Positions 1 through 64,000 of a stretch of 64,000 nucleotides of DNA are shown here, piece after piece; the stretch's first letter is position 1; every line of letters starts with the position of its first letter. Made by a program: the position numbers and the translations under genes. The stretch is from an uncultured Planctomycetaceae bacterium (GTDB taxonomy: Bacteria; Planctomycetota; UBA8742; UBA2392; JABWBM01), in contig CAZJPQ010000008.1 in assembly GCA_964548115.1 (NCBI GenBank), positions 17,683 through 81,682 on the forward strand, written 5' to 3'. The notes beneath the pieces are model-generated. The model did no database searches. It saw nothing but the letters and a program-made list of their open reading frames with translations, and was not told the origin of the DNA.

Positions 1-487
1 GATTTTGTTCTAACTTTTTGGAGAGAGCTGCGAGGTAGTCCGTACGCTTTGCTATAAGTGTGTCAAGCTTTGCCTGCATAGGGGCAAAATTAGCTTCGGC
101 TTTTTCAAGCGTTGCTTTGAGTTTCTCCTGCTCCTGAATCAGTGCTGCTTGTGCTGATTCTTCAAGCTTTGAATGAGCGAGCAACCTTTCTATTCGTATC
201 ATTTTTTGTGTCGCCTGAAAGATTCTCTGGTCATTCTTTTGTGCTTCACTGTCTTGAAGCAACGCAGATTTTGCTTCAAGGTAGGAATCAAGTTCTGATG
301 CCGCATTGAATAATTCCTGAGCGTTTGCTTCTGAAACTTGGAGAGCCATGAGTTCTAACTCTTGTTCGTTAAATTGTGCTTTTGTTGGAGCTTTCTCTTC
401 TTTTTGCTGACAGCTGACAAGCGCCAGACAACACAGGCTTAAAGCTAAAAGAAAGAATTGATTATAAGGGCGAAGATTATGGTTCAT
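1..487 (-). CDS. Hypothetical helical lipoprotein, partial (runs off the window start; not in the ORF track)
   Basis: Manual translation from ATG at 487: MNHNLRPYNQFFLLALSLCCLALVSCQQKEEK... stays open to base 2. Lipobox LVSC, helical/coiled-coil composition. Overlaps the stop of the upstream transporter by 11 nt. Confidence 0.75.
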   Translation of the reverse strand, partial: MNHNLRPYNQFFLLALSLCCLALVSCQQKEEKAPTKAQFNEQELELMALQVSEANAQELFNAASELDSYLEAKSALLQDSEAQKNDQRIFQATQKMIRIERLLAHSKLEESAQAALIQEQEKLKATLEKAEANFAPMQAKLDTLIAKRTDYLAALSKKLEQN

Positions 488-2063
488 ATTCAAACTCCGG
501 AATGGTTTGGTAACCCTCTTTTTCTGGTTTCTTCTTTGTTAAGAACAAGGCAAGAGTAAATGCCGCAACTAATACTCCAATGCCTACAAGCTGAACCCAT
601 AGAGAATAACCACTGTAAGGTTTTGCCTGTTCATCCCATAAAAAGCTAAGGTCAGTAAAGGCCTGATAGCCTAAGAGAAAGATCAGGACTATGGGGGTGA
701 AATAGCGAATACAAAAATCCCAGAAGGGGGTGATTCGTTTTTCAGAAACACGATTAATATGGGTACGGAGTCGTTTTGTCCCATAAATCCAGCCAATAGC
801 AAGACACGGAATAAGCCCAATTAAAAGCAAACCATAATTTGAAAGGTAGTGATCGACAGAGTCAAGCAAAACAAGGCCGGTAGGGGTGCAAAAGATAATG
901 CCAACAAGCCAGCCAAGAACACAGAGACTGACAGTTACGGTTTTGCGTGAAACGCTGAATTTATCGTGGATACCCGCAACCATGGCCTCGGTGAGACTAA
1001 AGGCTGAGTCGACGCCAAGCAAAAGTAACGAACCAAAAAAAGCCAGCCCAAAGAGGATCTGTCCATCGGTTCCAATCTGGATGTTTTCGATTGCCGTTGG
1101 ATAGCTGATTAAAGCAAGAGCAAAGCTTGATTCTCCCACAACATCGCCAACAAACAAACCCTTATTAAGTGCCAGGAAACCCAACACAGAGAAAGTGATA
1201 AAACCAGCAAAAAATTCTGTTCCAGAGTTTGCAAAGGCTGTAATGATTGCGTTATTTGCAATATCTGATTTTTTTGGCAAAAAACTGGCATAAGCCATCA
1301 TAATTCCAAAACCAATGGACAAGCTGAAGAAGATTTGGCCATAAGCTGCAGAAGCAACTTTTAAAATTTCACCAGGACTATCCATCTTAGACCAATCCGG
1401 TGAGAGGTAATAACTCATGCCAGCAGAAGCACCGTCTAAGTTAATGGAAGTAAAGAAAAGTACGAAAAGCAAGACATAAGGCAAGAGTACAGTAACCCAA
1501 ACAACTTTACCAACGGAATGCACTCCCTTGCGAATGGCGAAGTAGATAAACCCCCAGACAAGCCCATTGAAAATGATAGCTTTCCAGTTTATAGGGCTGA
1601 AAAGACCGGCTTCATGTCGAATATTTTCGTCTCCAGTTATCACGCTGCTGAAAAGGTAACTTTCAGCTTGCCCTTTTTGCCAGGGTAAACTATCTCCGCC
1701 GAGACTTCCCAAAAGCTCAACAATATAAAAGCAAACCCAGGCCATAATAATGGTATAGTAAAACGTGATCAGGAGCCCACCAGCCGCAGCCCACCAGCCA
1801 GAGAATTCGAATTTACGGCTGACCCGTGCCATCGCCGCAGGGCTTGCTGCCTGCATTCTATGCCCAAGCCCATACTCCAGCATCAAAAGAGGAATCCCAG
1901 CTGTGAGTAAGGCAATGAAGTAGGGGATTAAGAAAGCTCCCCCGCCAGCTCCAAAAGCTACGTGCGGAAAGCGCCAGATATTGCCAAGACCAACAGCGCT
2001 CCCAATCGCAGCGAGAATAAAAGCCGTACGAGTTGCCCAACGATCGCGTGGTGGATGCTGCAT
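477..2063 (-). CDS. Sodium-dependent transporter, neurotransmitter:sodium symporter (NSS/SNF) family
   Basis: N-terminal signature RDRWATRTAFILAAIGSAVGLGNIWRFP, GQIFFSLSIGFG motif, about 12 hydrophobic segments. Confidence 0.95.
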   Translation of the reverse strand: MQHPPRDRWATRTAFILAAIGSAVGLGNIWRFPHVAFGAGGGAFLIPYFIALLTAGIPLLMLEYGLGHRMQAASPAAMARVSRKFEFSGWWAAAGGLLITFYYTIIMAWVCFYIVELLGSLGGDSLPWQKGQAESYLFSSVITGDENIRHEAGLFSPINWKAIIFNGLVWGFIYFAIRKGVHSVGKVVWVTVLLPYVLLFVLFFTSINLDGASAGMSYYLSPDWSKMDSPGEILKVASAAYGQIFFSLSIGFGIMMAYASFLPKKSDIANNAIITAFANSGTEFFAGFITFSVLGFLALNKGLFVGDVVGESSFALALISYPTAIENIQIGTDGQILFGLAFFGSLLLLGVDSAFSLTEAMVAGIHDKFSVSRKTVTVSLCVLGWLVGIIFCTPTGLVLLDSVDHYLSNYGLLLIGLIPCLAIGWIYGTKRLRTHINRVSEKRITPFWDFCIRYFTPIVLIFLLGYQAFTDLSFLWDEQAKPYSGYSLWVQLVGIGVLVAAFTLALFLTKKKPEKEGYQTIPEFEYEP

Positions 2064-2113
2064 GCTATTTCCCTGTGAAAATCTTATTGCAAACTTGTGT
2101 GTTATAAATTTTT

Positions 2114-2141
2114 GATAAAGAAAATGATGATTTTCCTTATC
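2114..2141. promoter_or_regulatory. Imperfect palindrome, candidate operator upstream of the NSS transporter
   Basis: GATAAAGAAAAT-GATG-ATTTTCCTTATC: 11 of 12 positions complementary, 51-78 nt upstream of the transporter start. Confidence 0.45.
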
Positions 2142-2350
2142 TTGTTTTAAACAAAGTGCTTATGCAATAAAAATATAGCATCTCATGGCTCTAAAAACTT
2201 CCTGGGAGTGCGCAGCTATTTTAAATATTGTGAGCTGAAGTGTGCGATGTTTTGCTCCTGGATAAAGATGTTGTTATACTTGATGTATCTTAATGCGGTG
2301 TTGGTCATAATATATCATAATACAAGGACTATAACTCAAGGTAGAGAACG

Positions 2351-2521
2351 ATGCCAATTGAAGCTACTCGAGGAGTTTCACAGACAGAGTCATCTCAAAT
2401 TTCTAGTGCTCGTCAGGAAGCGATCTTGAGAGAAAACGCTGCAGAAAAAGCAGAAGCGGATGCGATTGATCGTGCCCGTGAGAGTTCTGCAAGCGAACAA
2501 ATCATAGATACTCTGGCCTAG
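2351..2521 (+). CDS. Small 56-aa protein (below the ORF-track cutoff)
   Basis: MPIEATRGVSQTESSQISSARQEAILRENAAEKAEADAIDRARESSASEQIIDTLA*, preceded by purine-rich AAGGTAGAG. Fills an otherwise empty gap and has protein-like composition. Confidence 0.6.
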   Translation: MPIEATRGVSQTESSQISSARQEAILRENAAEKAEADAIDRARESSASEQIIDTLA

Positions 2522-2667
2522 AGCATCAAAGCACTTTATGCTTTAGTCTTCTTTTATACCCATGCTGATGAAAGCCTTGCGAGGCAAGGCTTATTCTTTG
2601 CTGGAAAACCACGTTTACGTTTGGATTGAGAACGGGAGGCGCTGTCAGGAAAATCTGGCCAGGGTTT

Positions 2668-4362
2668 TTATGAGCTTTGGTCTCTTTTTTCTTGAGATCG
2701 TTGAGTAAGGGATTTTTCAAGAGAGCTGTTTTGAGGTGTCATAACTTTTTGGGAATCGTTTTCGATTAATGAGAGGCTTGAGCTTGAAGGTTTCAGAGAA
2801 GCTTTTGAGGATTGTTGCAGCAAACCAGAAGGAAAGATTCCAAGAGCTATAATCGCAAGGCTCGAAGCTCCAAGAACGAATTTGAGGGCCCAGGGGTTCT
2901 CATCCTTTCCAAGTGGTGTTTCGGTCTCTTCCGGTGATTTAATATAGGTGAAGACAACAACCCGTAAGTAGTAAAATGCCCCGATCATGCTTGCGAAAAC
3001 GCCGGATAAAGCCAACCAGTAAAAGCCAGCTTCAATTGTCGTTTGAAAGAGGTAATATTTGCCGATAAAGCCGCCAGTTAATGGAATTCCTGCCGAAGAG
3101 AACATGAAAAGTGCTAGAGCCAGAGCTGCTCCTGGGTGCTTGTGGGAAAGCCCTCGTAAGCTCTGGAGTTCTTCTCCTATCATGCCTTTTTCTTCGCAGT
3201 AGTTAAGGACTGCAAAGGCCCCAGCTGTTCCAAAAGTATAAACAATCAGATAAAAGACAATAGCGCCAACACCTTGAGATGAGCCAGCACTGGCTACAAA
3301 TCCCATAAGTAAATACCCCGAGTGAGCAATGCTTGAATAAGCCAGCATGCGTTTGACGTTATCTTGGGTGAGTGCAACCCAGTTGCCCAAAAGCATCGTT
3401 GCAAAAGCAATCAGCCACAGGAGTGTGGTGTTGTCACTCAAGAGGCTAGACTGGACATTATCAGGAAAGAAGATGCCAGCAAAGCGCAACAGAACTCCGA
3501 AAGCCGCTGTTTTGACAGCAACGGCCATGAAGCCCGTAATCGGCGTTGGAGCACCCGTATAAACATCTGGAACCCACTGGTGAAAGGGAACAGCTCCTAC
3601 TTTGAAAACCAGGCCAATCATAATAAAACCCAGTGCAAGCAGGAAAAGAGGAAAGATGCTGCCAGCGCCTTCTTGAGTACTGGTTTGAGCTAGAATCCCA
3701 AGCTTTTCAATCACAGCAGAAATTTCAATTTCGCCACTGATGCCATACAAAAGGGCTAAACCAAAGAGCAGAAAACCAGAGGCAAAAGCTCCCATGACAA
3801 GATATTTCATGGCAGCTTCAATGGATGTCGCGTGTTCGCGCTTTGTGCCTACGAGAACATAAATCGCAAGACTCATGAGCTCAATTGATAAGAAAAGCAT
3901 GATCAGGTCGTTTGCAAGCACAAGCAGCATCATGCCCGAAGCTGCAACCAGGACCAAGGCTAAATAATCTCCCCAGCCCACATCTCGCTTGTGAATCGTT
4001 TCTAAAGAGGTGATAACGCATAAAGCTGTGCCAATGCAGATAATTCCACAAAGTAAAAGGCCAAGACGGTCAACCTTAAGAGCTCCAAACAAAACCGTTT
4101 GAGGTAGGTTTGCTTCTCCCCAATAGGAAAGGAGAGAAATTCCAGCCAGAAGAATTCCGCCAAGTGCAACGTAGAAGAGTACCAGAGAATAGCCAGAAAG
4201 TGATTTTTTTTCAGAGCTGTTAGGATTAATGCTTTCTGAATTTTTAGAACTCAGTTCAAGAGTGATGCAAACCCCTGCTGCAATAATCAACCAGAGTAGA
4301 GGCCAGAACGTTTCATACCCTTCGAAGAGCGAGCCTATAGTTGCAAGTGTTTCAGAAAACAT
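2668..4362 (-). CDS. nuoN: NADH-quinone oxidoreductase subunit N
   Basis: EAAMKYLVMGAFASGFLLFG, FKVGAVPFHQWVPDVYTGAP, NVKRMLAYSSIAHSGY, GIPLTGGFIGKY; Ser-rich C-terminal tail. Confidence 0.95.
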   Translation of the reverse strand: MFSETLATIGSLFEGYETFWPLLWLIIAAGVCITLELSSKNSESINPNSSEKKSLSGYSLVLFYVALGGILLAGISLLSYWGEANLPQTVLFGALKVDRLGLLLCGIICIGTALCVITSLETIHKRDVGWGDYLALVLVAASGMMLLVLANDLIMLFLSIELMSLAIYVLVGTKREHATSIEAAMKYLVMGAFASGFLLFGLALLYGISGEIEISAVIEKLGILAQTSTQEGAGSIFPLFLLALGFIMIGLVFKVGAVPFHQWVPDVYTGAPTPITGFMAVAVKTAAFGVLLRFAGIFFPDNVQSSLLSDNTTLLWLIAFATMLLGNWVALTQDNVKRMLAYSSIAHSGYLLMGFVASAGSSQGVGAIVFYLIVYTFGTAGAFAVLNYCEEKGMIGEELQSLRGLSHKHPGAALALALFMFSSAGIPLTGGFIGKYYLFQTTIEAGFYWLALSGVFASMIGAFYYLRVVVFTYIKSPEETETPLGKDENPWALKFVLGASSLAIIALGIFPSGLLQQSSKASLKPSSSSLSLIENDSQKVMTPQNSSLEKSLTQRSQEKRDQSS

Positions 4363-4625
4363 AATAAGCCTTTTAATCTCTGTTTTTTAATCTTTTTGTT
4401 TTTTAAATCTTTCTGTATTGAAGCTCTTTTGCATCAGCATCAAGACTCCTGTCTTAAGCTGAGATTCTTAAACTTCAATTTCAGGAACACAGCTTTGCTT
4501 AAGCATATTTTCCCAAACAAGGGTATGAAACAAGTTTTTTACTTTTTCGTCTTTTACTTTTTGCTAAGACTTGAGCTTCGCTTATTGTTGAAGGATCCTG
4601 TTGGTGTTTTAAAGAAAGCATTCTC

Positions 4626-5675
4626 ATGGAAACATTCCAAATACTCAATGATTATCCAGGTCAGACTCTGCATACACTCTATGACAAAAAATCGGGACTT
4701 CGAGCTTTTATTGCTTTTGACGGTATTGAAGCTGGTCGCTCGGTTGGGGGAATTCGTTGTTTGCCCTATGATTCTGAAGAAGCTGCTTTGCGAGAGGCTT
4801 GTAAACTTGCCCAGGCCATGGCGCTTAAGGCTAAGCTTGCTGGACTTGCATGTGGTGGGGCCAAAACAGTTATGATCAAGCACCCGAAGTTAAAACGGAA
4901 GCAAGCTTTGCGGGCTCTTGGGCGCGCTATTGATGCGCTTGGGGGCTTATACCATAGTGGCAGCGATGTTGGTATTGATGAGCACGACCTTGGTATTATT
5001 GCAGAAGAAACAGTGCATGTTTCTCATAAGCTCGATTTTGGAGGATATACGGCCCATGGCGTTTTTGCTGCTCTCCGTTCAGCTCTTTCCTTTCGTTATG
5101 GCAGTGATGATTTAAAGGAAATACGGGTTGGGGTTCAGGGACTTGGCAAGGTGGGGATGAGGCTTGTCAGCCTACTTGCTGAGGCGGGAGCAAAGTTGAT
5201 TGTTGCCGATCACGTAGAGAAGCGCTGTAAAATTGCAGCAAGAGACTTTGGAGCTCAAATTGTTTCAGCCCAGGATATTATAAAGCAAGAGTGTGATGTT
5301 CTTGCTCCCTGTGCATTAGGAGGGGTTATTCAACAAGCAGGTGTGCCGCACTTAAAATGTCAGGTGTTAGTTGGAAGTGCTAATAATTTACTTGCAGAGG
5401 GGGAAGAGACAGCCCGTGCTCTCAAACGCCATAAGATTATTTATGTTCCGGATTATATCTCCAGTGCCGGTGCTTTAATTGCTGGTGTTACCATGCTTGA
5501 TCAGCCAAAAAATCAAAAAGAGAAAAGGACTTCAAAGAAGAGTGCTCTTTTGAGAAAGAGAATAGAAGAGCAGATCACTGACAGAATTTATAGTACCACT
5601 TTGAACGTTCTTCAGTATGCTCAGGATAAAAGGGTTTCAACATTACGAGCAGCACAATGCTTTGCCGCATCTTGA
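4626..5675 (+). CDS. Glu/Leu/Phe/Val dehydrogenase (leucine dehydrogenase-like)
   Basis: GGIRCLPY, AMALK, GGAK catalytic Lys motif, Rossmann VQGLGKVG, DVLAPCALGG, GSANN, YVPDY. Confidence 0.9.
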   Translation: METFQILNDYPGQTLHTLYDKKSGLRAFIAFDGIEAGRSVGGIRCLPYDSEEAALREACKLAQAMALKAKLAGLACGGAKTVMIKHPKLKRKQALRALGRAIDALGGLYHSGSDVGIDEHDLGIIAEETVHVSHKLDFGGYTAHGVFAALRSALSFRYGSDDLKEIRVGVQGLGKVGMRLVSLLAEAGAKLIVADHVEKRCKIAARDFGAQIVSAQDIIKQECDVLAPCALGGVIQQAGVPHLKCQVLVGSANNLLAEGEETARALKRHKIIYVPDYISSAGALIAGVTMLDQPKNQKEKRTSKKSALLRKRIEEQITDRIYSTTLNVLQYAQDKRVSTLRAAQCFAAS

Positions 5676-5710
5676 AATAAGCAAGCTGCCGATCTGTCGA
5701 GTACGTATAG

Positions 5711-8407
5711 ATGAGTGATAAAAAAAACCATAAAAAAACAGGTCAGCCAGTGAAAGACAAAGTTTCTTCTGGTCAAGACAGGGGCCAGGAAAAGAAGCTT
5801 ACACCTGCCATGCGTCAGTACCATCAGGTCAAAGAGAAGCATCCTGATGCGCTTTTGCTTTTTCAGATGGGCGATTTTTACGAAACCTTTTATCAGGATG
5901 CCATTGAGCTCGCAAGCACTCTTAATATCACGCTTACAACCCGGGGTAAGGATGGTCCCGAACCTATTCCTTTAGCGGGTTTTCCGATTAAAGCTCTTGA
6001 TGGTTATCTGCCAAAGCTCGTTTCTTTCGGACATCGAGTGGTGCTTTGCGATCAGACAGAGGACCCAAAGCATGCGAAAGGTGTTGTCAAACGCGAAGTC
6101 GTAAGGGTGATAACTCCTGGTACAATTCTAGAAGAATCTTTACTTGATCCCCATCAAGCAAACCATATTGCAGCGATGCTTCCAGGCAAGGATGGTTACG
6201 GTTTTGCCTGGGTTGAGCTTACAACGGGAAGTTTTGAACTTGCGAATATTCAAGAAAAAGAGATTCCAATTTTACTCGCGCGGATTGATCCTGCAGAGAT
6301 TGTTATTCCTGATATTTTTCAGGAAGAGAATGCTCAAAAATTTTCGATTTTAAAACAGCGTTATGATATTCCCTATTCACTTTTTCCTGATTGGACTTTT
6401 AGTCAGCGTGAATCAAGAAAAACACTTCAAAAGCATTTTGGCGTTTCAAGCTTGGCAGGCTTTGGCATCTCACAAGAGGAAAGTTTGGAAGTGGCTGCTG
6501 CTGGTGCTTTACTTGCTTATTTAAAAGAGCAGCAGAAGAGTGAGCTTACCCATATTTCAAAGCTCAGGGTTTATCAGCTCAGTGAAACGATTGCGCTTGA
6601 TGCTGCTACCGTGAATGCCCTTGAAATCGTGGAAACAATGCGTTCGAAAGATCGTAAGCATACTCTTTTTGGCGTTCTTAACAAATGCTCAACAAGCATG
6701 GGCTCTCGTTTATTACGGAGCTGGCTCTTGGCTCCTTTGAAAGAATATGATCAGATTCTTCTCCGTCAGGAAGCAGTTGCAGAGCTTTATCATGTCAAGA
6801 AGCGTCGTGAACTTATGATTGCTGAGCTTGAGAAGTTTGGCGATCTTGAACGTCTTGCCGGGCGTTTAGGCTGTTTACGAGCCATGCCCCGCGACTTGAT
6901 AGCGTTGATGGAATCCTTGCGCTATGTCCCATTATTAGCCAATGCATTGAGTGGTGTTGAATCCAGGCTTCTCAACCAGATTGCTGAAAGGCTTGATCCC
7001 GTTGAGGAGGCCAGCGAGCTTATAGCAAAGGCGTTTGATAGCGAGCCCTCAAATGTGTTGAAAGAAGGAGGCATTATCAGGGATGGCTTTCATCCAGAGC
7101 TTGACGAGTTTCGAAGCATGCAAAGGGAAGGCCGCCAGTATATTGCCCGTTTTCAACAGAAAGAAGCTGAAGAGAGTGATATTCCATCTTTAAAGGTTGG
7201 GTACAACAGTGTTTTTGGTTATTACCTGGAGATTACGAATGTTCATAAGGATAAAGCCCCTGCCCATTGGATTCGTAAGCAGACGCTTAAAAATGCTGAG
7301 CGTTATATTACTCCGGAGTTGAAGGAAATTGAGGCCAAAGTCTTAAACGCTGAAGGTCAGGCAATTGCCTTAGAGCAACGACTCTTTCTTGAAATTCGGG
7401 AAGAACTTTCTCGTTATGCTGCTCGTATAAGTGCAACAGCTCATCAGCTTGCTTTGCTTGATGTGCTTGGTAATTTTGCTGAGCTTGCTTCTTCCCGTGG
7501 GTATGTTCAGCCAGAATTTGTAGAGAGCAATCAGCTTTTGCTGGAAGAAGGACGCCACCCGGTTTTAGAGCAAACCCTAAGGGACACCCAGGTGGTTCCT
7601 AATGCTTGTGCCCTTAACCAGGATAGTACCATGGCTTTGATTACTGGTCCGAATATGGCCGGTAAATCAACGTATATTCGAATGGTGGCACTTTTGACTT
7701 TGATGGCACAAGCAGGGAGTTTTGTCCCAGCAGATTCTTTGCGTTTAGGAGTTGTTGATACAATCTTTACGCGTATTGGCTCAGCCGATGAGATTCAAAA
7801 GGGTAATTCTACTTTTATGGTAGAGATGATTGAAACAGCCAACATTCTTAATAATGCAACGGAGCAAAGTTTAATTGTGCTTGATGAGGTTGGTCGCGGG
7901 ACATCAACGTTTGATGGAGTTTCTATTGCCTGGGCCATTACGGAATATCTTGCTCAGAATCTTAAGGCCAGGACGCTTTTTGCGACTCATTATCATGAGC
8001 TTACTCACTTAGCGAAACAAATTTCCACTGTTCAAAACCTGAACGTTTCAGTGCGAGAGTGGGGGGATGAGATTATTTTTCTTCACAAGATTGTGGGGGG
8101 AGCCGCTGATCGGAGCTATGGTATTCAGGTTGCTCGTCTCGCTGGTTTACCTTTAGATGTCATTCGTCGCTCAAAGCAAATTCTCAAAGGGCTTGAAAAA
8201 GAGACCGCTCAATTCCAGGGGGGGGCAGGAGGCCAAGCTTCTCAGGTAAAACGTTCCAAACTGGTTCAGTTAATGCTTTTCAGCCCAACAGAAAATCAGC
8301 TTATTCAGGCCCTTGAAAATATTGATCCGGATAATCTGCCCATCGAAGTGCTCAAGGCAGAAATCAGCCGTTTGAAGGCCCTTGCTCAGAGTATGAAGGG
8401 TGAATAA
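5711..8407 (+). CDS. mutS: DNA mismatch repair protein MutS
   Basis: TPAMRQY, LLFQMGDFYETF, Walker A TGPNMAGKST, DEVGRGTST, FATHYHEL, SYGIQVARLAGLP. Confidence 0.98.
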   Translation: MSDKKNHKKTGQPVKDKVSSGQDRGQEKKLTPAMRQYHQVKEKHPDALLLFQMGDFYETFYQDAIELASTLNITLTTRGKDGPEPIPLAGFPIKALDGYLPKLVSFGHRVVLCDQTEDPKHAKGVVKREVVRVITPGTILEESLLDPHQANHIAAMLPGKDGYGFAWVELTTGSFELANIQEKEIPILLARIDPAEIVIPDIFQEENAQKFSILKQRYDIPYSLFPDWTFSQRESRKTLQKHFGVSSLAGFGISQEESLEVAAAGALLAYLKEQQKSELTHISKLRVYQLSETIALDAATVNALEIVETMRSKDRKHTLFGVLNKCSTSMGSRLLRSWLLAPLKEYDQILLRQEAVAELYHVKKRRELMIAELEKFGDLERLAGRLGCLRAMPRDLIALMESLRYVPLLANALSGVESRLLNQIAERLDPVEEASELIAKAFDSEPSNVLKEGGIIRDGFHPELDEFRSMQREGRQYIARFQQKEAEESDIPSLKVGYNSVFGYYLEITNVHKDKAPAHWIRKQTLKNAERYITPELKEIEAKVLNAEGQAIALEQRLFLEIREELSRYAARISATAHQLALLDVLGNFAELASSRGYVQPEFVESNQLLLEEGRHPVLEQTLRDTQVVPNACALNQDSTMALITGPNMAGKSTYIRMVALLTLMAQAGSFVPADSLRLGVVDTIFTRIGSADEIQKGNSTFMVEMIETANILNNATEQSLIVLDEVGRGTSTFDGVSIAWAITEYLAQNLKARTLFATHYHELTHLAKQISTVQNLNVSVREWGDEIIFLHKIVGGAADRSYGIQVARLAGLPLDVIRRSKQILKGLEKETAQFQGGAGGQASQVKRSKLVQLMLFSPTENQLIQALENIDPDNLPIEVLKAEISRLKALAQSMKGE

Positions 8408-8522
8408 AAGAGCGAGGAATTCTGGTAAGTGCTTTATTCCAGAGCACGATAAAGACTTTAACAAAGGCTTAAAGACAAAGTTTTAAGCGCAAAAGCCTAA
8501 ACAAAGGCCTAAACGCAAAGGC

Positions 8523-9623
8523 CTAAACACTAAAGCGAAAATGCATGATATCACCATCAACGACGATATAATCTTTTCCTTCGAGCCGTAGTTTTCCAGC
8601 TTCCTTAGCCCCGTTTTGACCGTTATGTTCGATATAGTCCTGGTAGCTGATAGTTTCTGCTCGAATGAAACCTCGTTCAAAATCGCTGTGGATGACGCCT
8701 GCGGCTTGGGGTGCGCTGGAACCTTTGCGCACCGTCCAGGCGCGAACTTCTTTGGGACCGGCTGTAAAGTAGGTGATAAGACCAAGCAAGCTGTAGCCGG
8801 CTTGAATCATGCGATTCAAACTGGGTTCAGTCATGCCAAGCTCGTCAAGAAAGGCTCGTTGCTCTTCCTCTTCAAGTTGAGCAATTTCTGCTTCAAGTTT
8901 GCCAGAGATCGTAACGAGTTGAACGTTTTGTTCTTGAGCAATGGCTTTAACAGTATCAAGGTAGGGGTTTTCTTTACCTAAGCCATCTTCTGCCACGTTA
9001 GCCACGTACATTAAAGGCTTTGTCGTAAGTAAGCACAAATCCTTAAGAATTTTTATTGCTTCTTCTTCCTCTGGAAGATGGAGGCGTAAGGGCTTGCCTT
9101 CGTCTAAAATTTTATGCCATTCCTGGTAAAGAGCCAGGCGCGTGCGAGCTGATTTCTCCCCTGAACGAGCAAGCTTTTCCTCTTTTGCAGAAGCTTTTTC
9201 AAGACTATCAAGATCTTTTAAAATAAGCTCGGCTTCAATAGTTTCAATATCTCTTTGAGGATCAACACCACCTTCGACGTGCACCACGTCATCATCATCA
9301 AAACAACGGACGACATGGGCAATGGCATCAACTTCTCGGATATTGGATAAGAAGGCGTTTCCAAGTCCTTCGCCCTTAGAGGCTCCTTTCACAAGACCTG
9401 CGATATCAACAAAGCGCATCGAAGCAAAGATTGTTTCCTTTGGTTCTACAAGTTCTGCGAGCTTTTGAACCCGTTCATCGTGAACCGCCACTATGCCAAC
9501 ATTGGGCTCAATGGTGCAAAAGGGAAAGTTTGCTGCCTGAGCGTTTTGGGTATGGGTCAAAGCATTAAAGATTGTTGATTTCCCAACGTTTGGAAGCCCG
9601 ACGATGCCACACTTGAATCCCAT
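8523..9623 (-). CDS. ychF: Redox-regulated ATPase YchF (Obg family)
   Basis: [43 protein letters not shown] domain ending [16 protein letters not shown]. Confidence 0.98.
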
Positions 9624-9864
9624 ATTGTACTCACTCTTCTGTACTTTTAATTTTTTGTCTTACCTTGAGTGTTTGAGAAGACAAAGGTTAAAGCCTTTTG
9701 GTTTTTTATAGAAGCTTTTTGTTTATAGTAGTATGAACCCATAAAGGACAATTTTATTTTCAGCACTTCTATGACTGAAAGATTTCGCAGGAGTTTGCTG
9801 TTTATAGTAAAGAGTAGTAAGAGTAGAAAATTAAGGGAGCTCTTTTTCTGTTAGAGGCTCTGTC

Positions 9865-10392
9865 TCAGGCTTCAGAATGAGCCAGCACAGAGTTTTCCGA
9901 GGAAGGAGCGGCCTTATGTTTTGATGGTTCTCCTCGCCGAATTTTTTCTTGAATTGTGACTAAAGCATCAATAACAGATTCTGGCCGTGGTGGACAGCCT
10001 GGGATATAAACATCTACTGGTAAGAATTGATCAACGCCCTGAATTTGGGGGTAGGTATTGAAAACTCCACCAGAACTGCAGCAGGCACCCATGGTGATCA
10101 CCCATTTTGGTTCGGGCATCTGACTGTAAATCTGCAGAAGAACAGGCATCATTTTAAGGGAAATACGGCCAGAGACAATTAAAAGGTCACTTTGGCGTGG
10201 AGAGAATCGAATAACCTCTGATCCAAAACGAGCAAGGTCGTAACGGCTTGAAAGAGTTGCCATTAATTCAATAGCGCAGCAGGCAGTTCCAAAAGGATAG
10301 GGCCATAAACTGTTGCTGCGAGCCCAGCCAATAAGCTCGTTGACTTTGGTGGTAAAAAAACCATCACCACTTAATTGTTCTTCAAGTCCCAT
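9865..10392 (-). CDS. nuoB: NADH-quinone oxidoreductase subunit B
   Basis: [42 protein letters not shown]. Confidence 0.97.
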
Positions 10393-10451
10393 AAGTATCC
10401 TTAATTTTTACTTCGCCATCAGCCCTTAAAAAGGCTGATATAGCCTAGCAG

Positions 10452-10907
10452 TTATTTCCAGTCAAGCGCACCTTTTTTCCAGGCGTAGAGCAAAGATTCA
10501 ACCAACCCAAGGAAGAATACTCCCATAATAATTAAGCCTGAGATGAAGTTTCCTTTGAAATATTCATAGCGTTCCAGCGCAAATTCTCGTTCGATCAAGC
10601 TGCCACTTTGCTGGACTTCTTCTTTGTATTGAAGAGCAAGCTGAAGCCAGTCGTGATGCTGAATAACGTAGGGCAATAAGAGGACGGTTTCAATATCAAA
10701 GAGAATAAAAACCAGCGCCAGCATAAAGAAGCGTACGTCGAAACGGGAGCGAGTTGCTTGCAGCAAAGGGGAACCACATTCGTAGGGACTGCTTTTCGTA
10801 ATCCCTTTTTTCTTTGGACCAAAAAGAGTCCCTGCCAGCGCTGCTCCTACAGCAACAACCAGCAAGATGCCTCCATAAATGATCAGGTTGGTAAAACGTG
10901 CTTCCAT
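10452..10907 (-). CDS. nuoA: NADH-quinone oxidoreductase subunit A (with loop insertion)
   Basis: PYECG, LVFILFDIE, YAWKKGALDW; directly upstream of nuoB. Confidence 0.93.
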   Translation of the reverse strand: MEARFTNLIIYGGILLVVAVGAALAGTLFGPKKKGITKSSPYECGSPLLQATRSRFDVRFFMLALVFILFDIETVLLLPYVIQHHDWLQLALQYKEEVQQSGSLIEREFALERYEYFKGNFISGLIIMGVFFLGLVESLLYAWKKGALDWK

Positions 10908-11289
10908 AATGTACTCTGCCCTTTTAGCTTGAGAGCGTTATTTCTGGGATGGGCCAACTTTTAAGTTCATTCAAGATTTTGAGAAGTTCATGAAATTTCT
11001 TTTTCCTTCATTTGAGAGTATAAGCCTCTCTTTTCTTAAGGCAAAACTTCTTTGGAAATTATTTCATGCCTCTTTTCCGAGGATAAAAAATCTCAAGCTT
11101 TCTTGTTCTTCTTTATACTTCTCGTCTGGACTTCTGAGTATACCTAAGGCATAGTGAGCAATCTTATTTATAGATTATGAGGGCACTTGGGTTTGTTCCC
11201 TTCAAACCTCTAGGGCCGGAACTTTCTAAAGTTTTTTTACTTGTTTAATAAATACCCCCAAGGGAAAGATAACGTAAGGAAGCAAGAGT

Positions 11290-12639
11290 ATGAATATCTC
11301 TGTAGAAGACAAAGGAAGCTGTCTTAAGAAAATCTCTATTGAGATTCCTTCAAATATGATTCAAACGAAGGTCTCGGAAAACTATCGCCAGTTAAACCGC
11401 CAGGTGCAGCTGCCAGGTTTTCGCAAAGGTAAGGCTCCTAAGCAGGTGCTTGAGAAAAAGTATGGCAACTATGTGCTTGAAGATGTTCGCAAGGAGCTTG
11501 TCGATGACGCACTCCAGGAAGCGATTCGTGAGCATGATATTGATCTCATTTCTCAACCCGAATTTGAAGGTGAACTTCCAGAGATCGAAAAAGATAAAAC
11601 GCTGGCTTTCAGCTTAACCGTTGAAGTGCGTCCTGAGTTTGAACTTCCAACGTATAAAGGGCTTGAAATTGAACTTAAGGAACCAAGCGTAAACGAGGAA
11701 GAAGTTGATGCTTTTGTGCGCAATGTTCAGTTCTCACAAGGCCAGCTCCACGAATTAAAAGCGGATGAGAAGAGTCAAAAAGGAGATTTACTTTTTGCTC
11801 GATTTGTGCTTTTCGTTGACGATGAGGAAGTTGCGAGCAGGGATCAGGCCAATCTTGAAATTGGAACTAAGACCATTCTTGGAATCAGTATCCCAGAAGC
11901 TGAAGAAGCATTTCTTGGTTTAGAAGCCCAGGAAAAAAGCGAGAAAAGTTTTGAGGTTACATTGCCAGATGATTTCCCGAAGCAGGCTTATGCTGGAAAG
12001 AAGGCTACCCTTAAGATTCATGTTCAAGAAATTCGCAGGCCAGAGTTGCCTGAACTTGACGAAGCACTTTTAAAGAAACTTGATTTTGAATCCCTTGAAG
12101 ATCTTCGCGAGCATGCCCGGGATGTGATCTTGCAGGAGAAGCACCATCAGCAGGAACAGGATATTGAAAACCAATTGCTGGAGCGTGTGGTTTCTGAAGT
12201 GAAACTTGAAATTCCGGAAAAAATGGCTGAACGTCAGCTTTCAACTGTTTTACAGCGTGAGGCTTTTCGTAAGTATCAAGAAGGGCTTGACGATAAAGCA
12301 ATTGAAGAGTTTATTGAAAAACGTCGCCAAGAGTTGCCTGCTACGATCGAGAGTAAAATTCGTATGGATTTTGTGATTGATGCGATTGCAAAGAAAGAGC
12401 GTATCTTTGTTGTTGAAGATGAGCTTTCTCGCCATATCGCGATGCTGGCTCAAATGCGAAATGTGAGTCCAGAAGAACTCTTTACCCAGCTTGAAAAAAA
12501 TCATATGCTGCCTCAAATACGCTGGGAGCTTAAAGCGAGTAAGACAAAAACGCTCTTGCGTCAAAAGGCAAAGCTTTTAAAGCCTGAAGCAGAGCAGGCA
12601 GCAAAGGAAAGTACAGAATCTGAAAAATCCGATACGTGA
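11290..12639 (+). CDS. tig: Trigger factor
   Basis: Ribosome-binding signature PGFRKGKAP, EVRPEF, FPKQAYAGK FKBP-type region; followed by clpP. Confidence 0.95.
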   Translation: MNISVEDKGSCLKKISIEIPSNMIQTKVSENYRQLNRQVQLPGFRKGKAPKQVLEKKYGNYVLEDVRKELVDDALQEAIREHDIDLISQPEFEGELPEIEKDKTLAFSLTVEVRPEFELPTYKGLEIELKEPSVNEEEVDAFVRNVQFSQGQLHELKADEKSQKGDLLFARFVLFVDDEEVASRDQANLEIGTKTILGISIPEAEEAFLGLEAQEKSEKSFEVTLPDDFPKQAYAGKKATLKIHVQEIRRPELPELDEALLKKLDFESLEDLREHARDVILQEKHHQQEQDIENQLLERVVSEVKLEIPEKMAERQLSTVLQREAFRKYQEGLDDKAIEEFIEKRRQELPATIESKIRMDFVIDAIAKKERIFVVEDELSRHIAMLAQMRNVSPEELFTQLEKNHMLPQIRWELKASKTKTLLRQKAKLLKPEAEQAAKESTESEKSDT

Positions 12640-12697
12640 TCAATCATAAAGAGGTTTTAAGGTCTTATGAACTCAAAAAAAGAAGGTAGAAAACCCT

Positions 12698-13381
12698 ATG
12701 CCTAATGCCGATTATTACCCCGTCCCCTATGTCATTGAAAAAACAAGCCGGGGAGAGCGTAGTTATGACATTTACTCTCGTTTGCTGGAAGATCGTATTG
12801 TCTTTATTCAGGGGACAGTTACAAATCATATGGCCAATGCAGTTATGGCCCAAATGCTCTTTTTGCAAAAAGAGAATAAAAACCAGGACATTCAGGTTTA
12901 TATTAACTCTCCGGGTGGTGATGTTTATGCTGGTTTGGCTATTTATGATACCATGCAGTTTGTTCAGTGCGATGTCTCTACCTACTGTATTGGCATGGCT
13001 GCGAGCATGGGTGCTGTGCTTTTGGCGGCGGGTACTGCCAAGAAGCGTTATGCTTTACCAAACAGCCGGATTATGATTCATCAGCCTTGGGGTGGTGCAG
13101 GTGGTACTGCTATAGATATCAGTATTCAAACCAAGGAAACCCTTTATCTCAAGCAGCGTCTCAGTGAAATCCTGGCTCAGCACAGCAACCGAAATCTTAA
13201 GCAAGTCATTAAGGATAGTGATCGAGATTATTACCTTTCAAGTCATGAAGCAGTTCAATATGGTTTGATTGATGATGTAATCCTGCCACCGGAGCATAAG
13301 CGTGGTGAGTACACGAAGACAGAAGATTCTCGATCATCATCGAAAGCAAAAGCCAAAACTGAAACAAAAAAGAAGAAGTAA
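12698..13381 (+). CDS. clpP: ATP-dependent Clp protease proteolytic subunit
   Basis: [20 protein letters not shown], catalytic Ser (AASMG), His (IMIHQP) and Asp (DRD); Lys-rich C-terminal tail. Confidence 0.98.
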
Positions 13382-13493
13382 GTTCTCAATGATTTCATGC
13401 TTTAAGGATTTCGCTTGCTCTTTATGTCTCCGAATTTGCTGGAGAAGTGTTTTTCCTGTTGTCGTGTAATTCCCTAATGACGGATAAGGTCTG

Positions 13494-15398
13494 ATGCCTG
13501 CAGAATCTCTTGAAGACGTAGTTTCTTTGTGTAAACGCCGAGGCTTTATTTTCCCAGGCTCAGCGATTTATGGTGGGCTTGCTAATTCGTGGGATTATGG
13601 ACCTCTTGGGATTGAACTTAAAAATAATCTTAAACGAGCGTGGTGGAGAGATGTCGTTTACCGTCGGGATGATATGGAGGGGCTTGATGCAGCCTTGATC
13701 ATGAATCCTAAGGTATGGCATTACTCTGGGCACGAGGCAACGTTCAATGATCCTTTGGTTGATAACAGGGTCAGTAAACATCGTTATCGTCTTGACCATC
13801 TTTTACGTTCCCAGAGTCTTGAAACTTTGAGGCAGTTGCTTTCAGAGCTGCTGCGTCTTACTTCTTCAAATGATTTTTCCGGCAGCAAAAGTTCAAGCTT
13901 TCTTTCATTACTTGCTTTTCTAAAAGGGAGCGACCTTTCTGAACAAGAGCAAGAAGAGGTTTGTGAGCTCGCTTTGAAATTACAAAGCGCAGCTTTACCT
14001 GAAGAAGCCGAGTTCAAGGGTGAGCGTTTTGAAGGAATTGTTTCAAGCTTTTGCTGTGATTTTCCAGAGTTTGGAAGCCTGGCTCTTAATCAGGCAAAAA
14101 TAGTTGATCCAACGACCAATGAACCAGGAGAGTGGACAGAACCGCGTCCCTTTAATCTGATGTTCGAAACCTTTGTTGGTCCAATTAAGAGTGAAGAGCA
14201 CAAGGCCTATTTACGTCCAGAAACGGCTCAGGGCATATTTGTTAATTTCAAACACATTCTGGATACCATGCGCCATAAACTGCCTTTTGGGATTGCTCAA
14301 ATTGGCAAAAGCTTTCGTAACGAAGTAACTCCAGGAAACTTCACCTTCCGGACGCGCGAATTTGAACAGATGGAAATTGAGTACTTTGTTAAACCAGGGG
14401 AAGATGAAGAAGCCCATCGATCTTGGGTCGATACTCGCTATAACTGGTATCTTGATTATGGTATTGCTGCTGAGCGTTTAAACAAGCGGGAACAAGGGTC
14501 AGAAGAGCTTGCACATTATGCTAAAGCGTGTGTCGATCTTGAGTACAAGTTTCCAGGCTCATTGGGATTTTCTGAGCTTGAGGGGATTGCAAATCGTACG
14601 GATTTTGATCTTGCTATGCACAGTAAGAGCAGCGAACTTGTCCAGCCAGTTCAAGCCAAACATGGTTTGGAAAAAAATGCTCACTCTCTTGATGAGCTCA
14701 GCTATTTTGATCCTGAAAGCAGGGAGCGCTTTATTCCTTATGTGATCGAGCCTTCAGCTGGGGCTGATCGAGCAACTTTAGCTTTTCTTTGTGAAGCTTA
14801 TAACGTCGAACAGATTAAAGATATTCCAGAAGCTCAAGAGTCTCAAGTATCTGACCAGCTCAAGGCGTTTTCAAAATCTGTTGAAAAAAACAAAGAGTTG
14901 GCAGAAGACCTAAAACAAAGGCTTTTCAATAAAGCTGCTGAAATTTTGGATGGTGGTCCAAAAGCTTTTCCAGCTATCGCCTCGCTCTTAAGCCTGAAGG
15001 GCGCAGATGCTATTGTTTTAGGCAAAAAGCTGCGCAACCTTTATGAACGTTTGGTTGATCAGTACTATCGTCGGGTATTGAAGCTTGATGCTCGCCTCGC
15101 TCCAATCAAAGTTGCAATCTTTCCTTTAAAGCGAAATGCTTCAGAACTTGTTACAAAAGCCCATGAAATTAAGGCTATGTTAAGTAAGCATGATTTCAGA
15201 GTCCTTTATGATGATACCGGTGCTATCGGGAAGCTTTATCGCAGACAAGATGAAATCGGAACCCCTTTTTGTGTTACCGTTGATTTTCAGTCGCTTGAAG
15301 ATGGCAGTGTAACACTACGGGAGCGGGACTCTATGGAGCAAACCCGTATAGCAGTCGATCAGCTTGAAGCACGTATCCGAAGCAGCTTAAATATTTAG
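13494..15398 (+). CDS. glyQS: Glycine--tRNA ligase, homodimeric (alpha2) type, with two large insertions
   Basis: LCKRRGFIFP, WDYGPLG, LRPETAQG, motif 2 FRNEVTPGNFTFRTREFEQME, IEPSAGADR, anticodon domain IGKLYRRQDEIGTP. Confidence 0.96.
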   Translation: MPAESLEDVVSLCKRRGFIFPGSAIYGGLANSWDYGPLGIELKNNLKRAWWRDVVYRRDDMEGLDAALIMNPKVWHYSGHEATFNDPLVDNRVSKHRYRLDHLLRSQSLETLRQLLSELLRLTSSNDFSGSKSSSFLSLLAFLKGSDLSEQEQEEVCELALKLQSAALPEEAEFKGERFEGIVSSFCCDFPEFGSLALNQAKIVDPTTNEPGEWTEPRPFNLMFETFVGPIKSEEHKAYLRPETAQGIFVNFKHILDTMRHKLPFGIAQIGKSFRNEVTPGNFTFRTREFEQMEIEYFVKPGEDEEAHRSWVDTRYNWYLDYGIAAERLNKREQGSEELAHYAKACVDLEYKFPGSLGFSELEGIANRTDFDLAMHSKSSELVQPVQAKHGLEKNAHSLDELSYFDPESRERFIPYVIEPSAGADRATLAFLCEAYNVEQIKDIPEAQESQVSDQLKAFSKSVEKNKELAEDLKQRLFNKAAEILDGGPKAFPAIASLLSLKGADAIVLGKKLRNLYERLVDQYYRRVLKLDARLAPIKVAIFPLKRNASELVTKAHEIKAMLSKHDFRVLYDDTGAIGKLYRRQDEIGTPFCVTVDFQSLEDGSVTLRERDSMEQTRIAVDQLEARIRSSLNI

Positions 15399-15449
15399 CG
15401 ACTTTAAACGAAATAAAGTTTTCTTGAACTTTGGTAGAGGCTTAAAGCT

Positions 15450-16073
15450 ATGAGTCTAGCATCACGTAAGGCTTTTAAGTGCCCAAGCCATTATTCAGAT
15501 TTCTTAAGCTCAAAAAGCGATGACCGTTGGGCAGAGATCGCGGTAGATGGCTTTGAGCAAACGCTTTGTGATCATGCTCATTGTGAAAAAAAGGCAAGCT
15601 CTCAGGCGCTTGCTTTGATCAACGACTATCCTGATGATGTTTCCTTGGTGTCAGCGCTTTGCGCGTTGGCAAAGGAAGAGCTCTTTCATTTTGAAGAGAT
15701 CTATCAGCTTCTCCAAAGGCGTGGGCTTAAGCTTGGTTATGATCGTGGGGATCCTTATGTTAAGGCGCTTATGCAGGAAATTCGTCAGCCTGCCCCAGAG
15801 CGTAAGCTTGACAGACTCCTTGTTTCAGCCTTAGTTGAGGCTCGCAGTTGTGAGCGTTTTCGATTGCTTAAGCAAGAGTTTCAAAGGCGGGAAAACCCTG
15901 AAGAAGCTGAACGCTTTGGTCGCTTTGAGCTTTCTGAAGCGGGGCATGCTAAGCTTTTCTTTGATTTCGCTTTTCAGGAGTTTGGAGAGCAGGCATATGA
16001 GCGCTTGATAGTGCTTTCCAAGCGAGAGGCCTTAATTGTTGAAGAGCTTCCGCTCTTGCCTCGCATTCATTAA
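15450..16073 (+). CDS. miaE: tRNA-(ms2io6A) hydroxylase MiaE family (di-iron ferritin-like)
   Basis: DHAHCEKKAS, EELFHF, DRLLVSALVEARSCERF, SEAGH, C-terminal PRIH. Confidence 0.92.
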   Translation: MSLASRKAFKCPSHYSDFLSSKSDDRWAEIAVDGFEQTLCDHAHCEKKASSQALALINDYPDDVSLVSALCALAKEELFHFEEIYQLLQRRGLKLGYDRGDPYVKALMQEIRQPAPERKLDRLLVSALVEARSCERFRLLKQEFQRRENPEEAERFGRFELSEAGHAKLFFDFAFQEFGEQAYERLIVLSKREALIVEELPLLPRIH

Positions 16074-16096
16074 GCCTCTAAGCATAGCACTAAAAC

Positions 16097-16299
16097 TAGC
16101 CCAATTTTGCAACCCTTTGGAGTGAGAGGTGCAGCCCCCAAGCTGCACTGGAACGGAAAAGCCCTAGTGTTTGTCGAGGGTCTTTTAGCCCAATTTTGCA
16201 ACCACACTCAGGTGTTTTTCAAGCCTCGATTTTAAGCTGTAAGTATTTTTTGTATAATGGGTTATGAACTCAACCAGAAATATCTGGGTGGTTGCAAAA
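16097..16299. repeat. Direct plus inverted short repeats in the miaE / ECF intergenic region; possible IS-end or MITE remnant
   Basis: TAGCCCAATTTTGCAACC at 16097-16114 and again at 16186-16203. TTTTGCAACCAC (16194-16205) is inverted at 16288-16299. Hairpin GTGCAGC-CCCCAA-GCTGCAC at 16129-16148. Confidence 0.6.
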
Positions 16300-16383
16300 C
16301 TCTTTAATTATTCTGAAACGGAGAAGCTCTCAAAAAGTAGATAAGAGCTTTAAAACTATAAAGATCATAGAGGGCAGATTCTA

Positions 16384-18849
16384 TTATTTATTTTCATCAA
16401 GAATTGGTATGAGAACTTCTTCGCCTGGAGCGAAAGGTCCAACTTCATATGTTTTTGTCTCTTCCTGGCGACCATTAAAATGATCCTCACCAGTCATCAG
16501 TGTCTTAACCGTAATTGTATATTTCTGATAGGGGAGAATGACCCATTGTTGATCAGAAATTCCTGCTCCTCGAAGCAGGAATTTTTTATAGCCTATTAGA
16601 CCATGATTTTGACTTCCTTCTTCTGGGGTAATCCAAGCCTCAAAAAAGCCGTCCTTTTTTTGATCTAAAGAGAGTTTTACTGCGAGTTCCAGGTTTGGAG
16701 AAAGAGTCTTTCTTTCACCTCCGAAAAGTAGAATCGTTTCAACTTTTGATAAGCTATCCTTTGAAAGAACCTGGAATCGATACTCTCCTGGAAAGACGGG
16801 TATAGAAATTTTTCCATTTTTTATGGTAGCCATACTGGGGGAGGTTTTGATTCTTCTTGTAATCGCATTGTACTCGCTGATATCAGGTTCATCACTCCTT
16901 TGGATATAGATCTGTCCGCCACCATCTATGTCAAGAGAGAGTATCGACACATCTTCTGGTTTGAAGTGAATCAGGATGGGCTTGTCTTTCTGCTTTAACC
17001 AATCCGTAAGATTAAAGTTTCGATGAGAGCCTGTGAAATCACGGATACTAAGCGTTACCTCAAAGACCCTCTCAAGAATAGTAGCCTCGCTAAGGTCGAT
17101 CGTTTCTCTGAATCTTCCATTTTCATCACTATAGTTTCCATAATCATAATCGTAGCTATATCCCTCTCCTTCACTGATGCGAACTCCCAGGGTATAAGGA
17201 ACGTTGCTCCAGGGAGTATCGCCGATTTGGATAGAACCCTGAATATTAAGGCTTTGTCCTGTCAGTTGAAGATCTCCAAGATCATAAAATTCTGAACCAT
17301 CGAGTGTCACAAAGAAGCTTCCAGAAGCAGAGAAAGGCTGATTTTCTTTTTTCCATAGAGCATCGATTTTAACTTTCAATGCTTTTTCTCGGCGAACATA
17401 GAACGAGAACTCCCCATTGTTATTGGCATTGCGGTCTCCCAGCGGTGGGGATGAGGATGAATCCGTAATATAGTTGTGAATTCTAAAACTTGCTCCTGCA
17501 CACGGTTTCCCGTTTTCATTTATAAAACGACCTGTGATCCAGGGGTTCTGTTTTGTAGCCATTACTTCTATAGTGCAATCGGTGTTTTCATTTGCACGTG
17601 TTTGAACTACAACTTGCTGACTTGTGTATACGACTTTCTCGGTGTCAGAAGTTTTGTCCACAGCTTTTACAACAAAGTCTTTATTTGGAGGAACGTTCTT
17701 AAAAATAGCGTTTCCATTATGGTCAGTATAGAGACGTTCAATGAGTTCTAACTCTTGAGTTTGGCTTGCTTTCAATTCACGCAAAAGTTCAACCCTGACA
17801 TTCGGTAAAGGAGTTTCAGTTTCAACAAGAACGTGAACTGTAATCGTAGAAAGAGCAGGTGCTGTTATGCTTTCAGAAGGAGTAGGTTCAGAAGGTTTTT
17901 CTTGGAGAGAGGATGGTTTTGTAACCGAGGAGGGTTCTTCAGAAGGTATTTGGTTAGGAACAGTTGTATTCTCCTTCTTTTGATCTTTCACCTGTTTTTG
18001 TGGTTGAGGAGAATCAATACCTTTCTTTGCCGCAATCTGTTCAGTGTTTTCTTTCTCTTTATGTATTCCAGAGAAGTCATAATTGAAAACTATGACAATA
18101 CATAGTAATGCCAGGATTATTGTTGCAGCCAAAGCTATTTTTTTTGCCATAATAAATCCTCCTAAGGCTAATATTGAAGTGGCGCCAATGGCACTATTTA
18201 CTTGAGTCATGATGTTTTGTGTAAGATTATTCGGTATATTGACAAGAGGCTGAACTCCTTCAGTGCTCAGCAGATCTTTGATTTGAAACCCTTGTGCCAG
18301 GCCAGGCAGTCCAAGTGTTGCAAACTTTTGTGCTAGTTGTTCTAGACCTTCTTTTTGTTTGCGGCGAACAGTGCTTGCAGGAATAGAGAGGGTTTGAGAA
18401 ATCTCTGAGGAGGTCAAACCATGGGCAAAACGCAAGTTAATGACATCACGTATATCACTCGGTAAACTTTTTACGAGTTCCCAGGCTTCGCAAGCCTGGG
18501 CATGAAGCGAGGGATTATTCGAATGCTCAAAAGTTTGAAAAGATTGTGCAGCGTATTGTTCTCTCATATGTCTATTTTTTCTTGATTTCAAGGCGTCATA
18601 AGCGCGGCGTGTCGCAACATGAAAAGAGAAGGTTTGTAGAGAATCTATTTTTTTACCATGACGAAAAGCTTTGTGCAGATTGAGGAAGGTTTCCTGAACG
18701 ACATCCTGAGCCATGTCTTTTTCATGAACGATGCTATAAGCGTAGCTGTAAAGAGAAGTGGCAAGAACATCAACAAGTTTCCTGAAGGCTTGCTGATCCC
18801 CTTTAAGAAGGTTTGGGAGAAGGTTTTCGAGATTGTTATTCCTTGCCAC
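16384..18849 (-). CDS. ECF sigma-70 factor fused to a transmembrane helix and a large extracytoplasmic region
   Basis: Region 2 AQDVVQETFL; region 4 LPSDIRDVINLRFAHGLTSSEISQTLSIPASTVRR; TM IALAATIILALLCIVIVF; P/S/E/T linker; carboxypeptidase-regulatory-like beta repeats (ITGRFINENGKPCAGA). Confidence 0.9.
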   Translation of the reverse strand: MARNNNLENLLPNLLKGDQQAFRKLVDVLATSLYSYAYSIVHEKDMAQDVVQETFLNLHKAFRHGKKIDSLQTFSFHVATRRAYDALKSRKNRHMREQYAAQSFQTFEHSNNPSLHAQACEAWELVKSLPSDIRDVINLRFAHGLTSSEISQTLSIPASTVRRKQKEGLEQLAQKFATLGLPGLAQGFQIKDLLSTEGVQPLVNIPNNLTQNIMTQVNSAIGATSILALGGFIMAKKIALAATIILALLCIVIVFNYDFSGIHKEKENTEQIAAKKGIDSPQPQKQVKDQKKENTTVPNQIPSEEPSSVTKPSSLQEKPSEPTPSESITAPALSTITVHVLVETETPLPNVRVELLRELKASQTQELELIERLYTDHNGNAIFKNVPPNKDFVVKAVDKTSDTEKVVYTSQQVVVQTRANENTDCTIEVMATKQNPWITGRFINENGKPCAGASFRIHNYITDSSSSPPLGDRNANNNGEFSFYVRREKALKVKIDALWKKENQPFSASGSFFVTLDGSEFYDLGDLQLTGQSLNIQGSIQIGDTPWSNVPYTLGVRISEGEGYSYDYDYGNYSDENGRFRETIDLSEATILERVFEVTLSIRDFTGSHRNFNLTDWLKQKDKPILIHFKPEDVSILSLDIDGGGQIYIQRSDEPDISEYNAITRRIKTSPSMATIKNGKISIPVFPGEYRFQVLSKDSLSKVETILLFGGERKTLSPNLELAVKLSLDQKKDGFFEAWITPEEGSQNHGLIGYKKFLLRGAGISDQQWVILPYQKYTITVKTLMTGEDHFNGRQEETKTYEVGPFAPGEEVLIPILDENK

Positions 18850-18888
18850 AGCCTGTTCCTCAGTTTCATGATCTCAAATGACAGTCGT

Positions 18889-18905
18889 TATCAGATACTC
18901 TGATA
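18889..18905. promoter_or_regulatory. Perfect 7-3-7 palindrome upstream of the ECF gene
   Basis: TATCAGA-TAC-TCTGATA, 40-56 nt upstream of the ATG at 18849. Confidence 0.4.
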
Positions 18906-19189
18906 TACCATGCAGTCGCCATGCTGGCGCTTGCTGATCAAAAATTTCAGGATTTTTATAATTTTTATTTATGTATATTTACTTTATATAGATGAGTTGT
19001 CATCTTGACGAAATCTTGAATTAGAGATCGTTTGGAAGATGTGAGTAGCTGCGATGAAAGCGATAGTTGGAATTGAAAGTTAAAACTTAAGCACTATAGG
19101 ACGTTTTATTCTTTTGAGATGGGCAGAGAATCTTGTGCGGATCTTTGAATTCCAGTACTTTGTTCTCTTCCCTTCGAGCCTGTGAAAAC

Positions 19190-20434
19190 CTAAGCTTCTT
19201 GTCCTTCATAAACCAGCGTTGCAATGGAGATTGGGTTAGTGATGCCTTTGACGTTGATTTCTCCTTTGCTGCGAAACTTAATGGCAACATCAAAACTTTC
19301 AGGGTTTTGAGCATAAAATGCTTTAACCTGTTCAAGAGTTGGCATGCCTGCTAATACTTCTCCACCTGAAGCATTACTGCAAAAGCGAGCTGCCAGGTTA
19401 ACGTGGTGGCCAAGCACAGTATACTGGCTGCTGCGTTCATCTCCAAAAAGACCAACCAGCATATCGCCAGTGTTAATGCCTACTCCAAGCTTAAGCATAT
19501 GGGGATATTCATTGAGAAGAGAAGGAGCTAAGAGTTCGCGCTCAATCCAGGACTGACGCACTGAAGACATTGCACTTTGAAGATCAACTGCCATGCGAAC
19601 GGCCTGGTAAGCATGGCCGGGATGATCAATAGGGGCTGAAAAAATGGCCATCACTTGATCACCCACAAATTTATCAAGGGTGGCTTCGTTGCGCTCGATT
19701 GCTTCCATACACAGGTGAAAGAATTCGTTGAAGACCTGTTGAACTTTTTCAGGAGGAGTCAGTTCACAGAATTTTGTGAAGCTTCGCAGGTCCCCAAAAA
19801 GAACGGTTAAGCTTCGTTTTTCAACGATAAAAGGATCTTCGCCAGTATCAAGCAGGCGAGTAACGATGCTTGGAGAAACCAAGCGCTCAAAGAATTCCCG
19901 TGTTTTTTTGAGCTTTGTAATATCCTCAAGGGTAAGGGTGCCTAGCCCACCGCTCCAAAGAGCTTTAAAATGAAAATGTTCTTCTTCTCCAGTGTTAACA
20001 TTAATGCGCGAAGCTTCAAATTCAGACGGAACATTATCACCAGCTTCCAGAGCATCTTTGAGAAGTGTCGTAAAAACCTGAGGCGCCCAATCAAGGTAAT
20101 CATAATCTTCAATTTTAGGCTTCCTGGAAACAATAGATTTATCCGTAGCTAAGAATTCAGCCATCTTCGTATTGAGTTGAGTAATACGATGTTCTTTGTC
20201 AACGACAAGATAGGCAATATCAAGGCCTGAGATTGATTTTTGTCCGCTGCCAATGCTTGCAGCCATACTTGTGCGCTGATTTGAAAGATAGCCGGACAGG
20301 CTATTCATGGATAGCGTGCCTCCTGGCTGATTGCCAGTTAAAAGGCGGAGCTTGCGCCGCAACTGCTGGTTTTCTTCCTGCAGCAGTTGAAGCTTTTCTT
20401 CGAGCTCTTTTTTTTCCTGTTTGCCTGTAAACAT
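19190..20434 (-). CDS. Class III adenylate cyclase with N-terminal coiled coil and PAS-like region
   Basis: LFGDLRSFT (metal-binding Asp), DKFVGDQVMAIF (adenine-specifying Lys, second Asp), GINTG, YTVLGHHVNLAAR (class IIIb Thr; catalytic Asn and Arg), VKGITNPI. Confidence 0.9.
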   Translation of the reverse strand: MFTGKQEKKELEEKLQLLQEENQQLRRKLRLLTGNQPGGTLSMNSLSGYLSNQRTSMAASIGSGQKSISGLDIAYLVVDKEHRITQLNTKMAEFLATDKSIVSRKPKIEDYDYLDWAPQVFTTLLKDALEAGDNVPSEFEASRINVNTGEEEHFHFKALWSGGLGTLTLEDITKLKKTREFFERLVSPSIVTRLLDTGEDPFIVEKRSLTVLFGDLRSFTKFCELTPPEKVQQVFNEFFHLCMEAIERNEATLDKFVGDQVMAIFSAPIDHPGHAYQAVRMAVDLQSAMSSVRQSWIERELLAPSLLNEYPHMLKLGVGINTGDMLVGLFGDERSSQYTVLGHHVNLAARFCSNASGGEVLAGMPTLEQVKAFYAQNPESFDVAIKFRSKGEINVKGITNPISIATLVYEGQEA

Positions 20435-20537
20435 AAGGAGCTGATAATAACACGCTTTTGGTTTTGTATAAACTTTCTTGTGCAGCTGGGGAGGTATTTT
20501 CTCTGAAAATATATTTTCTTAGAAAAAAAGCCAGAGC

Positions 20538-21248
20538 TTAGAAAAAGCTGTAATCTCCACGGATAATTGATGGGAGTACGGCGTTTGTGCGAAGTTCATC
20601 TCCAAGCATACTCTCAGGACCATGTCCACCATAGATCCATGTTTCTTGAGGAAGCTGAGTTAAGCGTTTCAGTGAAGCATTCATTTTTTGAGGATTTCCA
20701 CCGGGTAAATCTGTACGTCCAACACTGCCGGCAATGATCATATCACCAACAAAACAATCACCTGTGTCAAAGAGGTAGCAAACTCCACCTTCAGTATGGC
20801 CTGGGGTATGAATGACCTCTACGCTTCTTTGTCCAAAGCTGAATTGTTCGTTGTCCTCTACGAAGACTTCAGGTAGTGGTGGGGCTTCTAAATGAGCTGG
20901 AATTCCAACCATAGCTCCTTGTTGGGGTAAAGCTTTGAGAAGCTCAAGATCAGAGTGATGCATCCAGATACGAGCCTCAGGCCAACGTTTTTTAAGCGCA
21001 CTTAACCCCCAGACGTGATCAAGGTGAGCGTGGGTTAGAAAAATTTCATGAAGCTTAAGGGCGTCATCGTCAAGCAGCCCTGCTTCTACGAGCGCTTGAT
21101 CCACAGCGTCTCCTGGATCAACTAAAGCACTTCGACCGCTTTCCTGATCCCGAAGAAACCAGCTGTTTTCTTGAAAAACGCCGGTTATAAAGCGCTGTAT
21201 GAAAAGGGGGTGGGTTGCTCGTTGAAAGTCTTGTTCGCGAAGTGACAT
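20538..21248 (-). CDS. MBL-fold metallo-hydrolase (glyoxalase II / YcbL-like)
   Basis: THAHLDH, HTPGHT, GD, GRTDLPGG, GGHGP. Start chosen at ATG 21248 after AGGGAAAG; the ORF track extends it to 21299. Confidence 0.9.
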   Translation of the reverse strand: MSLREQDFQRATHPLFIQRFITGVFQENSWFLRDQESGRSALVDPGDAVDQALVEAGLLDDDALKLHEIFLTHAHLDHVWGLSALKKRWPEARIWMHHSDLELLKALPQQGAMVGIPAHLEAPPLPEVFVEDNEQFSFGQRSVEVIHTPGHTEGGVCYLFDTGDCFVGDMIIAGSVGRTDLPGGNPQKMNASLKRLTQLPQETWIYGGHGPESMLGDELRTNAVLPSIIRGDYSFF

Positions 21249-21320
21249 TTTGCTTTCCCTGGGGAGTTTGTTGGAAAAAAGTAAAAGAGTTTTGAGCAAA
21301 GAACATAAGTACGTTGCAAT

Positions 21321-24300
21321 CTATTCGTAGTGAAGGGCCTCAACAGCTTCTTTACTAGAAGCAATCATGGCAGGAACAATACCGCAGAAAAATGACCACA
21401 TGATTGTTGGAGCAGCAATGTCAAGCGCTAAGCGTAAGAGCTCCAGGCCTTTAACGCTTGGAATGTATGTAAGGTAATAGACATCTGGTGGAAATAATCG
21501 AACTCCAAAGGTTGTATCAACCCAATCTTCGATTGGGTTCAGGTTTTGGGAAATAAGTATGCCGAGAAAGGCGCCAAGCAGCGTTCCAAAGAGCCCAATG
21601 AAAAGAGCGTTAAACATGAATATACTGCGAATTCCCCAAGGCGAAGCACCAAGGGACTTCAAGATCCCAATATCCTTGACCTTTTCAATTACGGTGAGAT
21701 AGACCACGATTAAAATCACAATTCCAGCAAGTACGATGATAAGAGTAAGCAGTAATGTAAGGATTGTCTTTTCTCGTTCAACGGCCTTAAGCAATTTTGC
21801 CCGCTCAAGCTCCCAAACCGAAACTCGTGAATTATAGGGAGGTGGCAGGCCTTGGGAAAAGAGCGCAGGGTCTAAAGATAAAGTTGTATCTTTCGTCTTT
21901 GAGTCTATACGGAACATTTCCTTTGAAGCTTGGAGCAGGGTTTCTTCAAACTCTTTTTTTAAATCATAAGGTTTGCCATCATATTGCGTATGGTCCTTGA
22001 GCTTGACACCAAAGACGTAGGTGGCAGTACTTGCCCCAAGCAAGCGGGCATAAGAGTGGTAGTCTGTGTACATGGTGTGAAGGTTATCCTCAAAAATGCC
22101 AGAGCGATAAAAAGCATTGATTTGAAATTCTTGTTCTTCGGCTCCAATTCGGGGTTTGCCTTCTTCATCGTGGCTTCTGTGGATGACCATAAGGTTGACC
22201 TTATCCCCAAATCGAAGTCTCATGCGAGAAGCTAAAGCGTCTCCTATCAGAAGCCCGGGGAGTGGAGCACGAATAGACCAGTATTCGTTTTTAATGGCAT
22301 GGTTATAAAGAGGGGAGCAAAAGTCTTCAAAAGCATCACTTTCGTTTTTGAATTGAGTATCGAGAAAGTGATCTATTTTTGTTTGAAGTTGATCAAGCAC
22401 ATCAAAGAGTTGTGCTTGAAGCTCTTCGATCGTTTTTGCCTGTGAGAAAGAAGATTGAATACTTTGGTTTATCTCTGTGCGAAGTTCAGGGAGCAAGTGT
22501 TGCTTGTAAGCTTGCAAGAGATTTTGCGTGAATTTTGATTTTTGATCTTTTGGTAATTGTTCAAGACGATTTTTAAGAAAGCTTGTGAGAACGTGACGAA
22601 CAAAGGTTTTTGCCTGAGTGAACTCTGATATGTGGTGGGCAGGAACCTCGTGTTGAGCCTGAAAAGGAAGACGAAAACGTGCTCGTGTCAAGTATTCGTC
22701 CGGAGTTTCGCCCAGCAAAAGGCGAGTGCGTAAGGGTAAGATCGTTTTATAAGCTTGGTAACGCTTTTGAACTTCCTGCCACTCTTGGTCCCAATTTTTG
22801 AGCAGCTGGGAGAGCGAAGGCTTCATGAATGCAAAATGCGGTAAAATAAAGTCATCGCTTTCTTGAAGACGCAAGAGTGGATTAAGAAGATTAAGATCCC
22901 ATTCGTAATCAAGATCATCAAGCGTTTTTCGGTGCTTTTCAAGGTAGGGAAGGAGTATGGTCTTTTGGATAGATTCCAGCTTTTTGCGAAGAGTATTATT
23001 GAGGGCTCTTGTTGAGTCCTGCTCTTTAAAAGTCCCTTGAAAAAAGCTTTCAAGTTTGGCCGCAATTTTTTTTGTTACTGTGAGATAGTGCTCAGGAGCT
23101 TTTATTTCAAGATTTTCAAGTATCGTAAGGTTGTCTTCGATGATCCTGAAGTAGGAATCTCTAAAGCGGTACAGGATATAGCGTTGCGCCTCAAGAGTTC
23201 CATCAATGAAGTAGTCCTTAAGATAAACAAGGGCTGCAGCATCGCCAGGATAGTGCTTGTCTTCTGGTGTTCCTCGCTTTCGAAGTTCTTTTTCAGAGCT
23301 GCCAGAAGCTTCAACCCAATCCTGGATGAACTCTAAAAGTTCAGCTTGAGTCTCTTGAAAAAGGGGCTTGAGGTCTTCGCCATGAGAGGTTTTGGTAAGG
23401 GCCTTTATTTTTGACTCTAAAAGCTTAAGCAATTTTTTGCCTGGAGAACCAGGGCGAAAACGAATGCGATTCATTTCAGACCAGACAATTTCACTGTTTC
23501 TTTCGACGTAGTAACGTTGTTCTAAGAGTCGAAGATGGGGACGCCAATAAACACGGAAATTGTGCTCTCTTTGGGTTTGGTTTGTACCTTCTGTTTGCTT
23601 GATCGGTAGAACGGCACTGAGCTCCCTGTTTTCCGGAGCACTTTGAGGATCTTCGAAAACCAGTAGAAAATTTAAAATTGCAATCAGGGGTTTAACGTGT
23701 TGGTCTATAATAAAGCGCTGGAGTTCAGAACGAGCTGCGTACTCTCCAATAGAACTTATTTTTAACTCATTTTGGGGGTCAACAGCTAAAATTGAAGTGG
23801 ATGCTTCAAATTGGTTTGATGATTCAAGGCCGTTGATAGGAGCGAAGTTTTGAATTCGTGGCGAAGCTGCGGCAAAGTTGGGATGCTTGCGAACGGCTCT
23901 CCTTAAAAATGTATTATTTGCCTGAAGTCGAGGCAGAAAGAGCGTGTCAGTCACCTCAGAACGAATTCTTTCACGATAGTTTTGCCTTTCTTCCGGATTG
24001 GAAATGAAAGAAAGCCAGATGTTTTCAGGAGTTGCTAAGGGCAATGAGCTTTCTGTTGGAAAAATATCTGAGAGTAAGTGACGTTCCTGCCAGCCTTCCG
24101 GGCTATCGAGTTGAGCAAGTAAGTCTTCGATTTCGGGTTCTGGGTCAGGCCTTTGTGGAATTTCAGAATCTGGGAAACGTCCTCCAGGCATGGAAGAAGT
24201 CTTTTCAGGTCGTTCTCCATCTCTTAATTTATTTTGCACAAGAGAAAGAGCGTGCTGCCAGGAGCTTAAGCTTTTATCACTGTCTTGAATCCGCTTATAA

Positions 24301-25016
24301 TAGTAACGCCAAACTTCTTGTTCCAGGTTCTCAGAGCTTGCATACAGGCTTTCAGGCTGAGAATAAATAAGAACATGACTTAAAGAACCTCGAATCTGTT
24401 CGCGGTAGTCCTTAACAAAACCGTTCATGATTGAGTTTACGACGATTAAAACCCCGATGCCGGCAGCAACTCCAATGATGCTGGCTAAAGCCATGGGGCG
24501 CTTGCGCAGGTAGCGAAAAGAAATAAAAGCACTTGCTGCGTTCGAGAAAGAATGGAAAAGCACCCGACCAAGATACCAGTCAACAAAGAGAAAAAACTGA
24601 AGGGCAATTGCAGCAAAGCTGTACTGAATCCCTTCAGTCCCCCAAAGTATAAAAGTTATTTGAATAGGCAGAAAAAGGTTTAAAATTCCAAGAGCTAAAA
24701 CACTTTGTAAAAATGGCCACAGACGTTTGAGGCTCGTTCCCTTCCCCATAACGATACGTAAGAGCCCAAGGAGAAGGGCATGAATAGGCCAGGTTATGAC
24801 TGAAAGTATCTGTTTAAGCCTTGGTCCAAAAAAACGAAAAACAAGGTATTCGATGATGAGTAAGCATAGTGTTGCAAGATAAAGGATGCCCCCTTCAGGA
24901 CGGTTTGAAAAATTTCCAAGATCTCCAAGCTCGTAGAGTGTCAGGCCTTGCCAGAAAATGAGCCCAAGAGCTAAGAGCACAAAGAGTGCGAGAATACAAA
25001 AACGAAAGATTTGCAT
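21321..25016 (-). CDS. LolC/E-family lipoprotein-releasing ABC permease, greatly enlarged (1231 aa)
   Basis: RYLRKRP..IIGVAAGIGVLIVVNSIMNGF (TM1), LLIGDALASRMRLRFGDKV, EKVKDIGILKSLGAS, FPPDVYYLTYIP, EAVEALHYE. Confidence 0.88.
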   Translation of the reverse strand: MQIFRFCILALFVLLALGLIFWQGLTLYELGDLGNFSNRPEGGILYLATLCLLIIEYLVFRFFGPRLKQILSVITWPIHALLLGLLRIVMGKGTSLKRLWPFLQSVLALGILNLFLPIQITFILWGTEGIQYSFAAIALQFFLFVDWYLGRVLFHSFSNAASAFISFRYLRKRPMALASIIGVAAGIGVLIVVNSIMNGFVKDYREQIRGSLSHVLIYSQPESLYASSENLEQEVWRYYYKRIQDSDKSLSSWQHALSLVQNKLRDGERPEKTSSMPGGRFPDSEIPQRPDPEPEIEDLLAQLDSPEGWQERHLLSDIFPTESSLPLATPENIWLSFISNPEERQNYRERIRSEVTDTLFLPRLQANNTFLRRAVRKHPNFAAASPRIQNFAPINGLESSNQFEASTSILAVDPQNELKISSIGEYAARSELQRFIIDQHVKPLIAILNFLLVFEDPQSAPENRELSAVLPIKQTEGTNQTQREHNFRVYWRPHLRLLEQRYYVERNSEIVWSEMNRIRFRPGSPGKKLLKLLESKIKALTKTSHGEDLKPLFQETQAELLEFIQDWVEASGSSEKELRKRGTPEDKHYPGDAAALVYLKDYFIDGTLEAQRYILYRFRDSYFRIIEDNLTILENLEIKAPEHYLTVTKKIAAKLESFFQGTFKEQDSTRALNNTLRKKLESIQKTILLPYLEKHRKTLDDLDYEWDLNLLNPLLRLQESDDFILPHFAFMKPSLSQLLKNWDQEWQEVQKRYQAYKTILPLRTRLLLGETPDEYLTRARFRLPFQAQHEVPAHHISEFTQAKTFVRHVLTSFLKNRLEQLPKDQKSKFTQNLLQAYKQHLLPELRTEINQSIQSSFSQAKTIEELQAQLFDVLDQLQTKIDHFLDTQFKNESDAFEDFCSPLYNHAIKNEYWSIRAPLPGLLIGDALASRMRLRFGDKVNLMVIHRSHDEEGKPRIGAEEQEFQINAFYRSGIFEDNLHTMYTDYHSYARLLGASTATYVFGVKLKDHTQYDGKPYDLKKEFEETLLQASKEMFRIDSKTKDTTLSLDPALFSQGLPPPYNSRVSVWELERAKLLKAVEREKTILTLLLTLIIVLAGIVILIVVYLTVIEKVKDIGILKSLGASPWGIRSIFMFNALFIGLFGTLLGAFLGILISQNLNPIEDWVDTTFGVRLFPPDVYYLTYIPSVKGLELLRLALDIAAPTIMWSFFCGIVPAMIASSKEAVEALHYE

Positions 25017-25236
25017 ACTTTTCCAGTCGTTATGATGCTTTGATTTTCCTGATGATTGATAGAGGTTTTATGTCATAATACAAGCTGATAAATTCTTCTA
25101 ACGCTTTTACGTCTAAAGCCTTTGGAAGAAAAGAGGATTTTCTTTCCTTGGACAAGATAGAAAGGTTCCTTTGTCGAAGGTTTTTTATTTTATTCGCGCA
25201 GCTTTGTTGTCTGTACGTTTTTGTATTGCAGGGCAT

Positions 25237-26418
25237 TTAAGAATCTTGGGATGGAATAGGTTTACTTTGTGGAAAACTATAATGAGTTCGTTGTTGGCGA
25301 ATCTGCTCAATTTTTAAAAGCTTGTCGCCAGGGCGTAATTTTTCAAGCACTGTTTTAAAGATGTCTTGAGAGTATTGTGTTTTACCCGCCAGCAGGGCTT
25401 GAGGATCAATTTTTGCTTCTGGTTCTAATACTTTCCCAAAAATTGGATACTTGTTTTGCCATGAAGGGATTTCACCATCCACCAGGTTCAAAAAAGCATG
25501 CCCTGGGAGTATGGCATTTTCTTCTGTCAGCATGGCAAGCGTTCCGCGTCGGTGGGGAAGTCCAGGTGTTGGCTCTGAAGCATCATTTAATTTTTTTACA
25601 AAGCTATGATTGCTTTGGTCTGGATTCCCAAATTGAGCAAGCTTGAGGTTTTCTCCACCATTCGCTTTACTGAAAGGGCAAACACGATAAAAGATGCAGT
25701 CGCGCTCCCAATAGCCTTGTTCGAGCAGGGATAAAAAGGCTGCCACGGCCTGAGGAGCCTGGTCTTCGAGCAGCTCAACGAGAAAATCTCCCTTGGTTGT
25801 ATGAAAGCGTACTATGGGATTGTGCCCAGGGACAACACGATAATGAAGCTTTTCCTGATGGCTGCGATAGATTTCTTGAAGATCGTCAAGGTTTTGAAAA
25901 GAAAGAAGATAGCCGCTGGCATCAAGAAAGACGACTTCGCCTGGTTGCAGACTGATGAAATCTGGAATTGATTTGCTTGCCGCTCGTTTCGAAAGTTTTC
26001 CTGTAGCTATTTTATCGCCATCAACAACGACTAAAGCTCCTTTATACCAGAAGGAGAAATGGTCGTTGTGTTTTTTGGGATTAATGCCTAAGACAAGCCA
26101 CTTGCCAACTTGTTGGTAGTGCTCTGGCTCAAGGGTTTGAGCTAACTTCTCTATTTCTGGTGGTGGAAATTCAAAATTTTCACCATGCTTTCGCACGTGG
26201 AGAAAATCACAGAATATTAAGGCTTTTTCACTTCGGATGATCTGAACAAGAGCTTCATCAGGATCAAAACCAGAAGTTTCAGCGATTGTCAGGATCTTCG
26301 TGTCTTTTTCGTAAAAAACCTCTCGAATACTTCCGTTTATTTGGCAGCTGCTGAATGTCAGGCAAGCATAAACCAGAACAACAACAAATAGAAAAGCAGG
26401 AACGAAGGGTTTTGTCAT
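25237..26418 (-). CDS. Probable lipoprotein with a divergent C-terminal cyclophilin-type PPIase domain
   Basis: Signal ending FSSC; VRFHTTKGDFLVELLEDQAPQAVAAF, FYRV, HRRGTLAM, YPIFGKV. Confidence 0.8.
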   Translation of the reverse strand: MTKPFVPAFLFVVVLVYACLTFSSCQINGSIREVFYEKDTKILTIAETSGFDPDEALVQIIRSEKALIFCDFLHVRKHGENFEFPPPEIEKLAQTLEPEHYQQVGKWLVLGINPKKHNDHFSFWYKGALVVVDGDKIATGKLSKRAASKSIPDFISLQPGEVVFLDASGYLLSFQNLDDLQEIYRSHQEKLHYRVVPGHNPIVRFHTTKGDFLVELLEDQAPQAVAAFLSLLEQGYWERDCIFYRVCPFSKANGGENLKLAQFGNPDQSNHSFVKKLNDASEPTPGLPHRRGTLAMLTEENAILPGHAFLNLVDGEIPSWQNKYPIFGKVLEPEAKIDPQALLAGKTQYSQDIFKTVLEKLRPGDKLLKIEQIRQQRTHYSFPQSKPIPSQDS

Positions 26419-26673
26419 AGTCTTTAAACTTGGTCTTTAAACTTGAGAGGCTTATTTCAGGGGCTTATTCAAGAAAAGGGATAAGCTGAAAGAAAAACTG
26501 AAACCGCATGTTTGTTGATAAGAAGCTCTAAAGTTGCTTCAAAATTTACTCTTACAAAAATTTTCAGGCTTGGCAAAATGAGAAACAAAAGAGCGTCTTT
26601 TTTATCGTAAGAATGCTTGAGTCAAAGCTGAGAGAAGTCACTTTTTTGTTGGCGTTTAAGAGTATTTAAGGTC

Positions 26674-26750
<77 letters not shown>

Positions 26751-26908
26751 ACCTTGAAGCTTTCAAGTTTGATAGCAAAGCTGGCTTTACTCTCTTTTTC
26801 AATGAAAAAAAGTTTTCCAAAGTAAAAAAATAATACCAACTCCTGAAACGAGAATAATTTTTCCTTTTACAATTCTTCAATTATATACGGCATATACAGC
26901 AAAAGAAA

Positions 26909-27370
26909 TTAGCGAGCAGGTTTTAAATCTCCTGGATTTCTCAGCATTTTTTCAACTTCTGAAATATGGGCTTCTTCGGCTAAAATCATAGAACGAGCAT
27001 ATTCTTCAAGCCATACATTTTTGTCTTCAACTTCTTTGAGGAGCTCGTAATAAAGCTTAATGCTTTCCCGTTCATGTTCAAGGGTTTCGGTCAGGATGCT
27101 GTCGATGCTGTGCTGCTCCGTTTCAAGCAGTTTTCCTATTTTTAAAGAAGGGTGACCGCCAAGGCTCGTGATATGATCTCCAGCTTGATGGGCATGTACC
27201 AATGATTCATCAGCCTGGGTTCGCATCCAGCTGATAATAGGAATTCGGGCGTGACCAAAAATCATTAATGAATAATGAGTATAGCGAACAACTCCTGCAA
27301 GTTCCGTTTCAAGAATTGAATTTAAGGCTTCAATAACTTTATCTTTGTCGTAATTCTCTGATTGTTCCAT
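26909..27370 (-). CDS. Bacterioferritin-like ferritin superfamily protein (apparently lacks the heme-ligating Met)
   Basis: LETELAGVVRY, ADESLVHA, ITSLGGHP, EHE, EEAH ferroxidase pattern. Start chosen at the second Met, which follows AAGGAGG. Confidence 0.85.
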   Translation of the reverse strand: MEQSENYDKDKVIEALNSILETELAGVVRYTHYSLMIFGHARIPIISWMRTQADESLVHAHQAGDHITSLGGHPSLKIGKLLETEQHSIDSILTETLEHERESIKLYYELLKEVEDKNVWLEEYARSMILAEEAHISEVEKMLRNPGDLKPAR

Positions 27371-27742
27371 AACTTCCTCCTTCATAATCTTTCATGTGTT
27401 GCAGTGGTCTCGTTTCTCGTTTTATAAAGCACTTTTCTTTTGCTGAAAGAATAGTGCAGCTTTATTTTGCGTTATCTTAACTCTAAGACCTGCAAACTAC
27501 CAGTAGTTTTCTTTGGCTCCCTTGGATTCGTTCAAAGTAATAGCCTTAAAAACAAGAGTTTTGTTTTGTTTTCCGTGTTAAGGTATAACTTTGCTTTCTT
27601 CAATAGCATCAATAGCATTATACTTTTTAGAAGTCTGTTACGTTGTCGATTGAGGTAAGAATACTTATTTATAAAGATCTTGCGGAATACTTTTCAAGCT
27701 TGTGGTTTTGTTGTGCCGCTCGAGCATAAGGATTATGAAGTT

Positions 27743-28723
27743 ATGGCTTCTTCTATTCCTCGCATTCTTTTTTGCAGTGAGAATTTACAGCTTGGAGGGC
27801 TGTGCTTGCTTGAACTAGCGCGTATGCACAGCCGAAAGCAAATCGAGCTTGTAGCTCTCTGGTCAAACCAAACTTTAAGATCATATCCCTTATTATCCGG
27901 TTCAGAACGAAAGCGACTTCTTCAGGCTGAAACGATTAAGCTATCCATGGAGCCAGCGGATGAAGGTGTTTCTTTTCAAGGGGTTTATATTCCAGATTAT
28001 TCAAGCCTGGCTCAAGAGTTAGAGATGCCTTATCATCAGGTTCTTCATTTTAACACGCCATTTGTTGCTCTTGCCATGAAAGAGCTTAAGCTTGATGTTG
28101 CTATAAGCTGTGGCCATGCTCAAATTTTCAACCAGGCTTGTCTCAAGGCTCCTCGAATGGGGTGGATTAATTTTCACCCTTCTCTTTTACCCCATTACCG
28201 AGGGCCTTTTCCTGCTTTTTGGGAGCTTCGAGCAGGAGTATCTCAAAGTGGTGTTTCCATGCACCTTTTAACGGAAAAAATAGATGCAGGCCCTCTTTTG
28301 GCTCAAGAAGCTTTTGAGCTTTATCAAGGCATTTCCTTTCAGGCTATAGTAGAAAAGCAGGCAGAAATCTGTGCTGATTTAAGTCATAAGCACTTAGAGG
28401 CTTATATCAAGGGGGAACTTGAAGCTCAGCCCCAGCCACCAGGAGGCAGCTATCAAAGTAAGCCAAGGCCAAAAGATTTTATGATTGATGCTCAGATGAA
28501 ATGTTCGGCCATTGCTTGTTTTGTCAAAGGATTTGCTGCTTCTGTGCCACTTTTTTTAAAAGCAAATGCTCAGACCTATCGTATTCAAGGTATTTTAGGC
28601 TTTCAAGAAGGGGAGAAGCAGCCTCCTGGCACTTTGAATAAGTTAAGGGATCAACGCTATAGCTACGGGTGTATTGATGGTTGTGTGCATTTGCTTTTAA
28701 GTCCTTTTGCAGGACAGAGTTAG
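27743..28723 (+). CDS. Formyltransferase, Fmt-like family
   Basis: INFHPSLLPHYRGP, GVSMH...IDAGP, YQSKP...ID C-terminal remnant. Start chosen at ATG 27743 after AAGGA; the ORF track starts at 27680. Confidence 0.85.
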   Translation: MASSIPRILFCSENLQLGGLCLLELARMHSRKQIELVALWSNQTLRSYPLLSGSERKRLLQAETIKLSMEPADEGVSFQGVYIPDYSSLAQELEMPYHQVLHFNTPFVALAMKELKLDVAISCGHAQIFNQACLKAPRMGWINFHPSLLPHYRGPFPAFWELRAGVSQSGVSMHLLTEKIDAGPLLAQEAFELYQGISFQAIVEKQAEICADLSHKHLEAYIKGELEAQPQPPGGSYQSKPRPKDFMIDAQMKCSAIACFVKGFAASVPLFLKANAQTYRIQGILGFQEGEKQPPGTLNKLRDQRYSYGCIDGCVHLLLSPFAGQS

Positions 28724-28740
28724 ATTAAAGGACCAAAGGC

Positions 28741-29973
28741 ATGAAAGTTTTTGGCGGTTATAAGGCAGAGCAGGATCGTCTGGTGTTGGCTGATCTGCTT
28801 TGGCCCCATGAGGATCTTTCAGACTGCCAGCTTCTGCGTCAGCATGCTCTTTTGATTGATAAACAAGGGTGCTTACAAGAGCATGGGAGAGCAGCAGATC
28901 TTTTGAGACAGTATCCAAGCCTTAAGCAAGAGGTGTATCAAGGGGTACTTGCCCCGGCTTTTGCCGATGCTCACCTGCATTGGGTCCAGCACGGTATTAT
29001 GGGGCGTTATCACTTGCCCTTGCTTGAATGGTTGGAAAAATACGCATTTCCTGCGGAAGCCGTGCTGAAAGATCAAGAACGTTGCCAGCAGGCCGCAAAA
29101 CTTTTTTGGCATGATTTGATCAAATCTGGAACTTTTGCCGGGCTTATTTATGGCAGCTCATTTCAAGCAAGTGTTGATGAATGCTTGAGACAGGCTGTGG
29201 GACTTTATGCTTGTGGCGCGAGTGTTATGACCCAAAATGCACCTCCGATATTGCTTCAAAGTCCAGAGCAGGCTTTTCACGAACTTCAAAGGACCCATGC
29301 GTATTGGCAAGAAGCGGTTGCTGTAACGCCTCGTTATGCTTTAAGTCTTGATGCCGAGCTTATGCAAAAGCTGGGGCTTTATGCCCGCGAGCATGGGCTT
29401 GTGCTCCAAACTCATTTGGCTGAGAATCAAGAGGAGGTGGGTGCTGTTCTGAGGGCCTACCCAGAAGCAAAGAGTTATACTGAACTCTATGACCGGCTTG
29501 GATTGCTTTATGAGCGTACGGTTCTTGCCCATTGCATTTATCTTGATGATTGGGATTTTGAGTGTCTAAGACAGCGGAACTGTTTCGTTGCCCATTGCCC
29601 CAGCAGCAACATGGCTCTTGGCTCTGGCAGGATGAAGCTTGAAAAAATAAGAGAACATGGTGTAGATTGGATGCTTGCTTCGGATATTGGGGCAGGGCCG
29701 TCTCTATGTATGTTTGATGTGATAAAGGCTTTTCTGAAGCTCCAAAAAAATACGTGTGATGTCAAAGCGGGTGAAGCTTTTGCTCGAGCTACGGTCTTTG
29801 CACTTCCACAGCGCTTTCTCCCTGATTCTATGCCAGCATTTTTCAATCTTTTGCCGGAAGCTTTAGAAGGCGAAGCAAGCGAGGAGTATCTCTTAAGGTT
29901 GCTGACACAATATCAAAGAGGCAAAGAAGAAGAAACGATTCTGAAGCCAGGAGTGATAGGGCTTGAAGTATAA
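28741..29973 (+). CDS. guaD: Guanine deaminase-like amidohydrolase
   Basis: PAFADAHLHWVQ, TPRYALS, QTHLAEN, LAHCIYL, HCPSSN..LGSG, LASDIGAG. Confidence 0.82.
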   Translation: MKVFGGYKAEQDRLVLADLLWPHEDLSDCQLLRQHALLIDKQGCLQEHGRAADLLRQYPSLKQEVYQGVLAPAFADAHLHWVQHGIMGRYHLPLLEWLEKYAFPAEAVLKDQERCQQAAKLFWHDLIKSGTFAGLIYGSSFQASVDECLRQAVGLYACGASVMTQNAPPILLQSPEQAFHELQRTHAYWQEAVAVTPRYALSLDAELMQKLGLYAREHGLVLQTHLAENQEEVGAVLRAYPEAKSYTELYDRLGLLYERTVLAHCIYLDDWDFECLRQRNCFVAHCPSSNMALGSGRMKLEKIREHGVDWMLASDIGAGPSLCMFDVIKAFLKLQKNTCDVKAGEAFARATVFALPQRFLPDSMPAFFNLLPEALEGEASEEYLLRLLTQYQRGKEEETILKPGVIGLEV

Positions 29974-30398
29974 ACTCTTGTTTTTGTTAGAAGGGGTTTG
30001 AAAGTCAGCAACCGAATAAAAGCTGGTTTTGTAAAAATCAAAGAGGTCGGTGAAAAAAATAAAAGGGCGCTTCTGTCTCTTAACTTATAAAACAAATCTT
30101 CAAACTATCTTGGGGTTTCTTTGGAATCATGAAAGGTGATGAAATATAAGATTGGATTACGTGTTTATCCATGATAAGGGCTTGGCCACTGAGAAAGTCT
30201 TGTTGCTGAAGGTCTTGCTTGAGAATTTAAAAAGTAAGTATTTTGGCACTTTATGTTTAAAAGCAGAGAAAGCTCTTTCCTTGAAAAGATTTTCTTCATA
30301 GTCTTTGGTCATCATGGTCTTTGGTGATAAACGATATAAGGTTAAGGAAAAGATTGCTTTCTGGTTAGCAAAAAAAAGTTTGATAGCAAGCGGTATAG

Positions 30399-33300
30399 GT
30401 GATGAAGCAATTCTATAAGCATAAGCAATTTCAAAAAGCTGTTCTAACGGGTAAGTTTTACCTCTTAGGGGTTTTCATTCTTTTTGCAGTATTAAGCATA
30501 AGCACTCAAGTTTCTTTTTTTTCAGTGGGAACGCCATTTTATGCCCAGAAAAGTGAAGAGAAAGAATTCGACAAAACTCTTTCCCTGGAAGAGGCAGAAG
30601 GCATTGCTGTTCATCAGATTCTTTTTCATAAGCTTGTAGAGGGTGAAGAGACACAGGCTCCTCCGGTGGGGGCAAGAGGATCTGAAGTTCAAAATATTTT
30701 AAGAACAACCAAAGGGCAGCGACTTCAGAAAAAAGATATTAAAGCAGATCTTCTGGCGCTTAGAGAAACCTATGCTTTTTTTGCTTCGGTTCAGGTGCGC
30801 TTTGTTCAAACAGAACAGGGGCTTGTCGATGTGGTCTTTGTCTGTGAAGATCAGAAAATAGCCCAAATTAAGGTGCTTGAGCTTGTTGGGGGGGGGTATC
30901 AGAAAGCTTCTCCAGAGTTGAATTTTCAAGTGCAATCAGCCTATCAACAGAATCGTGATCAGGAATTTTCTCTTTCTAATTTGGACAGTATGGTAGAGCG
31001 CTTGCACCAAATAGGAAACTACATTGATATTAAGCAGGAATGGAAATACACCCAGAGCGGGGTCGTCTTAACCATTCGTCTTGTAAGGGCTGAAAGCATT
31101 GATCGAGTTTTGCTTGCTGGAATTTATGACGGCGAACAGGAAACTCTTGAAAATATGCTTGAGATCAAAGAGCGAGGGTCCTTGCGTCGCGATCTGTTGG
31201 CCCAAGCTCGTTTTCAGATTCAAGAGTATTATAAAAACGAAGGTTTTCCTTTTGCTGATTCAAGTGTACACATTCTTGTTTTTCCAGAGGCTGGCAAAGA
31301 GAGCTCTCGAAGTGGGTTAGCAGAACGTTTCCCGGAACTTTCAGAAGCTGCACTTGAAAAGCTTGAAGACGAGGCAGAGCCTGGAGAAAAAATTCTTCTC
31401 TTTGATATTCATGAAGGGCCTCATGTTCAAATTGCAGAGTTTCATTTTAAAGGACTGGAAAGACTTGTTGACTTGCCGCAAAGCCAGGCCCTTGAGCCTG
31501 GAAAATTACCAACGAGCTATTGGCCTTTATGGTATGCCTTGCCCTTTACCGAAAGAGAAGATCGGGTTAAGCGAGCACTTTATAGTGTGATGGAAAATGG
31601 AAAAACGCTCTTTACGGCAAAGCCAGATTTTGTGCTTGAGAAAGTATTGCAAGATGCCTTTTTAATTCAAAGTCATTTACGCCAGAATGGTTGGCGGGAT
31701 GCCGAAGTTTCATTGAAAGATGTTGATTATAACGATGACCGCAGCCGAGTTGAAGTGACTTATGACCTTCGACCTGGGCCGGTTTATCTCTTGAATGCTG
31801 TTGCAGTAAGGGTCAAAACCCATCCCTTGCCTGGGAACCCTGAAGGAGACGTGGTAGAGCCAGTTCTTGGTGCCTCAGAAGTTTTTGAAATTTTAAACCT
31901 TCAAGGGGGTATCTCTGAACAGGTATTGCAAGATCTTCAGCTCCATTCCGAGAGCCAACAGGGATTTCACGGCTGGCAACTTCAACCAACCATCCCTTAT
32001 AACAGTGCACTATTCGAAGGGAACCCTCTGGATCCTCTTGACAAGGGTGTCTATCAAGATATTAAAAATGCTTTTGGAGAAAAGGGGTACTCTCGTGCTC
32101 AGGTCAATTCTCAGGAAGTTTTTCTTCAGGCAGAGTCTGCTTTGAATCCAACGGAAGAGGAAGGGTGGCAAAAGGATCAGCACTTCATTGGTGTGGCGCT
32201 TTTGCTTGATGTCGATCAAGGTCAGCGCTTTCGAATTCGTCGTATTTCAGTACGTGGAAACAAGGAAACAAAAACGAATGTGATTCGTCGCCAGCTGCGA
32301 ATTTTTCCTGGAGAAGTTTTTAGCATAGAAGAAATGGATAAGGCTGCGAACCGTTTACGACGCTTGCGCTGGTTCGATCAGGGGACCCCTGGGGCTGGTG
32401 TCATGATTCACCCGCTTTGGACAGAAGAGGTTGATCCTGATGACAAACATTTTTTGTTCGTAGACCTGCTTGTTGAGGTTCAGGAAGGCAATACGGGCTC
32501 TGCAAATTTTTCGGCTGGGTTTTCTCCAGGTGTTGGTGTAACGGTCAGCCTTGCTGTTTCAAAGCAAAACTTTGATATCTTTGATCTGCCCTCTTTTACG
32601 GGGGCGGGGCAGTCAATTTCGTTGACGCTGGAGCCACCTGTTGCACAACGACAGCGTTATGCCTTTTCGTTTTCGGAACCTTTTTTGTTTGGCTATCCCC
32701 TTGAAGGTCGACTTGAGATTTCCGTACAAGAGCTTGACTTTGGTCCTTTTACACGCGCTGAGGCCGGCGGACGAATTTCTTTTGGCTATAATCTTTTTCG
32801 AGATTTGAACCTGCGTGTGAGTTATGAAAATTTTGAAAATGAGGTTAAAGAGGTTGCTCGAGGAGCTTCCTTTGAAATTCGAGAGGAAGAAGGGGAAACT
32901 CGTCTTGCTGCAATTGGACTTGAAGCTGTTTATAACACCCTTAATCGACAAGTTTTTCCAACAGAAGGGTATCGTTTTTCACTTGAAGAGCTTCTTGCTT
33001 GGGAGAATTTCGGCGGTAATGTAAATCTATGGCGTATTACTGCTCGTGCTAAACAAGCGTTTTTGATCTATGAAATCGATGAAGTAAGAGAGATTGCGCT
33101 GTCAATTCAGGCTTTAAGCACAGTGCAGCGCGAGTTCGGTTCAAGTGATCGCGTACCCCTTTCCCAGCGACTTTTCTTGGGAAGTATTTCTCCGACAAAC
33201 TCACTACGAGGGTTTGAGCGCGCAGGAGTTGGACCCAGTGCAGGTGATGATCCTATTGGTGGAAATTTTCTTGTTAACGCTACAGCAGAGATTTCTGTTG

Positions 33301-33530
33301 AAGTTGCCCCTGCGTTCTTCTGGCTTGTTTCCTTTATCGATGCTGGACAGCTTGTTCAAAATATCGAAAACTTTGATGCTTCAGGGATTACGGTTTCGGG
33401 AGGTTTCGGATTCCGGCTCCAGCTTCCGATTGCACCTTTACCAATAGGAGTCGACTTTGCCTGGCCTCTTTACAATCAACCGGGAAACCAGGAAGAGGTG
33501 GTTGCTATTAATCTTGCCTTTGGTTTTTAA
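30399..33530 (+). CDS. bamA: Outer membrane protein assembly factor BamA (Omp85)
   Basis: POTRA signatures (IRRISVRGNKETKTNVIRRQL), VEVQEGNTG barrel start, LRGF lid motif, C-terminal Phe (NLAFGF). Confidence 0.92.
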   Translation: MMKQFYKHKQFQKAVLTGKFYLLGVFILFAVLSISTQVSFFSVGTPFYAQKSEEKEFDKTLSLEEAEGIAVHQILFHKLVEGEETQAPPVGARGSEVQNILRTTKGQRLQKKDIKADLLALRETYAFFASVQVRFVQTEQGLVDVVFVCEDQKIAQIKVLELVGGGYQKASPELNFQVQSAYQQNRDQEFSLSNLDSMVERLHQIGNYIDIKQEWKYTQSGVVLTIRLVRAESIDRVLLAGIYDGEQETLENMLEIKERGSLRRDLLAQARFQIQEYYKNEGFPFADSSVHILVFPEAGKESSRSGLAERFPELSEAALEKLEDEAEPGEKILLFDIHEGPHVQIAEFHFKGLERLVDLPQSQALEPGKLPTSYWPLWYALPFTEREDRVKRALYSVMENGKTLFTAKPDFVLEKVLQDAFLIQSHLRQNGWRDAEVSLKDVDYNDDRSRVEVTYDLRPGPVYLLNAVAVRVKTHPLPGNPEGDVVEPVLGASEVFEILNLQGGISEQVLQDLQLHSESQQGFHGWQLQPTIPYNSALFEGNPLDPLDKGVYQDIKNAFGEKGYSRAQVNSQEVFLQAESALNPTEEEGWQKDQHFIGVALLLDVDQGQRFRIRRISVRGNKETKTNVIRRQLRIFPGEVFSIEEMDKAANRLRRLRWFDQGTPGAGVMIHPLWTEEVDPDDKHFLFVDLLVEVQEGNTGSANFSAGFSPGVGVTVSLAVSKQNFDIFDLPSFTGAGQSISLTLEPPVAQRQRYAFSFSEPFLFGYPLEGRLEISVQELDFGPFTRAEAGGRISFGYNLFRDLNLRVSYENFENEVKEVARGASFEIREEEGETRLAAIGLEAVYNTLNRQVFPTEGYRFSLEELLAWENFGGNVNLWRITARAKQAFLIYEIDEVREIALSIQALSTVQREFGSSDRVPLSQRLFLGSISPTNSLRGFERAGVGPSAGDDPIGGNFLVNATAEISVEVAPAFFWLVSFIDAGQLVQNIENFDASGITVSGGFGFRLQLPIAPLPIGVDFAWPLYNQPGNQEEVVAINLAFGF

Positions 33531-33658
33531 AATCTGCACTCAAGGGGTATTCTAGCCTGAAAGCAGTGCTTTTTACTTTTCTGACGTAAAGCAAAAAAGT
33601 ACGATAATTGCATATTTGTATCAAGATCATTAAAGATGTATGAAAAGAGGGATGTATT

Positions 33659-34015
33659 GTGCAGTCTAAAAGTACAAAGCTTCTTGAGCCTGGAGAAATT
33701 ATTGCACGCTCTGTCAGGGACAAACAGGGAAATGTTCTTGTGCACGAAGGGGTTGAGGTTACAAGAACCTTGATTCGAGTTTTGGAACGACGAGGAGTTG
33801 AAGAGGTTGCAATCCATGAGCAAAATTCAAGCTTTGATGATGGGCTTCAACAAGAAAATAAGTTGGATGATTCTGTATTAAGACAGCGGATCTCAAATAT
33901 GGAAGAGCGTCTTGCTCTTGCTTTCCAGGAACGTCTTGAAAACCCTGCTATGGCAGCACTTTATCAGGCGGCATTGGGCTATCTTTCTGGTAAGATCATG
34001 AAGACTCAAGAGTAG
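33659..34015 (+). CDS. Small protein resembling the N-terminal module of HD-GYP proteins; HDOD partner
   Basis: LEPGEIIARSVRDKQGNVLVHEGVEVTRTLIRVLERRGVEEV pattern; lies directly upstream of the HDOD gene. Confidence 0.7.
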   Translation: MQSKSTKLLEPGEIIARSVRDKQGNVLVHEGVEVTRTLIRVLERRGVEEVAIHEQNSSFDDGLQQENKLDDSVLRQRISNMEERLALAFQERLENPAMAALYQAALGYLSGKIMKTQE

Positions 34016-34146
34016 TTTGCACGGAAGCACAATCTTAAGTTAAGCATTTTGCATGTTCGTTGAGAACCGTTCATTGCTTGAGCTTTCTTCTTTTTTAAAT
34101 ACATGTGTGAAGTTCCTGTTCTATATAAGAATCCAGAGGCGAAATT

Positions 34147-35016
34147 ATGGTTGTTGATGCTGAAAAAGTTGAAGAATTACTTTCGCAGGTTAAAGAACTC
34201 CCAAGTCTTCCAACAGTCGTGACCAAGCTTTTAGAGCTGCTCAATAATGAAAATGTTCAAGTGAAGCATGTCGCGGATCTTATTGCAGCAGACCCGGCTT
34301 TTTCAGTCAAAGTCCTTCAGCTTGTAAACTCACCATTTTACGGGCTTTCCAAAGAAATTAGCAGTGTTTCTCAAGCTGTTGTGATACTTGGTTTTTCAAC
34401 TATTCGTTCGCTTATTCTGGGTGCTTCTGTTATTGAAGCTTTTCGTGGCCCAGGAATTCACGAAGGCTACTTTAGTCCAGAGACATTCTGGCCCCATTGT
34501 ATTGGAACAGCTGCAGGGGCTTTTGCTCTTGCAAAGCTGACAGAGACAGATCGTCCAGAAAATGCTTTTTCTGCGGGTTTGCTTCATGGAGTTGGACTTC
34601 TAGTTCTTGATCAGCATTTACCAAGTGTTATGAAGGATATTCAGGAGCGGGTTGAAGTTGATGGGTTAAGCCTTCTGGAAGCTGAAGAAGAAGAAATTGG
34701 AGTAAACCACGCCTGGGTCGGAGCAAAGCTGCTGGAATTTTGGAGTCTGCCGGCAGAAATGGTAGCGGCAGTTCGTTTTCATGCAGATGTTGATCAAGCT
34801 TCCAGTGATAGTCGAAGGCTTGCAGCTCTTGTTCATTTAGCAGATATTTTTTCTCGTACACTTGGTTATGGTAATGCCGGGGAGCCAGGTGTGCCAAATA
34901 TGAACGAACACGCTTTAGAAATATTAGGACTGACTCCTTCTTCTTTCAGTATTCTTCTGGAGCCGATTGATGAAGAGATTCAAAAAGCATCAAGCTTCTT
35001 GGAGCTTATAAAGTAG
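34147..35016 (+). CDS. HDOD domain protein
   Basis: ELPSLPTVV, IAADPAFSVKVLQLVNSPFYG, FWPHC, AFSAGLLHGVG, HAWVGAKLLEFWSLP, AVRFH. Confidence 0.93.
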   Translation: MVVDAEKVEELLSQVKELPSLPTVVTKLLELLNNENVQVKHVADLIAADPAFSVKVLQLVNSPFYGLSKEISSVSQAVVILGFSTIRSLILGASVIEAFRGPGIHEGYFSPETFWPHCIGTAAGAFALAKLTETDRPENAFSAGLLHGVGLLVLDQHLPSVMKDIQERVEVDGLSLLEAEEEEIGVNHAWVGAKLLEFWSLPAEMVAAVRFHADVDQASSDSRRLAALVHLADIFSRTLGYGNAGEPGVPNMNEHALEILGLTPSSFSILLEPIDEEIQKASSFLELIK

Positions 35017-35101
35017 CTGGATAAAGTAAGGAATCTTTAACAAACTCAGGTTAATTGAGGGAATTTTCCCATATTCGTTGTAGCTGTAAGGAAGAGTGTA
35101 C

Positions 35102-36943
35102 ATGTCTGGAGAGTCTCAAGAACAGTTTGAAAAAAATCCAGAACAGAGTGAGCGTAATACTTTTATGCCAGCAAACCCTGAAAAAGAAATACTTTCTTTT
35201 AAGGATTTGCTTGATCAGGAAACAAAAGATTATGTTGACCAAGAGCATCAGCTCTTAGCTCGCCTCAAAGAATTGTTTCTTCAAAGTGAAGCCGACCCAA
35301 AAAGGGTACAACAGCTTGAAGACCTGATTGTTCATGTTGATGAATTTTTTCTTTTTGTGGTCTTAGGTGAGGTCAAGGCTGGGAAGTCCAGCTTCATTAA
35401 TGCTCTTGTTGGTCAAAAGGTTTGCAAGGAAGGAGCGATTCCGACTACTGATAAAGTTTGGATTCTTAAATATGCAGAGCAAATCCGAGAGCGTGTGATT
35501 GATGATTATCTTATTGAGCAGTACTATCCTTTTGAGAAGTTAAAAAACCTTAGTATTGTTGATACCCCAGGTACAAATTCAATTGTACGCCGTCATCAGG
35601 AGATTGCGGAAGATTTCATCCCTCGCTGTGATCTTGTTCTTTTTACAACAAGTGTTGACCGTCCTTTCAGTGAAACAGAGCGGGAATTCCTGGAGCTCAT
35701 CGTCAAAGGGTGGGCTAAAAAGATAGTCTTTGTTTTAACGAAGACAGATATAAAAGAACCGGATGAGCTTGAAGAAATTCAAAAGTACCTGAAGAACTCG
35801 TGCTTGCAATTTTTTGGTTTTGAGCCAACTGTTTTTCCGGTTTCGTCAAAACAAGCCTATCAAGCAAAGGACGAGAACAATCAAAAGCTCTATCAGGATT
35901 CTGGGTTTCATGCTCTTGAAGATTATCTTTTTAAAGAACTTCATCAGCGTGAAAAACTAAAATTGAAGCTTTGCTCGCCTTTAGATGCGGCTTTAAAGTT
36001 GAAAGAGCAGACTTTAGAACAGTTTGAGAAGCGTTTGGAGCTTTTAAAGGAAGACGCTACAACTGTTGAAACAATCCATGGGCAGTTAGAACAATCACAA
36101 AAGGAGTTGAACGAAGGTTCGGAGCGTTTTCTTGAGGAGCTTGAGAAAGTGCTTTATGAGTTTGAAACCCGTGGGCTTCACTGGATTGATGATAACGTCA
36201 CAATTACGAATATTCGACTTCTTCGTAATCCTGAAGCTTTTCGACATGCCTTTGAGGTTGAGGTGGTTAAGGACTTCAGCCATAAGATTGAAGAAATCTT
36301 GCAAGCGTGTCTTGACTGGTTCACAAAGAAGAATCTCAAGGTTTGGCAAGATACCCTCAACTACTTTAATCAAAGAGTTGATGCGGAGAAAGCTGCAGGC
36401 AAGGTGATTGGACAAATTTCAACACAATTTGAATATCGACGCGATACCATGTTTGAAGAAGCTCGTTCCAAGGTCCAGGAAGAGCTCAACAACTATGATC
36501 GAGAATATCAGATCCGGACTATTTTAAGTCGTATTTCGAATTCTTTACGCCTAACATTTGGAGTCTCTTTACTCGCAGTTGGCGGAGCGATTCTGACGGT
36601 TCTTTTAGCATCGGCAACAGCCATTGATGTTACAGGAGTTATAGCAGGCATTACCCTGGTTGGTTTTTCGCTTTTTGTGCTTCCAGCCAAAAGACAAAAG
36701 ATTAAACGTGACTTTTCAAAACGCTTGGCAGAGTTGCGGACTTCTTTAAAAAAATTAGTGAGAAAACAGCTGGAGCAAGAGGCTGAAGAAGCTGTTGATC
36801 GTATCAGTCAAGTTGTAAGGCCCTACACGGATTATTGTGAGCGAGAGCGTAAGAAGCTGATAGGGTTTCAAGCAGAAGTGTTAGAAATTAAAAAGCAAAA
36901 CCAGGATTTGCGTCATCAGATAGAGCAAAAGCTTAAAGAATAA
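35102..36943 (+). CDS. Bacterial dynamin-like GTPase (mitofusin/FZL-like) with a C-terminal membrane hairpin
   Basis: G1 GEVKAGKS, G2 IPTT, G3 DTPG, G4 TKTD, long helical stalk, two hydrophobic segments (FGVSLLAVGGAILTVLL; VTGVIAGITLVGFSLFVL). Confidence 0.88.
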   Translation: MSGESQEQFEKNPEQSERNTFMPANPEKEILSFKDLLDQETKDYVDQEHQLLARLKELFLQSEADPKRVQQLEDLIVHVDEFFLFVVLGEVKAGKSSFINALVGQKVCKEGAIPTTDKVWILKYAEQIRERVIDDYLIEQYYPFEKLKNLSIVDTPGTNSIVRRHQEIAEDFIPRCDLVLFTTSVDRPFSETEREFLELIVKGWAKKIVFVLTKTDIKEPDELEEIQKYLKNSCLQFFGFEPTVFPVSSKQAYQAKDENNQKLYQDSGFHALEDYLFKELHQREKLKLKLCSPLDAALKLKEQTLEQFEKRLELLKEDATTVETIHGQLEQSQKELNEGSERFLEELEKVLYEFETRGLHWIDDNVTITNIRLLRNPEAFRHAFEVEVVKDFSHKIEEILQACLDWFTKKNLKVWQDTLNYFNQRVDAEKAAGKVIGQISTQFEYRRDTMFEEARSKVQEELNNYDREYQIRTILSRISNSLRLTFGVSLLAVGGAILTVLLASATAIDVTGVIAGITLVGFSLFVLPAKRQKIKRDFSKRLAELRTSLKKLVRKQLEQEAEEAVDRISQVVRPYTDYCERERKKLIGFQAEVLEIKKQNQDLRHQIEQKLKE

Positions 36944-37267
36944 ACTTTTTATCTCATGCAAAAACTACCATAAAAAAAAACTCAATTTTCTTCTTTTTTT
37001 TATAAAATATGCTAAATTAAACCCCAGGGTTCTTTTTTAGGCGCAAAAAAAGTAAGATAATAAAAGGAACCGGGGGAACTTTGGCAGGTAGTTTGTCTTC
37101 TCGAATTTCAAGAGTTTTGTTCTGTCGTGACTTATTTTTCTTAGAAAAAAGAGAAAAAGTCTTCAGAAAAAAACGAAATCCCCCGAACATATATTATATA
37201 TCCATCTCTTTTATTGTTATGAGATGGAGTGTGTGCTGAAAAATATGTAATTTGAAACGAGAATATA

Positions 37268-37385
37268 AGACCATAAAGCCCATGCTCTTTCCCCTCTTTG
37301 GTGGGCACTTATGGGTCTGGGCTGCCGAGAGGTAGCCTCTGATATTAAGCGAAGGCCTGCAGCTAAGCAGGCCTTCGCTTTTTTG
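37268..37385 (+). ncRNA. Candidate structured RNA (sRNA or attenuator leader), family not recognised
   Basis: GC-rich island in an AT-rich 620-nt gap: a bulged hairpin with a pyrimidine-rich loop, a GAGA-tetraloop hairpin, then an intrinsic terminator. Confidence 0.5.
37347..37385 (+). terminator. Rho-independent terminator
   Basis: Perfect 14-bp stem AAGCGAAGGCCTGC / GCAGGCCTTCGCTT, 6-nt loop, run of T on the + strand. Confidence 0.85.
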
Positions 37386-37564
37386 TTTACTCATAAATAA
37401 AAGAAAATTATACGACCCAATAAAGTATTAGATTAAAAAGATTTGACTTTTGGGGTTTTTCAAACTTCGAAATAATGTTTTAAGCTTGAAGCTTCGCGAT
37501 TAAGAAAATAAGACAGCCTAAACAATAATTTGGCGAAATAGAGAGCAAAAGCAGGAAGGCTATT

Positions 37565-38692
37565 TTGGAGAGTTCTTTTACAGAAGCAGAACGAGACTTC
37601 ATACAATTGCAGCTTCGTAGGGTGAGTCGAACCTTTGCTTTAGGTATTGAATTGCTGGAACCTCCTTTACGAGAAGAGGTTGGAATAGCATACCTTTTAT
37701 GTCGTATTCTTGACACACTTGAAGACAGCACGGATTTATCTGTTACTCAACGTATTGCTTTATTACGTAGTTCTTCAGAACTGCTTGACCCTAAAACTTC
37801 AAATCAAATTGCTGCTCAAATTGAGGGCTGTTTTGCTGATGTCTCTCTTAAGGGTTTTGATGTTGAGCTTTGTCAACAAACGAGCAAGGTTCTCGAGCTT
37901 TATTTTAAGCTTGAGCAGAAAGCCCAGAAGGCTATTGCTCCCCATGCAAACGAGATGGCAAGTGGTATGGCTTTCTATGCTGAAGCCATTGAGCAAGCGT
38001 ATCAGTATTTCAAAACAAAGTCTCTGAAAAGAATCCCTGGCGTCTCTCCACTTTTACTTCGTACAAAGGCAGAGCTTGATCGCTATTGCTATTACGTTGC
38101 AGGTACGGTAGGGGAGTTGTTGTGTGGCCTTTTCAAGCTTCGCAGGCCAACGATTCCAAAGGAGAATATTCTTTTAATGGAATCTCAGAGTGTGGCTTTT
38201 GGCTTGGGGTTGCAGTTGACAAATATTCTTAAAGGTATTCGGCAAGATCTTTCGAGAGGTGTTATTTATCTTCCTGAAGAGCTTTTTGAGCAAGCAGAGC
38301 TTACATTTGATCAGCTGCTTCTTGATCCGTTTTCAAGCCAGGCTCGCTATTTTTGCGGTCTTTTTGTCGAGCATGCGCTTAAGCATCTTGATGGAGCTAT
38401 CGCTTATACCCTTGCAATCCCTGCTTCTGAGCGAGATTTGCGTCTTTTTTGTGCGCTCCCTTTGCTTTTTGCATTCCGAACTCTTGCCACAAGCTTTGCC
38501 AGCCAAGCCTTTCTTCAGCAGTCAGGGGAACTCAAAATCAGCCGAGCTGAAGTTCAAAAGCTTCATGAGAAGGCAGAGGCTTGTCTTAGTGATGATGCCG
38601 CGCTTAAGAGCTTGATGATAGAAGAAAGAAAAGCTGTTCAGGAGCATTTGAAGGAGCTTGGGATCATGATTTCTCCTTCTTCTTCAATATGA
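37565..38692 (+). CDS. Squalene/phytoene synthase family, single-enzyme squalene synthase-like
   Basis: VSRTFALGI, YLLCRILDTLED (first Asp-rich motif), LDRYCYYVAGTVG, FGLGLQLTNILK, RLFCALP. TTG start after AGGAAGG. Confidence 0.88.
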   Translation: MESSFTEAERDFIQLQLRRVSRTFALGIELLEPPLREEVGIAYLLCRILDTLEDSTDLSVTQRIALLRSSSELLDPKTSNQIAAQIEGCFADVSLKGFDVELCQQTSKVLELYFKLEQKAQKAIAPHANEMASGMAFYAEAIEQAYQYFKTKSLKRIPGVSPLLLRTKAELDRYCYYVAGTVGELLCGLFKLRRPTIPKENILLMESQSVAFGLGLQLTNILKGIRQDLSRGVIYLPEELFEQAELTFDQLLLDPFSSQARYFCGLFVEHALKHLDGAIAYTLAIPASERDLRLFCALPLLFAFRTLATSFASQAFLQQSGELKISRAEVQKLHEKAEACLSDDAALKSLMIEERKAVQEHLKELGIMISPSSSI

Positions 38693-38866
38693 GAATATGA
38701 AAACCTTATTTAGAACATGTCTTTATTGCTTAGGCTTTTGAATTATTTTAGACTTTGGGTTAGATGAAACTGCTAAGGGGCTAAGTTCTGAGTCTCCCAG
38801 ACTTTAAGTGTGTTTTTATGAGGTGTAGATAACGTTTGAGTATAAACCTGAAGAAGGAGCTGGAGC

Positions 38867-39598
38867 ATGGAGAAGAAACCTGTACTTACCTACCCTCGTA
38901 TTCTTTTAAAAGTCTCTGGAGAGGGGTTTGCAAGATCAAAGGATAGTGGTATTGATGCTGAAGCCATTTTAAAACTTGCGCATAAGATTGAAGCACTCCT
39001 GGATTTAGGCGTTGAACTTGCTGTAGTCGTGGGAGGGGGAAATTTTGTACGGGGGGCTCAACTCAAAATTCCTCATATTCAAGCTGCTACAGCTGATTAC
39101 ATGGGAATGCTTGCAACTTTGATGAATGCGCTGGCACTTCAAGACACCTGTGAATCGATAGGCTTAAGTACTCGAGTCCAGTCAAGCATCGAAATTCCTC
39201 GAATTTGTGAACCCTGGATTCGTCGCCGGGCTTTACGCCATCTTGAAAAAGGACGAGTTGTTATTCTTGGGGCTGGAACAGGAAACCCTCACTTTTCAAC
39301 TGATACAGCTGCTGCCCAGCGTGCCATTGAACTTGATTGTAATATTTTAATTAAGGCGACCCAGGTTGATGGTATTTATGATAGCGATCCAAACCTGAAC
39401 CCAGAAGCTCAAAAATACCAAGAGGTAAGTTATAACGAATGCTTGCGAAAGAATTTGCGAGTCATGGATGCTACAGCTATTGCACTCTGTCGTGAGCATG
39501 CATTACCGATTATGGTTCTTAATATAGCTGACACAGAAAATCTTTTGCGAGCTCTGACGGGCAGGGCTGTTGGTACTCTTGTAACAAGTGGCGCCTAG
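38867..39598 (+). CDS. pyrH: Uridylate kinase
   Basis: RILLKVSGE, VVGGGNFVRG, DYMGMLAT, GTGNPHFSTDTAA, VDGIYDSDP. Confidence 0.98.
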   Translation: MEKKPVLTYPRILLKVSGEGFARSKDSGIDAEAILKLAHKIEALLDLGVELAVVVGGGNFVRGAQLKIPHIQAATADYMGMLATLMNALALQDTCESIGLSTRVQSSIEIPRICEPWIRRRALRHLEKGRVVILGAGTGNPHFSTDTAAAQRAIELDCNILIKATQVDGIYDSDPNLNPEAQKYQEVSYNECLRKNLRVMDATAIALCREHALPIMVLNIADTENLLRALTGRAVGTLVTSGA

Positions 39599-39777
39599 AC
39601 TTTGGAACACAGGCAAATCATGAAAACTTGAAGCTGATTTGTTGATGTTGAGTTCAAGAAAATTACAGATTTTAGAAGAAGTGATGCTAGAATAGAGAGC
39701 AGTTAGAGGTGTCTTCGAATTTCATAAAGTGTATTTTGAAACGAAGACAACACGTATTTTTGCAAGATTTTAGATAG

Positions 39778-40362
39778 ATGGGAAAAGAGGCTCTCGTGGA
39801 TTATGACAGCATTCTTGGCGAAACAGAAAAGGCTTTTCAAAAAGCTTTAGAACATTTGAAACGCGAATATCGGGGAATCCGTACAGGACGAGCAAGTCCT
39901 GGATTAGTTGAGAATATTTCATTTGATTATTATGGCAGTCAGCAGCCAATTAAAAATGCTGCTACAATCTCAGTCCAAGATGCGACAACGTTAACGATTA
40001 AACCCTTTGATGCATCTCAGATTGCTTCGATTTCCAAAGCCATTCAAGCAGCTAATTTAGGTTTGAATCCCGTTGAGGACGGCCATATGCTGAGGATCTC
40101 ACTGCCCCCAATGACTGAAGAGAATCGTAAAAAGATTGCTGGCCAGCTCAAAAATTTTGCTGAAAGTACTAAGGTTTCAATTCGGAATGCTCGTCAGGAT
40201 GGAAATAAAAAAGCCGATCAATCGCTTAAAGATAAAACCCCGGGCATGACAGAAGATCAGCATCGAGAGCTTAAGGAAGAGATCCAATCTTTGACGAATA
40301 AATATAACAAAAAGGTGGAGCAGGCTTTGGAAGAGAAAACCGAAGATGTCATGAAGATCTAA
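39778..40362 (+). CDS. frr: Ribosome recycling factor
   Basis: GIRTGRASP, KPFD, ANLGLNP, PPMTEENRK, SIRNAR; downstream of pyrH. Confidence 0.97.
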   Translation: MGKEALVDYDSILGETEKAFQKALEHLKREYRGIRTGRASPGLVENISFDYYGSQQPIKNAATISVQDATTLTIKPFDASQIASISKAIQAANLGLNPVEDGHMLRISLPPMTEENRKKIAGQLKNFAESTKVSIRNARQDGNKKADQSLKDKTPGMTEDQHRELKEEIQSLTNKYNKKVEQALEEKTEDVMKI

Positions 40363-40462
40363 TAGTTTTATTCATGTGTTGCCTTTTTTGTTCTATTCGC
40401 TTTATTCTATTTGTGGTTTTAATTAAAGAAGAGTTCGTTTGAAATTTTTGTAGGGCTGCTGT

Positions 40463-41248
40463 ATGGGATCATCTTTTCGCAAGCGCCCCGATCGTCGCCG
40501 AAAAAGGGGGACTCGTTATCGAAGTTTTGGGATCATTTATGAGGATGATGACCTGCTTGCTGTGACAAAACCCGATGGCATGCTGGTTAATATGGCCGAA
40601 TCAAATGAGCAAACCTTGCAGGATCAAGTTCGTTTTCACAAACCAAGTCAGCCAGGTTCAAAACAGTTTCCTGCAGCGCTCCATCGTCTTGATCGTTATA
40701 CTTCAGGCATAGTGCTTTTTGCCCGTCACGAAAAAGCTGCCCAAGCTTTTAGCGAATTACTTCGTTCAGGAGAAGTTGAGAAGTATTATTCAGTTCTTAC
40801 TTTGGGAATTCCTGAACCTGATCGAGGGATAATAGATCTTCCCCTTGAAGCTTTTATGCTTGGAAAAAAACGTATGCGGGTAGCTGCGCCTGATTGCGAA
40901 CAGGCACAAGTGGCCCGAACAGAATTTTGGCTTGAAGAAACGTTTTTAGCAAAACCACAAGGGCTTGAGTTTTCGCTTTTAAAAAGTCGTATTTATACTG
41001 GGCGAACACACCAGATCCGAGTACATTTCGCTGCCCATGGGCATGCTGTTGCAGGTGATACCATTTATGGTTTAAAAGCACCAAACCGTTATTTGCGTGA
41101 GAAAGCTCGCCTTTTACGTCAATTTATTCATGCCCGACGGCTTGTCCTTCAACATCCTTTTACAGGGCAGCAGCTTGAGCTTGTTGCTAAGCTACCAAAG
41201 GATTTAGTAAACGTTCTTAAATACCTTAGAAACCTTTCAACCTCTTAG
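40463..41248 (+). CDS. RluA-family RNA pseudouridine synthase (no S4 domain)
   Basis: YEDDDLLAVTKPDGMLV, HRLDRYTSG (catalytic Asp), TGRTHQIRVH, GDTIYG. Confidence 0.93.
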   Translation: MGSSFRKRPDRRRKRGTRYRSFGIIYEDDDLLAVTKPDGMLVNMAESNEQTLQDQVRFHKPSQPGSKQFPAALHRLDRYTSGIVLFARHEKAAQAFSELLRSGEVEKYYSVLTLGIPEPDRGIIDLPLEAFMLGKKRMRVAAPDCEQAQVARTEFWLEETFLAKPQGLEFSLLKSRIYTGRTHQIRVHFAAHGHAVAGDTIYGLKAPNRYLREKARLLRQFIHARRLVLQHPFTGQQLELVAKLPKDLVNVLKYLRNLSTS

Positions 41249-41438
41249 CGACAAGAGTTGTGGGTGAGCCTTGTGTTTTGTAGAGCAAATTTTGATCTCT
41301 TAAGCGTTTCTTTTATGATCATCTAATGCCTTGAATTATTAATTTCTTTGTATCTTTACAAAGAAGCCGTTGCCTCTATTGACAGGAAAAGTTTTAATTG
41401 ATGTTTAAAGTTCGATCTTAGAAATTTGTGAGAATGTT

Positions 41439-42461
41439 ATGGTTGCTGATTCTTGTAGGATTGCCATTATTGGGAACGGTGGTTGGGGGAATGCCGTCGC
41501 CTTGCTTTTGGCTGAGAGAGGCCACAAGCTTAAAATATGGGGCCATGACCGGGAATACCTTAAGCGCTGTGAGTCTGAGCGAGAGAACAAGCGTTATTTG
41601 CCCGGTATTGTTTTGCCCCAAGAGTTAAGTTTTGAGCCTGAACTTGAAAGGGCTTGTCAAGATGTTGATATTGTTATTTCAGCAGTTCCAAGTTCTTATC
41701 TGCGATCGATTTTTTCTCAATTACGGGGAAAGTATCCAAAAGAAATTCCTTTGATTAGCCTGACAAAAGGCATCGAAAACGAAAGCCTATCTTTTCCGAG
41801 TGAGATTTTGGTGGAAGAGACAGAGGCTCGGTCAACCTATGTGCTTTCTGGTCCTACGATGGCTGAAGAAGTGGCACGTAAGAAACCTACGAGTGCAGTA
41901 CTTGCTTCAGAAGTTGGGACTGAGGTTGAAGCGCTTCAAGCACTTTTTCATACCGACTATTTTCGTGTTTATACCAGTGAAGATAAGGTTGGAGTTGAAC
42001 TTTCAGGAGCGGTTAAAAATGTTATCGCTATTGCTGCTGGTATTTGTGATGGTATGGGGCTTGGAGATAATGCGAAAGCTGCCATGTTGGCAAGGGGACT
42101 TGCTGAGCTTTGCAGGTTGGGGGCAGCCCTTGGAGCCCGCGAGCAAACTTTTTTAGGACTTTCTGGCATTGGTGATATGTATACAACCTGTGCTTCGCCT
42201 TATGGACGGAATCGAAGCTTTGGAGAAAATTTAGGAAAAGGACTTTCTTTCGAAGAAGCCCAGGAAGCTTGCAGAGGAATGGTTGTTGAAGGAGTTCGTA
42301 CAGCCCATTCTCTTAAAAATTTAACTCAAAAGCTGGGGGTTGAAATGCCAATTTCTGAAGCTGTTTACCGCGTCCTTTTTGAAGAAGTAAAACCTGAAGA
42401 AGCTTTACAGGAGCTTCTTGCTCGTCCTCTTACAAGCAAAGGAGAGGTTTTTCAGCATTAA
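41439..42461 (+). CDS. gpsA: NAD(P)H-dependent glycerol-3-phosphate dehydrogenase
   Basis: GNGGWG, LTKGIE, LSGPT, GAVKNVIAIAAG, GLSGIGD, SRN-like GRNRSFG, EGVRT. Confidence 0.96.
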   Translation: MVADSCRIAIIGNGGWGNAVALLLAERGHKLKIWGHDREYLKRCESERENKRYLPGIVLPQELSFEPELERACQDVDIVISAVPSSYLRSIFSQLRGKYPKEIPLISLTKGIENESLSFPSEILVEETEARSTYVLSGPTMAEEVARKKPTSAVLASEVGTEVEALQALFHTDYFRVYTSEDKVGVELSGAVKNVIAIAAGICDGMGLGDNAKAAMLARGLAELCRLGAALGAREQTFLGLSGIGDMYTTCASPYGRNRSFGENLGKGLSFEEAQEACRGMVVEGVRTAHSLKNLTQKLGVEMPISEAVYRVLFEEVKPEEALQELLARPLTSKGEVFQH

Positions 42462-42564
42462 AATAAAGTATTGTTAGGAAAGATAATGCTATTGATAGAT
42501 TAAAGCTTTTATTTGAGGGGGCCGCGGGAAGTACGGTAAAGGCAGAAGTATAGGAAGGACTTTT

Positions 42565-43260
42565 ATGAGCCAGCATCTTTTTCATGAACTTGATCGTTTA
42601 AGTGATCGTCTGACAGCACTTGCTGAACGAACAGAAAAAGCCATTCGAAATTCTATAGACTCACTTTTTAAGGGAGATATTGAGTCTGCGAAGAAAATTA
42701 TTAAGGAAGACCGTAAGATCGATCAGGAAGAAGTTGAAATAGAAGAAGAGTGTTTGAAGATTCTAGCATTATATCAGCCCGTTGCTTCTGATTTGCGTTT
42801 TATTATTACAATTTTAAAAGTGAATGGTGAGCTTGAACGAGTCGGGGATCATGCTAAAAATATTGCTGAACGGATACTCGATCTTCCAGTTGGAAGCATT
42901 GAACAAATACCACAGACTTTAGAAGAAATGAAAGAGCATGCGCTTTCAATGCTTCGCAGAAGTATAGAGAGTTTTACAGAGCTTGATCTTAAAATTGTTC
43001 AGCGAATACATCAGGATGATGAATTGGTAGACGGTTTAAATCGTTCTATTTTTGTAAAAATGAAACAGGAAGTTCGTGCTCATTCTGAGAACTTAGAGTT
43101 TGGTTTAGTCATTATGTCCGTTGCTCGACATTTGGAAAGAGTTGCAGATCTTGCAACTAATATTGCTGAGGATGTTGAATATCTCATAGAAGGAGAGATC
43201 ACTCGGCATGCTCATCACACAGGCTCAAAGATTACAAGCCGCATTCTCAAGCAGAACTAA
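42565..43260 (+). CDS. phoU: Phosphate signalling protein PhoU
   Basis: EIEEEC...YQPVASDLR, ELERVGDHAKNIA, LERVADLATNIAE. Confidence 0.95.
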   Translation: MSQHLFHELDRLSDRLTALAERTEKAIRNSIDSLFKGDIESAKKIIKEDRKIDQEEVEIEEECLKILALYQPVASDLRFIITILKVNGELERVGDHAKNIAERILDLPVGSIEQIPQTLEEMKEHALSMLRRSIESFTELDLKIVQRIHQDDELVDGLNRSIFVKMKQEVRAHSENLEFGLVIMSVARHLERVADLATNIAEDVEYLIEGEITRHAHHTGSKITSRILKQN

Positions 43261-43343
43261 GCTTTTTTTTATGTTAAAACGAGCTTCTTAAAATTACGTT
43301 TTAAAAGGCCGAAAATGAGCAAAGTATATGGCTCGTGATCTGA

Positions 43344-44051
43344 TCATTGAAGTTCAGCTTTTCTGTGATAAAGGGCTTCAGCTATAATCAAGTCTTCAAG
43401 CGTATCAATGTCAATGCTTCTCCAAGCAGGCATTTCGTAAAGTTTGCTTGTTTCTTTAAGAACTTCCTCTTCAAGGACCAAATCACGGTTCAAAAAATAA
43501 ATAGCACCATTCAGGCGGTAGGTTGTACGCTGATCCTGGCGACGTTTTTTGAGTTGAGCTTTTTGAAAAGGAAAAACAAGCTTTCCAGTTTCATCTTGTT
43601 CCACACTCCAGGCAAGAGGGTGTTCGTGTTGACAAACACTTATAACCGAGGGATACCTTCCTCCTTCCCAGGCTTCGTAAGCTGTCTTGATGTCATAAGC
43701 GTTGCGAAGCGGACTGGTAGGCTGAAGTAAAAGAATCCCTTGATAGTTCTCTTGCTTTTTGCCTGGGGCAGCTTCAAGTTCCTGGAGGGCATGAAGTAAA
43801 ACCGCAGATGTAGGAGTTTCATCCAAAGCCAATTTTTGAGGCCGCAACCATGGCACACTGGCGCCATAATGTTTGCTGACAGCCGCAATTTCAGGGCTGT
43901 CGGTGCTTACAATGAGAGTGTCAAGAACTTGAGATTCAAGGGCTGCTTCGATGGTATGTGCAATTAAAGGTTTACCTGCGAAGGGAGCAATATTTTTATG
44001 CTTGAGACCTTTTGAACCAGCCCGAGCAGGAATGATGCCAAGAAGTTTCAT
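43344..44051 (-). CDS. Acylneuraminate (nonulosonate) cytidylyltransferase, NeuA/PseF family
   Basis: IIPARAGSKGLKHKNI, LLQPTSPLR, NGAIY, SIDIDTLED. Confidence 0.93.
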   Translation of the reverse strand: MKLLGIIPARAGSKGLKHKNIAPFAGKPLIAHTIEAALESQVLDTLIVSTDSPEIAAVSKHYGASVPWLRPQKLALDETPTSAVLLHALQELEAAPGKKQENYQGILLLQPTSPLRNAYDIKTAYEAWEGGRYPSVISVCQHEHPLAWSVEQDETGKLVFPFQKAQLKKRRQDQRTTYRLNGAIYFLNRDLVLEEEVLKETSKLYEMPAWRSIDIDTLEDLIIAEALYHRKAELQ

Positions 44052-44812
44052 GCTTCTGTTCCTTTCTGGGGTTTTTGGGTTGAGGATGCTCTTAGAGAGG
44101 CCTGACGTTCAGCGATTGTTTGAGCTTGAACTGGCCGAAAATATCGGAGGGCAACAGGTTTTATTTGTCCTGCTTGGGAAAGTCGATTTTGGAAGAGACG
44201 TTGAGCTGAAAGGCCAACACTTGAAGGGCTTGGAAAATCAAGCTCAGCTAAGGGATTAAATAAATCAAGTTGAAGGTCTTGCTCATAGCTTTTAATGAAA
44301 TTTCCTAAAAGCAAGCTTTCTTTTGGTGCGAAGTCAGTGAGTTCTTGTGGAGAAATCAGACGATCTTCTTTTAAACGCTGAATTTCTCCCGCTTGGTATG
44401 AAAAGAGAGCACAAACGAATTGTCCATGACGAGCATCAAGGCCTGCTAAGATAGTGCAATCCTGTTTGAATAGCCCTTGTTGTAAGGCCTCTTCGCAAAG
44501 GGCATCAAGACAGGGAACGCCAAAAACAGGTGTTTGATAAGCAAAGCCAAGGGCTTGCGCACTTGCAATCCCAACGCGTAAACCTGTATAACTCCCAGGC
44601 CCACAGTTCACTGCTATAGCATCAAGTTTTTGGGGATCAAATTGGCTTGCTTGAAAAAGCTGATCAAGAGTTGGGATCAAAAATTGGGCGTGTGCTCGGG
44701 CTTCTGGTATCAGGATTTCGTGAAGAATTTTTCCTGCTTGAAAAAGAGCAGCGCCTCCAAAGTTTCCAGAGCTTTCGATTGCAAGTAAAGAGTAATTATT
44801 TTTTGATGCCAT
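44048..44812 (-). CDS. tsaB: tRNA t6A biosynthesis protein TsaB
   Basis: LLAIESS, HAQFL, GPGSYTGLRVG, LDARHG, LRYFR; 4-nt overlap with the neuA-like gene. Confidence 0.92.
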   Translation of the reverse strand: MASKNNYSLLAIESSGNFGGAALFQAGKILHEILIPEARAHAQFLIPTLDQLFQASQFDPQKLDAIAVNCGPGSYTGLRVGIASAQALGFAYQTPVFGVPCLDALCEEALQQGLFKQDCTILAGLDARHGQFVCALFSYQAGEIQRLKEDRLISPQELTDFAPKESLLLGNFIKSYEQDLQLDLFNPLAELDFPSPSSVGLSAQRLFQNRLSQAGQIKPVALRYFRPVQAQTIAERQASLRASSTQKPQKGTEA

Positions 44813-44904
44813 ACAGGAATGAGTTTAAAAAAGTTTTAAGCTTTGCAGGGTATTTCTAGTTTTTGCGTGTGGCAAAAGTGTTTTTACCCTGAAATAGTGA
44901 AAGT

Positions 44905-46302
44905 TTATTTAAAAGCTTTAATTTCAGCTTCGGCAACTTGGGCAAGCTTTTGAGCCAAGTCGTGAACAAGCTCATATTCTGGTCCTTCTATCATAACTCT
45001 TAAAAGTGCTTCTGTGCCTGAATAGCGTAAAATAACTCTCCCTTTTTTGTTTAATTTTTTCTCAATACGAACTTTTTCTGCTTGAGTTTCAGGCAATTCT
45101 TCAAGCTTTGGTTTCTGAGGTACAGAACAGTTTAAAAGTACTTGAGGTGCTCGCTCAATGATTTGAGCATAATTGGATAACTTCTCTTTCTTTGAGTCGA
45201 AGACGTAGAGTAAGAGTGTCAAGGCATTAAAAATAGCGTCTCCTGTTGTCATACCTCGTTCAAAGTGAATAATATGTCCAGATTGTTCCCCTCCGAGTAC
45301 AAGTCCGCTGCGCAGCATTTCTTCTGTCACAAAGCGATCTCCAACAGCTGTACGCTTGAGTTGGATTCCTTTTGCCTCAAGTGAATGTTCAAGCCCGATA
45401 TTTGCCATCAGTGTTGTGACGACCTGATTTTGAAGGAGTTTTCCCTCGTCTTGAAGCTTTTGAGCTAAAATAGCGAGAATGAAGTCTCCATCAAGAACCT
45501 GGCCTTTTTCATCTGTAAGTATGAGGCGGTCACCATCGCCATCGAAACTAATGCCAGCATTGGCTTGATGTTTTACAATATGCTCACGTAAATTTTCAGG
45601 ATAAAGGGCACCACAATTTTGGTTGATATTTTTACCATCAGGAGCAGAAGCTAAAGGTATTATTTGAGCACCAAGAGCTTGAAAAAGTTGAGGAGCAATT
45701 TCGTAGCTTGAGCCGTGGGCGCAATCAAGTACAAAAGTCAACCCTTGAAAAGGTTTCTCCTGAGAGCTTTCTTCGCGGGCATAATTGAGAAGATAATCCT
45801 GGTAATGCTGAACGTGAGTTGAAGCAGCTTGCAGGTTAAAATGCCTTGAATCAGGAGGGGTAAGCTCAGAAAAAATTTCTTCTATTGCCTTTTCTTTTTG
45901 GTCAGGGAATTTGAAGCCATCAGGACCAAAGAGCTTGAGGCCATTATCTTCTGCCGGGTTATGGCTTGCTGAAATCATAAGGCCTGAGAGTGCACCAAAG
46001 GCACGTACACAGAAAGCCACTCCTGGGGTTGTAATAACTCCAAGATCATAGAGCTCAATAGAAGAGTCAGCAAAGCCTGCAGCCAGGTTTTCCAAAATTT
46101 CGGGACATGACCAACGAGTATCACGACCAATAAAAAGACGCTTTGGTGCTTGACCATAGCGGGAAAAAGGTTCTGGGTTATCTAAGACTTTTGCCAGGGA
46201 GGCTCCAAGCCGCTTCAACGAATCAGGAGTGAATGGCTCACTGCCATAGCGAGCCCTGATGCCATCTGTTCCAAAAAGTCTGGGGACAATATCTTTCGTC
46301 AC
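44905..46302 (-). CDS. glmM: Phosphoglucosamine mutase
   Basis: LFGTDGIR, GRDTR, ISASHNP (phospho-Ser), FDGDGDR, GGEQSGH, RYSGTE. Confidence 0.96.
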   Translation of the reverse strand: MTKDIVPRLFGTDGIRARYGSEPFTPDSLKRLGASLAKVLDNPEPFSRYGQAPKRLFIGRDTRWSCPEILENLAAGFADSSIELYDLGVITTPGVAFCVRAFGALSGLMISASHNPAEDNGLKLFGPDGFKFPDQKEKAIEEIFSELTPPDSRHFNLQAASTHVQHYQDYLLNYAREESSQEKPFQGLTFVLDCAHGSSYEIAPQLFQALGAQIIPLASAPDGKNINQNCGALYPENLREHIVKHQANAGISFDGDGDRLILTDEKGQVLDGDFILAILAQKLQDEGKLLQNQVVTTLMANIGLEHSLEAKGIQLKRTAVGDRFVTEEMLRSGLVLGGEQSGHIIHFERGMTTGDAIFNALTLLLYVFDSKKEKLSNYAQIIERAPQVLLNCSVPQKPKLEELPETQAEKVRIEKKLNKKGRVILRYSGTEALLRVMIEGPEYELVHDLAQKLAQVAEAEIKAFK

Positions 46303-46709
46303 GGGGAAGGTGTAACCTTTCTTTCACAGAGGTTGCAATGAGCTTATCTCGTGATACTTCCTAAGAAATAGTGGGCAAGGCCTAATCTTAGTCAAACATT
46401 TTTTATTTTAATCTCTTTTCATGATTTTTGATCAGGCCAGAGACATAGCTTCAAAGGGTATGGAATTAAGCATAAGAAAGCAAGCTGGTTTTAAAGATCC
46501 TTTTTGAACACTTTTTCTATGAATTTTATGGTTTTATGCAAAGAGTAAATGGGGTAATAAAAAACAAATAAGCTCGTGAAAGCCTGACAATATTGACTTA
46601 TACTCTTGTTTTGTATTATAAGAAGGGGAGGAGTATTTTAGCCTCCTTACTCTAATTATTATCTAAAGTGAAAGTAAACCCTCGTAAACTTTGTAGAAGG
46701 CTTGACTCA

Positions 46710-48686
46710 ATGACAAAAGGAAAAACATTGCTTTATCAGTACTTCAGAAATTTCATTGTTCTTAGTTTTATGGCGCTGATTTTGTTTGGTTGTGGGCGAC
46801 ATGAAGCGGAAGTTCAGGCTCCTGAAGGAGCCCAGCCTTTCAAAGTTGATCAGGTGAAGATTGCTGGTAAGGAGTTCAAACTTTATACAGCGACTACTCA
46901 TATTGAACGACTGCGTGCTGAGCGTTTTGTTGATTTACGCGATGAAAATCAAGCCGCGCTATTTCTCTATGGCAATGAGGGGAATGATAGTAAGGAAGAA
47001 AGAGTTCTTGATATTCAACCGGACTTTGCCTTCCCGGCTGACTTACTTTTTCTTAATCGCAAGCAGGAGGTTGTAAAAGTTTACGCTGGTCCTGAGCAAG
47101 GATATATGCCATTTGGAATCACCAACCGTGAAAGTGGGTATGAAAATGGCCCTAACTTCTATGGTAGTGATAGGCCTGCTTCTGGAGCTTTATTGCTTCC
47201 CTATGGTAGCGCCGAGAAATTAGGAATCCAAGTAGGCTTGAAGCTTAACTTGCCAGAAAAGATTTTTTCAAAAATTACCCAGGCTGATGGTAATAAACTG
47301 GTGTTTTATTTCACCGAGCGCGGTTTTGTTGGTGAAAAAGAAGAGCAATCAGGTTTACCTGAACCTCCGAGTCTCCGGGCCAGAGTTGCTACCACTTCAG
47401 AAGATCGTTCTCGTAATATTTTAAAAGATGATGATGCTCTTCTGATGCTTTATCGTAAGCAAGATAGCAGTTGGTTCAGAAACGGTTATTGGCTTAAAGG
47501 CATTGAAGGCAAGGTTTCTTTTGCTTTTATGCGTCTTATTGATCAGAAAGGTGGTAAGGGGCCACTTTTTGGAAATGTTCTTGATATTATTGAGGGTGTT
47601 GAAGATCAATCAGGCCTTCCAGACCTTGAACGTCCTCGCTGGTGGCCTTCATCGGACCATATAACAAGCCGAGATGAAAACCCGCAAAACCGTAGATTTG
47701 AACTGTCAGGACCAGTCAATGCTCTTTTAATCGTACGGGGAGACAAACCCTTTACCGATCGTAAAATTAAAGAGGATATGAGCATTATAACAAGCTCTAT
47801 TACATTAAGTTCTCCAAGCTCCTGGAGTAACAACGGACTGGCAATTGAGAAAGATTCCTTTCTGGGACTTGGTTTGGAAGTTGGGGCAAAGAACTACGGT
47901 ATTCATTCTATAGTTCAACGCAGAGCTGCTATTAATGCTGCACTTTCTCGAGCAGGGGCCTTACGTCATGATGAAGCTTCCGTTTTAGTGTGGGATTCAA
48001 TAAAAGATGCTGAAGCTCATAATGCTTCACCACGAGCTGTAAAGCTTGCTTTGCTCGCTCCTTTTGAAGAAAATACTTCAAGTATAAAAAAAATACTTAC
48101 TCTTGAGCCAGGCAAACGACTCAGTAGTAAGGAGCTCGGTCTTTCTTCACGTTTTGCTCTTCTTTTTAATTCAAGTCAAGAAGGATTGAAGGAAGGAAGC
48201 AAGATAAGCATGCCTTGGCAGGTGGTAGCAATGAAACCATCCTTGAGAAGTGGAGCTTTTTATCGGGGAGAAGAGCCAGAAAAGCATTTTACAAGTGTTC
48301 CTGATGATAAGTTAGCAATGGTTCAATTAGAGGTCGCTGATACGGATCCGGCCATTATGCAAGGCCTTATGGGGCGAAAATCCTTACCACAAAATCAGGG
48401 AATGTTATTTATTTTTAAAGAGCCTAGCTTTCATAAATTTTGGATGAAAAATTGCCTGATGGACATTGATGTAGCTTTTATTACGGAAGATTTCCGAGTT
48501 GTTGCTCTTCATGAAATGAAAAAACCAAAACCTGGAACGCCTGACAGTGCCCTTGATACCTACCCTTCAAAGGGGAATGTTAAGTATGCTGTCGAGATGG
48601 AAGGAGGATGGTTTAAAGCACATGCTATTAAGAAGGGCGATCGTTTTTGGCTGCCATCACCTTTGATGGATCGTCTAAGCGAATAA
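46710..48686 (+). CDS. Lipoprotein with tandem DUF192-like domains
   Basis: Lipobox LFGC. Canonical C-terminal DUF192 (EVADT...GLMGR...GMLFIF...FWMKN..DIDVAF...YAVEM.GG) preceded by three degenerate copies. Start chosen at ATG 46710 after AGAAGG. Confidence 0.8.
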   Translation: MTKGKTLLYQYFRNFIVLSFMALILFGCGRHEAEVQAPEGAQPFKVDQVKIAGKEFKLYTATTHIERLRAERFVDLRDENQAALFLYGNEGNDSKEERVLDIQPDFAFPADLLFLNRKQEVVKVYAGPEQGYMPFGITNRESGYENGPNFYGSDRPASGALLLPYGSAEKLGIQVGLKLNLPEKIFSKITQADGNKLVFYFTERGFVGEKEEQSGLPEPPSLRARVATTSEDRSRNILKDDDALLMLYRKQDSSWFRNGYWLKGIEGKVSFAFMRLIDQKGGKGPLFGNVLDIIEGVEDQSGLPDLERPRWWPSSDHITSRDENPQNRRFELSGPVNALLIVRGDKPFTDRKIKEDMSIITSSITLSSPSSWSNNGLAIEKDSFLGLGLEVGAKNYGIHSIVQRRAAINAALSRAGALRHDEASVLVWDSIKDAEAHNASPRAVKLALLAPFEENTSSIKKILTLEPGKRLSSKELGLSSRFALLFNSSQEGLKEGSKISMPWQVVAMKPSLRSGAFYRGEEPEKHFTSVPDDKLAMVQLEVADTDPAIMQGLMGRKSLPQNQGMLFIFKEPSFHKFWMKNCLMDIDVAFITEDFRVVALHEMKKPKPGTPDSALDTYPSKGNVKYAVEMEGGWFKAHAIKKGDRFWLPSPLMDRLSE

Positions 48687-48744
48687 GCCCAAACTATTGA
48701 CATGTCTTACAGGTCTCATAAGTGTGGGCTTCGTGAATAAGGTG

Positions 48745-48831
48745 TGGTGCCGAGAGAGGGACTTGAACCCTCACCCACGAGTGTGGACTAGGACCTGAAC
48801 CTAGCGCGTCTACCAATTCCGCCACCTCGGC
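48745..48831 (-). tRNA. tRNA-Leu (CAG)
   Basis: Reverse complement GCCGAGGTGGCGGAATTGGTAGACGCGCTAGGTTCAGGTCCTAGTCCACACTCGTGGGTGAGGGTTCAAGTCCCTCTCTCGGCACCA: long variable arm, anticodon CAG, encoded CCA. Confidence 0.97.
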
Positions 48832-48948
48832 GATTTTCTCTTAGCCTAAGTCTAGCCTTGATTTTTTTACTTGCAAATGACTAAACCCGAAAAGCGTAAT
48901 ATGATTTTAGCTTTTTGTTTTAAGGATTATTATGGCCAAGCTCGATTT

Positions 48949-49227
48949 TTATTCCAAAGATTTTTGAATCAACCAGGGTTCAAGGTAAGAACGCTCATGG
49001 TCTGTTAGGCCTGAACGAGGACCAAATTCGTCAAGAATTAAAGGCCAATCCTCGTAGTCATATTCATCAGGAGCAGGGGTTGCATGGCACGTACTACAAC
49101 GACGGTGGTAAAGTATGTCAAGGTCTTCTTCGAGCTCAAGGTTCAATTGTCGAACACTACAGGCTAGTGATAACGAGCCTATCGTAAAGAGTAAGAATAA
49201 GAGGAGGGGGATTGATTGAATAGACAT
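48949..49227 (-). CDS. Small monoheme c-type cytochrome, probable lipoprotein
   Basis: Signal ending SLAC, CSTCH heme motif, P.P...Y...W pattern. Start chosen at ATG 49227; the ORF track starts at 49290. Confidence 0.75.
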   Translation of the reverse strand: MSIQSIPLLLFLLFTIGSLSLACSVRQLNLELEEDLDILYHRRCSTCHATPAPDEYDYEDWPLILDEFGPRSGLTDHERSYLEPWLIQKSLE

Positions 49228-49345
49228 GAGTTCAATTTCTTTATTTTTTAGAGTGAAAATAGAAGACCTCTTCCTTTTCTGTTTTCTCAAGTGTTTAAAG
49301 AAAGAGGCCCATTTGCAGTGATTTGTGAATGAGCAAAATACTTGA

Positions 49346-50641
49346 TTAGAAATACGTGCTTATGCTCATAACGAAACGGTCTCCAGCGTCCGTTGCCACA
49401 CCACTTGATTGCGTAAACTTCCATTCAGCCCTGATGACCGTTTTAAAGAAAGGACGGAAAGCAATTCCAGCGGTTAAAGCTTCTCGGTCGTCCCGCGTGG
49501 CAGCTCCTAAAATATTGTCATTTAAATTATTTTCTTCCCAGCGTAAAGAAAGCCCAATATAGCCAGAGTTACGAAGCCAGCCATTGAGGCTGCGATCATC
49601 CCAGGGGCGAAATCGCAATGTGCTTTGAAGGTAGTAACCATAGAGCCCGTCAATTAAGGTTGGATCATCACGGTCAATTCCAATTCGGAGGTATTCCCCT
49701 TCAAAGTGAAGGGCTATACTCTTCGTCTCATTAAAAGCTAGGGAGCCTGACAGATCGAAACCCCAGCCGATTAAAGTATCTTCATTATCATCATCAACCT
49801 TTTGCCAGGTAAGACTCGCGCCAGCTTCCAGAGAGGCATTACTATCGGAGAGGTTGGGACGAAAAGAACTTCTTTGCCATAGGGCTTTATTATTATTGTT
49901 GTCAGCTCTGAACGATTGCCGACTGTCTCGAGAACCCCCATTATTGCTGAACCCATCATCAAACCCTTGGGTGAGAGCAAGGTCGTAATGAAAAATTCCT
50001 GCGCCAAAACTGAAATCACCAGAAGCCCCAATTCCAGCTTGATCAAAAGCTGAAGGCGAGATCCGTCTTGCTACAAAAGGACGATCAAAAAGGTCATGAA
50101 GAGGGTCATCGTGAATTAAGTTGTACCGTCCAAATGGGATGAGAATCAGCCCTGCTTTTGGAATGAAACTTTTACTGATATCAAAAGAAAGTTCAGCGAA
50201 CTCTACTAAAATTTCGTTGCCGCTGAGAAAGCCAACGTCAGCGCCACCACCTTCTATTTCAACTTCGGTATCAAAGTGAACCTTATCGGTGATATCGATG
50301 CCAACTTGTGGTACAAAACGGTGTTGATCAAAGTGGTTGGTGCTTCCCTCTTCGTCATGAAATACGATTGAAAAATAACCACCTATACGAACATTGAGGT
50401 TTGATGGGCGGGTCAGCTTCCCGCCAACTGTGACCTTCTGAATGACTTCTTCTTGAGGGGCAGTCTGTTCTGCAGTAGGACGTTTCTGAAGTTCTTGCTC
50501 AAGGCGTTGAATTCTCTCCTTCAAGTTTTTTAATTCTTGTGCAGAGGAATCATTTTCCTCTTGGGCATAGCAAAAGGGGGATAGAGCAAAGAATCCTAAG
50601 GCTAAAAACAAAGTTTTAAAGGTGGCTCGATTCAAGGACAT
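49346..50641 (-). CDS. Outer-membrane beta-barrel porin (OprO/P-like), probably iron-related
   Basis: Signal peptide, short coiled coil, amphipathic strands, DQHRFV, EVEIE, AGLILIPFG, C-terminal STYF; two Fur-like boxes upstream. Confidence 0.75.
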   Translation of the reverse strand: MSLNRATFKTLFLALGFFALSPFCYAQEENDSSAQELKNLKERIQRLEQELQKRPTAEQTAPQEEVIQKVTVGGKLTRPSNLNVRIGGYFSIVFHDEEGSTNHFDQHRFVPQVGIDITDKVHFDTEVEIEGGGADVGFLSGNEILVEFAELSFDISKSFIPKAGLILIPFGRYNLIHDDPLHDLFDRPFVARRISPSAFDQAGIGASGDFSFGAGIFHYDLALTQGFDDGFSNNGGSRDSRQSFRADNNNNKALWQRSSFRPNLSDSNASLEAGASLTWQKVDDDNEDTLIGWGFDLSGSLAFNETKSIALHFEGEYLRIGIDRDDPTLIDGLYGYYLQSTLRFRPWDDRSLNGWLRNSGYIGLSLRWEENNLNDNILGAATRDDREALTAGIAFRPFFKTVIRAEWKFTQSSGVATDAGDRFVMSISTYF

Positions 50642-50731
50642 TTTTTCTCCTTAGCGGTAAATACATTCGTCAGAATTTTATAGAAATGAAAAGTTGTACG
50701 TTAAGAAATCGTAAATTCAAAGGCTACTTAT

Positions 50732-50750
50732 ATCGAGAATGATTCTCAAT
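50732..50750. promoter_or_regulatory. Fur-box-like palindrome (proximal)
   Basis: ATCGAGAAT-G-ATTCTCAAT: 8 of 9 positions complementary; core resembles the Fur 7-1-7 consensus TGATAAT-n-ATTATCA. Confidence 0.65.
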
Positions 50751-50769
50751 ACAATTTAAAAATTTTAAT

Positions 50770-50788
50770 TTTGAGAATGATTGTCAAA
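50770..50788. promoter_or_regulatory. Fur-box-like palindrome (distal)
   Basis: TTTGAGAAT-G-ATTGTCAAA: 8 of 9 positions complementary; contains TTGACA on the - strand. Confidence 0.65.
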
Positions 50789-50866
50789 ATCAAAAACAAC
50801 TTTTAGATTATGCTTTTGAGATAGATTAAGCTTCAGCTTTGTATATTTATGATGGTGTGATGTGGG

Positions 50867-51256
50867 CTAGTCTAGATCACAGAGTGCTTTAGCGCTCTCT
50901 TCTAGATTTTTTTTGGCTTCTTGGTTCACTTCAGGAAAAGGGACATCTTCAATGTCATGAGTTGGAATGAGGTGGATATGAGTGTGGGGAACTTCCCAAC
51001 CCCATACTGCAATTAAAACACGTTTACATTTGAGCTTATCTTCAAGCTTTTTTGCAACCTGGCGAGCACTTTTCCATAGTGCTAAATAGTCTTCTTCGGA
51101 AAGTTCGAAAATGGAGGCGATAGGTTTTTTAGGAATTACAAGAGTGTGCCCTTGAGCCCGTGGGTTAATGTCAAGAAAGGCCAAATGTTGGGGGTTTTCC
51201 CAAACTTTATAGCAAGGAATTTCGCCAGCAATAATCTTTTCAAAAAGCGTTGGCAT
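50867..51256 (-). CDS. HIT family protein
   Basis: LFEKIIAGEIP, AFLDINP, GHTLVIPK, histidine triad HTHIHLIP. Confidence 0.95.
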   Translation of the reverse strand: MPTLFEKIIAGEIPCYKVWENPQHLAFLDINPRAQGHTLVIPKKPIASIFELSEEDYLALWKSARQVAKKLEDKLKCKRVLIAVWGWEVPHTHIHLIPTHDIEDVPFPEVNQEAKKNLEESAKALCDLD

Positions 51257-51328
51257 TCTTTTACTCTTTCTCAGAATTATAGCATGAAAGCTATAGGTAA
51301 TTTGTAACCAAAATATTTCTAGAAGATT

Positions 51329-52198
51329 TCACCACTGATAAAACCCTTGTCCGCTTTTCTTGCCGAGCTTTCCTTCAGCAACCATGGAGCGTAAGAGTTC
51401 TGGCGCTCGAAAGCTTTCAGACTGAAGCTCTGTGAAAAGGTAGTCTGCAATTTTGAGACGAACATCAAGCCCTACAAGATCTGTAAGCTTAAGGGGCCCC
51501 ATGGGATGGCGATAGCCTAGTTCCATGGCAGTATCAATATCTTGGGCTGACGCAACACCTTGTTCAAGCATACGGATGGCTTCAAGGCCTAAAGCAAGTC
51601 CCAGACGACTTGAAGCAAAACCAGGAAAATCTTTCACGACAATAGGAGTTTTTCCAATAATCTCTCCAAAGCTTTGGGCTTTTTCAAGAGTTGCTGGACT
51701 TGTTCCTTCGTGAACTACAATTTCAAGTAAGCTCATAATATGAACAGGATTGAAGAAGTGCATGCCAATAAACTGCTCAGGATTTTTAAGGCCTTGGGCC
51801 AGCTGAGTAATGCTGATAGAACTGGTATTAGAAGCGTAGATACAGGAAGGTGAAGTTAAATTTTCAAGCTGTTGGAAGAGCTCTTTTTTAAGCTCTTTTT
51901 TTTCAGGAATAGCCTCGATAATTAAATCGGAGTCCTGAACCGCTTCTGGTAGTTTTGTGATAAGACTAAGGTTCGCAAGGGTTTTTGCTTTGTACTCGGT
52001 AGAAATCTTTCCTTTTTCGAGGCCTTTTTTGAGGTTTGCTTTGATGGATGTTAGGGATTTTTCCAGGACATCTTGAGAGAGATCAAAAAGTTTTGTTGTA
52101 TAGCCAGCGCCAGCAGCGATTTGAGCAATGCCATGCCCCATGGTGCCAGCACCAATAACACTAAGATTTTTTTGTTCCATATTTTCCTGTTCTTTCAA
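51329..52198 (-). CDS. 3-hydroxybutyryl-/3-hydroxyacyl-CoA dehydrogenase
   Basis: GAGTMGHGIA, IEAIPE, ASNTSS, GMHFFNPV, PMGPLKLTDLVGLD, GKLGKKSGQGFY. Confidence 0.95.
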   Translation of the reverse strand: MKEQENMEQKNLSVIGAGTMGHGIAQIAAGAGYTTKLFDLSQDVLEKSLTSIKANLKKGLEKGKISTEYKAKTLANLSLITKLPEAVQDSDLIIEAIPEKKELKKELFQQLENLTSPSCIYASNTSSISITQLAQGLKNPEQFIGMHFFNPVHIMSLLEIVVHEGTSPATLEKAQSFGEIIGKTPIVVKDFPGFASSRLGLALGLEAIRMLEQGVASAQDIDTAMELGYRHPMGPLKLTDLVGLDVRLKIADYLFTELQSESFRAPELLRSMVAEGKLGKKSGQGFYQW

Positions 52199-52471
52199 AA
52201 GGTCAGCCTTAGGAGTGGACCTTTTTAGCCCTTGATTGTGAAAAGTTATAAAAATAATCGATAAGTCTATAGAATTGTATTCTTTTGTTCAAAGGTTAAA
52301 GGGGTAAGAAAAAACCTATAAAGTTTTTGGGTTTTTCTATCAGCATATATTGAGAGTCTAGGGGTGATAATTTTTGGCTAGTAATTGAGCTTTTGCTCTT
52401 TTCTTGGTACAATGACTCTCTTTAGGTTAAAGAATGTTGAACGTATGTATAGAGTGCTATAAAGGTGTTTC

Positions 52472-54190
52472 ATGTCTGCTAAAGATCTTCCAGCAATTGT
52501 TCAATCAGATTTAAATATTTTACTTGAAGTAGATAGCCCCCTTTATACCGATGCTCGTGATGCTTTGGCTGCTTTTGCTGAACTCGTAAAGTCACCAGAG
52601 CATATTCATACCTATTGCATCAGTCCTCTTTCTCTTTGGAATGCAGCAGCAGCAGGGCTTTCTGTTGATGAGGTTTGTTTAGCCCTTGAGCGCTATAGCC
52701 GCTATGAGATTCCAGAAAATGTTCTGAGTGAAATCCAGGAGCTGATGGCTCGGTATGGAAAGCTTCAGCTGATTAAGGATGAGAAAAGTGGAGAGCTCAG
52801 TCTTCAAAGTGATGATCCAATGCTTTTTCTTGAATTGCTTCACCATAAAGAGATAGCCCCCCTTCTTGGAGTCCAAAAAGGAGATCGTTCTTGTGAAATA
52901 GATAAAAGCCAGCGGGGGGTACTCAAGCAGGCTTTAATTCAATTTGGCTATCCAGCGCAAGACTTGGCCGGTTATACAAAAGGTGAACCTTTAGAGGTTC
53001 GCATCAACAGCCATACGACGAGCACGAAAGAGAGCTTTCAGTTGAGGGATTATCAGCAGGCAGCAGCGGATGTTTTTTATGCTTCTGGTGGAGTTTATGG
53101 TGGTTCTGGAACTATTGTTTTACCTTGTGGAGCAGGCAAGACATTGGTTGGAATTGCCTGCATGGCAAATGTTCAAGCCAATACTTTAATTTTAGTGCCA
53201 AATATTGTTGCAGCACGTCAGTGGCGCCGGGAACTTCTTGAGCGTACGAACTTAAGTCCTGAACAAATCGGCGAATATTCTGGTGAAACGAAAGAAATTA
53301 AGCCAGTTACTATTGCGACATACCAGGTTTTGATTCATCGAAAATCAAAGAACCAGGCTTATCAGCATTTCCACCTTTTGGATAACCCACGCTGGGGGTT
53401 TATTGTTTATGATGAGGTTCACTTACTCCCAGCTCCCGTTTTTCGGGTGACAGCAGAGCTTCAAGCTCGTCGTCGCCTGGGTTTAACTGCGACTCTTGTT
53501 CGAGAGGATGGGCTTGAAAGTGATGTTTTTGCTTTAATTGGACCTAAAAAATACGAAGTCCCATGGAAGATTTTAGAAAAAGCAGGTTGGATCGCCCCAG
53601 CCCAATGCACCGAAATTCGTACACCTTTGCCTGATAACCTTCGCATGAAGTATGCTGTGGCAAATGATCGAGAAAAATTTCGAATTGCAAGTGAGAATCC
53701 TGATAAGGAAAAGCTGATTGAAGCTTTACTGGCATTTCATAAAGACGACCAAGTGCTTATTATCGGACAATATCTCGAACAGCTTGATAGTCTCGCAAAG
53801 CGTTTCGATATTCCTTTGATTGTTGGGAAGACTTCTACAAAGGTTCGTGAAAAATTATACCAGAAGTTCAGGCAAGGAGAAATCTCTAAGCTTATTTTAA
53901 GTCGTGTTGGAAACTTTGCTGTTGATTTACCGAGTGCAGCTGTCCTGATCCAGGTTAGTGGGGTATTTGGCTCTCGACAAGAAGAAGCTCAGCGACTTGG
54001 ACGTATTGTTCGGCCTCAGGAAGATAAAGAACTCGCAGCATTTTATTCATTAGTTTCGCGAGACACAAAAGAGCAAAACTTTGCTTCAAACCGCCAGCTT
54101 TTTCTTGTTGAACAGGGGTATCGCTATAACATCATGTCCTCCTCTGATGTCTTTGATGGAAGTTTTGAGAAGTTCCATATCGATCCTTAA
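52472..54190 (+). CDS. xpb: XPB/Rad25/Ssl2-family DNA helicase
   Basis: N-terminal domain KSPEHIHTY.ISPLSLWNA, Q motif LRDYQ, Walker A LPCGAGKT, DEVH, RED motif (TLVREDG), QRLGRIVRP. Confidence 0.95.
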   Translation: MSAKDLPAIVQSDLNILLEVDSPLYTDARDALAAFAELVKSPEHIHTYCISPLSLWNAAAAGLSVDEVCLALERYSRYEIPENVLSEIQELMARYGKLQLIKDEKSGELSLQSDDPMLFLELLHHKEIAPLLGVQKGDRSCEIDKSQRGVLKQALIQFGYPAQDLAGYTKGEPLEVRINSHTTSTKESFQLRDYQQAAADVFYASGGVYGGSGTIVLPCGAGKTLVGIACMANVQANTLILVPNIVAARQWRRELLERTNLSPEQIGEYSGETKEIKPVTIATYQVLIHRKSKNQAYQHFHLLDNPRWGFIVYDEVHLLPAPVFRVTAELQARRRLGLTATLVREDGLESDVFALIGPKKYEVPWKILEKAGWIAPAQCTEIRTPLPDNLRMKYAVANDREKFRIASENPDKEKLIEALLAFHKDDQVLIIGQYLEQLDSLAKRFDIPLIVGKTSTKVREKLYQKFRQGEISKLILSRVGNFAVDLPSAAVLIQVSGVFGSRQEEAQRLGRIVRPQEDKELAAFYSLVSRDTKEQNFASNRQLFLVEQGYRYNIMSSSDVFDGSFEKFHIDP

Positions 54191-54267
54191 GGGACTTGAT
54201 AAACGAAAAGGAGTTTTATGATGATTGAAGAAAGTGTTAAGAGGAAAGTTGTGAAGGGTAAGTAATT

Positions 54268-54480
54268 ATGAAACTTCATAAACATTTAGGTGTTATTCAA
54301 GCTCTTGATGAGACTGTTTTAAAAGAAGTGCTTTCTATGAGTGCGTTGCAACACAAGGTGCTTGGCTATTTAGCCCCAAATATTGCGGTCTTGGAGCGAG
54401 AGGATGCTGTAGAAGCAACGCGAGTTTTGAAGGAAAGTAACATTCACCCGAGAGTCATTGGTCTTCGTAATAGAAGCTGA
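54268..54480 (+). CDS. 70-aa protein with a p8/Tfb5-like beta-alpha-beta-beta-alpha pattern
   Basis: ATG start, protein-like composition, lies between xpb and its associated gene. The fold call is an inference from hydrophobic pattern. Confidence 0.7.
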   Translation: MKLHKHLGVIQALDETVLKEVLSMSALQHKVLGYLAPNIAVLEREDAVEATRVLKESNIHPRVIGLRNRS

Positions 54481-54605
54481 CTTTGTCCTCTTGTTCAAAA
54501 CGACCAAGCTGTTTTGAAAGGAGATGAAATCTCAAAACATAAGAGTAGATATTTCTCAAGCCAGTTTAACTTGCTTAAAGATAACGTAAGGGAGAAGAGT
54601 TCATA

Positions 54606-56714
54606 GTGAAGCCCTCTTCCCAAATTCAAAAGATAAAGAAAAAAAAAGGACAAGATATTCTTCCTCAAGGATTTACCTTGAGAGAACTTGATCTGCTCTT
54701 TATTCGTATACTTCTTCTTGTTCGTAAACATCCATTAAAGTTGCTTAAAAATGGGAATCTTCCCCGCTCTGCCTTAAAGAAATTCGAATCTTTATTTGGA
54801 GAATTTTCTTTCTTAGAGCAAATCACCCATGACCTTTTCAGTCGTTTTGTTATAGAAACATTGTTATCTTTAGGACTTCTCCAAAAACCAAAAGGACAAC
54901 TTGAGCTTTGCTATCCAGCTTGCCAAGATTTTTTTAACCTTGCTCCAGAGCCACGTTTAAAGTGTTTGCGTAAAAATTGGCTTGAAGCTGGGTTTGACTT
55001 CGAGCGTTTTTATTTGCGTACGTACTATTTGAAACAGGTTCCAGAGGCTGAAAAAAGAAGAAGTTCTCAAATCTTTGATATAGTAATGGAGCTATGGAAT
55101 CCTGGGGTGAATGAAATTGTTGGAGCTCGGAAGCAAGTTCTCAGTGCATTAGAAGAATTAGCTCAAGATGAGGTCCTTTCTTTTGAAGAATTAAAACGCA
55201 AACTTTTGAAGCAGAATCCTGATTTTTTTCTTCCTCCAAGAAAGGTTTTTTATGCTCTTCGCAAGAAAGTAGAAAATCTTAGGGGAGTAAAAAACAAGGA
55301 AATACCCGACAACGATAGACTTTGTTCTTCTCTTCAAGATAGTTTGCTTTACTCCTATCTCCGCTTGCCACTTTTCTTTTATGCTTTTGTAGAACATGTT
55401 TCTGATGCTGAAAAAGAGATTTTTATCAGGCCTCGTCAGGAAAAAGAACCAGAACCTATAGATGCTTCTAGGCCATCATTTATTGTGCAGGCAAACCATG
55501 ATGTTACCGTTTTTGTTCCAGAAACAACCACAGGAGTTTTATGGCAGCTGGCAACTTTAAGCTCTTTGCAAAGTGCGAATCAAAACATATTCACATTTCG
55601 GATTGAAGAAATACGAGCTACTGAAGTTTTTAATAGAGGGTTTTCTTCGCAAAATGTTTTTGACTTCCTTATCGCTCATTCGAAAAATGACTTACCTCAG
55701 AACCTGGAGTATTCGATTCAAGAGTGGGCTCAAAATGCTGAGCGCATTATTATTTATACAGACGCAGTGCTTCTTGAGATGGAAGGTGTGGAGAGGCTTG
55801 AATCGCTTTTGGCTGAACCAAGTCAAGCTTCTATTCAACCGCTTGGAACAGAAAAGTGGTTCGTTGCTTCTTCGGATATTCCACTTGATAGATTACCTCC
55901 ACGTACCTGTATTTTTAATTATGCACAGAAGCTGCCTCCTTGTCTGATCCCTCAGGCTGATGGATCACTTATTTATAGTTATGAGGAGCAAAACTTTCGT
56001 GCCGATGCAGCGCTTCGAAGGTTTGCGGTTAAGCAATCTCTTGAAAATTGGGAGATGAGTAAGGCGAGTATACAAACGGCCATAGCGCAAGGGGGCTCGC
56101 TTCAGAATATTTTTAAAGAACTTGAGGGCTTGTGCAAAAACCCTTTGCCAGCTTTACTTTATGTGCGTTTGCTGATCTGGGGTGAAAGATTTGGCAAGGT
56201 TTCTCTCAGCTGTGAACACCTCATAAGCTTTGAAAGGGTTTCTGATGCAGAGCTTTTTCAAGAAATACCAGAACTGAAAAGTTTTTTTTCAAAGCCCTTT
56301 AACCTTAGAACATTTTTACTTGATGAGCAGAACAAGAGTGAACTCCATGAGTTTCTTAAAGCCTTAGGGCTTTCTTTTCAAGAAAACCTTTTTCAAGAGG
56401 AGTCGCGGGAATCTCTGGAAATTGTCCAACGAAAACGTGCACCTGATTTACCTTCTGCGAATTTTTCTTCTGAATATTTTTCAGCTTTATGGCAACAAGG
56501 GAAGAGTGCAGCTTTTGAGTATGCCGTAGAGCATAAAGGGAGCCTTCATCTGCTTGTTCAAGGAGCGGGGGAGCAACGTTTTCAGCGAGTACGATTAGAG
56601 GCAGAAAGTTTGCTTCAGTTTCCAGACAAGTCATATCTTGAAGGAAAGTCTCTTGATAGGGGAGGGCTGGTTTTGTTTGCCCTTGAATCAATTATGGAGG
56701 CAGATCCTTTATGA
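54606..56714 (+). CDS. XPB-associated protein: two Helicase_C_3 (p52/Tfb2 clutch-like) repeats plus a degenerate C-terminal WYL-like domain
   Basis: FIVQANHDV...FNRGFS..VFDFL..LPQNLEYSIQEW and LIPQADG...SKASIQTAIAQG...LPALL...IW; C-terminal YLEG..LDRGGLVLFALESI. Confidence 0.8.
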   Translation: MKPSSQIQKIKKKKGQDILPQGFTLRELDLLFIRILLLVRKHPLKLLKNGNLPRSALKKFESLFGEFSFLEQITHDLFSRFVIETLLSLGLLQKPKGQLELCYPACQDFFNLAPEPRLKCLRKNWLEAGFDFERFYLRTYYLKQVPEAEKRRSSQIFDIVMELWNPGVNEIVGARKQVLSALEELAQDEVLSFEELKRKLLKQNPDFFLPPRKVFYALRKKVENLRGVKNKEIPDNDRLCSSLQDSLLYSYLRLPLFFYAFVEHVSDAEKEIFIRPRQEKEPEPIDASRPSFIVQANHDVTVFVPETTTGVLWQLATLSSLQSANQNIFTFRIEEIRATEVFNRGFSSQNVFDFLIAHSKNDLPQNLEYSIQEWAQNAERIIIYTDAVLLEMEGVERLESLLAEPSQASIQPLGTEKWFVASSDIPLDRLPPRTCIFNYAQKLPPCLIPQADGSLIYSYEEQNFRADAALRRFAVKQSLENWEMSKASIQTAIAQGGSLQNIFKELEGLCKNPLPALLYVRLLIWGERFGKVSLSCEHLISFERVSDAELFQEIPELKSFFSKPFNLRTFLLDEQNKSELHEFLKALGLSFQENLFQEESRESLEIVQRKRAPDLPSANFSSEYFSALWQQGKSAAFEYAVEHKGSLHLLVQGAGEQRFQRVRLEAESLLQFPDKSYLEGKSLDRGGLVLFALESIMEADPL

Positions 56715-58114
56715 AAAATATTCTAGTTGTTGTTTTATTCTACACTATGAGCGGTCTTTATATTGCAGCATGCTCTTTACATCCTTTCTCGAAAGAGTTT
56801 AAGAATGATGATAGAGGAGAATATTTACAAGAAAGTTTAGAACAGAACCCTCACGACTTTGAGTATTATCGAAAGCTTAAAGATTTTCTGCTGTGGCAAA
56901 ACAGAGGAGAAGAAGCCCGTACAATTATGGAGTATGGGCTTGAAATGAATCCGACAAGTTACGAAGTTTTACTTATGAAAGCAGAAGTCGAGCGTTTCTT
57001 GCTTCATTTTGAAGCTGCTGAGGAAGCGCTTTTGGAAGCTCGAAAGCAAGCCCCTCAAAATACAGAAGTTTTAGATGCTTTGCTTGTCTTTAGACAGGAA
57101 ACTCTTGAGAGCCAAGAGGAGTATGAGTTGCTCCAGTATTTATTTAAGCTTGCCCAAGAGGACAAAGAAAAAGAACGCTACGGGTTATGGTTGTTGCAGT
57201 ATTACTGGAAGGCGAAGCATGATCAAGAGTTGCAAGCATTGATTTCAAACCTTAAGTCATCATCGTTTCCTGGTTGGCTTTATCGTCTGAAATTAAAGCT
57301 TCGAGAAGGCAAACTCGATGACATAGAAATTCTTAAGGAAGAGCCTGAAGTCGATAGTGAATTATACTACCAGTTTCTTTTGCGGCTTGTGCCTTTGAGC
57401 GGTGAGCCTGTTGTTTTGAATTTTTTGCAAGAGAAGTTCAAAAGTGGCCTTGAGAACTTTGATCAAGAAGAAGTGCGTTTGTTTTGTTTGTGGGGCTTGT
57501 GGGAAATTGCCTGGGTAGAAGAAGCATGGCGAGAGCATTGGGGAGTTCCTCCTGAGCACTATACATACTTGAATAGAATAGAAAAAATTCTTGGGAATGG
57601 AAATCAACGGTGGTTTGTTCGTGTTGCTATGGTTGCCGATCTTATTTTTGATCAAGAGCGAGCTTCTCAGTATCAGGAATATTTTGAAGCGACTGATTTT
57701 TCTTTTCCAAAACCTGATACTATAAAAGACTTAATGACTCTTTGGCGCTTTGAAAGCTTTTTGGAGTTAGACCTTCCTCATCAAGCTCTAGAAATACTTG
57801 AGGGTTCTCCGGAGTTGCTTGAAAGTCCAGATTTTTTACTGGTTCGAAAGCAAGTCCTTTTTCAAGCGGGGCTTTTTCAAGAATTAATCAAAGATATTGA
57901 GCAAGATCTTGAAAACAATCAAGCATCTGATTTAAGGGCAGATATTTTACTTTTGCGTTGGAATGCCCTTTGTGCTCTTGGAGAATTTGATAAGGTTCTG
58001 GGTGAAATTGAGCAAGAGCAGGAATTGGAGGAAGGGTTTCAAAAGCATCATAAAGAAGAGCAGATTTTTCTTCAACAGTTGGCTCGTTATCGACAAAAAA
58101 AGTGGGGCAGATAA
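56711..58114 (+). CDS. TPR-repeat protein with a signal peptide / possible lipobox
   Basis: IAAC; TPR-like helices (GLEMNPTSYEVLL; ARKQAPQNTEVL; ALCALGEFDKVL); 4-nt ATGA overlap with the upstream gene. Confidence 0.7.
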   Translation: MKNILVVVLFYTMSGLYIAACSLHPFSKEFKNDDRGEYLQESLEQNPHDFEYYRKLKDFLLWQNRGEEARTIMEYGLEMNPTSYEVLLMKAEVERFLLHFEAAEEALLEARKQAPQNTEVLDALLVFRQETLESQEEYELLQYLFKLAQEDKEKERYGLWLLQYYWKAKHDQELQALISNLKSSSFPGWLYRLKLKLREGKLDDIEILKEEPEVDSELYYQFLLRLVPLSGEPVVLNFLQEKFKSGLENFDQEEVRLFCLWGLWEIAWVEEAWREHWGVPPEHYTYLNRIEKILGNGNQRWFVRVAMVADLIFDQERASQYQEYFEATDFSFPKPDTIKDLMTLWRFESFLELDLPHQALEILEGSPELLESPDFLLVRKQVLFQAGLFQELIKDIEQDLENNQASDLRADILLLRWNALCALGEFDKVLGEIEQEQELEEGFQKHHKEEQIFLQQLARYRQKKWGR

Positions 58115-58210
58115 AAAAATAAAAAGCGTTCGAAGGGATTTGAACTTTTTCAAGAACGGATAAAAGAAGTTTTGCTTTGTCTTAGAATACAATAGGAAAG
58201 GCCATAAAAT

Positions 58211-59251
58211 ATGCAGGCAGAATCTTCTTTGAAAGCTTTATTTCAAGGCAAGTCTGTTCTTGTAACGGGTGGGACAGGGTCGATCGGAAGTTCTATCGTT
58301 AAAGAACTTTTGGCTTTGGAGCCGAAAGTCATTCGGATTCTGAGTCGGGATGAGGGTAAGCACTTCCAAATGCAAGAGTACTATAGAGGTTGTGAAGAAC
58401 TTCGCTATCTTGTAGGGGATATTCGAGACCTGCGTCGTCTTGATACTGCAATGAAAAACATCGATATTGTTTTTCACGCAGCAGCGCTTAAGCACGTGCC
58501 TTTGTGCGAATATAACCCTTTTGAGGCGGTTCAAACAAATGTTGTTGGAACTCAGAATGTAATCCAGACAGCAGTTGATCGCAAAGTGAGTCGACTGGTT
58601 ATGATCAGCACTGACAAAGCTATGACACCAGTGAATACCATGGGGGCTTCTAAACTTTTAGCCGAGAAACTTGTAGCAGCAGCAGACAGTTGGAACCCTG
58701 GTACAGCTATGTGTTGCGTGCGCTTTGGTAATGTCGTTGGAAGCCGTGGTAGCGTTATTCCTACAATGATTCAAAGTATTCTTCGACATCAGGAGGTCTG
58801 TATTACAGATCCTGACATGACACGTTTTTTTATGACTATTCAAGATGCCGTTGGGTTGACTCTCCGTGCAGCCGAAGCGGCACAAGGTGGCGAGGTCTTT
58901 ATTTTTAAGATGCCAGCAATTTTACTTAGAGATCTTGTTCAAGTTGTTATTGATGAAACTTGCAAGCGGGCAAACCTTGCTTCTTCTACAGTTCAGAAGC
59001 GTATTATTGGCATTAGACCTGGTGAAAAAATGCATGAGGGGCTTTTTAGCGAGGATGAAGTAGTACGAGCCGTAGAAGGAGATAATATGTTCACGGTTCA
59101 TTCTCTTGGTCGTTATGCAAAAAAGAGGCAAGAGAACTGGGGGAAGATTGATACTGATCTTTTGTGGAGCGATAAAAGTCAAAAACTTTCCCAAGATCAG
59201 ATTCGACAGTTGCTTGAACGCGCAAAAGTTTGGGACGAATTTTTCTTTTAA
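58211..59251 (+). CDS. UDP-GlcNAc 4,6-dehydratase family SDR (CapD/CapE/FnlA-type)
   Basis: TGGTGSIG, HAAALKHVP, STDKA, MGASK (Met in place of the YxxxK Tyr), RFGNVVGSRGSV, RPGEKMHE. Confidence 0.92.
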   Translation: MQAESSLKALFQGKSVLVTGGTGSIGSSIVKELLALEPKVIRILSRDEGKHFQMQEYYRGCEELRYLVGDIRDLRRLDTAMKNIDIVFHAAALKHVPLCEYNPFEAVQTNVVGTQNVIQTAVDRKVSRLVMISTDKAMTPVNTMGASKLLAEKLVAAADSWNPGTAMCCVRFGNVVGSRGSVIPTMIQSILRHQEVCITDPDMTRFFMTIQDAVGLTLRAAEAAQGGEVFIFKMPAILLRDLVQVVIDETCKRANLASSTVQKRIIGIRPGEKMHEGLFSEDEVVRAVEGDNMFTVHSLGRYAKKRQENWGKIDTDLLWSDKSQKLSQDQIRQLLERAKVWDEFFF

Positions 59252-59263
59252 GAGTTTTATTTA

Positions 59264-60394
59264 TCAAGAAGAAGCTTTTGAGCGAAGAAGTTTCTCAAGG
59301 CATTGTGATAGTTGTTCGCAGGCAAAGTTGATTTCTTTTTCTGTTGTATAGCGGTTGAGTGCAAGTCGGATGCCTTCTTTTGCTTCTTCGGTATTATACC
59401 CCATAGCCATCAAAACTTTTGAAGCCACCATAGCGCCAGATTCGCATGCAGACGTTGAACTGCATTCGATTCCTGCAAGATCAAAAGCTATAAGTTGACG
59501 TTCGGCACTGAGACCTGGGATACGGTAGTGCAAAGTATTGGCAAGTCTCTTACTGGGATTCTTTATTGTTAATTGGGCGTGGGAGGCGGCTGATTGAATT
59601 GCTTTCCAGAGTTGGTCACTATATGCCTGGAGGGCTGGAAGATTCTCTTGCTCTTTTGCTAACGCAAGGGCCTCGGCAAAACAACTTGCCAGTAAAACTG
59701 GTTCTGTACCAGGGCGTAATCCGTATTGTTGTTGGCCTTCTTGGCAACGGTCTGCGAGTAAGCTGTCATTGCGAAAGAGTAAAGCTGCTATTCCAACAGG
59801 AGTGTGAATTTTGTGGCCGGAAAGCACAATGACTGAAGGACGTAATTGTTTTATTGTTGAGAAGAAGTCTGATTTTCCAGGAGCTTGGCAGCAATCGAGA
59901 AAAAGGGGGACTTTTGCTTTCTCACAAATTTCAGAAATTGAAGCGACAGGTAATAGTAAACCTGTTTCATTATTTGCATACATGAATGAAGCAAGACTTG
60001 AATTCTGGAGCTTATGGGTAAGCTCAGAACCATTAATACTTCCATCTTGAGCGATATGGACAGCCTTTGTCTCAGTAAAAAGCTGAGAAGCACTTGTTCG
60101 CATGGAAGAGTGCTCGATAGCAGAAGATGTTATAACCCCACAGTCTTTTGAATAATGAGTTAAAACGCAGTGGATTGCTTCGCTGGCAGAGCCAAAAAAA
60201 ACGACCTTATAATCCTTAAGTTCAAGCGTTTCTAGAACTTTTGCAGTTGCTTGTTCGAAGAGCTTTCGAGCTTTTTGGCCTTTTGTATGTGGTGAGTTTG
60301 GGTTCAGGGGAATATCAGCTGAAAGACTATGTATTGTTTTTAAAAGTTCTGGAGCTGTTGGAGTTGTAGCGTTGTTATCGAGATAAACTCGCAT
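59264..60394 (-). CDS. iscS: Cysteine desulfurase, IscS/NifS family
   Basis: YLDNNATTP, NNETG, SGHK (PLP Lys), RPGTE, SSTSAC (catalytic Cys). Confidence 0.9.
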   Translation of the reverse strand: MRVYLDNNATTPTAPELLKTIHSLSADIPLNPNSPHTKGQKARKLFEQATAKVLETLELKDYKVVFFGSASEAIHCVLTHYSKDCGVITSSAIEHSSMRTSASQLFTETKAVHIAQDGSINGSELTHKLQNSSLASFMYANNETGLLLPVASISEICEKAKVPLFLDCCQAPGKSDFFSTIKQLRPSVIVLSGHKIHTPVGIAALLFRNDSLLADRCQEGQQQYGLRPGTEPVLLASCFAEALALAKEQENLPALQAYSDQLWKAIQSAASHAQLTIKNPSKRLANTLHYRIPGLSAERQLIAFDLAGIECSSTSACESGAMVASKVLMAMGYNTEEAKEGIRLALNRYTTEKEINFACEQLSQCLEKLLRSKASS

Positions 60395-60432
60395 AGGAAT
60401 AAACCTGGGGTCGATTGAGATTGATTGAAAAC

Positions 60433-61929
60433 TTATTCAGAAGAAATTTCTGCTGCAAGACAAACGCGATTTCTTCCTAGTTCTTTTGCTTTGAAAAGAG
60501 CTCGATCTGCTTCTTGATGAAGATCTATATGGGTTTCTATTAAAGTTGTTCCAACAGAACTTATTCCCATACTAACGGTGAGGCGCATGGAATCTTTTTG
60601 AGCTTCCAGCTGTTGTGAGCGTTGGAGGGAAATAGAAGTATTTGCAATGAGTTCAAGAGTTTGTCTTGCCTTTGCTTCTGCTGCCTGGGTACTTGTTTCT
60701 GGCATGATAATCGCAATTTCTTCTCCTCCAATTCGACACACGGTGTCAATTTCTCGAAAGTTGTCTTTTAGAAGTTTGCTGATTTCGATGAGGACAAGGT
60801 CTCCTTGAGGATGACCGTGGGTGTCATTGATTGCTTTAAAATGGTCTACATCAAGGATAATAAGGGAAAGTAAGCGTTCATAACGGAGGGCTCGACGAAA
60901 CTCAGAGGCAAGTTTTTCGTCATAATGTCGACGGTTGTAAAGCCCTGTAAGCTTATCTTGAATCACCTGTTTTTGGATAGCATTCCGAAGCTCAAGATTA
61001 GCAATTTGGATACCTATGAAATCTGCAATGGACATAATAACATTTTCCTGAGCTTGGCGAACAGGGTCATCATGCTCGAAAATTCGAGCAAGAGTCTTGC
61101 CAATGCCAACTTCAAGAATACCTATAATGCCTTCACGTGCATGGATGGGAACAAGTCTGTTGCCTTGTTCTGTTATGACCATGCTTTCTTTTCCTTCTAA
61201 GAGATCTGAAAAAAGTGGATTTGCTTCGTTTATAGAAAGACGCGTTGTCATGCGAAATGGGTTTGCATAGGCAACTTCAAGGTGATCTTCTTTAAGAAGG
61301 TAGATTACACAGGTTCCAAATTGTAGCCCTTCATCTTGATTTGTGATGTAGAGGCATGCTTCTTTAATGACTTCTGAAATATGGTCGCGAGAAGAAAGTT
61401 TTTTGCTTAGCTCTGGAACAGCTCTGAGGCATTCAACAATTTGGAGTAAACGAGTATTGAATTTTGCGGCTTCTAAAGCGGCCATCTTATCTGAGTCAAT
61501 ATGAGACGTTTCTCTAGAATTTTCAGAAGCCGGATTTTTTATACTTATCTCTGTCTTTTCAGTAATGTCTTCCATTGATCCAACAGAAACAAGTTTTCCC
61601 ATATGGCGGATAATACGGACCCGAGACTTAACGGTTCTAATGCTTGAATCTTTTCTGACAATTCGAAATTGTCCTGTGTGCTCAGAAAGATTTTCTCCTT
61701 TGTTGCGCAAAAGTAAGATTTTGTCGCGGTCGTCGGGATGAACCAAATGCATGGAGCGAAAGGAAGTGCTGAGGAGTTCTTCCTGGGCATATCCTGTCAG
61801 TTTGCACATCTCAGGATTAACTTCCAAGAAGATATCTTTTTGCCGGTTAATTAGATAAAGAGCACTGACTGAGTTGTCAACAAGAAGCTGAAGGGTGTCT
61901 TGGCGAGTGTTTGTTATTGGTTGGTTCAT
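60433..61929 (-). CDS. PAS-GAF-GGDEF diguanylate cyclase
   Basis: PAS VHPDD, DKLTGLYNRR, DVDHFKAINDTHGHPQGD, I-site REID, GGEEI, SMG, GRNRV. Confidence 0.92.
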   Translation of the reverse strand: MNQPITNTRQDTLQLLVDNSVSALYLINRQKDIFLEVNPEMCKLTGYAQEELLSTSFRSMHLVHPDDRDKILLLRNKGENLSEHTGQFRIVRKDSSIRTVKSRVRIIRHMGKLVSVGSMEDITEKTEISIKNPASENSRETSHIDSDKMAALEAAKFNTRLLQIVECLRAVPELSKKLSSRDHISEVIKEACLYITNQDEGLQFGTCVIYLLKEDHLEVAYANPFRMTTRLSINEANPLFSDLLEGKESMVITEQGNRLVPIHAREGIIGILEVGIGKTLARIFEHDDPVRQAQENVIMSIADFIGIQIANLELRNAIQKQVIQDKLTGLYNRRHYDEKLASEFRRALRYERLLSLIILDVDHFKAINDTHGHPQGDLVLIEISKLLKDNFREIDTVCRIGGEEIAIIMPETSTQAAEAKARQTLELIANTSISLQRSQQLEAQKDSMRLTVSMGISSVGTTLIETHIDLHQEADRALFKAKELGRNRVCLAAEISSE

Positions 61930-62165
61930 TGAAGATCCGGTGCTCAGCTCTTACATAAAGTTCGTATGCGAAAGTATTTCAAAAATTTTATATGCAAATC
62001 AAGGTTTAAGCTTAAAAAAACTTGAGATGAAATCCAGTCTCAGGTAGATACATATTCTTTCATTTTGAGTCCGCATGCTTATTTTACCTTATTTTCTCTT
62101 AGACGAACAATAAGATTGTCAGGAGAGTGGAATAAGAAAAATTCTTTTATAAAAGTTCTGCTCTT

Positions 62166-63296
62166 TCATGATAGAGAAAGAGTTAAGTGAGGAAAGAGGT
62201 TCCAAAGTTTAAGAACAAGACGAAGTATTGATAAACGTGGAGATAGGTTATTTTGAAGCAGGGATGAAGAAATGTCTTCAAGCAGCTTAAGGTAGCGAAG
62301 GGTTTCCTGGTAAGACAAAGAAGTCGTCGCTTGTTTTAAGAGTGGTTCAAGGTCTGGATTAAAGAGTAAGAGAGAATCTTTTGTGTTGAATTGGATCGTT
62401 AGAAGGTCACGAAACCACGTTTCAGCAATTCGGATGAGATATGAAAGTTGCTTGCGGATAATTTGTTGAGAGTTTCCTGAATGTTGAGAAAGAAGCTGGT
62501 CAAGAAGTTTTTCGGCCTTAAGAAAAGGGCCATCTGGATCAGAAGAGGTTAATACTTCCAAAAGCCATTGGCGGAACTCATAGATGTTATATGAAAAAGC
62601 TTTAAGAAGCTCTCCGGGTGACCCTTGTGCAATTCTCAACAAAAAAGCTTCTTCAGAATGAAGAGAGCCTGATAAAGGTTGAGCAAGAGAGTAATGAACT
62701 CTGTTACTTTTTATATCTTCTATCTGGGCTTTGAAATTTTTGTCTTTATGAAGAAGTTCTTCGAGCTCCTGGGCTTTTAATGGAGAAAAATAAAGAAGTT
62801 GAGCTCGGGATAAGATTGTTGGAAGAATTGTTGATGGGTTTTGATCATAAAGCAAAATCCAAGTCATTCCACGAGGTGGTTCTTCCAGCGTTTTGAGAAA
62901 CACGTTGGCCCCAGCATTGTCAATAGCATCTGCCTCGGCAATGATCCCAACCTTTATATTACCTTCACGAGGTTTTCGAAAGGCCCAATCAATAATATGG
63001 TGGCGAATTGTTTCAACACTAAAAATTGACTTATCACGTTGAAATACCTGAATATCAGGATGGACATTACGTTCAATACGCTGACAGTTTGTGCACTGAA
63101 GGCACGCTCTCTTGTCAGCTAAGGGATTTTGGCATATGAGTGCTTGGGCAAAAGCAAGCGCAACTTGTCGCTTGCCAACGCCAAAAGGCCCGCTAAAGAT
63201 ATAGGCATGAGAAACTCGGTTTTGTTCAAGGGCTTTAAGAAGATAGCCCTGTTGATCCTGGTGTCCAATGATTCGATTGTTGAGGGAAGCATTCAT
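62166..63296 (-). CDS. holB: DNA polymerase III subunit delta'
   Basis: SHAYIFSGPFGVGK, Zn motif C..ACLQCTNC, HPD, ANVFLKTLEEPP, ILPTILSR. Confidence 0.93.
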   Translation of the reverse strand: MNASLNNRIIGHQDQQGYLLKALEQNRVSHAYIFSGPFGVGKRQVALAFAQALICQNPLADKRACLQCTNCQRIERNVHPDIQVFQRDKSIFSVETIRHHIIDWAFRKPREGNIKVGIIAEADAIDNAGANVFLKTLEEPPRGMTWILLYDQNPSTILPTILSRAQLLYFSPLKAQELEELLHKDKNFKAQIEDIKSNRVHYSLAQPLSGSLHSEEAFLLRIAQGSPGELLKAFSYNIYEFRQWLLEVLTSSDPDGPFLKAEKLLDQLLSQHSGNSQQIIRKQLSYLIRIAETWFRDLLTIQFNTKDSLLLFNPDLEPLLKQATTSLSYQETLRYLKLLEDISSSLLQNNLSPRLSILRLVLKLWNLFPHLTLSLS

Positions 63297-63366
63297 GGTT
63301 CATTATGCCTGATTTTCTGAGTGTATGGCATTAAGAGCTAAGAACTTAATATTTACTTTATAAAGG

Positions 63367-64000
63367 TTAAGGGCTCGTTAGGGAGTGAAGCATTTCTTTT
63401 GCAATAACAATGGATTGGATTTCACTTGCGCCTTCGTAAATCCTTAAGGGACGGATTGCTCTGTACATTTGACTTAAGATGCAGCTATCAAGTGTTCCGA
63501 TGCCACCAGTAACCTGCAGACAACGATCAATAATGCGTTGAGAGGTCTCAGTTGCAAACCATTTTGCCTCGGCAATTATTCGGTCATGTCGTTCTTCAGG
63601 AGCATTGTCAATTGTTTTTGTAGCTCGATAGACAAGAAGTCGAGCAGCATCAAGCTCACTAACACTTTGACTTAAAGCTGATTGGACAAGCTGTTGGTCT
63701 GCCAGAGTCTTTCCGAAAGCCTTACGCTTTTTAACGTAGCGAAGAGCCTCTTCCAAGGCTCGACGTGCAAAACCACAAGCAGCAGCTCCAACACTTGGGC
63801 GGCAATGGGCAAGGGTTTGAAAAGCAATCTTTGCCCCTTGACCTTCTTTTCCAAGCAGCATTGCAGGTTCAATAAAAACATCTTTAAATTTGAGGCTTCC
63901 TAACGGGTGGGGGGTCATTGTTGGTGTTTGGCATAATTCAATGCCAGGAAGACCTGCAGGAAGCAGGAAAACGCTGATTTCCTGGGGATCTAAAGATGTT
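63367..64000 (-). CDS. Acyl-CoA dehydrogenase, 3' portion (5' part lies beyond the window)
   Basis: Frame open to the window end (TSLDPQEISVFLLP...); RKAFGKTL, AKWFATE, QVTGGIG, YRAIRPLRIYEGASEIQ. Confidence 0.92.
   Translation of the reverse strand, partial: TSLDPQEISVFLLPAGLPGIELCQTPTMTPHPLGSLKFKDVFIEPAMLLGKEGQGAKIAFQTLAHCRPSVGAAACGFARRALEEALRYVKKRKAFGKTLADQQLVQSALSQSVSELDAARLLVYRATKTIDNAPEERHDRIIAEAKWFATETSQRIIDRCLQVTGGIGTLDSCILSQMYRAIRPLRIYEGASEIQSIVIAKEMLHSLTSP

Follow-up and report, generated by a model that had tools for sequence, protein, structure and literature searches.

A conserved internal Shine-Dalgarno sequence and start codon within a membrane-tethered ECF sigma factor fusion gene, and a probable second product lacking the sigma domain

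Introduction

ECF sigma factors rank among the main signalling systems of bacteria. In the stretch of planctomycete DNA analysed here (64,000 nucleotides, hereafter the window), a minus-strand gene joins such a sigma factor to a membrane helix and an extracytoplasmic domain, and a sequence with the form of a ribosome-binding site followed by an ATG lies in frame inside it, directly before the helix. The locus raises the question of whether this sequence is the start of a second protein or only what the codons of a conserved peptide happen to spell. Many groups of one-component fusions between a sigma factor and a sensor are unstudied, and their control is largely unknown (PMC8999054). The reading that we favour, with a probability of about 0.6, is that a conserved internal start yields a sigma-less, membrane-anchored isoform of 588 aa.

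Architecture of the fusion protein

The sigma domain, the membrane helix and the extracytoplasmic domain share one uninterrupted frame of 821 aa, whose parts are the following.

16384..18849, minus strand: full-length gene, 821 aa, GTG start at 18849; ECF sigma factor, one membrane helix and an extracytoplasmic beta-sandwich stalk
18856..18861, minus strand: weak SD-like GAGGAA of the primary start, 6 nt before the GTG; predicted anti-SD pairing -6.1 kcal/mol
18316..18849, minus strand: sigma domain, residues 1-178, regions 2 and 4 (Pfam, TIGR02937, structural model, Foldseek)
18151..18315, minus strand: linker, residues 179-233, with an invariant Pro206 and the pre-helix Gly230-Gly231 (alignments A1 and A2)
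18073..18147, minus strand: membrane helix, residues 235-259, Lys236-Lys237 preceding (hydropathy 2.86 and AlphaFold2 model)
17860..18072, minus strand: extracytoplasmic spacer, residues 260-330, Pro/Ser/Glu-rich and disordered (translation and pLDDT)
16387..17859, minus strand: tandem beta-sandwich stalk, residues 331-821, CarboxypepD_reg/prealbumin-like

The N-terminal domain is that of an ECF (group 4) sigma factor, with regions 2 and 4 found by Pfam (Sigma70_r2 at residues 30-91 and Sigma70_r4 at 127-172) and r3 and r1 not found. The protein scores 70.3 bits against TIGR02937 (sigma70-ECF), for which the cut-off is 42.9; the AlphaFold2 model has a pLDDT above 90 across residues 11-180, and the structure of this domain matches sigmaE, SigW and AlgU in Foldseek. 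The linker is modelled with a pLDDT of 33-35 between residues 196 and 234, and its conserved motifs are short only (Pro206, and 'LGK.AL.G' in relatives). No anti-sigma family of Pfam was detected at E<=0.1 in the window protein, linker included, be it FecR-like or of the zinc-finger kind. After Met234, the residue just N-terminal to it, AlphaFold2 predicts a long membrane-spanning signal-anchor helix (235-259). Most of the segment 259-325 has a pLDDT below 50, and the stalk that follows is modelled as all-beta, residues 334-620 being the confident part. Besides CarboxypepD_reg (335-414), SpaA-like domains are present in this stalk, which resembles pilins, adhesin repeats and the S-layer stalk SlaB in structure (Foldseek) and matches 8qox_B in sequence.

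The same architecture, that is, a sigma domain, a helix and beta-sandwiches in one frame, is found in hundreds of relatives. A HMMER search returned 246 relatives at E<=1e-10, many of 600-1300 aa, which match residues 5-250 of the query; therefore, the sigma domain, the linker and the helix form one conserved unit. A profile search added 306 further proteins that combine a sigma domain with CarboxypepD_reg. Named relatives of the sigma fusion belong mostly to Candidatus Hydrogenedentota. For close relatives, a word-index search with the whole protein returned only the window protein itself. A taxonomic comparison based on GlyRS was uninformative, the best hit being 60% identical and the next, from Polyangia MAGs, about 57%.

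The internal Shine-Dalgarno element

The element and the product that it would specify occupy the following positions.

18158..18163, minus strand: internal Shine-Dalgarno sequence AGGAGG, from TTA-GGA-GGA (Leu229-Gly230-Gly231)
18148..18150, minus strand: internal in-frame start ATG (Met234), 7 nt after the SD
16384..18150, minus strand: predicted second product, a sigma-less membrane-anchored isoform (residues 234-821, 588 aa), proposed from the conserved SD and start

On the minus strand the site reads TTAGGAGGATTTATTATGGCAAAAAAAATAGCT. The spacer ATTTATT corresponds to 18157-18151, and the ATG at 18150 is codon 234 of the frame since (18849-18150)/3+1 = 234. The first-pass annotation had reported this hexamer, the 7-nt spacer and the in-frame Met234, as well as the peptide that begins there, MAKKIALAATIILALLCIVIVF; sequence and ORF agree with it on every one of these points. 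The gene thus has an SD-like sequence 5-10 nt 5' of a start codon that is in frame inside an ORF, which is the arrangement expected of an iTIS. The predicted pairing of the internal SD with the anti-SD is -10.2 kcal/mol and beats that of 40 of the 41 putative gene starts of the window. The organism uses SD sequences, as its gene starts outscore internal controls (p = 1.4e-5). In the window gene, mRNA folding at the site is average (z = 0.16). A scan for promoters and terminators gave nothing exceeding shuffles, and no internal promoter. A search among sequencing runs returned none that contains this stretch.

Taken by itself, the window says little about function. The pattern AGGAGG-N5-9-ATG occurs five times on its two strands against 2.2 expected, a count that 5 of 100 shuffles reach. 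Sense-strand AGGAGG is not depleted, with 13 copies in 54.7 kb of putative coding sequence where composition predicts about nine (an estimate); in three of the 13 an ATG follows in frame after 5-10 nt, and one of these three is probably a true gene start. GGA makes up 31% of the Gly codons of the window and 50% of those of the sigma fusion gene. The SD of this gene alone can be explained by its Leu-Gly-Gly codons together with this preference for GGA. The SD-ATG of the single sequence is real, yet its significance is absent without homologues, because motif counts are near chance and GGA is common.

Conservation of the element in homologous genes

At the protein level, the motif GG-x(2-3)-M-x(0-1)-KK recurs in the family directly N-terminal to the membrane helix. 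In the family alignment, Gly230, Gly231 and Lys236 are invariant or nearly so; 68 of 87 proteins have a Met among the five residues that come just before the basic pair, and in 46 of 52 the gap between GG and Met measures 2-3 residues (7 or 10 nt). There are also many members without the motif, or without any Met N-terminal to the helix, and among family proteins the presence of the Met shows no statistical association with that of GG.

The first-pass annotation had proposed that, if the site is a start, synonymous codons resembling an SD should be enriched before the conserved Met in homologous genes, and that a match explained by Gly-Gly codons alone would count against it. The codon comparison was made on 17 genes, the window gene and 16 relatives, which were selected on the protein motif only. 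For this purpose, genomes and metagenomes were scanned using alignment A2 with a generic sigma-region-2 pattern, and among the 160 loci listed about 20 were family members, four of them with GG..KK; the DNA of other relatives came from 12 exact-protein matches. Alignment A1 combines two subfamilies, and a second motif-bearing subfamily (P0028, P0049, P0082 and similar) stands outside the codon comparison.

The outcome was positive. The first Gly codon of the motif is GGA, which creates GGAGG, in 14 of the 17 genes (GGG in two and GGC in one) against approximately 3.7 expected, and with the window gene excluded the excess has a Poisson-binomial p of 1.3e-7. In the 16 relatives GGA is a minor codon, with 12-36% of the Gly codons. 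Among control Gly-Gly pairs in these genes, only 20 of 127 have GGA (Fisher p = 6e-8); with GGA at 16% there, a general bias in the codons of Gly-Gly pairs is ruled out, and the SD is more than the usual spelling of this dipeptide. Six other conserved Gly columns have 50-79% GGC, and A is the top third base only in the columns of Gly230 (13/16) and Gly231 (10/17). Among the homologues, pairwise amino-acid identity is at most 55% and third-position identity is 0.31-0.41, which we read as saturation, and on this reading shared ancestry of the silent sites is ruled out as well. The same divergence contradicts an origin of all GGAGG-bearing genes by recent duplication. The retention of a minor codon in 14 of 17 genes despite saturated silent sites therefore reflects ongoing selection and not inheritance. 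The test genes contain 223 in-frame internal ATGs, of which 11 have GGAGG 5-11 nt upstream, and ten of these 11 are the conserved pre-helix site. Thus, this comparison of coding sequences shows that the internal SD is evidently maintained across the wider family by selection on silent codon positions, at the spacing from SD to start.

Other features of the mRNA point in the same direction. In the family, the mRNA at the site is less structured than the genes are on average (mean z +1.03, p = 7e-6) and also less structured than synonymous resamples (combined p = 9e-4). In 10 of 11 genes, the internal SD surpasses the primary one in strength (-10.0 vs -6.5 kcal/mol, p = 0.003). In more distant relatives GGAG is retained under other residues: Pro-Gly-Val in L003 CCGGGAGTG, Lys-Gly-Ala in L013 AAAGGAGCG and Glu-Gly-Ala in L085 GAAGGAGCG.

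As to its composition, part of the weak-structure signal is due to the A-rich Lys codons expected of any membrane anchor.

Since the signal is kept by silent-site selection in the relatives, a membrane protein without the sigma domain is a probable second product of the fusion gene. Identity between the window protein and the relatives in which the codon signal was found is only 20-28%, so the transfer of the signal to the window gene rests on the shared motif; judged by this homology, the SD-ATG copy of the window is probably functional, and the internal SD-ATG would be used for initiation. The earlier proposal of two products from one gene, the full fusion and a sigma-free isoform that is membrane-bound or exported, is in this way the best-supported reading, by virtue of the silent-codon enrichment; the second product itself is a prediction.

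Alternative explanations

A first alternative is that the conserved GGAGG is an SD-like element at which elongating ribosomes pause near the codons of the helix, for example to coordinate the folding of the sigma domain or membrane targeting, without any start; the Met would then be a feature of the protein. Silent-site selection shows that the RNA sequence matters and leaves its role unspecified, and the lack of coupling between GG and Met suits a pause. Genes in which the Met is missing speak to both readings. Two of four such variants have GTG at SD spacing, namely L170 (GGAGGG, 7 nt, GTG) and L172 (GGAGGA, 10 nt, GTG); in L169 the SD is gone and the equivalent Val GTG lies outside SD spacing, and in L171 GGAGGA is retained but no canonical start codon follows at a suitable distance, a pattern that would suit a pause element. 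Pausing, however, leaves unexplained why a Met or a GTG-coded Val stands at exactly 7 or 10 nt, why the mRNA is less structured than synonymous expectation and why the primary SD is the weaker of the two. Moreover, a pause at this SD would precede the synthesis of the helix and so could not help its recognition. SD-driven pausing in vivo has reportedly been seriously questioned by Mohammad et al. in 2016 and again in 2019. We consider a pause element unlikely. As an observation apart, locus L004 had the appearance of a natural 'split' version of the fusion gene and was rejected, given that its contig is multiply frameshifted.

Slightly less probable still is that, whatever the distant relatives do, the window copy is no start and its SD-ATG is a by-product of the protein motif Leu-Gly-Gly...Met-x-Lys-Lys and of GGA-rich codon usage. 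Several observations fit this explanation: half of the Gly codons of the gene are GGA, AGGAGG is not depleted from coding sequence, the pattern count barely exceeds that of shuffles, folding at the site is average, and the word-index search gave no close relatives. Yet 16 independent relatives with the same motif show strong selection for GGAGG at silent sites, and therefore the best explanation of GG..M.KK is that it is the trace which an initiation region leaves in the protein. In addition, in an organism that uses SD sequences, one would expect ribosomes to be drawn to a perfect AGGAGG followed by 7 nt, an ATG and an A-rich stretch.

The site could also be a fossil, the old ribosome-binding site and start of a separate membrane-protein gene that was joined to the sigma gene when a stop codon disappeared; the site would be functionless now. 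The order of the parts, a sigma factor and then a membrane protein, resembles that of sigma/anti-sigma operons, and in P0077 the C-terminal module is found as a stand-alone signal-anchored protein. This possibility, which the first-pass annotation had raised as the seam of a sigma and anti-sigma gene fusion, is very improbable as far as a mere relic is concerned: the minor codon GGA has been kept although third positions read as saturated, and a conserved linker of 55 residues separates sigma region 4 from Met234, so that simple loss of a stop codon at the site is unlikely. Finally, it is scarcely credible that the SD-like element and the run of eight A (18145-18138) drive dnaX-like -1 frameshifting or transcriptional slippage to give a truncated soluble sigma factor: in the window the A run starts at the A of GCA, 12 nt after AGGAGG, and L001 has A-AAA-AAG, but the Lys codons of most homologues are AAG-AAA or AAG-AAG, neither of which makes a slippery heptamer, the distance from SD to Lys varies (approximately 13 to 19 nt) against a fixed distance from SD to ATG, and by manual reading the -1 frame of the window gene continues for some 20 codons before a stop; a dnaX-type shift was rejected because no slippery heptamer X-XXY-YYZ is conserved at a fixed distance from the SD.

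Proposed mechanism

On the preferred reading, that of a conserved internal start, the gene would encode a signalling device on one polypeptide, formed by the ECF sigma factor (residues 1-178), a flexible conserved linker, the helix (235-259) and a stalk directed outwards. A putative translation initiation region, complete with AGGAGG, 7 nt, ATG and A-rich Lys codons, lies within the coding sequence at the N-terminal helix cap. Ribosomes binding at the internal SD would make the 588-aa second protein without the sigma domain, comprising a cytoplasmic tail of three residues (Ala-Lys-Lys after Met234), the membrane helix and the stalk. This isoform, probably in excess, would associate or compete with the full-length fusion, and the interplay between the two may set the threshold for the release of the tethered sigma factor, presumably through regulated proteolysis by analogy with IutY/ECF52-type fusions. 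The idea of the first-pass annotation that the sigma-free isoform titrates the sensor or its protease is speculative, and no obvious protease gene linked to the sigma fusion was seen among the ORFs of the window between 14 and 22 kb.

It may tentatively be suggested that membrane-tethered ECF fusions are dual-coding in general. A weaker primary start would give the tethered sigma factor and a stronger internal start an excess of stalk; both products could co-assemble through their identical membrane and outside parts, proteolysis and release of the sigma factor would depend on their ratio, and this stoichiometric brake would replace a separate anti-sigma factor.

Comparison with known systems

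ArcB-C of E. coli offers a precedent for an internal start of this type: its synthesis begins at a GUG with a conserved SD, both inside the gene of a membrane sensor and placed where two domains meet (Meydan et al., bioRxiv 10.1101/520783). As in that case, an SD-like sequence and a start are conserved within the ORF of a signalling protein anchored in the membrane, exactly between two domains, and a separate C-terminal module is the predicted product. ArcB-C itself, a phosphotransfer domain that is soluble and cytoplasmic, was demonstrated by western blot and Ribo-RET (bioRxiv 10.1101/520783), in contrast with the product predicted here, which is the membrane and extracytoplasmic part of a sigma fusion and is known from sequence comparison alone.

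With regard to the fusion itself, IutY of Pseudomonas putida is an ECF243 sigma/anti-sigma hybrid, and the ECF48/52/53 groups include fusions such as SCO4117 (PMC8999054). The window protein shares with them an N-terminal ECF sigma factor, one or more membrane helices and an extracytoplasmic sensor on one polypeptide, and the expected mode of activation, release of the sigma factor by regulated proteolysis, is predicted here by analogy. Unlike these proteins, which have a FecR-like or zinc-finger anti-sigma part, it has no detected anti-sigma domain in its linker, and its outside part is a stalk of CarboxypepD_reg-like beta-sandwiches. Full-text literature searches found no internal start described in IutY or in the ECF48/52/53 fusions.

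The arrangement also recalls the RpoE-RseA and SigW-RsiW operons, in which a sigma factor and a single-pass membrane partner come from one transcript; here, too, two starts would give two proteins at a ratio set by translation. The difference is that no stop codon separates the two parts here, so that the upstream start gives a covalent fusion, and that the predicted second product would lack a cytoplasmic domain for binding the sigma factor, having a tail of three residues only. On the best reading, the internal start adds to two kinds of system that are already known, internal start sites such as that of ArcB-C and sigma fusions of the IutY/ECF52 type.

Implications

A conserved 'protein motif' such as GG..M.KK can reflect a signal in the RNA. 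Annotation is affected, because no second product is ever called, and the point is also relevant where such sigma factors serve as orthogonal switches in heterologous hosts. If the conserved site indeed acts as a start, these fusion genes would encode two proteins at a ratio fixed by translation, and this ratio would provide a concrete and testable model of how sigma fusions are regulated.

Probable internal start site and architecture of the window protein

The only long ORF at the internal site is 16384-18849 (-), which starts with GTG and codes for 821 aa; the surrounding minus-strand sequence is TTAGGAGGATTTATTATGGCAAAAAAAATAGCT. The first-pass annotation had claimed an AGGAGG followed after 7 nt by an in-frame ATG at Met234, and this was confirmed from the window sequence and the ORF frame; since the ATG is in-frame codon 234, the observation was correct as written.

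Features at the internal site, from the window sequence
18163-18158, minus strand: AGGAGG
7 nt, minus strand: spacer between AGGAGG and ATG
18150-18148, minus strand: internal ATG, codon 234, in frame with the window gene
18145-18138, minus strand: run of eight A directly after the internal ATG (GCA AAA AAA ATA), a potential slippage site

Judged alone, this AGGAGG-ATG is no more than chance can give. The window contains five instances of AGGAGG-N5-9-ATG where 2.2 are expected (at least five in 5 of 100 shuffles), and an in-frame ATG follows 3 of the 13 sense-strand AGGAGG found across 54.7 kb of putative coding sequence. The hexamer arises from Leu-Gly-Gly codons, in a gene of lower G+C than its relatives, where half of the Gly codons are GGA. 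SD-like (Shine-Dalgarno) sequences are enriched at gene starts of this organism (p = 1.4e-5), and the predicted anti-SD pairing of the internal site, -10.2 kcal/mol, beats that of 40 of 41 putative starts in the window. The only putative gene start with an SD of equal strength belongs to ORF 26909-27385 (-), which opens with ATGAAGGAGGAAGTTATG; its second ATG (27370-27368), with a perfect AGGAGG 5 nt upstream, is probably the true start. Another AGGAGG, 10 nt before an in-frame ATG (20324-20306, minus strand; peptide PGGTLSMNS, about codon 43), lies after the coiled-coil-like N-terminus of the adjoining adenylate/guanylate-cyclase-like gene (ORF 19190-20434); it could mark the real start of that gene, be an internal start or be a chance match.

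The window protein matches Sigma70_r2 (30-91), Sigma70_r4 (127-172) and a CarboxypepD_reg-like domain (335-414) in Pfam, and scores 70.3 bits with the NCBIfam ECF superfamily model (cut-off 42.9). An AlphaFold2 model based on 75 relatives gave the following regions.

Regions of the window protein in the AlphaFold2 model
Residues 11-180: sigma domain (pLDDT above 90)
Residues 196-234: linker (pLDDT 33-35)
Residues 235-259: helix
Residues 259-330: disordered Pro/Ser/Glu spacer (low confidence)
Residues 334-620: tandem beta-sandwiches (confident)
Residues 620-821: further beta-sandwiches (less certain)

Foldseek related the N-terminus to sigmaE, SigW and AlgU, and the rest to pilins, adhesin repeats, macroglobulin domains and the S-layer stalk protein SlaB; a weak sequence match to 8qox_B was also found. 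From these results, the product is predicted to be a single polypeptide joining an ECF sigma factor, a membrane helix and an extracytoplasmic stalk, with Met234 as the last residue before the helix. Fusions in which an ECF sigma factor carries a membrane-spanning, anti-sigma-like extension are already known, i.e., IutY and ECF48/52/53 (PMC8999054). In contrast to IutY and ECF52, the window protein has no anti-sigma domain recognisable in the Pfam scan or the AlphaFold2 model, and on the outside it has a stalk of beta-sandwiches.

The fusion family and the motif before the helix

An exhaustive HMMER search yielded 246 relatives at E<=1e-10, many of them with 600-1300 aa and aligned to query residues 5-250; therefore sigma domain, linker and helix form one conserved unit. 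A profile search added 306 proteins with a sigma domain and CarboxypepD_reg repeats. Among the matches listed, the named records are mainly Candidatus Hydrogenedentota, with some from the FCB group or Planctomycetes. A database search with the whole protein found no close relative of the window fusion, and identity to the signal-carrying relatives is only 20-28%. The C-terminal module also occurs as an independent signal-anchored protein, P0077 (608 aa). P0077 has a signal anchor at its N-terminus (MTRTRSKNSATLVVVLLFLL...) and a spacer of low complexity, and its residues 74-606 share homology with residues 288-816 of the query; it therefore represents the sensor stalk without any sigma domain.

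The family member of locus L001 (contig DATKVG010000043.1) and the proteins P0165 and P0174 are labelled 'Candidatus Bathyarchaeia archaeon'; because these contigs carry a bacterial ECF sigma fusion, they appear to be mis-binned bacterial DNA. In L166 (1-209), a second ECF sigma fusion (724 aa, truncated where the locus ends) lies immediately upstream of the family member; its C-terminal part matches retropepsin-like aspartic protease families (Asp_protease_2, gag-asp_proteas), and a PAS/histidine-kinase/receiver gene comes after it. The homologue in L004 (3001-5400, a long-read MAG) is disrupted by several frameshifts, its sigma part running into a Pro/Arg-rich out-of-frame tail and its beta-sandwich part going on in other frames; the gene is either a pseudogene or the result of assembly errors. 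At 634 aa, the window glycyl-tRNA synthetase (13494-15398, plus strand) exceeds its nearest relatives (543-545 aa) by about 90 residues; they span only about 66% of it, and the best full-length relative is 60% identical; this lineage appears to be very poorly sampled.

In many relatives the motif GG-x(2-3)-M-x(0-1)-KK immediately precedes the helix (e.g., LGGLVMSKK, GGIIMTKQ, LGGFGLMAKK). Gly231 and Pro206 are invariant in an alignment of 27 sequences, and Gly230 and Lys236 nearly so. Met falls within the five residues before the basic pair in 68 of the 87 family proteins that have such a pair and then a helix, and the gap from GG to Met is 2 or 3 residues in 46 of 52, i.e., 7 or 10 nt from GGNGG to ATG.

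Selection on silent sites and the putative initiation region

The DNA of 16 relatives, picked by protein motif alone before their codons were seen, was obtained from collection scans (4, among the matches listed) and exact-protein look-ups (12); with the window gene, 17 genes were compared. The first Gly codon of the motif is GGA, giving GGAGG, in 14 of 17, GGG in two and GGC in one. The relatives' genes have 53-73% G+C, and of their Gly codons 12-36% are GGA and about half GGC; 3.7 GGA were expected (Poisson-binomial p 1.3e-7 without the window gene), and GGA stands at 20 of 127 control Gly-Gly pairs elsewhere in these genes (Fisher p = 6e-8). The SD-like synonymous codons that the first-pass annotation proposed to look for before the pre-helix Met are thus enriched.

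In a codon alignment limited to the first 280 residues, A is the top third base only at Gly230 (13/16) and Gly231 (10/17) among the conserved Gly columns, the six others being 50-79% GGC. Residues 226-234 are among the top windows for excess codon identity, and are the sole top signal pointing to a minor codon. Pairwise protein identity among the tested genes is at most 55%, and third-position identity at identical four-fold residues is 0.31-0.41; this reads as the level given by shared codon bias alone, so the silent sites were taken as independent. Of the 223 in-frame internal ATGs in the tested genes, 11 are preceded by GGAGG at 5-11 nt, and ten of these are the internal site.

Structure in the 40 nt around the internal start is below the same-gene average (mean z +1.03, p = 7e-6) and also below that of resampled synonymous sequences for this peptide (combined p = 9e-4); A-rich Lys codons account for part of this weakness. 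In 10 of 11 genes, the internal start has stronger predicted anti-SD pairing than the primary one (-10.0 versus -6.5 kcal/mol, p = 0.003), and GGAG-type SDs are common at genes neighbouring family members in the relatives' contigs. Four variants lacking the Met were examined: L170 has GGAGGG, 7 nt and GTG; L172 has GGAGGA, 10 nt and GTG; L171 retains GGAGGA with no canonical start at the right distance; and L169 has lost the SD, its Val GTG lying off SD spacing. Distant relatives keep GGAG before Met despite other residues: CCG-GGA-GTG in L003, AAA-GGA-GCG in L013 (a Kiritimatiellia MAG) and GAA-GGA-GCG in L085.

Taken together, selection in this family very probably acts on an RNA element, GGAGG(A/G) located 7-10 nt upstream of a conserved ATG or GTG at the membrane-helix cap, and internal translation initiation would be its simplest function. 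A pause for elongating ribosomes would also account for the silent-site selection; however, it leaves unexplained the start codon at fixed spacing and the weak structure past synonymous expectation, and its timing does not fit because the helix is not yet synthesised at that point. Chance together with the protein motif is a possible source of the window copy alone, but is rejected at the family level. Against a functionless scar of the fusion stand the silent sites, saturated between homologues, and the conserved linker upstream of Met234. Finally, the eight-A run that dnaX-like frameshifting would use is not conserved in the homologues.

A putative sigma-less isoform

In-frame internal starts that produce truncated isoforms are established; ArcB-C of E. 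coli arises from a conserved SD-like sequence and a GUG located where two domains of a membrane sensor meet (bioRxiv 10.1101/520783). Full-text literature searches turned up no description of internal starts in ECF sigma membrane fusions. We give a probability of about 0.6 to the full statement, read from sequence, that the window gene makes two proteins through its internal start. Ribosomes starting at the internal ATG would produce a signal-anchored isoform that lacks the sigma domain; for the window gene its length would be 588 aa. If GGAGG is an internal initiation signal, the GG..M.KK motif would largely reflect, at the protein level, a ribosome-binding site and start codon together with the positive charges at the N-terminus of a membrane anchor. 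Sigma release would presumably occur by regulated proteolysis, by analogy with IutY and ECF52-type fusions. Since both forms would have the same membrane and outside parts, and the stronger SD is the internal one, we infer that sensor-only subunits would be in excess, and that they may assemble together with the tethered sigma factor or compete with it, thereby tuning its release.

Follow-up and report, generated by a model that had tools for sequence, protein, structure and literature searches.

A three-gene XPB module proposed to resemble the XPB-p52-p8 core of TFIIH in an uncultured Planctomycetaceae bacterium

The window (the whole stretch of 64,000 nucleotides analyzed, from an uncultured Planctomycetaceae bacterium, GCA_964548115.1 CAZJPQ010000008.1:17683-81682) harbored three genes coding for an XPB-type helicase, a 70-aa protein and a 702-aa protein, hereafter the partner. 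The earlier note on this DNA had claimed three co-oriented genes, and the open reading frames (ORFs) were recovered where it had placed them, all on the + strand. The module lay in a chromosomal housekeeping neighborhood with genes including MutS, GlyRS, trigger factor, BamA and GlmM. Around xpb itself were the small gene, the gene of the Helicase_C_3 partner, that of a TPR lipoprotein and one coding for a 3-hydroxyacyl-CoA dehydrogenase-like protein. The features of the locus were as follows.

52385..52413, + strand: candidate operon promoter upstream of xpb from a consensus scan (TTGAGC-17-TACAAT, TG extension), weak because such sites were no commoner in the region than in shuffles
52472-54190, + strand: XPB gene, 572 aa
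52496..52870, + strand: XPB N-terminal domain, residues 9-133 (Pfam Helicase_C_3, 120 bits)
53501..53509, + strand: XPB RED motif, R344-E345-D346, read directly from the translation
54268-54480, + strand: small ORF, 70 aa
54606-56714, + strand: p52-like partner gene, 702 aa, GTG start
54606..55472, + strand: partner N-terminal region, residues 1-289, mostly helical and conserved among two-repeat partners
55473..55895, + strand: partner repeat 1, clutch-like part (290-385) and short β-α-β-β tail (386-430)
55944..56396, + strand: partner repeat 2, clutch-like part (447-534) and C-terminal β-α-β-β-α module (535-597)
56397..56711, + strand: partner C-terminal extension, residues 598-702, lineage-specific
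56711..58114, + strand: 467-aa TPR lipoprotein gene (Pfam TPR_19; signal peptide, lipobox IAAC)

The TPR lipoprotein gene, which was not part of the module in the earlier note, overlapped the partner stop codon by 4 nt. Its product shared 24% identity over the full length (E 6e-14) with that of the fourth gene of loci L001-L005 (lipobox LLAGC); the gene was also found in L013 and was kept in the Planctomycetota-type loci whose contig extends far enough. It was absent from the Deinococcus loci, and its functional membership in the module is doubtful.

The helicase is a full-length XPB/ERCC3/Rad25-type SF2 DNA translocase-helicase. It matched the NCBIfam model repair_heli_XPB (NF045503) at equivalog level (846.9 bits for a cut-off of 610, residues 7-555), displayed the Pfam domains Helicase_C_3 and ERCC3_RAD25_C, and had the human and yeast XPB structures as PDB matches (E-values of 1e-90 to 8e-86). 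Motifs read from the translation were GAGKT (Walker A) at residue 220, DEVH at 314, RED at 344 and QRLGR (motif VI) at 507, and the claim of an XPB helicase with an intact RED motif was borne out for a full-length bacterial XPB.

The partner carried Helicase_C_3 in two stretches, and its relatives are named 'helicase-associated domain-containing protein' by NCBI. Repeat 1 comprised a Pfam Helicase_C_3 match at residues 293-409 and aligned with positions 2-125 of a human p52 fragment (about p52 306-429), and repeat 2 was matched by the NCBIfam XPB N-terminus at 447-595. The partner clutch is homologous to the XPB N-terminal domain, as is the p52 clutch (Helicase_C_3, PDB profile, hhalign). Positions 42-154 of the human p52 fragment paired by hhalign with partner residues 484-587 (E 1.2e-3), in an alignment that includes the p52 C-terminal domain; the module at 535-597 is the putative counterpart of this domain and, of all parts of the partner, the one most closely related to the small protein. 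L001-L005, L007 and L013, whose partners measure 565-583 aa, had no such C-terminal extension, and that of the window partner showed no similarity to the extensions of Deinococcus or Paenibacillus partners. The peptides quoted from the 702-aa protein in the earlier note were located at partner residues 290-303, 342-355 and 363-390, and the human p52 C-terminal sequence given there for comparison was correct, a fuller version of it being identical to the PDB.

Three independent computational lines (PDB profile, hhalign and Foldseek) supported the 702-aa protein as p52-like. In a PDB search (177,635 sequences), the top two matches of the partner-family profile were human p52 (E 8.7e-4) and, after it, C. 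thermophilum Tfb2 (E 2.6e-3), XPB appearing only at 0.087. The partner family aligned by hhalign with the eukaryotic p52 C-terminus over 117 columns (probability 93.5%, E 2.3e-7), with a score of 56 versus 15 for reversed controls. In a Foldseek search of the partner AF2 model against 350,542 chains, each of the top 19 matches was a chain from an entry that contains TFIIH; three of these chains were confirmed as p52/Tfb2, and XPB chains ranked next. The E-values of this fold search were weak (best 0.019) because the AF2 model was poor (pLDDT 40, and below 50 in the N-terminal region), and the long alignments with chains of p52, which reached 432 columns, were of low probability. In p52, N-terminal winged-helix domains provide the anchor to p34 and p62. 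Human p52 305-462 itself matched Pfam Helicase_C_3 (E 3.9e-6). The window partner had no match to Pfam Tfb2 (PF03849) or Tfb2_C (PF18307) at E<=1, and one relative (P0003) matched Tfb2 at E 0.15 (11.4 bits, below the cut-off of 34.5). In the PDB search, the single-repeat partner family had stronger matches to the XPB N-terminal domain than to p52, so that clutch likeness alone cannot split p52-like from XPB-N-terminal-domain-like proteins. The p52 C-terminal domain by itself gave a marginal match to the bacterial modules (3/100 and 7/100 shuffles reaching the score).

The 70-aa protein had no match to any Pfam or NCBIfam family, and just a handful of homologs (65-69 aa) were found among 1.84 billion representative proteins. 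Its AF2 model (pLDDT 80.7) displayed the order β-α-β-β-α (E7-11, H15-24, E33-36, E39-43, H44-56). When compared by hhalign, the small family aligned with 17 partner C-terminal modules over 57 columns (P 2.8e-10), with the single-repeat partners at E 5.3e-5 and with its own partner family at E 5.5e-4 (match at 536-600); none of 200 shuffles reached either score against the partner families. Judged by these profiles, the small protein is clearly homologous to the module that closes the partner proteins and is a stand-alone paralog of it.

p8 measures about 70 aa, forms one domain with a split α/β fold (β-α-β-β-α), and in TFIIH contacts XPB RecA2. Equivalence of the small protein with p8 is only indirectly supported, via the partner module, which is weakly similar to p8: eukaryotic p8 aligned almost end to end with the modules closing the bacterial partners (P 2.7e-4 to 7.7e-4), with 0/60 to 0/100 shuffles reaching the score and reversed controls scoring 11-14 versus 22-30. 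Compared directly with p8 by hhalign, the small family gave P 0.38, a score reached by 77 of 200 shuffles, and it was not directly similar in sequence to the p52 C-terminal domain either. Its profile had no match in the PDB, neither Pfam Tfb5 (PF06331) nor Tfb2_C matched it, and ten members had no Pfam match at E<=10. When the small model was searched with Foldseek, p8/Tfb5 chains (6trs_D, 5oqj_5, 3dom_B/D; TM 0.42-0.58, rmsd 2.7-4.0 Å, E 0.4-0.6) matched without significance and were mixed with generic ferredoxin-like folds, the best matches including HMA domains and UreE. Being most like bacterial partner modules, the small protein may be a separate duplication rather than a p8 ortholog. Of the TFIIH-core-like triad put forward in the earlier note, XPB and the p52-like partner were supported, while the p8 part lacked any direct sequence match to p8, Tfb5 or Tfb2_C and kept the indirect link. 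The families named there fared likewise: Helicase_C_3 was found in XPB and the partner, the Pfam thresholds of Tfb2, Tfb2_C and Tfb5 were reached by none of the proteins, and Foldseek linked the partner, with weak E-values, and not significantly the small protein, to TFIIH.

An alternative is that the partner regulates XPB and the 70-aa protein is an unrelated ferredoxin-, ACT- or HMA-like regulatory or metal-binding neighbor in the operon, its likeness to p8 being generic. The generic folds, HMA domains and UreE among the best Foldseek matches and the lack of direct profile similarity to p8 are consistent with it, as are three histidines (His4, His6 and His60) invariant across the nine Planctomycetota-type small proteins, but these residues are not kept in the Deinococcus members. 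The homology to the partner C-terminal module (P 2.8e-10, 0/200 shuffles) also argues against an unrelated protein, as does the position of the small gene, always between xpb and the partner gene and mostly joined to them through start/stop overlaps, and we consider this alternative unlikely.

The order xpb-small gene-partner was kept in 11/11 other loci and on three Deinococcus megaplasmids, and the proposed conservation of the small gene beside xpb in relatives was thereby confirmed. The window and the 11 other loci encoded nine distinct small proteins, and the loci with a named source were Planctomycetota MAGs. ATGA start/stop overlaps occurred in most loci, at all three gene junctions in L001-L005 and at the xpb-small gene junction also in L011-L013. 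The earlier note knew of no description of a separate p8-sized gene; such a gene is already annotated between xpb and the partner in Deinococcus, although only as 'hypothetical protein', and nothing comparable to this module was found in the searched literature. Many bacterial XPB loci were without the small gene, which is therefore not generally required, and a metagenomic variant locus encoded XPB with two large partner paralogs and no small gene.

Some copies had a mobile context, which could suggest that the module is a mobile, helicase-based system for defense or conflict and not a housekeeping factor of repair or transcription. Plasmids or megaplasmids carried the copies of Deinococcus, cyanobacteria and others, the Acaryochloris marina copy adjoined transposases and an integrase, the Gloeocapsopsis copy had an IS701 transposase and genes of toxin type (BrnT, RES) nearby, and the XPB helicase core weakly matched PADLOC PbeA models (81.6 bits) and other helicase models. 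The window copy, however, was located among the chromosomal housekeeping genes listed above with no nuclease or other effector gene adjoining; XPB matched at equivalog level, the partner and the TPR protein matched no PADLOC model, and the small protein gave only a marginal MTase_II match. A defense role appears improbable, even more so than an unrelated small protein. That the small ORF is spurious, or was left behind without function when the partner gene was partly duplicated, as its paralogy to a partner segment, missing family annotation and few relatives might suggest, is highly improbable given a dN/dS of 0.07-0.21, start and stop codons overlapping its neighbors, a confident AF2 fold, and a length and position conserved across loci of 42-67% GC in two phyla; it is a real gene under purifying selection.

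To our knowledge, the XPB-p52-p8 core of TFIIH has been thought to be without bacterial counterparts, and we know of no expectation that p34, p44 or p62 would have any in bacteria. Like TFIIH XPB-p52(Tfb2)-p8(Tfb5) (PDB 6NMI, 6TRS), the window module combined an XPB with the N-terminal domain, RecA1/RecA2 layout and RED motif, a partner having a clutch homologous to this N-terminal domain and, after it, a predicted small β-α-β-β-α module, and a distinct protein, about 70 aa long, that is paralogous to that module, p52 being the best PDB match of the partner family. Unlike p52, the window partner had two clutch-plus-module repeats, an unrelated N-terminal region and scores below the Pfam Tfb2/Tfb2_C thresholds; unlike p8, the small protein showed no directly detectable sequence similarity to p8. 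The bacterial module also lacked p34, p44, p62, XPD and CAK, and all its genes were in one operon.

Pairs of XPB and a 'helicase-associated domain-containing protein' in Actinomycetota, Paenibacillus and cyanobacteria belonged to the same XPB equivalog and Helicase_C_3 partner family, but had a single detected partner repeat, no small gene, and a partner located downstream, upstream or divergently. The window and Deinococcus loci differed from them by the two-repeat partner and the extra small subunit. As in archaeal XPB-Bax1, XPB would work with a dedicated protein encoded alongside; Bax1 is a nuclease binding XPB (PMC7672443), and no nuclease family match and no Bax1 (DUF790) gene were found among the neighbors of the window locus. 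In most archaeal XPBs, a shorter damage-recognition domain replaces the N-terminal domain common to bacterial and eukaryotic XPB (PMC3353954).

We propose, with a probability of about 0.6, that the locus follows the plan of TFIIH XPB-p52-p8 and codes for a bacterial XPB translocase accompanied by two subunits dedicated to its regulation. This reading builds on the observed identities, homologies, domain architecture, gene order, overlaps and purifying selection; by analogy with TFIIH, we infer a physical complex, the modules that pair in it, a stimulation of XPB and a cellular process. The partner provides two clutches, each followed by a small module (in repeat 1, the short β-α-β-β tail), and the 70-aa protein is a free-standing copy of the module. 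The p52 clutch has the fold of the XPB N-terminal domain and pairs with that domain in TFIIH (PMC6422496), and a partner clutch may likewise pair with the XPB N-terminal domain via β-sheets. The p52 C-terminal domain and p8 have a common fold, dimerize and together stimulate XPB (PMC6422496, PMC7708078); in the same way, the partner C-terminal module could pair with the small protein, and RecA2 of XPB would be cradled by both proteins, which would adjust its DNA-dependent ATPase/translocase so that DNA opens locally. A biological role in DNA repair or another chromosomal DNA transaction is probable, and the module would mirror, in a bacterial chromosome, the XPB-p52-p8 core of human TFIIH, a factor of repair and transcription.

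The window carries a candidate bacterial counterpart of the XPB-p52-p8 module of TFIIH within a set of four consecutive genes:

52472-54190, + strand, XPB ORF, 572 aa
54268-54480, + strand, small ORF, 70 aa
54606-56714, + strand, partner ORF, 702 aa, with a GTG start and a GGGAGA-type ribosome-binding site ahead
56711-58114, + strand, fourth ORF, TPR lipoprotein, 467 aa, with a 4-nt overlap with the partner ORF

The first three had been described in an earlier note as co-oriented ORFs, and all were found where it placed them, as were the peptides it quoted. The four-gene set was bounded upstream by one or more opposite-strand genes and downstream by an intergenic gap. The window (GC about 42%) also carried genes for MutS, GlyRS, trigger factor, NuoN, BamA, LolCE and GlmM, which identify it as chromosomal and from a diderm bacterium. 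Elsewhere, on the - strand, an ECF-type sigma-70 domain occupied the N-terminus (residues about 1-180) of an 821-aa protein (16384-18849), whose remaining stretch of about 640 residues matched no NCBIfam model at E<=1e-10. In a 1231-aa protein (21321-25016, - strand), only the last ~170 residues matched a LolC/E lipoprotein-release permease, and the very long N-terminal region had no match at E<=1e-10.

The helicase scored 847 bits against the NCBIfam model repair_heli_XPB (cut-off 610) and was matched by human and yeast XPB in the PDB (E 1e-90 to 8e-86). Pfam placed Helicase_C_3, which corresponds to the XPB N-terminal domain, at residues 9-133, along with ERCC3_RAD25_C. Walker A, DEVH, RED and motif VI were all found, in agreement with the intact RED motif reported previously. 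The interval from xpb to the small gene contained a 15-codon mini-ORF (MMIEESVKRKVVKGK, 54218-54265) with a strong AAGGAG ribosome-binding site; it shares the frame of xpb, from which three stop codons part it, and stops 2 nt short of the ATG of the small gene. Unlike in the window, xpb itself overlaps the start of the small gene in relatives; the mini-ORF may act as a coupling device or represent a remnant.

The small gene was strictly associated with xpb and the partner gene in Planctomycetota-type loci. Searched exhaustively with HMMER, 1.84 billion representative proteins contained four homologues of the 70-aa protein (65-69 aa, 39-52% identity); word-index searches with the 70-aa and 702-aa proteins gave almost no matches, whereas exhaustive HMMER and locus scans succeeded. 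Loci gathered from genome and metagenome collections, and from the contigs encoding these four homologues, provided 11 further loci with the small gene, or nine distinct small-protein sequences when the window was included; those with a named source were Planctomycetota MAGs. XPB was encoded directly upstream of the small gene in every one of them (59-73% identical to that of the window), and a homologue of the 702-aa protein directly downstream in 11 of 11 (24-27% identical). The four genes of loci L001-L005 (62-67% GC) overlapped by ATGA at each of their three junctions, which suggests translational coupling, and the xpb-small gene junction of L011-L013 was likewise an ATGA overlap. Two small-protein motifs, MK-x-H-x-H-x-GV and H-P-[KR]-V (H4, H6 and H60-P61; window 54277-54285 and 54445-54450), were invariant in nine of nine Planctomycetota-type sequences but not conserved in Deinococcus; they could form a metal or interaction site peculiar to the lineage.

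Metagenome and plasmid scans for further relatives of the small protein returned few, namely three metagenomic loci and three Deinococcus plasmids. These three megaplasmids, found by searching plasmid records with XPB, carried the same triad: XPB, a 99-115-aa protein annotated as 'hypothetical protein', and an 805-815-aa 'helicase-associated domain-containing protein'. The Deinococcus small proteins matched the small-family HMM over its whole length (two at 25 bits, the third at 14) and possessed an extra basic, proline-rich N-terminal tail of 35-50 residues (L016 6738-7067, L018 6741-7040, L019 6734-7081). A KKRGRPPK motif in this tail resembles an AT-hook (Pfam AT_hook E about 0.1), a hint that the small subunit of this lineage may contact DNA.

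Conservation of the triad, a point the earlier note had put up for checking, held in the 11 loci and the three Deinococcus megaplasmids but not at other XPB loci. The small gene was absent from a Paenibacillus locus, where XPB and partner overlap, from a Tsukamurella locus, and from an Actinomyces locus with a divergently transcribed partner. A 99-aa gene preceding the Actinomyces partner was rejected as a small subunit, as it encodes an unrelated membrane-type protein. Two cyanobacterial plasmid loci also lacked the small gene, with a partner of 622-624 aa annotated as 'hypothetical protein' directly upstream of xpb (L014 3102-4970, L021 3098-4972). The JGI contig of the partner-like protein P0003 (sample 3300042731) encoded XPB (590 aa) and then two large Helicase_C_3 proteins (769 and 772 aa), with no small gene, and two haloarchaeal plasmid XPB loci had neither partner nor small gene adjoining. 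Two contigs (those of P0010 and P0011) encoded single-repeat partner-like proteins of 546 and 549 aa, with the clutch and C-terminal module at the C-terminus in a p52-like layout, next to a diacylglycerol-kinase-like gene and not xpb.

The TPR lipoprotein gene followed the partner gene in L001-L005 (about 11904-13343) and L013 (from 3870) as well, and the window's product was 24% identical to these proteins over its full length. The protein has a signal peptide and a lipobox. Since the Deinococcus loci lack it, a role as a subunit is unlikely, and beside a cytoplasmic DNA enzyme it makes an odd neighbour. XPB identity and the four-gene synteny shared with these loci suggest Planctomycetota or a related group as the source of the window.

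The partner protein resembled p52. Greber et al. 2019 (PMC6422496) describe a p52 clutch (residues 306-399) that shares the fold of the XPB N-terminal domain, its pairing partner, and that precedes a dimerisation module for binding p8. Pfam detected two Helicase_C_3 stretches in the partner, a model that human p52 305-462 itself matched (E 3.9e-6), and P0003 matched Pfam Tfb2 weakly (E 0.15). The human p52 305-462 and human and yeast p8/Tfb5 queries agreed exactly with PDB chains; alignments printed in PDB searches supplied the sequences of fungal p52 and C. thermophilum p8. A profile of the two-repeat partner family (9 sequences), searched against all 177,635 distinct PDB sequences, retrieved human p52 first (E 8.7e-4), then C. 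thermophilum Tfb2 (2.6e-3), and XPB only at 0.087. In hhalign, run like the other profile comparisons on shallow alignments (3-17 sequences), a three-species p52 C-terminal alignment matched the partner family with a probability of 93.5% (E 2.3e-7; p52 fragment 2-125 versus partner 291-409), reversed-profile controls scoring 15 versus 56. A second alignment (42-154 versus 484-587, E 1.2e-3) ran through the p52 C-terminal domain, and for the XPB N-terminal domain the alignment of the same query spanned only 51 columns (E 4.6e-5).

The AF2 model of the partner, built from a 4-sequence alignment, was poor (pLDDT 40), and its Foldseek search against 350,542 PDB chains was used solely for the identity of hits. 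The first 19 were all chains of TFIIH-containing entries (E 0.019-0.39), with 8ebt_D, 6trs_A and 7o4i_2 confirmed as p52/Tfb2 and the others of p52-typical length; mainly XPB chains came after. A profile of single-repeat partners preferred the XPB N-terminal domain (E 2.5e-4) over p52 (E 1.2), which indicates that the clutch domains of XPB, p52 and bacterial partners belong to one superfamily, within which the window's partner family alone leans clearly towards p52. Judged from these profile, hhalign and Foldseek matches, the 702-aa protein is p52-like, as had been suggested, with Pfam Tfb2 and Tfb2_C thresholds not reached. Its C-terminal extension had no relatives among the other partners.

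The small protein appeared as a stand-alone version of a module repeated across the locus. AF2 with a 5-sequence alignment predicted a β(7-11)-α(15-24)-β(33-36)-β(39-43)-α(44-56) fold (pLDDT 80.7). By eye, a module of β-α-β-β-α pattern followed every clutch domain in XPB and partners. Four such modules are thereby at hand once the small protein is counted as well: the XPB tail, those of partner repeats 1 and 2, and the small protein itself. The small-family alignment A5 (10 sequences) matched single-repeat partners at the post-clutch module (small protein 7-62 versus Paenibacillus 449-504, E 5.3e-5) and its own partner family at the last module (536-600, E 5.5e-4). None of 200 column shuffles reached either score, shuffling being a lenient null because it destroys secondary-structure periodicity. 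Against 17 partner C-terminal modules, A5 gave P 2.8e-10 over 57 columns (reversed controls about 14 versus 49); against the XPB tail (residues 110-160) the match was marginal (P 0.03, 3/200 shuffles). By these matches, the small protein is a free-standing paralogue of the module at the partner's C-terminus.

A similar relationship exists in TFIIH, where p8 and the p52 C-terminal domain share one fold, and where the XPB ATPase is stimulated in sequence by p52 and p8 (Kuper et al. 2020, PMC7708078). Eukaryotic p8 (3 sequences) matched the bacterial modules nearly end to end (single-repeat partners, P 7.7e-4; 17 modules, P 2.7e-4; modules plus small proteins, P 4.7e-4, p8 9-59 versus small protein 9-56). 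From 0/60 to 0/100 shuffles reached these scores, and reversed controls gave 11-14 versus 22-30. Cyanobacterial partners carried 'LIEC[ND]', resembling the p8 motif 'LIECDP'; in L014 and L021 the C-terminal module starts with 'ARLIECND' or 'ARLIRCAD'. The small family alone displayed no similarity to p8 (P 0.38), no alignment with the p52 C-terminal domain, neither Tfb5 nor Tfb2_C in Pfam and no PDB hit. Where the family did match the p52 fragment, weakly (P 0.11, 6/200 shuffles), the alignment sat in the clutch region, and the p52 C-terminal domain alone matched the bacterial modules marginally. Foldseek of the small-protein model against the PDB gave nothing significant (best E 0.15); p8/Tfb5 chains ranked 18, 27, 31 and 42 among generic ferredoxin-like folds (TM 0.42-0.58, rmsd 2.7-4.0 Å, 51-56 columns; not significant). 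The p8 likeness put forward earlier was therefore retained through the bacterial modules and not for the small family by itself: the link is transitive, suggestive and not proven. Since the small protein resembles bacterial partner modules most, an independent duplication paralleling p8 is as plausible as orthology.

That the small protein would be a generic ferredoxin-like regulator is argued against by its paralogy to the partner module and by the strict synteny of its gene. A gene remnant would fit poorly with the small gene's dN/dS of 0.07-0.21, conservation across two phyla and a confident AF2 fold. A defence system was rejected, as PADLOC matches were limited to the helicase core and the window neighbourhood is housekeeping.

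The bacterial module follows the same plan as XPB-p52-p8, but its partner has two repeats, its genes form an operon, no other TFIIH subunits are included, and its proteins do not reach the Pfam Tfb2, Tfb2_C and Tfb5 thresholds. Compared with the widespread bacterial pair of XPB and a 'helicase-associated' protein, the window locus has a third, small subunit and a clutch duplication in addition; the nuclease of archaeal XPB-Bax1 has no equivalent there. The parts list and genetic coupling are supported by the data; contacts and activities we infer by analogy with TFIIH. A clutch of the partner would form a pair with the XPB N-terminal domain, as would the small subunit with the partner C-terminal module, and together partner and small subunit would hold XPB RecA2, setting ATPase/translocase activity for DNA opening.

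The literature searched, whose coverage of subscription journals is incomplete, did not describe any p52-like or p8-like protein from bacteria; NCBI already names the partner family, generically ('helicase-associated domain-containing protein'). On a tentative reading, to which we assign a probability of roughly 0.35, the XPB-p52-p8 module would not be a eukaryotic invention: bacteria would have a genuine version with all three subunits, made of XPB, a p52 homologue and a stand-alone p8-type subunit from the superfamily of eukaryotic p8. The eukaryotic module may, on this view, go back to an XPB operon of bacterial type, since most archaeal XPBs are without the p52-pairing N-terminal domain and a few associate with the nuclease Bax1 instead.

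The function of bacterial XPB was still termed elusive in a 2026 review (PMC13024598), and Kuper et al. (PMC7708078) could address p52/p8 control of XPB solely with TFIIH parts from fungi. The conserved XPB/p52-like/p8-like operon is of direct relevance to how the TFIIH core arose. It offers a minimal, co-expressible model for p52/p8 control of the XPB motor, and yields testable partners for bacterial XPB proteins that still lack an explanation, the mycobacterial and Deinococcus ones among them.

What the first reader, a model, noticed from the sequence alone, without database searches (positions are those of the whole stretch)
54268..54480. Stand-alone 70-aa protein with a p8/Tfb5 (TTDA)-like pattern
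Seen: MKLHKHLGVIQALDETVLKEVLSMSALQHKVLGYLAPNIAVLEREDAVEATRVLKESNIHPRV. The pattern is strand (GVIQ), Asp, helix, ALxxK, strand (VLGY), turn, strand (IAVL), helix. This tracks human p8 as I recall it (about 71 aa: KGVLIECDPAMKQFLL...[30 protein letters not shown]). The same module appears after the N-terminal domain of this XPB (LSLQSDDPMLFLELL...SCEIDKSQRGVLKQALIQFGYP) and after each repeat of the neighbouring protein. Inference: a free bacterial p8-like subunit, short enough for annotation pipelines to miss.
Basis: partly seen in the sequence, partly recalled or inferred. Interest (0 to 1): 0.75.

Follow-up and report, generated by a model that had tools for sequence, protein, structure and literature searches.

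The report
Conserved p8-like subunit beside bacterial XPB
A real, conserved 65-70-residue gene sits between a bacterial XPB helicase gene and a p52-like partner gene; its predicted fold best matches the small TFIIH subunit p8/Tfb5, so this operon may be a three-part bacterial counterpart of the XPB-p52-p8 module that drives eukaryotic DNA repair and transcription.

Summary
The 70-codon ORF at 54268-54480 (+) exists exactly as quoted. It is a real gene. Twelve homologues (38-54% identity) keep 15 invariant residues, dN/dS is about 0.1-0.4, and the protein is conserved across a GC shift from 42% to 60-67%.

In eight lineages (window included) it lies between XPB and a PF13625 "helicase-associated" partner, usually with 4-nt stop/start overlaps.

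AlphaFold2 on the family alignment gives a confident beta-alpha-beta-beta-alpha fold (pLDDT above 90 for residues 11-50). The best Foldseek matches among 350,542 PDB chains are Tfb5/p8 and p52 chains, but the E-values are only 0.2-0.4.

No sequence method links it to Tfb5 (Pfam, PDB profile search, hhalign). Profile comparison does show it is a free copy of the ~55-residue module that ends the partner protein (P=7e-6). That module matches XPB residues 110-160 (P=5e-7). The partner's other domain matches only the XPB N-terminal domain and the p52 "clutch" in the PDB.

Best reading: a lineage-restricted, free-standing p8-like subunit of a bacterial XPB-partner complex. It is not a Pfam Tfb5 family member. 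Homologues are already annotated as hypothetical proteins, so pipelines do not miss it.

The parts
52385..52413 (+). Sigma-70-like promoter match (TTGAGC-17-TACAAT, with TG) upstream of XPB; a possible operon promoter
   Evidence: The number of such sites in the region does not exceed the shuffled expectation, so this is only a candidate.
52472..54190 (+). XPB helicase gene (572 aa)
   Evidence: NF045503 XPB 847 bits; PF13625, PF04851 and PF16203. 59-68% identical to XPBs of Planctomycetes, Chloroflexota and other MAGs.
52490..52780 (+). XPB N-terminal domain (aa 7-103), equivalent to human XPB residues 75-171
   Evidence: phmmer alignment to human and yeast XPB chains. Greber 2019 (PMC6422496) shows this domain pairs with the p52 clutch.
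52799..52951 (+). XPB module (aa 110-160), the start of the DRD-like region; the in-cis copy of the module
   Evidence: hhalign against the partner module alignment: Prob 92%, P 5e-7, 51 columns. Against the small-protein family: score 18.2, P 0.005, same register, reached by 1 of 200 column shuffles.
54253..54258 (+). Weak Shine-Dalgarno-like GAAGGG, 9 nt before the ATG
   Evidence: Read directly from the sequence. Weak, and not tested.
54268..54480 (+). Small gene (70 aa), the finding: a free-standing beta-alpha-beta-beta-alpha module
   Evidence: family; dN/dS; AF2 mean pLDDT 79.7; Foldseek top hits Tfb5/p8/p52; homology to the partner module.
54606..56714 (+). Partner gene (702 aa, GTG start): about 290 aa N-terminal region, two XPB-NTD/p52-clutch-like repeats, a terminal module and a C-terminal extension
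   Evidence: PF13625 twice. XPB N-terminal profile hits aa 292-390 and 447-589. The family profile's only PDB hits are the XPB N-terminal domain and the p52/Tfb2 clutch.
55479..55775 (+). Partner repeat 1 (aa 292-390), XPB-NTD/clutch-like
   Evidence: Pfam Tfb2 (PF03849) positions 244-356 give weak hits in orthologous partners.
55944..56222 (+). Partner repeat 2, NTD-like part (aa 447-539)
56223..56396 (+). Partner terminal module (aa 540-597), paralogous to the small protein; proposed docking site
   Evidence: hhalign of the small family against 7 partner modules: Prob 84%, P 7.3e-6, score 30.3 over 56 match columns. 200 shuffles gave mean 8.9, sd 1.8, max 14.5.
56711..58114 (+). TPR protein (467 aa), fourth gene; its start overlaps the partner's stop by 4 nt
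   Evidence: PF14559 TPR_19. Found in the same position in L006/L007 and L019 (tblastn E 2e-14 and 1e-6).

Best explanation
The ORF encodes a real protein of about 65 aa. It is a free-standing copy of the ~55-residue beta-alpha-beta-beta-alpha module that terminates the XPB-associated partner protein and that also follows the N-terminal domain inside XPB itself.

Shown:
- The gene is conserved and under purifying selection.
- It is kept between XPB and the partner gene.
- It is homologous to the partner's terminal module.
- Its predicted fold is best matched in the PDB by Tfb5/p8 and by p52 chains.
- The partner's repeats are homologous to the XPB N-terminal domain and the p52 clutch.

Inferred by analogy with TFIIH:
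- XPB, the small protein and the partner are made together (4-nt overlapping genes in relatives) and form one complex.
- The partner's clutch-like repeat pairs with the XPB N-terminal domain.
- The small protein forms a pseudo-symmetric dimer with the partner's terminal module, as p8 does with the p52 C-terminal domain, and leans on the second RecA lobe of XPB.
- This stabilises the complex and holds the two motor lobes in an ATPase-competent arrangement.

The family is probably a lineage-specific duplication within a Planctomycetota-related clade. That makes it a parallel of p8 rather than its orthologue.
For: Real gene:
- Homologues at E 1.5e-12 to 4.6e-5, and 15 invariant columns in 12 sequences.
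- dN/dS is 0.08-0.19 for pairs with 71-76% amino-acid identity and below 0.46 for every pair with a dS estimate. The protein is conserved although window GC is 42% and the homologous loci are 59-67.5%.

Synteny:
- XPB -> small -> PF13625 partner in the window, L006/L007, L008, L010, L011, L012/L013, L014 and L019.
- Genes overlap by 1-4 nt at five junction pairs checked in four of those loci.

Fold:
- AF2 with 12 sequences: mean pLDDT 79.7, 37 residues at 90 or above, five models agreeing at 78.3-79.7; E7-11 H15-24 E33-36 E39-43 H44-56.
- Foldseek against 350,542 PDB chains: ranks 1-3 are 5oqj_5 (yeast Tfb5), 6trs_D (Chaetomium p8; prob 0.89, TM 0.52/0.55, rmsd 2.8 A) and 3dom_B. Ranks 4, 9 and 13 are chain D of TFIIH/NER entries. 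8ebt_D is confirmed as p52; the other two are assumed to be p52. About 15 of the top 50 come from TFIIH p8/p52 entries (chain identities).

Module homology:
- Small family against partner terminal modules: Prob 84%, P 7e-6. Without the sequence that the small-family profile had itself found: P 6e-4.
- Partner module against XPB 110-160: Prob 92%, P 5e-7.

Partner is p52-like:
- All 13 PDB hits of its profile are the XPB N-terminal domain (E 1.9e-4) or the p52/Tfb2 clutch (human p52 residues 307-404, E 0.17-0.18).
- Weak Pfam Tfb2 hits, in register, in two orthologous partners.

Literature:
- p8 and the p52 C-terminal domain share one fold, p8 binds XPB HD2, and p52/p8 stimulate the XPB ATPase (PMC7708078).
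- The p52 clutch is homologous to the XPB N-terminal domain and is followed by the p8-binding module (PMC6422496).

Charge: 9 of 12 family members have pI 4.8-6.4, like p8 (4.5) and Tfb5 (5.0). This fits an adaptor better than a DNA binder.
Against: - No sequence-level signal to Tfb5 or Tfb2_C from any method.
- No Foldseek match reaches E 1e-3. The same list holds other small alpha/beta folds (Pcc1, KH, PilQ domains, UreE) at similar scores.
- The tool does not report which part of p52 was aligned.
- The single-sequence AF2 model was all-helical, but its confidence was low (pLDDT 58).
- No structure was predicted for the partner module or for any complex, so the dimerisation step rests purely on analogy.
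- The gene is missing from many XPB loci. These include the closest XPB relative found (L005, 68% identity). They also include loci that have the partner: Sphaerochaetaceae L004 and Chloroflexota L017 and L018.
- In one locus (L009) no XPB or partner lies within the 4 kb fetched on either side.
- The invariant residues H4, H6, H60, P61 and V63 lie in the low-confidence termini of the model and are not explained by the p8 analogy.
Confidence: 0.55

Rival explanations
1. It is a trans-acting copy of the XPB DRD-like domain that binds DNA (damage, forks or bubbles) and hands substrates to XPB. It is not a p8-like structural adaptor.
For: The module it belongs to aligns to XPB 110-160. That stretch maps just after the N-terminal domain, where human XPB has its DRD-like domain (residues 165-300; with PMC6422496). 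The DRD is described there as a DNA-binding domain. The window's own copy has a basic tail and a pI of 9.3.
Against: Most family members are acidic (pI 4.8-6.4 in 9 of 12). XPB and MutS chains are absent from the top 50 Foldseek matches, while p8 and p52 lead the list. The direct similarity to the XPB module is the weakest leg of the triangle (P 0.005).
Confidence: 0.15
2. The resemblance to p8 is generic for a small two-layer alpha/beta fold. The protein has another role in the operon, for example a metal-binding or regulatory factor using the invariant H4, H6, H60 and E43, or a chaperone for the partner.
For: Foldseek E-values are 0.2-0.4, with Pcc1, KH and UreE (a metallochaperone) in the same list. 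Three invariant histidines and an invariant glutamate in a protein of about 65 aa. No sequence link to Tfb5.
Against: Homology to the partner's terminal module is significant, and that module lacks the MKxHxH and H-P-[KR]-V termini. The fold is therefore shared with an XPB/p52-type protein whatever the termini do. A top-ranked match to a known XPB-binding subunit, for a gene that sits next to XPB, is unlikely to be coincidence.
Confidence: 0.2
3. It is not a gene: a chance ORF in an intergenic spacer, or a remnant of the partner's N-terminus cut off by a frameshift.
For: Only the window has intergenic gaps (77 and 125 nt). There is no Pfam or NCBIfam hit.
Against: Conserved in more than 12 sequences with low dN/dS across a large GC shift. 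In relatives it is a separate ORF with its own start and stop, overlapping both neighbours. The partner's N-terminus aligns from residue 5 without it. The same 70-aa ORF was called independently on two other assemblies.
Confidence: 0.02

Closest known systems
TFIIH subunit p8/TTDA/Tfb5 (Pfam PF06331)
   Same: Size (65-72 aa). Predicted beta-alpha-beta-beta-alpha topology with nearly co-linear elements. Best-ranked PDB structural matches. Mostly acidic. Encoded or acting next to XPB and a clutch-containing partner. It is a free copy of a module that is also present at the end of that partner, as p8 is for the p52 C-terminal domain (PMC7708078).
   Different: No detectable sequence similarity. 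The invariant Tfb5 residues (e.g. C12, P14, the DD.H motif) are absent. The bacterial family has its own invariant set (K2, H4, H6, G8, V9, E43, H60, P61). It is bacterial and confined to a narrow clade. Binding has not been shown.
C-terminal (p8-binding) domain of p52/Tfb2 (Pfam PF18307, name recalled from memory)
   Same: Same fold as p8 (PMC7708078). It follows the clutch domain directly, just as the bacterial module follows the clutch-like repeat. p52 chains appear among the top Foldseek hits (8ebt_D identified as p52).
   Different: It is part of a larger protein rather than free. No Pfam Tfb2_C hit for the small protein or the partners. The aligned region of p52 is not reported by the tool.
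PF13625 Helicase_C_3 'helicase-associated' proteins next to bacterial XPB, and the XPB N-terminal domain plus DRD-like region
   Same: The small protein is homologous to the module that ends these proteins. That module is in turn homologous to XPB 110-160. The Pfam model covers the N-terminal domain plus roughly the first half of the module (XPB 9-133).
   Different: The small protein itself does not match PF13625. It lacks the NTD/clutch part and carries conserved N- and C-terminal extensions that the in-cis modules lack.
Archaeal XPB-Bax1 helicase-nuclease pair
   Same: A prokaryotic XPB encoded with a dedicated partner that contacts the second helicase domain (HD2) and modulates the ATPase (PMC13024598, PMC7672443).
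   Different: Bax1 is a nuclease unrelated to the clutch or p8 folds. Nothing nuclease-like was detected in this operon.

Membership tests
Tfb5/p8 (PF06331) | Significant match to the family HMM or profile | tested here: not met
   No Pfam hit for any of 12 members even at E<=10. PDB profile searches do not return Tfb5 or p8. hhalign against a human/yeast/Chaetomium Tfb5 alignment gives Prob 0.1-0.9%.
Tfb5/p8 (PF06331) | A domain of about 70 aa with the beta-alpha-beta-beta-alpha fold of p8 | tested here: inconclusive
   The AF2 model has this topology with pLDDT above 90 for residues 11-50. Tfb5/p8 chains rank 1-3 in Foldseek against the PDB, with TM 0.44-0.57 and rmsd 2.7-4.5 A, but E is 0.21-0.28 and other small alpha/beta folds score similarly. 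This is a prediction, not a solved structure.
Tfb5/p8 (PF06331) | Partner protein with a clutch domain followed by a C-terminal domain of the same fold | tested here: met
   The partner's repeats hit only the XPB N-terminal domain and the p52/Tfb2 clutch in the PDB. Its terminal module is homologous to the small protein. Equivalence of that module to the p52 C-terminal domain rests on position and predicted fold only.
Tfb5/p8 (PF06331) | Physical binding to the p52 C-terminal domain and XPB HD2; stabilisation and ATPase stimulation | not testable with these tools
   No complex prediction was available (structure jobs exhausted, single chains only). Needs AF-Multimer or biochemistry.
Tfb5/p8 (PF06331) | Conserved family residues (G7, C12, P14, K17, D24, D39-D40-x-H42 in human numbering) | tested here: not met
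   Invariant columns of the Tfb5 alignment and of the bacterial family do not coincide, apart from the G-V at the start of strand 1.
PF13625 Helicase_C_3 / XPB DRD-like module | Match to the Pfam HMM | tested here: not met
   No PF13625 hit for the small proteins.
PF13625 Helicase_C_3 / XPB DRD-like module | Profile-profile homology to the module after the NTD-like domain | tested here: met
   Against partner modules: Prob 84%, P 7e-6, about 12 sd above shuffles. Against XPB 110-160: P 0.005, same register. Partner module against XPB module: Prob 92%. The stretch after partner repeat 1 shows no match.
Known anti-phage defence systems (PADLOC) | Match to a defence-system protein model | tested here: not met
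   Only a marginal 13.6-bit hit for the small protein and generic helicase hits (PbeA) for XPB. Nothing for the partner or the TPR protein. The flanking genes are housekeeping.

The most novel reading that the evidence does not exclude
Some bacteria assemble a true three-subunit XPB / p52-like / p8-like complex built on the same two pseudo-symmetric domain pairings as the XPB-p52-p8 arm of TFIIH: N-terminal domain with clutch, and terminal module with the free small subunit. The regulatory architecture of the eukaryotic XPB motor would then either predate eukaryotes or have been invented twice by the same duplication route. Either way it would give a minimal bacterial model for how p52 and p8 control XPB.
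Probability: 0.3. Interest if true: 0.85.

Novelty: new variant of a known kind. Interest (0 to 1): 0.64.

Why it matters
The function and partners of bacterial XPB are still described as elusive (PMC13024598). An earlier study stated that homologues of p52 had not been found in bacteria (PMC3353954). In the held paper library I found nothing describing a bacterial p52-like or p8-like partner of XPB.

An operon encoding XPB, a clutch-repeat partner and a free p8-like module would make the p52/p8 control mechanism of XPB testable in a simple three-protein bacterial system. That mechanism is relevant to trichothiodystrophy group A. The operon would also bear on the origin of the TFIIH core. Finally, it gives a name and a testable role to a small 'hypothetical protein' family.

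Tried and rejected
- The word-index homology search with the 70-aa protein and with the 702-aa partner returned only the query itself. The exhaustive search was needed. Its two long hits, P0126 and P0128, are repetitive proteins and were discarded as spurious.
- Direct BLASTP of the small protein against XPB and against the partner gave nothing meaningful.
- Single-sequence AF2 gave a low-confidence all-helical model (pLDDT 58). It was superseded by the alignment-based model.
This was solved by looking up their database ids.
- Sequence links to Tfb5 were tried four ways and all failed. The enlarged module profile also finds no TFIIH protein in the PDB.
- The genome-contig scan with XPB gave only two distant loci, neither with the small gene.
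- A defence-system origin was checked and rejected.
- The promoter and terminator scan was uninformative. No plus-strand terminator-like site falls in either gap flanking the small gene.
- The idea that the module follows both partner repeats was tested and rejected for repeat 1.
- The window's organism could not be identified directly. Its nearest XPBs are from Planctomycetes MAGs, but its GC is much lower.

Full report
**1. The observation**

The ORF at 54268..54480 (+) is present as described. It has an ATG start and 70 codons, and the peptide is identical to the one quoted.

- It lies 77 nt downstream of a 572-aa XPB helicase (52472..54190). XPB is identified by NCBIfam NF045503 at 847 bits and by Pfam PF13625, PF04851 and PF16203.
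- It lies 125 nt upstream of a 702-aa protein with two PF13625 (Helicase_C_3) stretches (54606..56714).
- That protein overlaps by 4 nt a 467-aa TPR protein (56711..58114).
- No plus-strand terminator-like site falls in either gap flanking the small gene. A promoter-like site precedes XPB, but such sites are no more frequent than in shuffled sequence.
- The same 70-aa ORF is called on two other short assemblies from independent sequencing runs.

**2. Is it a gene?**

Pfam and NCBIfam find nothing, and the word-index search finds only the query itself. An exhaustive phmmer scan of 1.84 billion representatives finds four short homologues of 65-69 aa, at 39-52% identity and E 1.5e-12 to 4.6e-5. 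It also returned two long repetitive proteins, which I discard.

Looking downstream of the closest XPB homologues, and scanning metagenome contigs with the family pattern, recovered more members.

- Twelve sequences align almost without gaps. Fifteen columns are invariant: M1, K2, H4, H6, G8, V9, L18, L22, V31, L42, E43, L54, H60, P61 and V63.
- Nei-Gojobori dN/dS is 0.08-0.19 for pairs with 71-76% amino-acid identity. It is at most 0.46 for every pair where dS could be estimated. dS is above 1, so these are rough values.
- The protein is conserved although the window has 42% GC and the homologous loci have 59-67.5%.
- NCBI already annotates several members as 'hypothetical protein' in Planctomycetes/Planctomycetota MAGs. 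Annotation pipelines therefore do not miss it.

**3. Context**

The order XPB -> small gene -> PF13625 partner recurs in the window, L006/L007, L008, L010, L011, L012/L013, L014 and L019. The XPBs in these loci are 59-68% identical to the window's.

- In L006, L008, L014 and L019 the small gene overlaps both neighbours by 1-4 nt, which suggests translational coupling.
- A TPR protein follows as a fourth gene in L006/L007 and L019.
- The small gene is not universal:
  - It is absent from the closest XPB locus found (L005).
  - It is absent from loci where XPB stands alone (L003, L015, L016, and the P0063 locus).
  - It is absent from loci where XPB is followed directly by the partner: Sphaerochaetaceae L004, Chloroflexota L017 with two tandem 781-aa partners, and L018.
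- In L009 no XPB or partner lies within the 4 kb fetched on either side of the small gene.

**4. Fold**

A single-sequence AF2 run was unreliable (pLDDT 58, all helices). With the 12-sequence alignment the model is confident.

- Mean pLDDT is 79.7, with 37 residues at 90 or above. Ten-residue blocks covering residues 11-50 average 91-95. All five models score 78.3-79.7.
- The elements are E7-11, H15-24, E33-36, E39-43 and H44-56.
- From my memory of the p8 NMR and Tfb5 crystal structures, it is also the order of elements in p8.

Foldseek against 350,542 PDB chains gives no match at E <= 1e-3.

- Ranks 1-3 are yeast Tfb5 (5oqj_5), Chaetomium p8 (6trs_D; prob 0.89, TM 0.52/0.55, rmsd 2.8 A) and 3dom_B, a chain of the Tfb5-Tfb2C crystal.
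- Chain D of the TFIIH/NER entries 9pcp, 8ebu and 8ebt follows at ranks 4, 9 and 13. About 15 of the top 50 come from TFIIH p8 or p52 entries.
- Chain identities were checked. Of the three chain-D hits, only 8ebt_D is confirmed as p52; 9pcp_D and 8ebu_D are assumed.
- Pcc1, KH, PilQ-domain and UreE chains score similarly.
- Taken alone, the structural match is suggestive rather than significant. Its weight comes from the fact that the top-ranked family is a known XPB-binding subunit, and this gene sits beside XPB.

**5. Sequence relationships**

No sequence method connects the family to Tfb5.

- Pfam on all 12 members at E <= 10 finds nothing relevant.
- PDB profile searches do not return Tfb5 or p8.
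- hhalign against a human/yeast/Chaetomium Tfb5 alignment, whose sequences I verified against the PDB, gives nothing.

The family profile does hit the last 56 residues of a Chloroflexota partner protein (L017a): E 0.0074 against six-frame ORFs of at least 40 aa from the window and all loci then held, and 3.7e-4 against 127 partner and XPB sequences.

I delimited the partner's architecture with an XPB N-terminal profile. It consists of:
- about 290 N-terminal residues;
- repeat 1, XPB-NTD-like (aa 292-390 in the window);
- repeat 2 (aa 447-589), which runs on through the equivalent of XPB residues 105-160.

An alignment of seven such terminal modules matches the small family with Prob 84%, P 7.3e-6 and score 30.3 over 56 match columns. 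Two hundred column shuffles gave mean 8.9, sd 1.8 and max 14.5. Leaving out L017a still gives P 6e-4.

The same modules match XPB 110-160 with Prob 92% and P 5e-7. The small family matches XPB 110-160 weakly but in the same register (score 18.2, P 0.005, reached by 1 of 200 shuffles). The stretch after repeat 1 shows no match.

The small protein is therefore a free paralogue of the module that ends the partner and that follows the N-terminal domain in XPB. Window XPB residues 7-103 align to human XPB 75-171. The module thus begins where the human DRD-like domain (residues 165-300, PMC6422496) begins.

**6. The partner is p52-like**

The partner family profile, searched against all 177,635 distinct PDB sequences, returns 13 hits at E <= 10. 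Every one is either the XPB N-terminal domain (yeast, E 1.9e-4) or the p52/Tfb2 clutch (human p52 residues 307-404, E 0.17-0.18).

Two orthologous partners give weak Pfam Tfb2 hits over model positions 244-356, in register with repeat 1.

In TFIIH the p52 clutch is homologous to the XPB N-terminal domain and pairs with it. It is followed by the dimerisation module that binds p8 (PMC6422496). p8 and the p52 C-terminal domain share one fold. p8 also contacts XPB HD2, and p52/p8 stimulate the XPB ATPase (PMC7708078).

**7. Interpretation**

The best-supported reading is a bacterial three-part system that mirrors the XPB-p52-p8 arm of TFIIH. XPB and the partner share NTD/clutch-type domains, each followed by the module. 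A clade related to Planctomycetota has added a free copy of that module between the two genes.

By analogy, and as inference only, the free copy dimerises with the partner's terminal module and buttresses XPB RecA2, stabilising an active conformation.

- Most members are acidic, like p8 and Tfb5. This favours an adaptor over a DNA binder.
- The family is narrow. It is closer in sequence to the bacterial partner module than to anything eukaryotic. I therefore regard it as a parallel of p8 that arose by the same route, duplication of the partner's terminal module. I do not regard it as an orthologue.
- It fails the sequence-membership test for PF06331.

**8. Rivals**

- A trans-acting DRD-like DNA-binding module (probability about 0.15).
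- A generic small alpha/beta protein with another role, perhaps metal-dependent, given the invariant H4, H6, H60 and E43 in or near the termini that the model does not resolve (about 0.2).
- Not a gene (about 0.02).

**9. Novelty**

In the held library I found no description of a bacterial p52-like or p8-like partner of XPB. A 2012 study states that p52 homologues had not been found in bacteria (PMC3353954). A 2026 review calls bacterial XPB function elusive (PMC13024598).

Database models (PF13625, 'helicase-associated domain-containing protein') already cover the partner, but not the small protein. I rate this a new variant of a known kind, of moderate to high interest, resting on computational evidence that needs a complex prediction and biochemistry.

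Noticed in passing
window 54268-54480 (aa 1-6 and 60-64): The most strictly conserved residues (M1, K2, H4, H6 and H60, P61, V63, plus E43) lie largely in the N- and C-terminal stretches that AF2 leaves at low confidence. They are missing from the in-cis modules of XPB and the partner. They could form a metal site or fold only on binding.
   Followed up: partly
window 54191-54267 and 54481-54605: The window has 77-nt and 125-nt spacers around the small gene, whereas relatives have 1-4-nt overlaps. The window is also much lower in GC (42% against 59-67.5%). The spacers were not examined for RNA elements beyond the whole-window Rfam gathering scan, which found only two tRNAs.
   Followed up: partly
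window 56397-56711 (partner aa ~598-702): An extra C-terminal extension of about 105 aa after the terminal module. It is shared with the 708-aa partner of L014 but absent from the 574-589-aa partners of L006 and L019. No family match.
   Followed up: no
L009 4001-4198: A family member (53% identical to the window's) with no XPB or partner within the 4 kb fetched on either side. It lies between a Uma2 putative endonuclease gene and a GTPase (MMR_HSR1) gene.
   Followed up: partly
L017 6850-11540: A Chloroflexota locus has two tandem 781-aa partner paralogues and no small gene. The first carries an N-terminal SWIM zinc finger (PF04434). Two partners may replace 'one partner plus small subunit'.
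   Followed up: partly
L018 7859-10120: In another Chloroflexota contig the partner appears split into three called genes (163, 350 and 192 aa). The last one ends with the same terminal module. This may be a frameshifted or a genuinely split partner.
   Followed up: no
window 56711-58114; L006 8630-10147; L019 9636-11051: A poorly conserved TPR protein (21-24% identity) keeps the fourth position of the operon in three lineages. It may be a further subunit.
   Followed up: partly
window 26677-26750 and 48748-48831 (minus strand): Two tRNA genes were the only Rfam gathering-threshold matches in the 64-kb window. The 43-aa ORF at 48694-48825 is a spurious reading that overlaps the second tRNA.
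   Followed up: no
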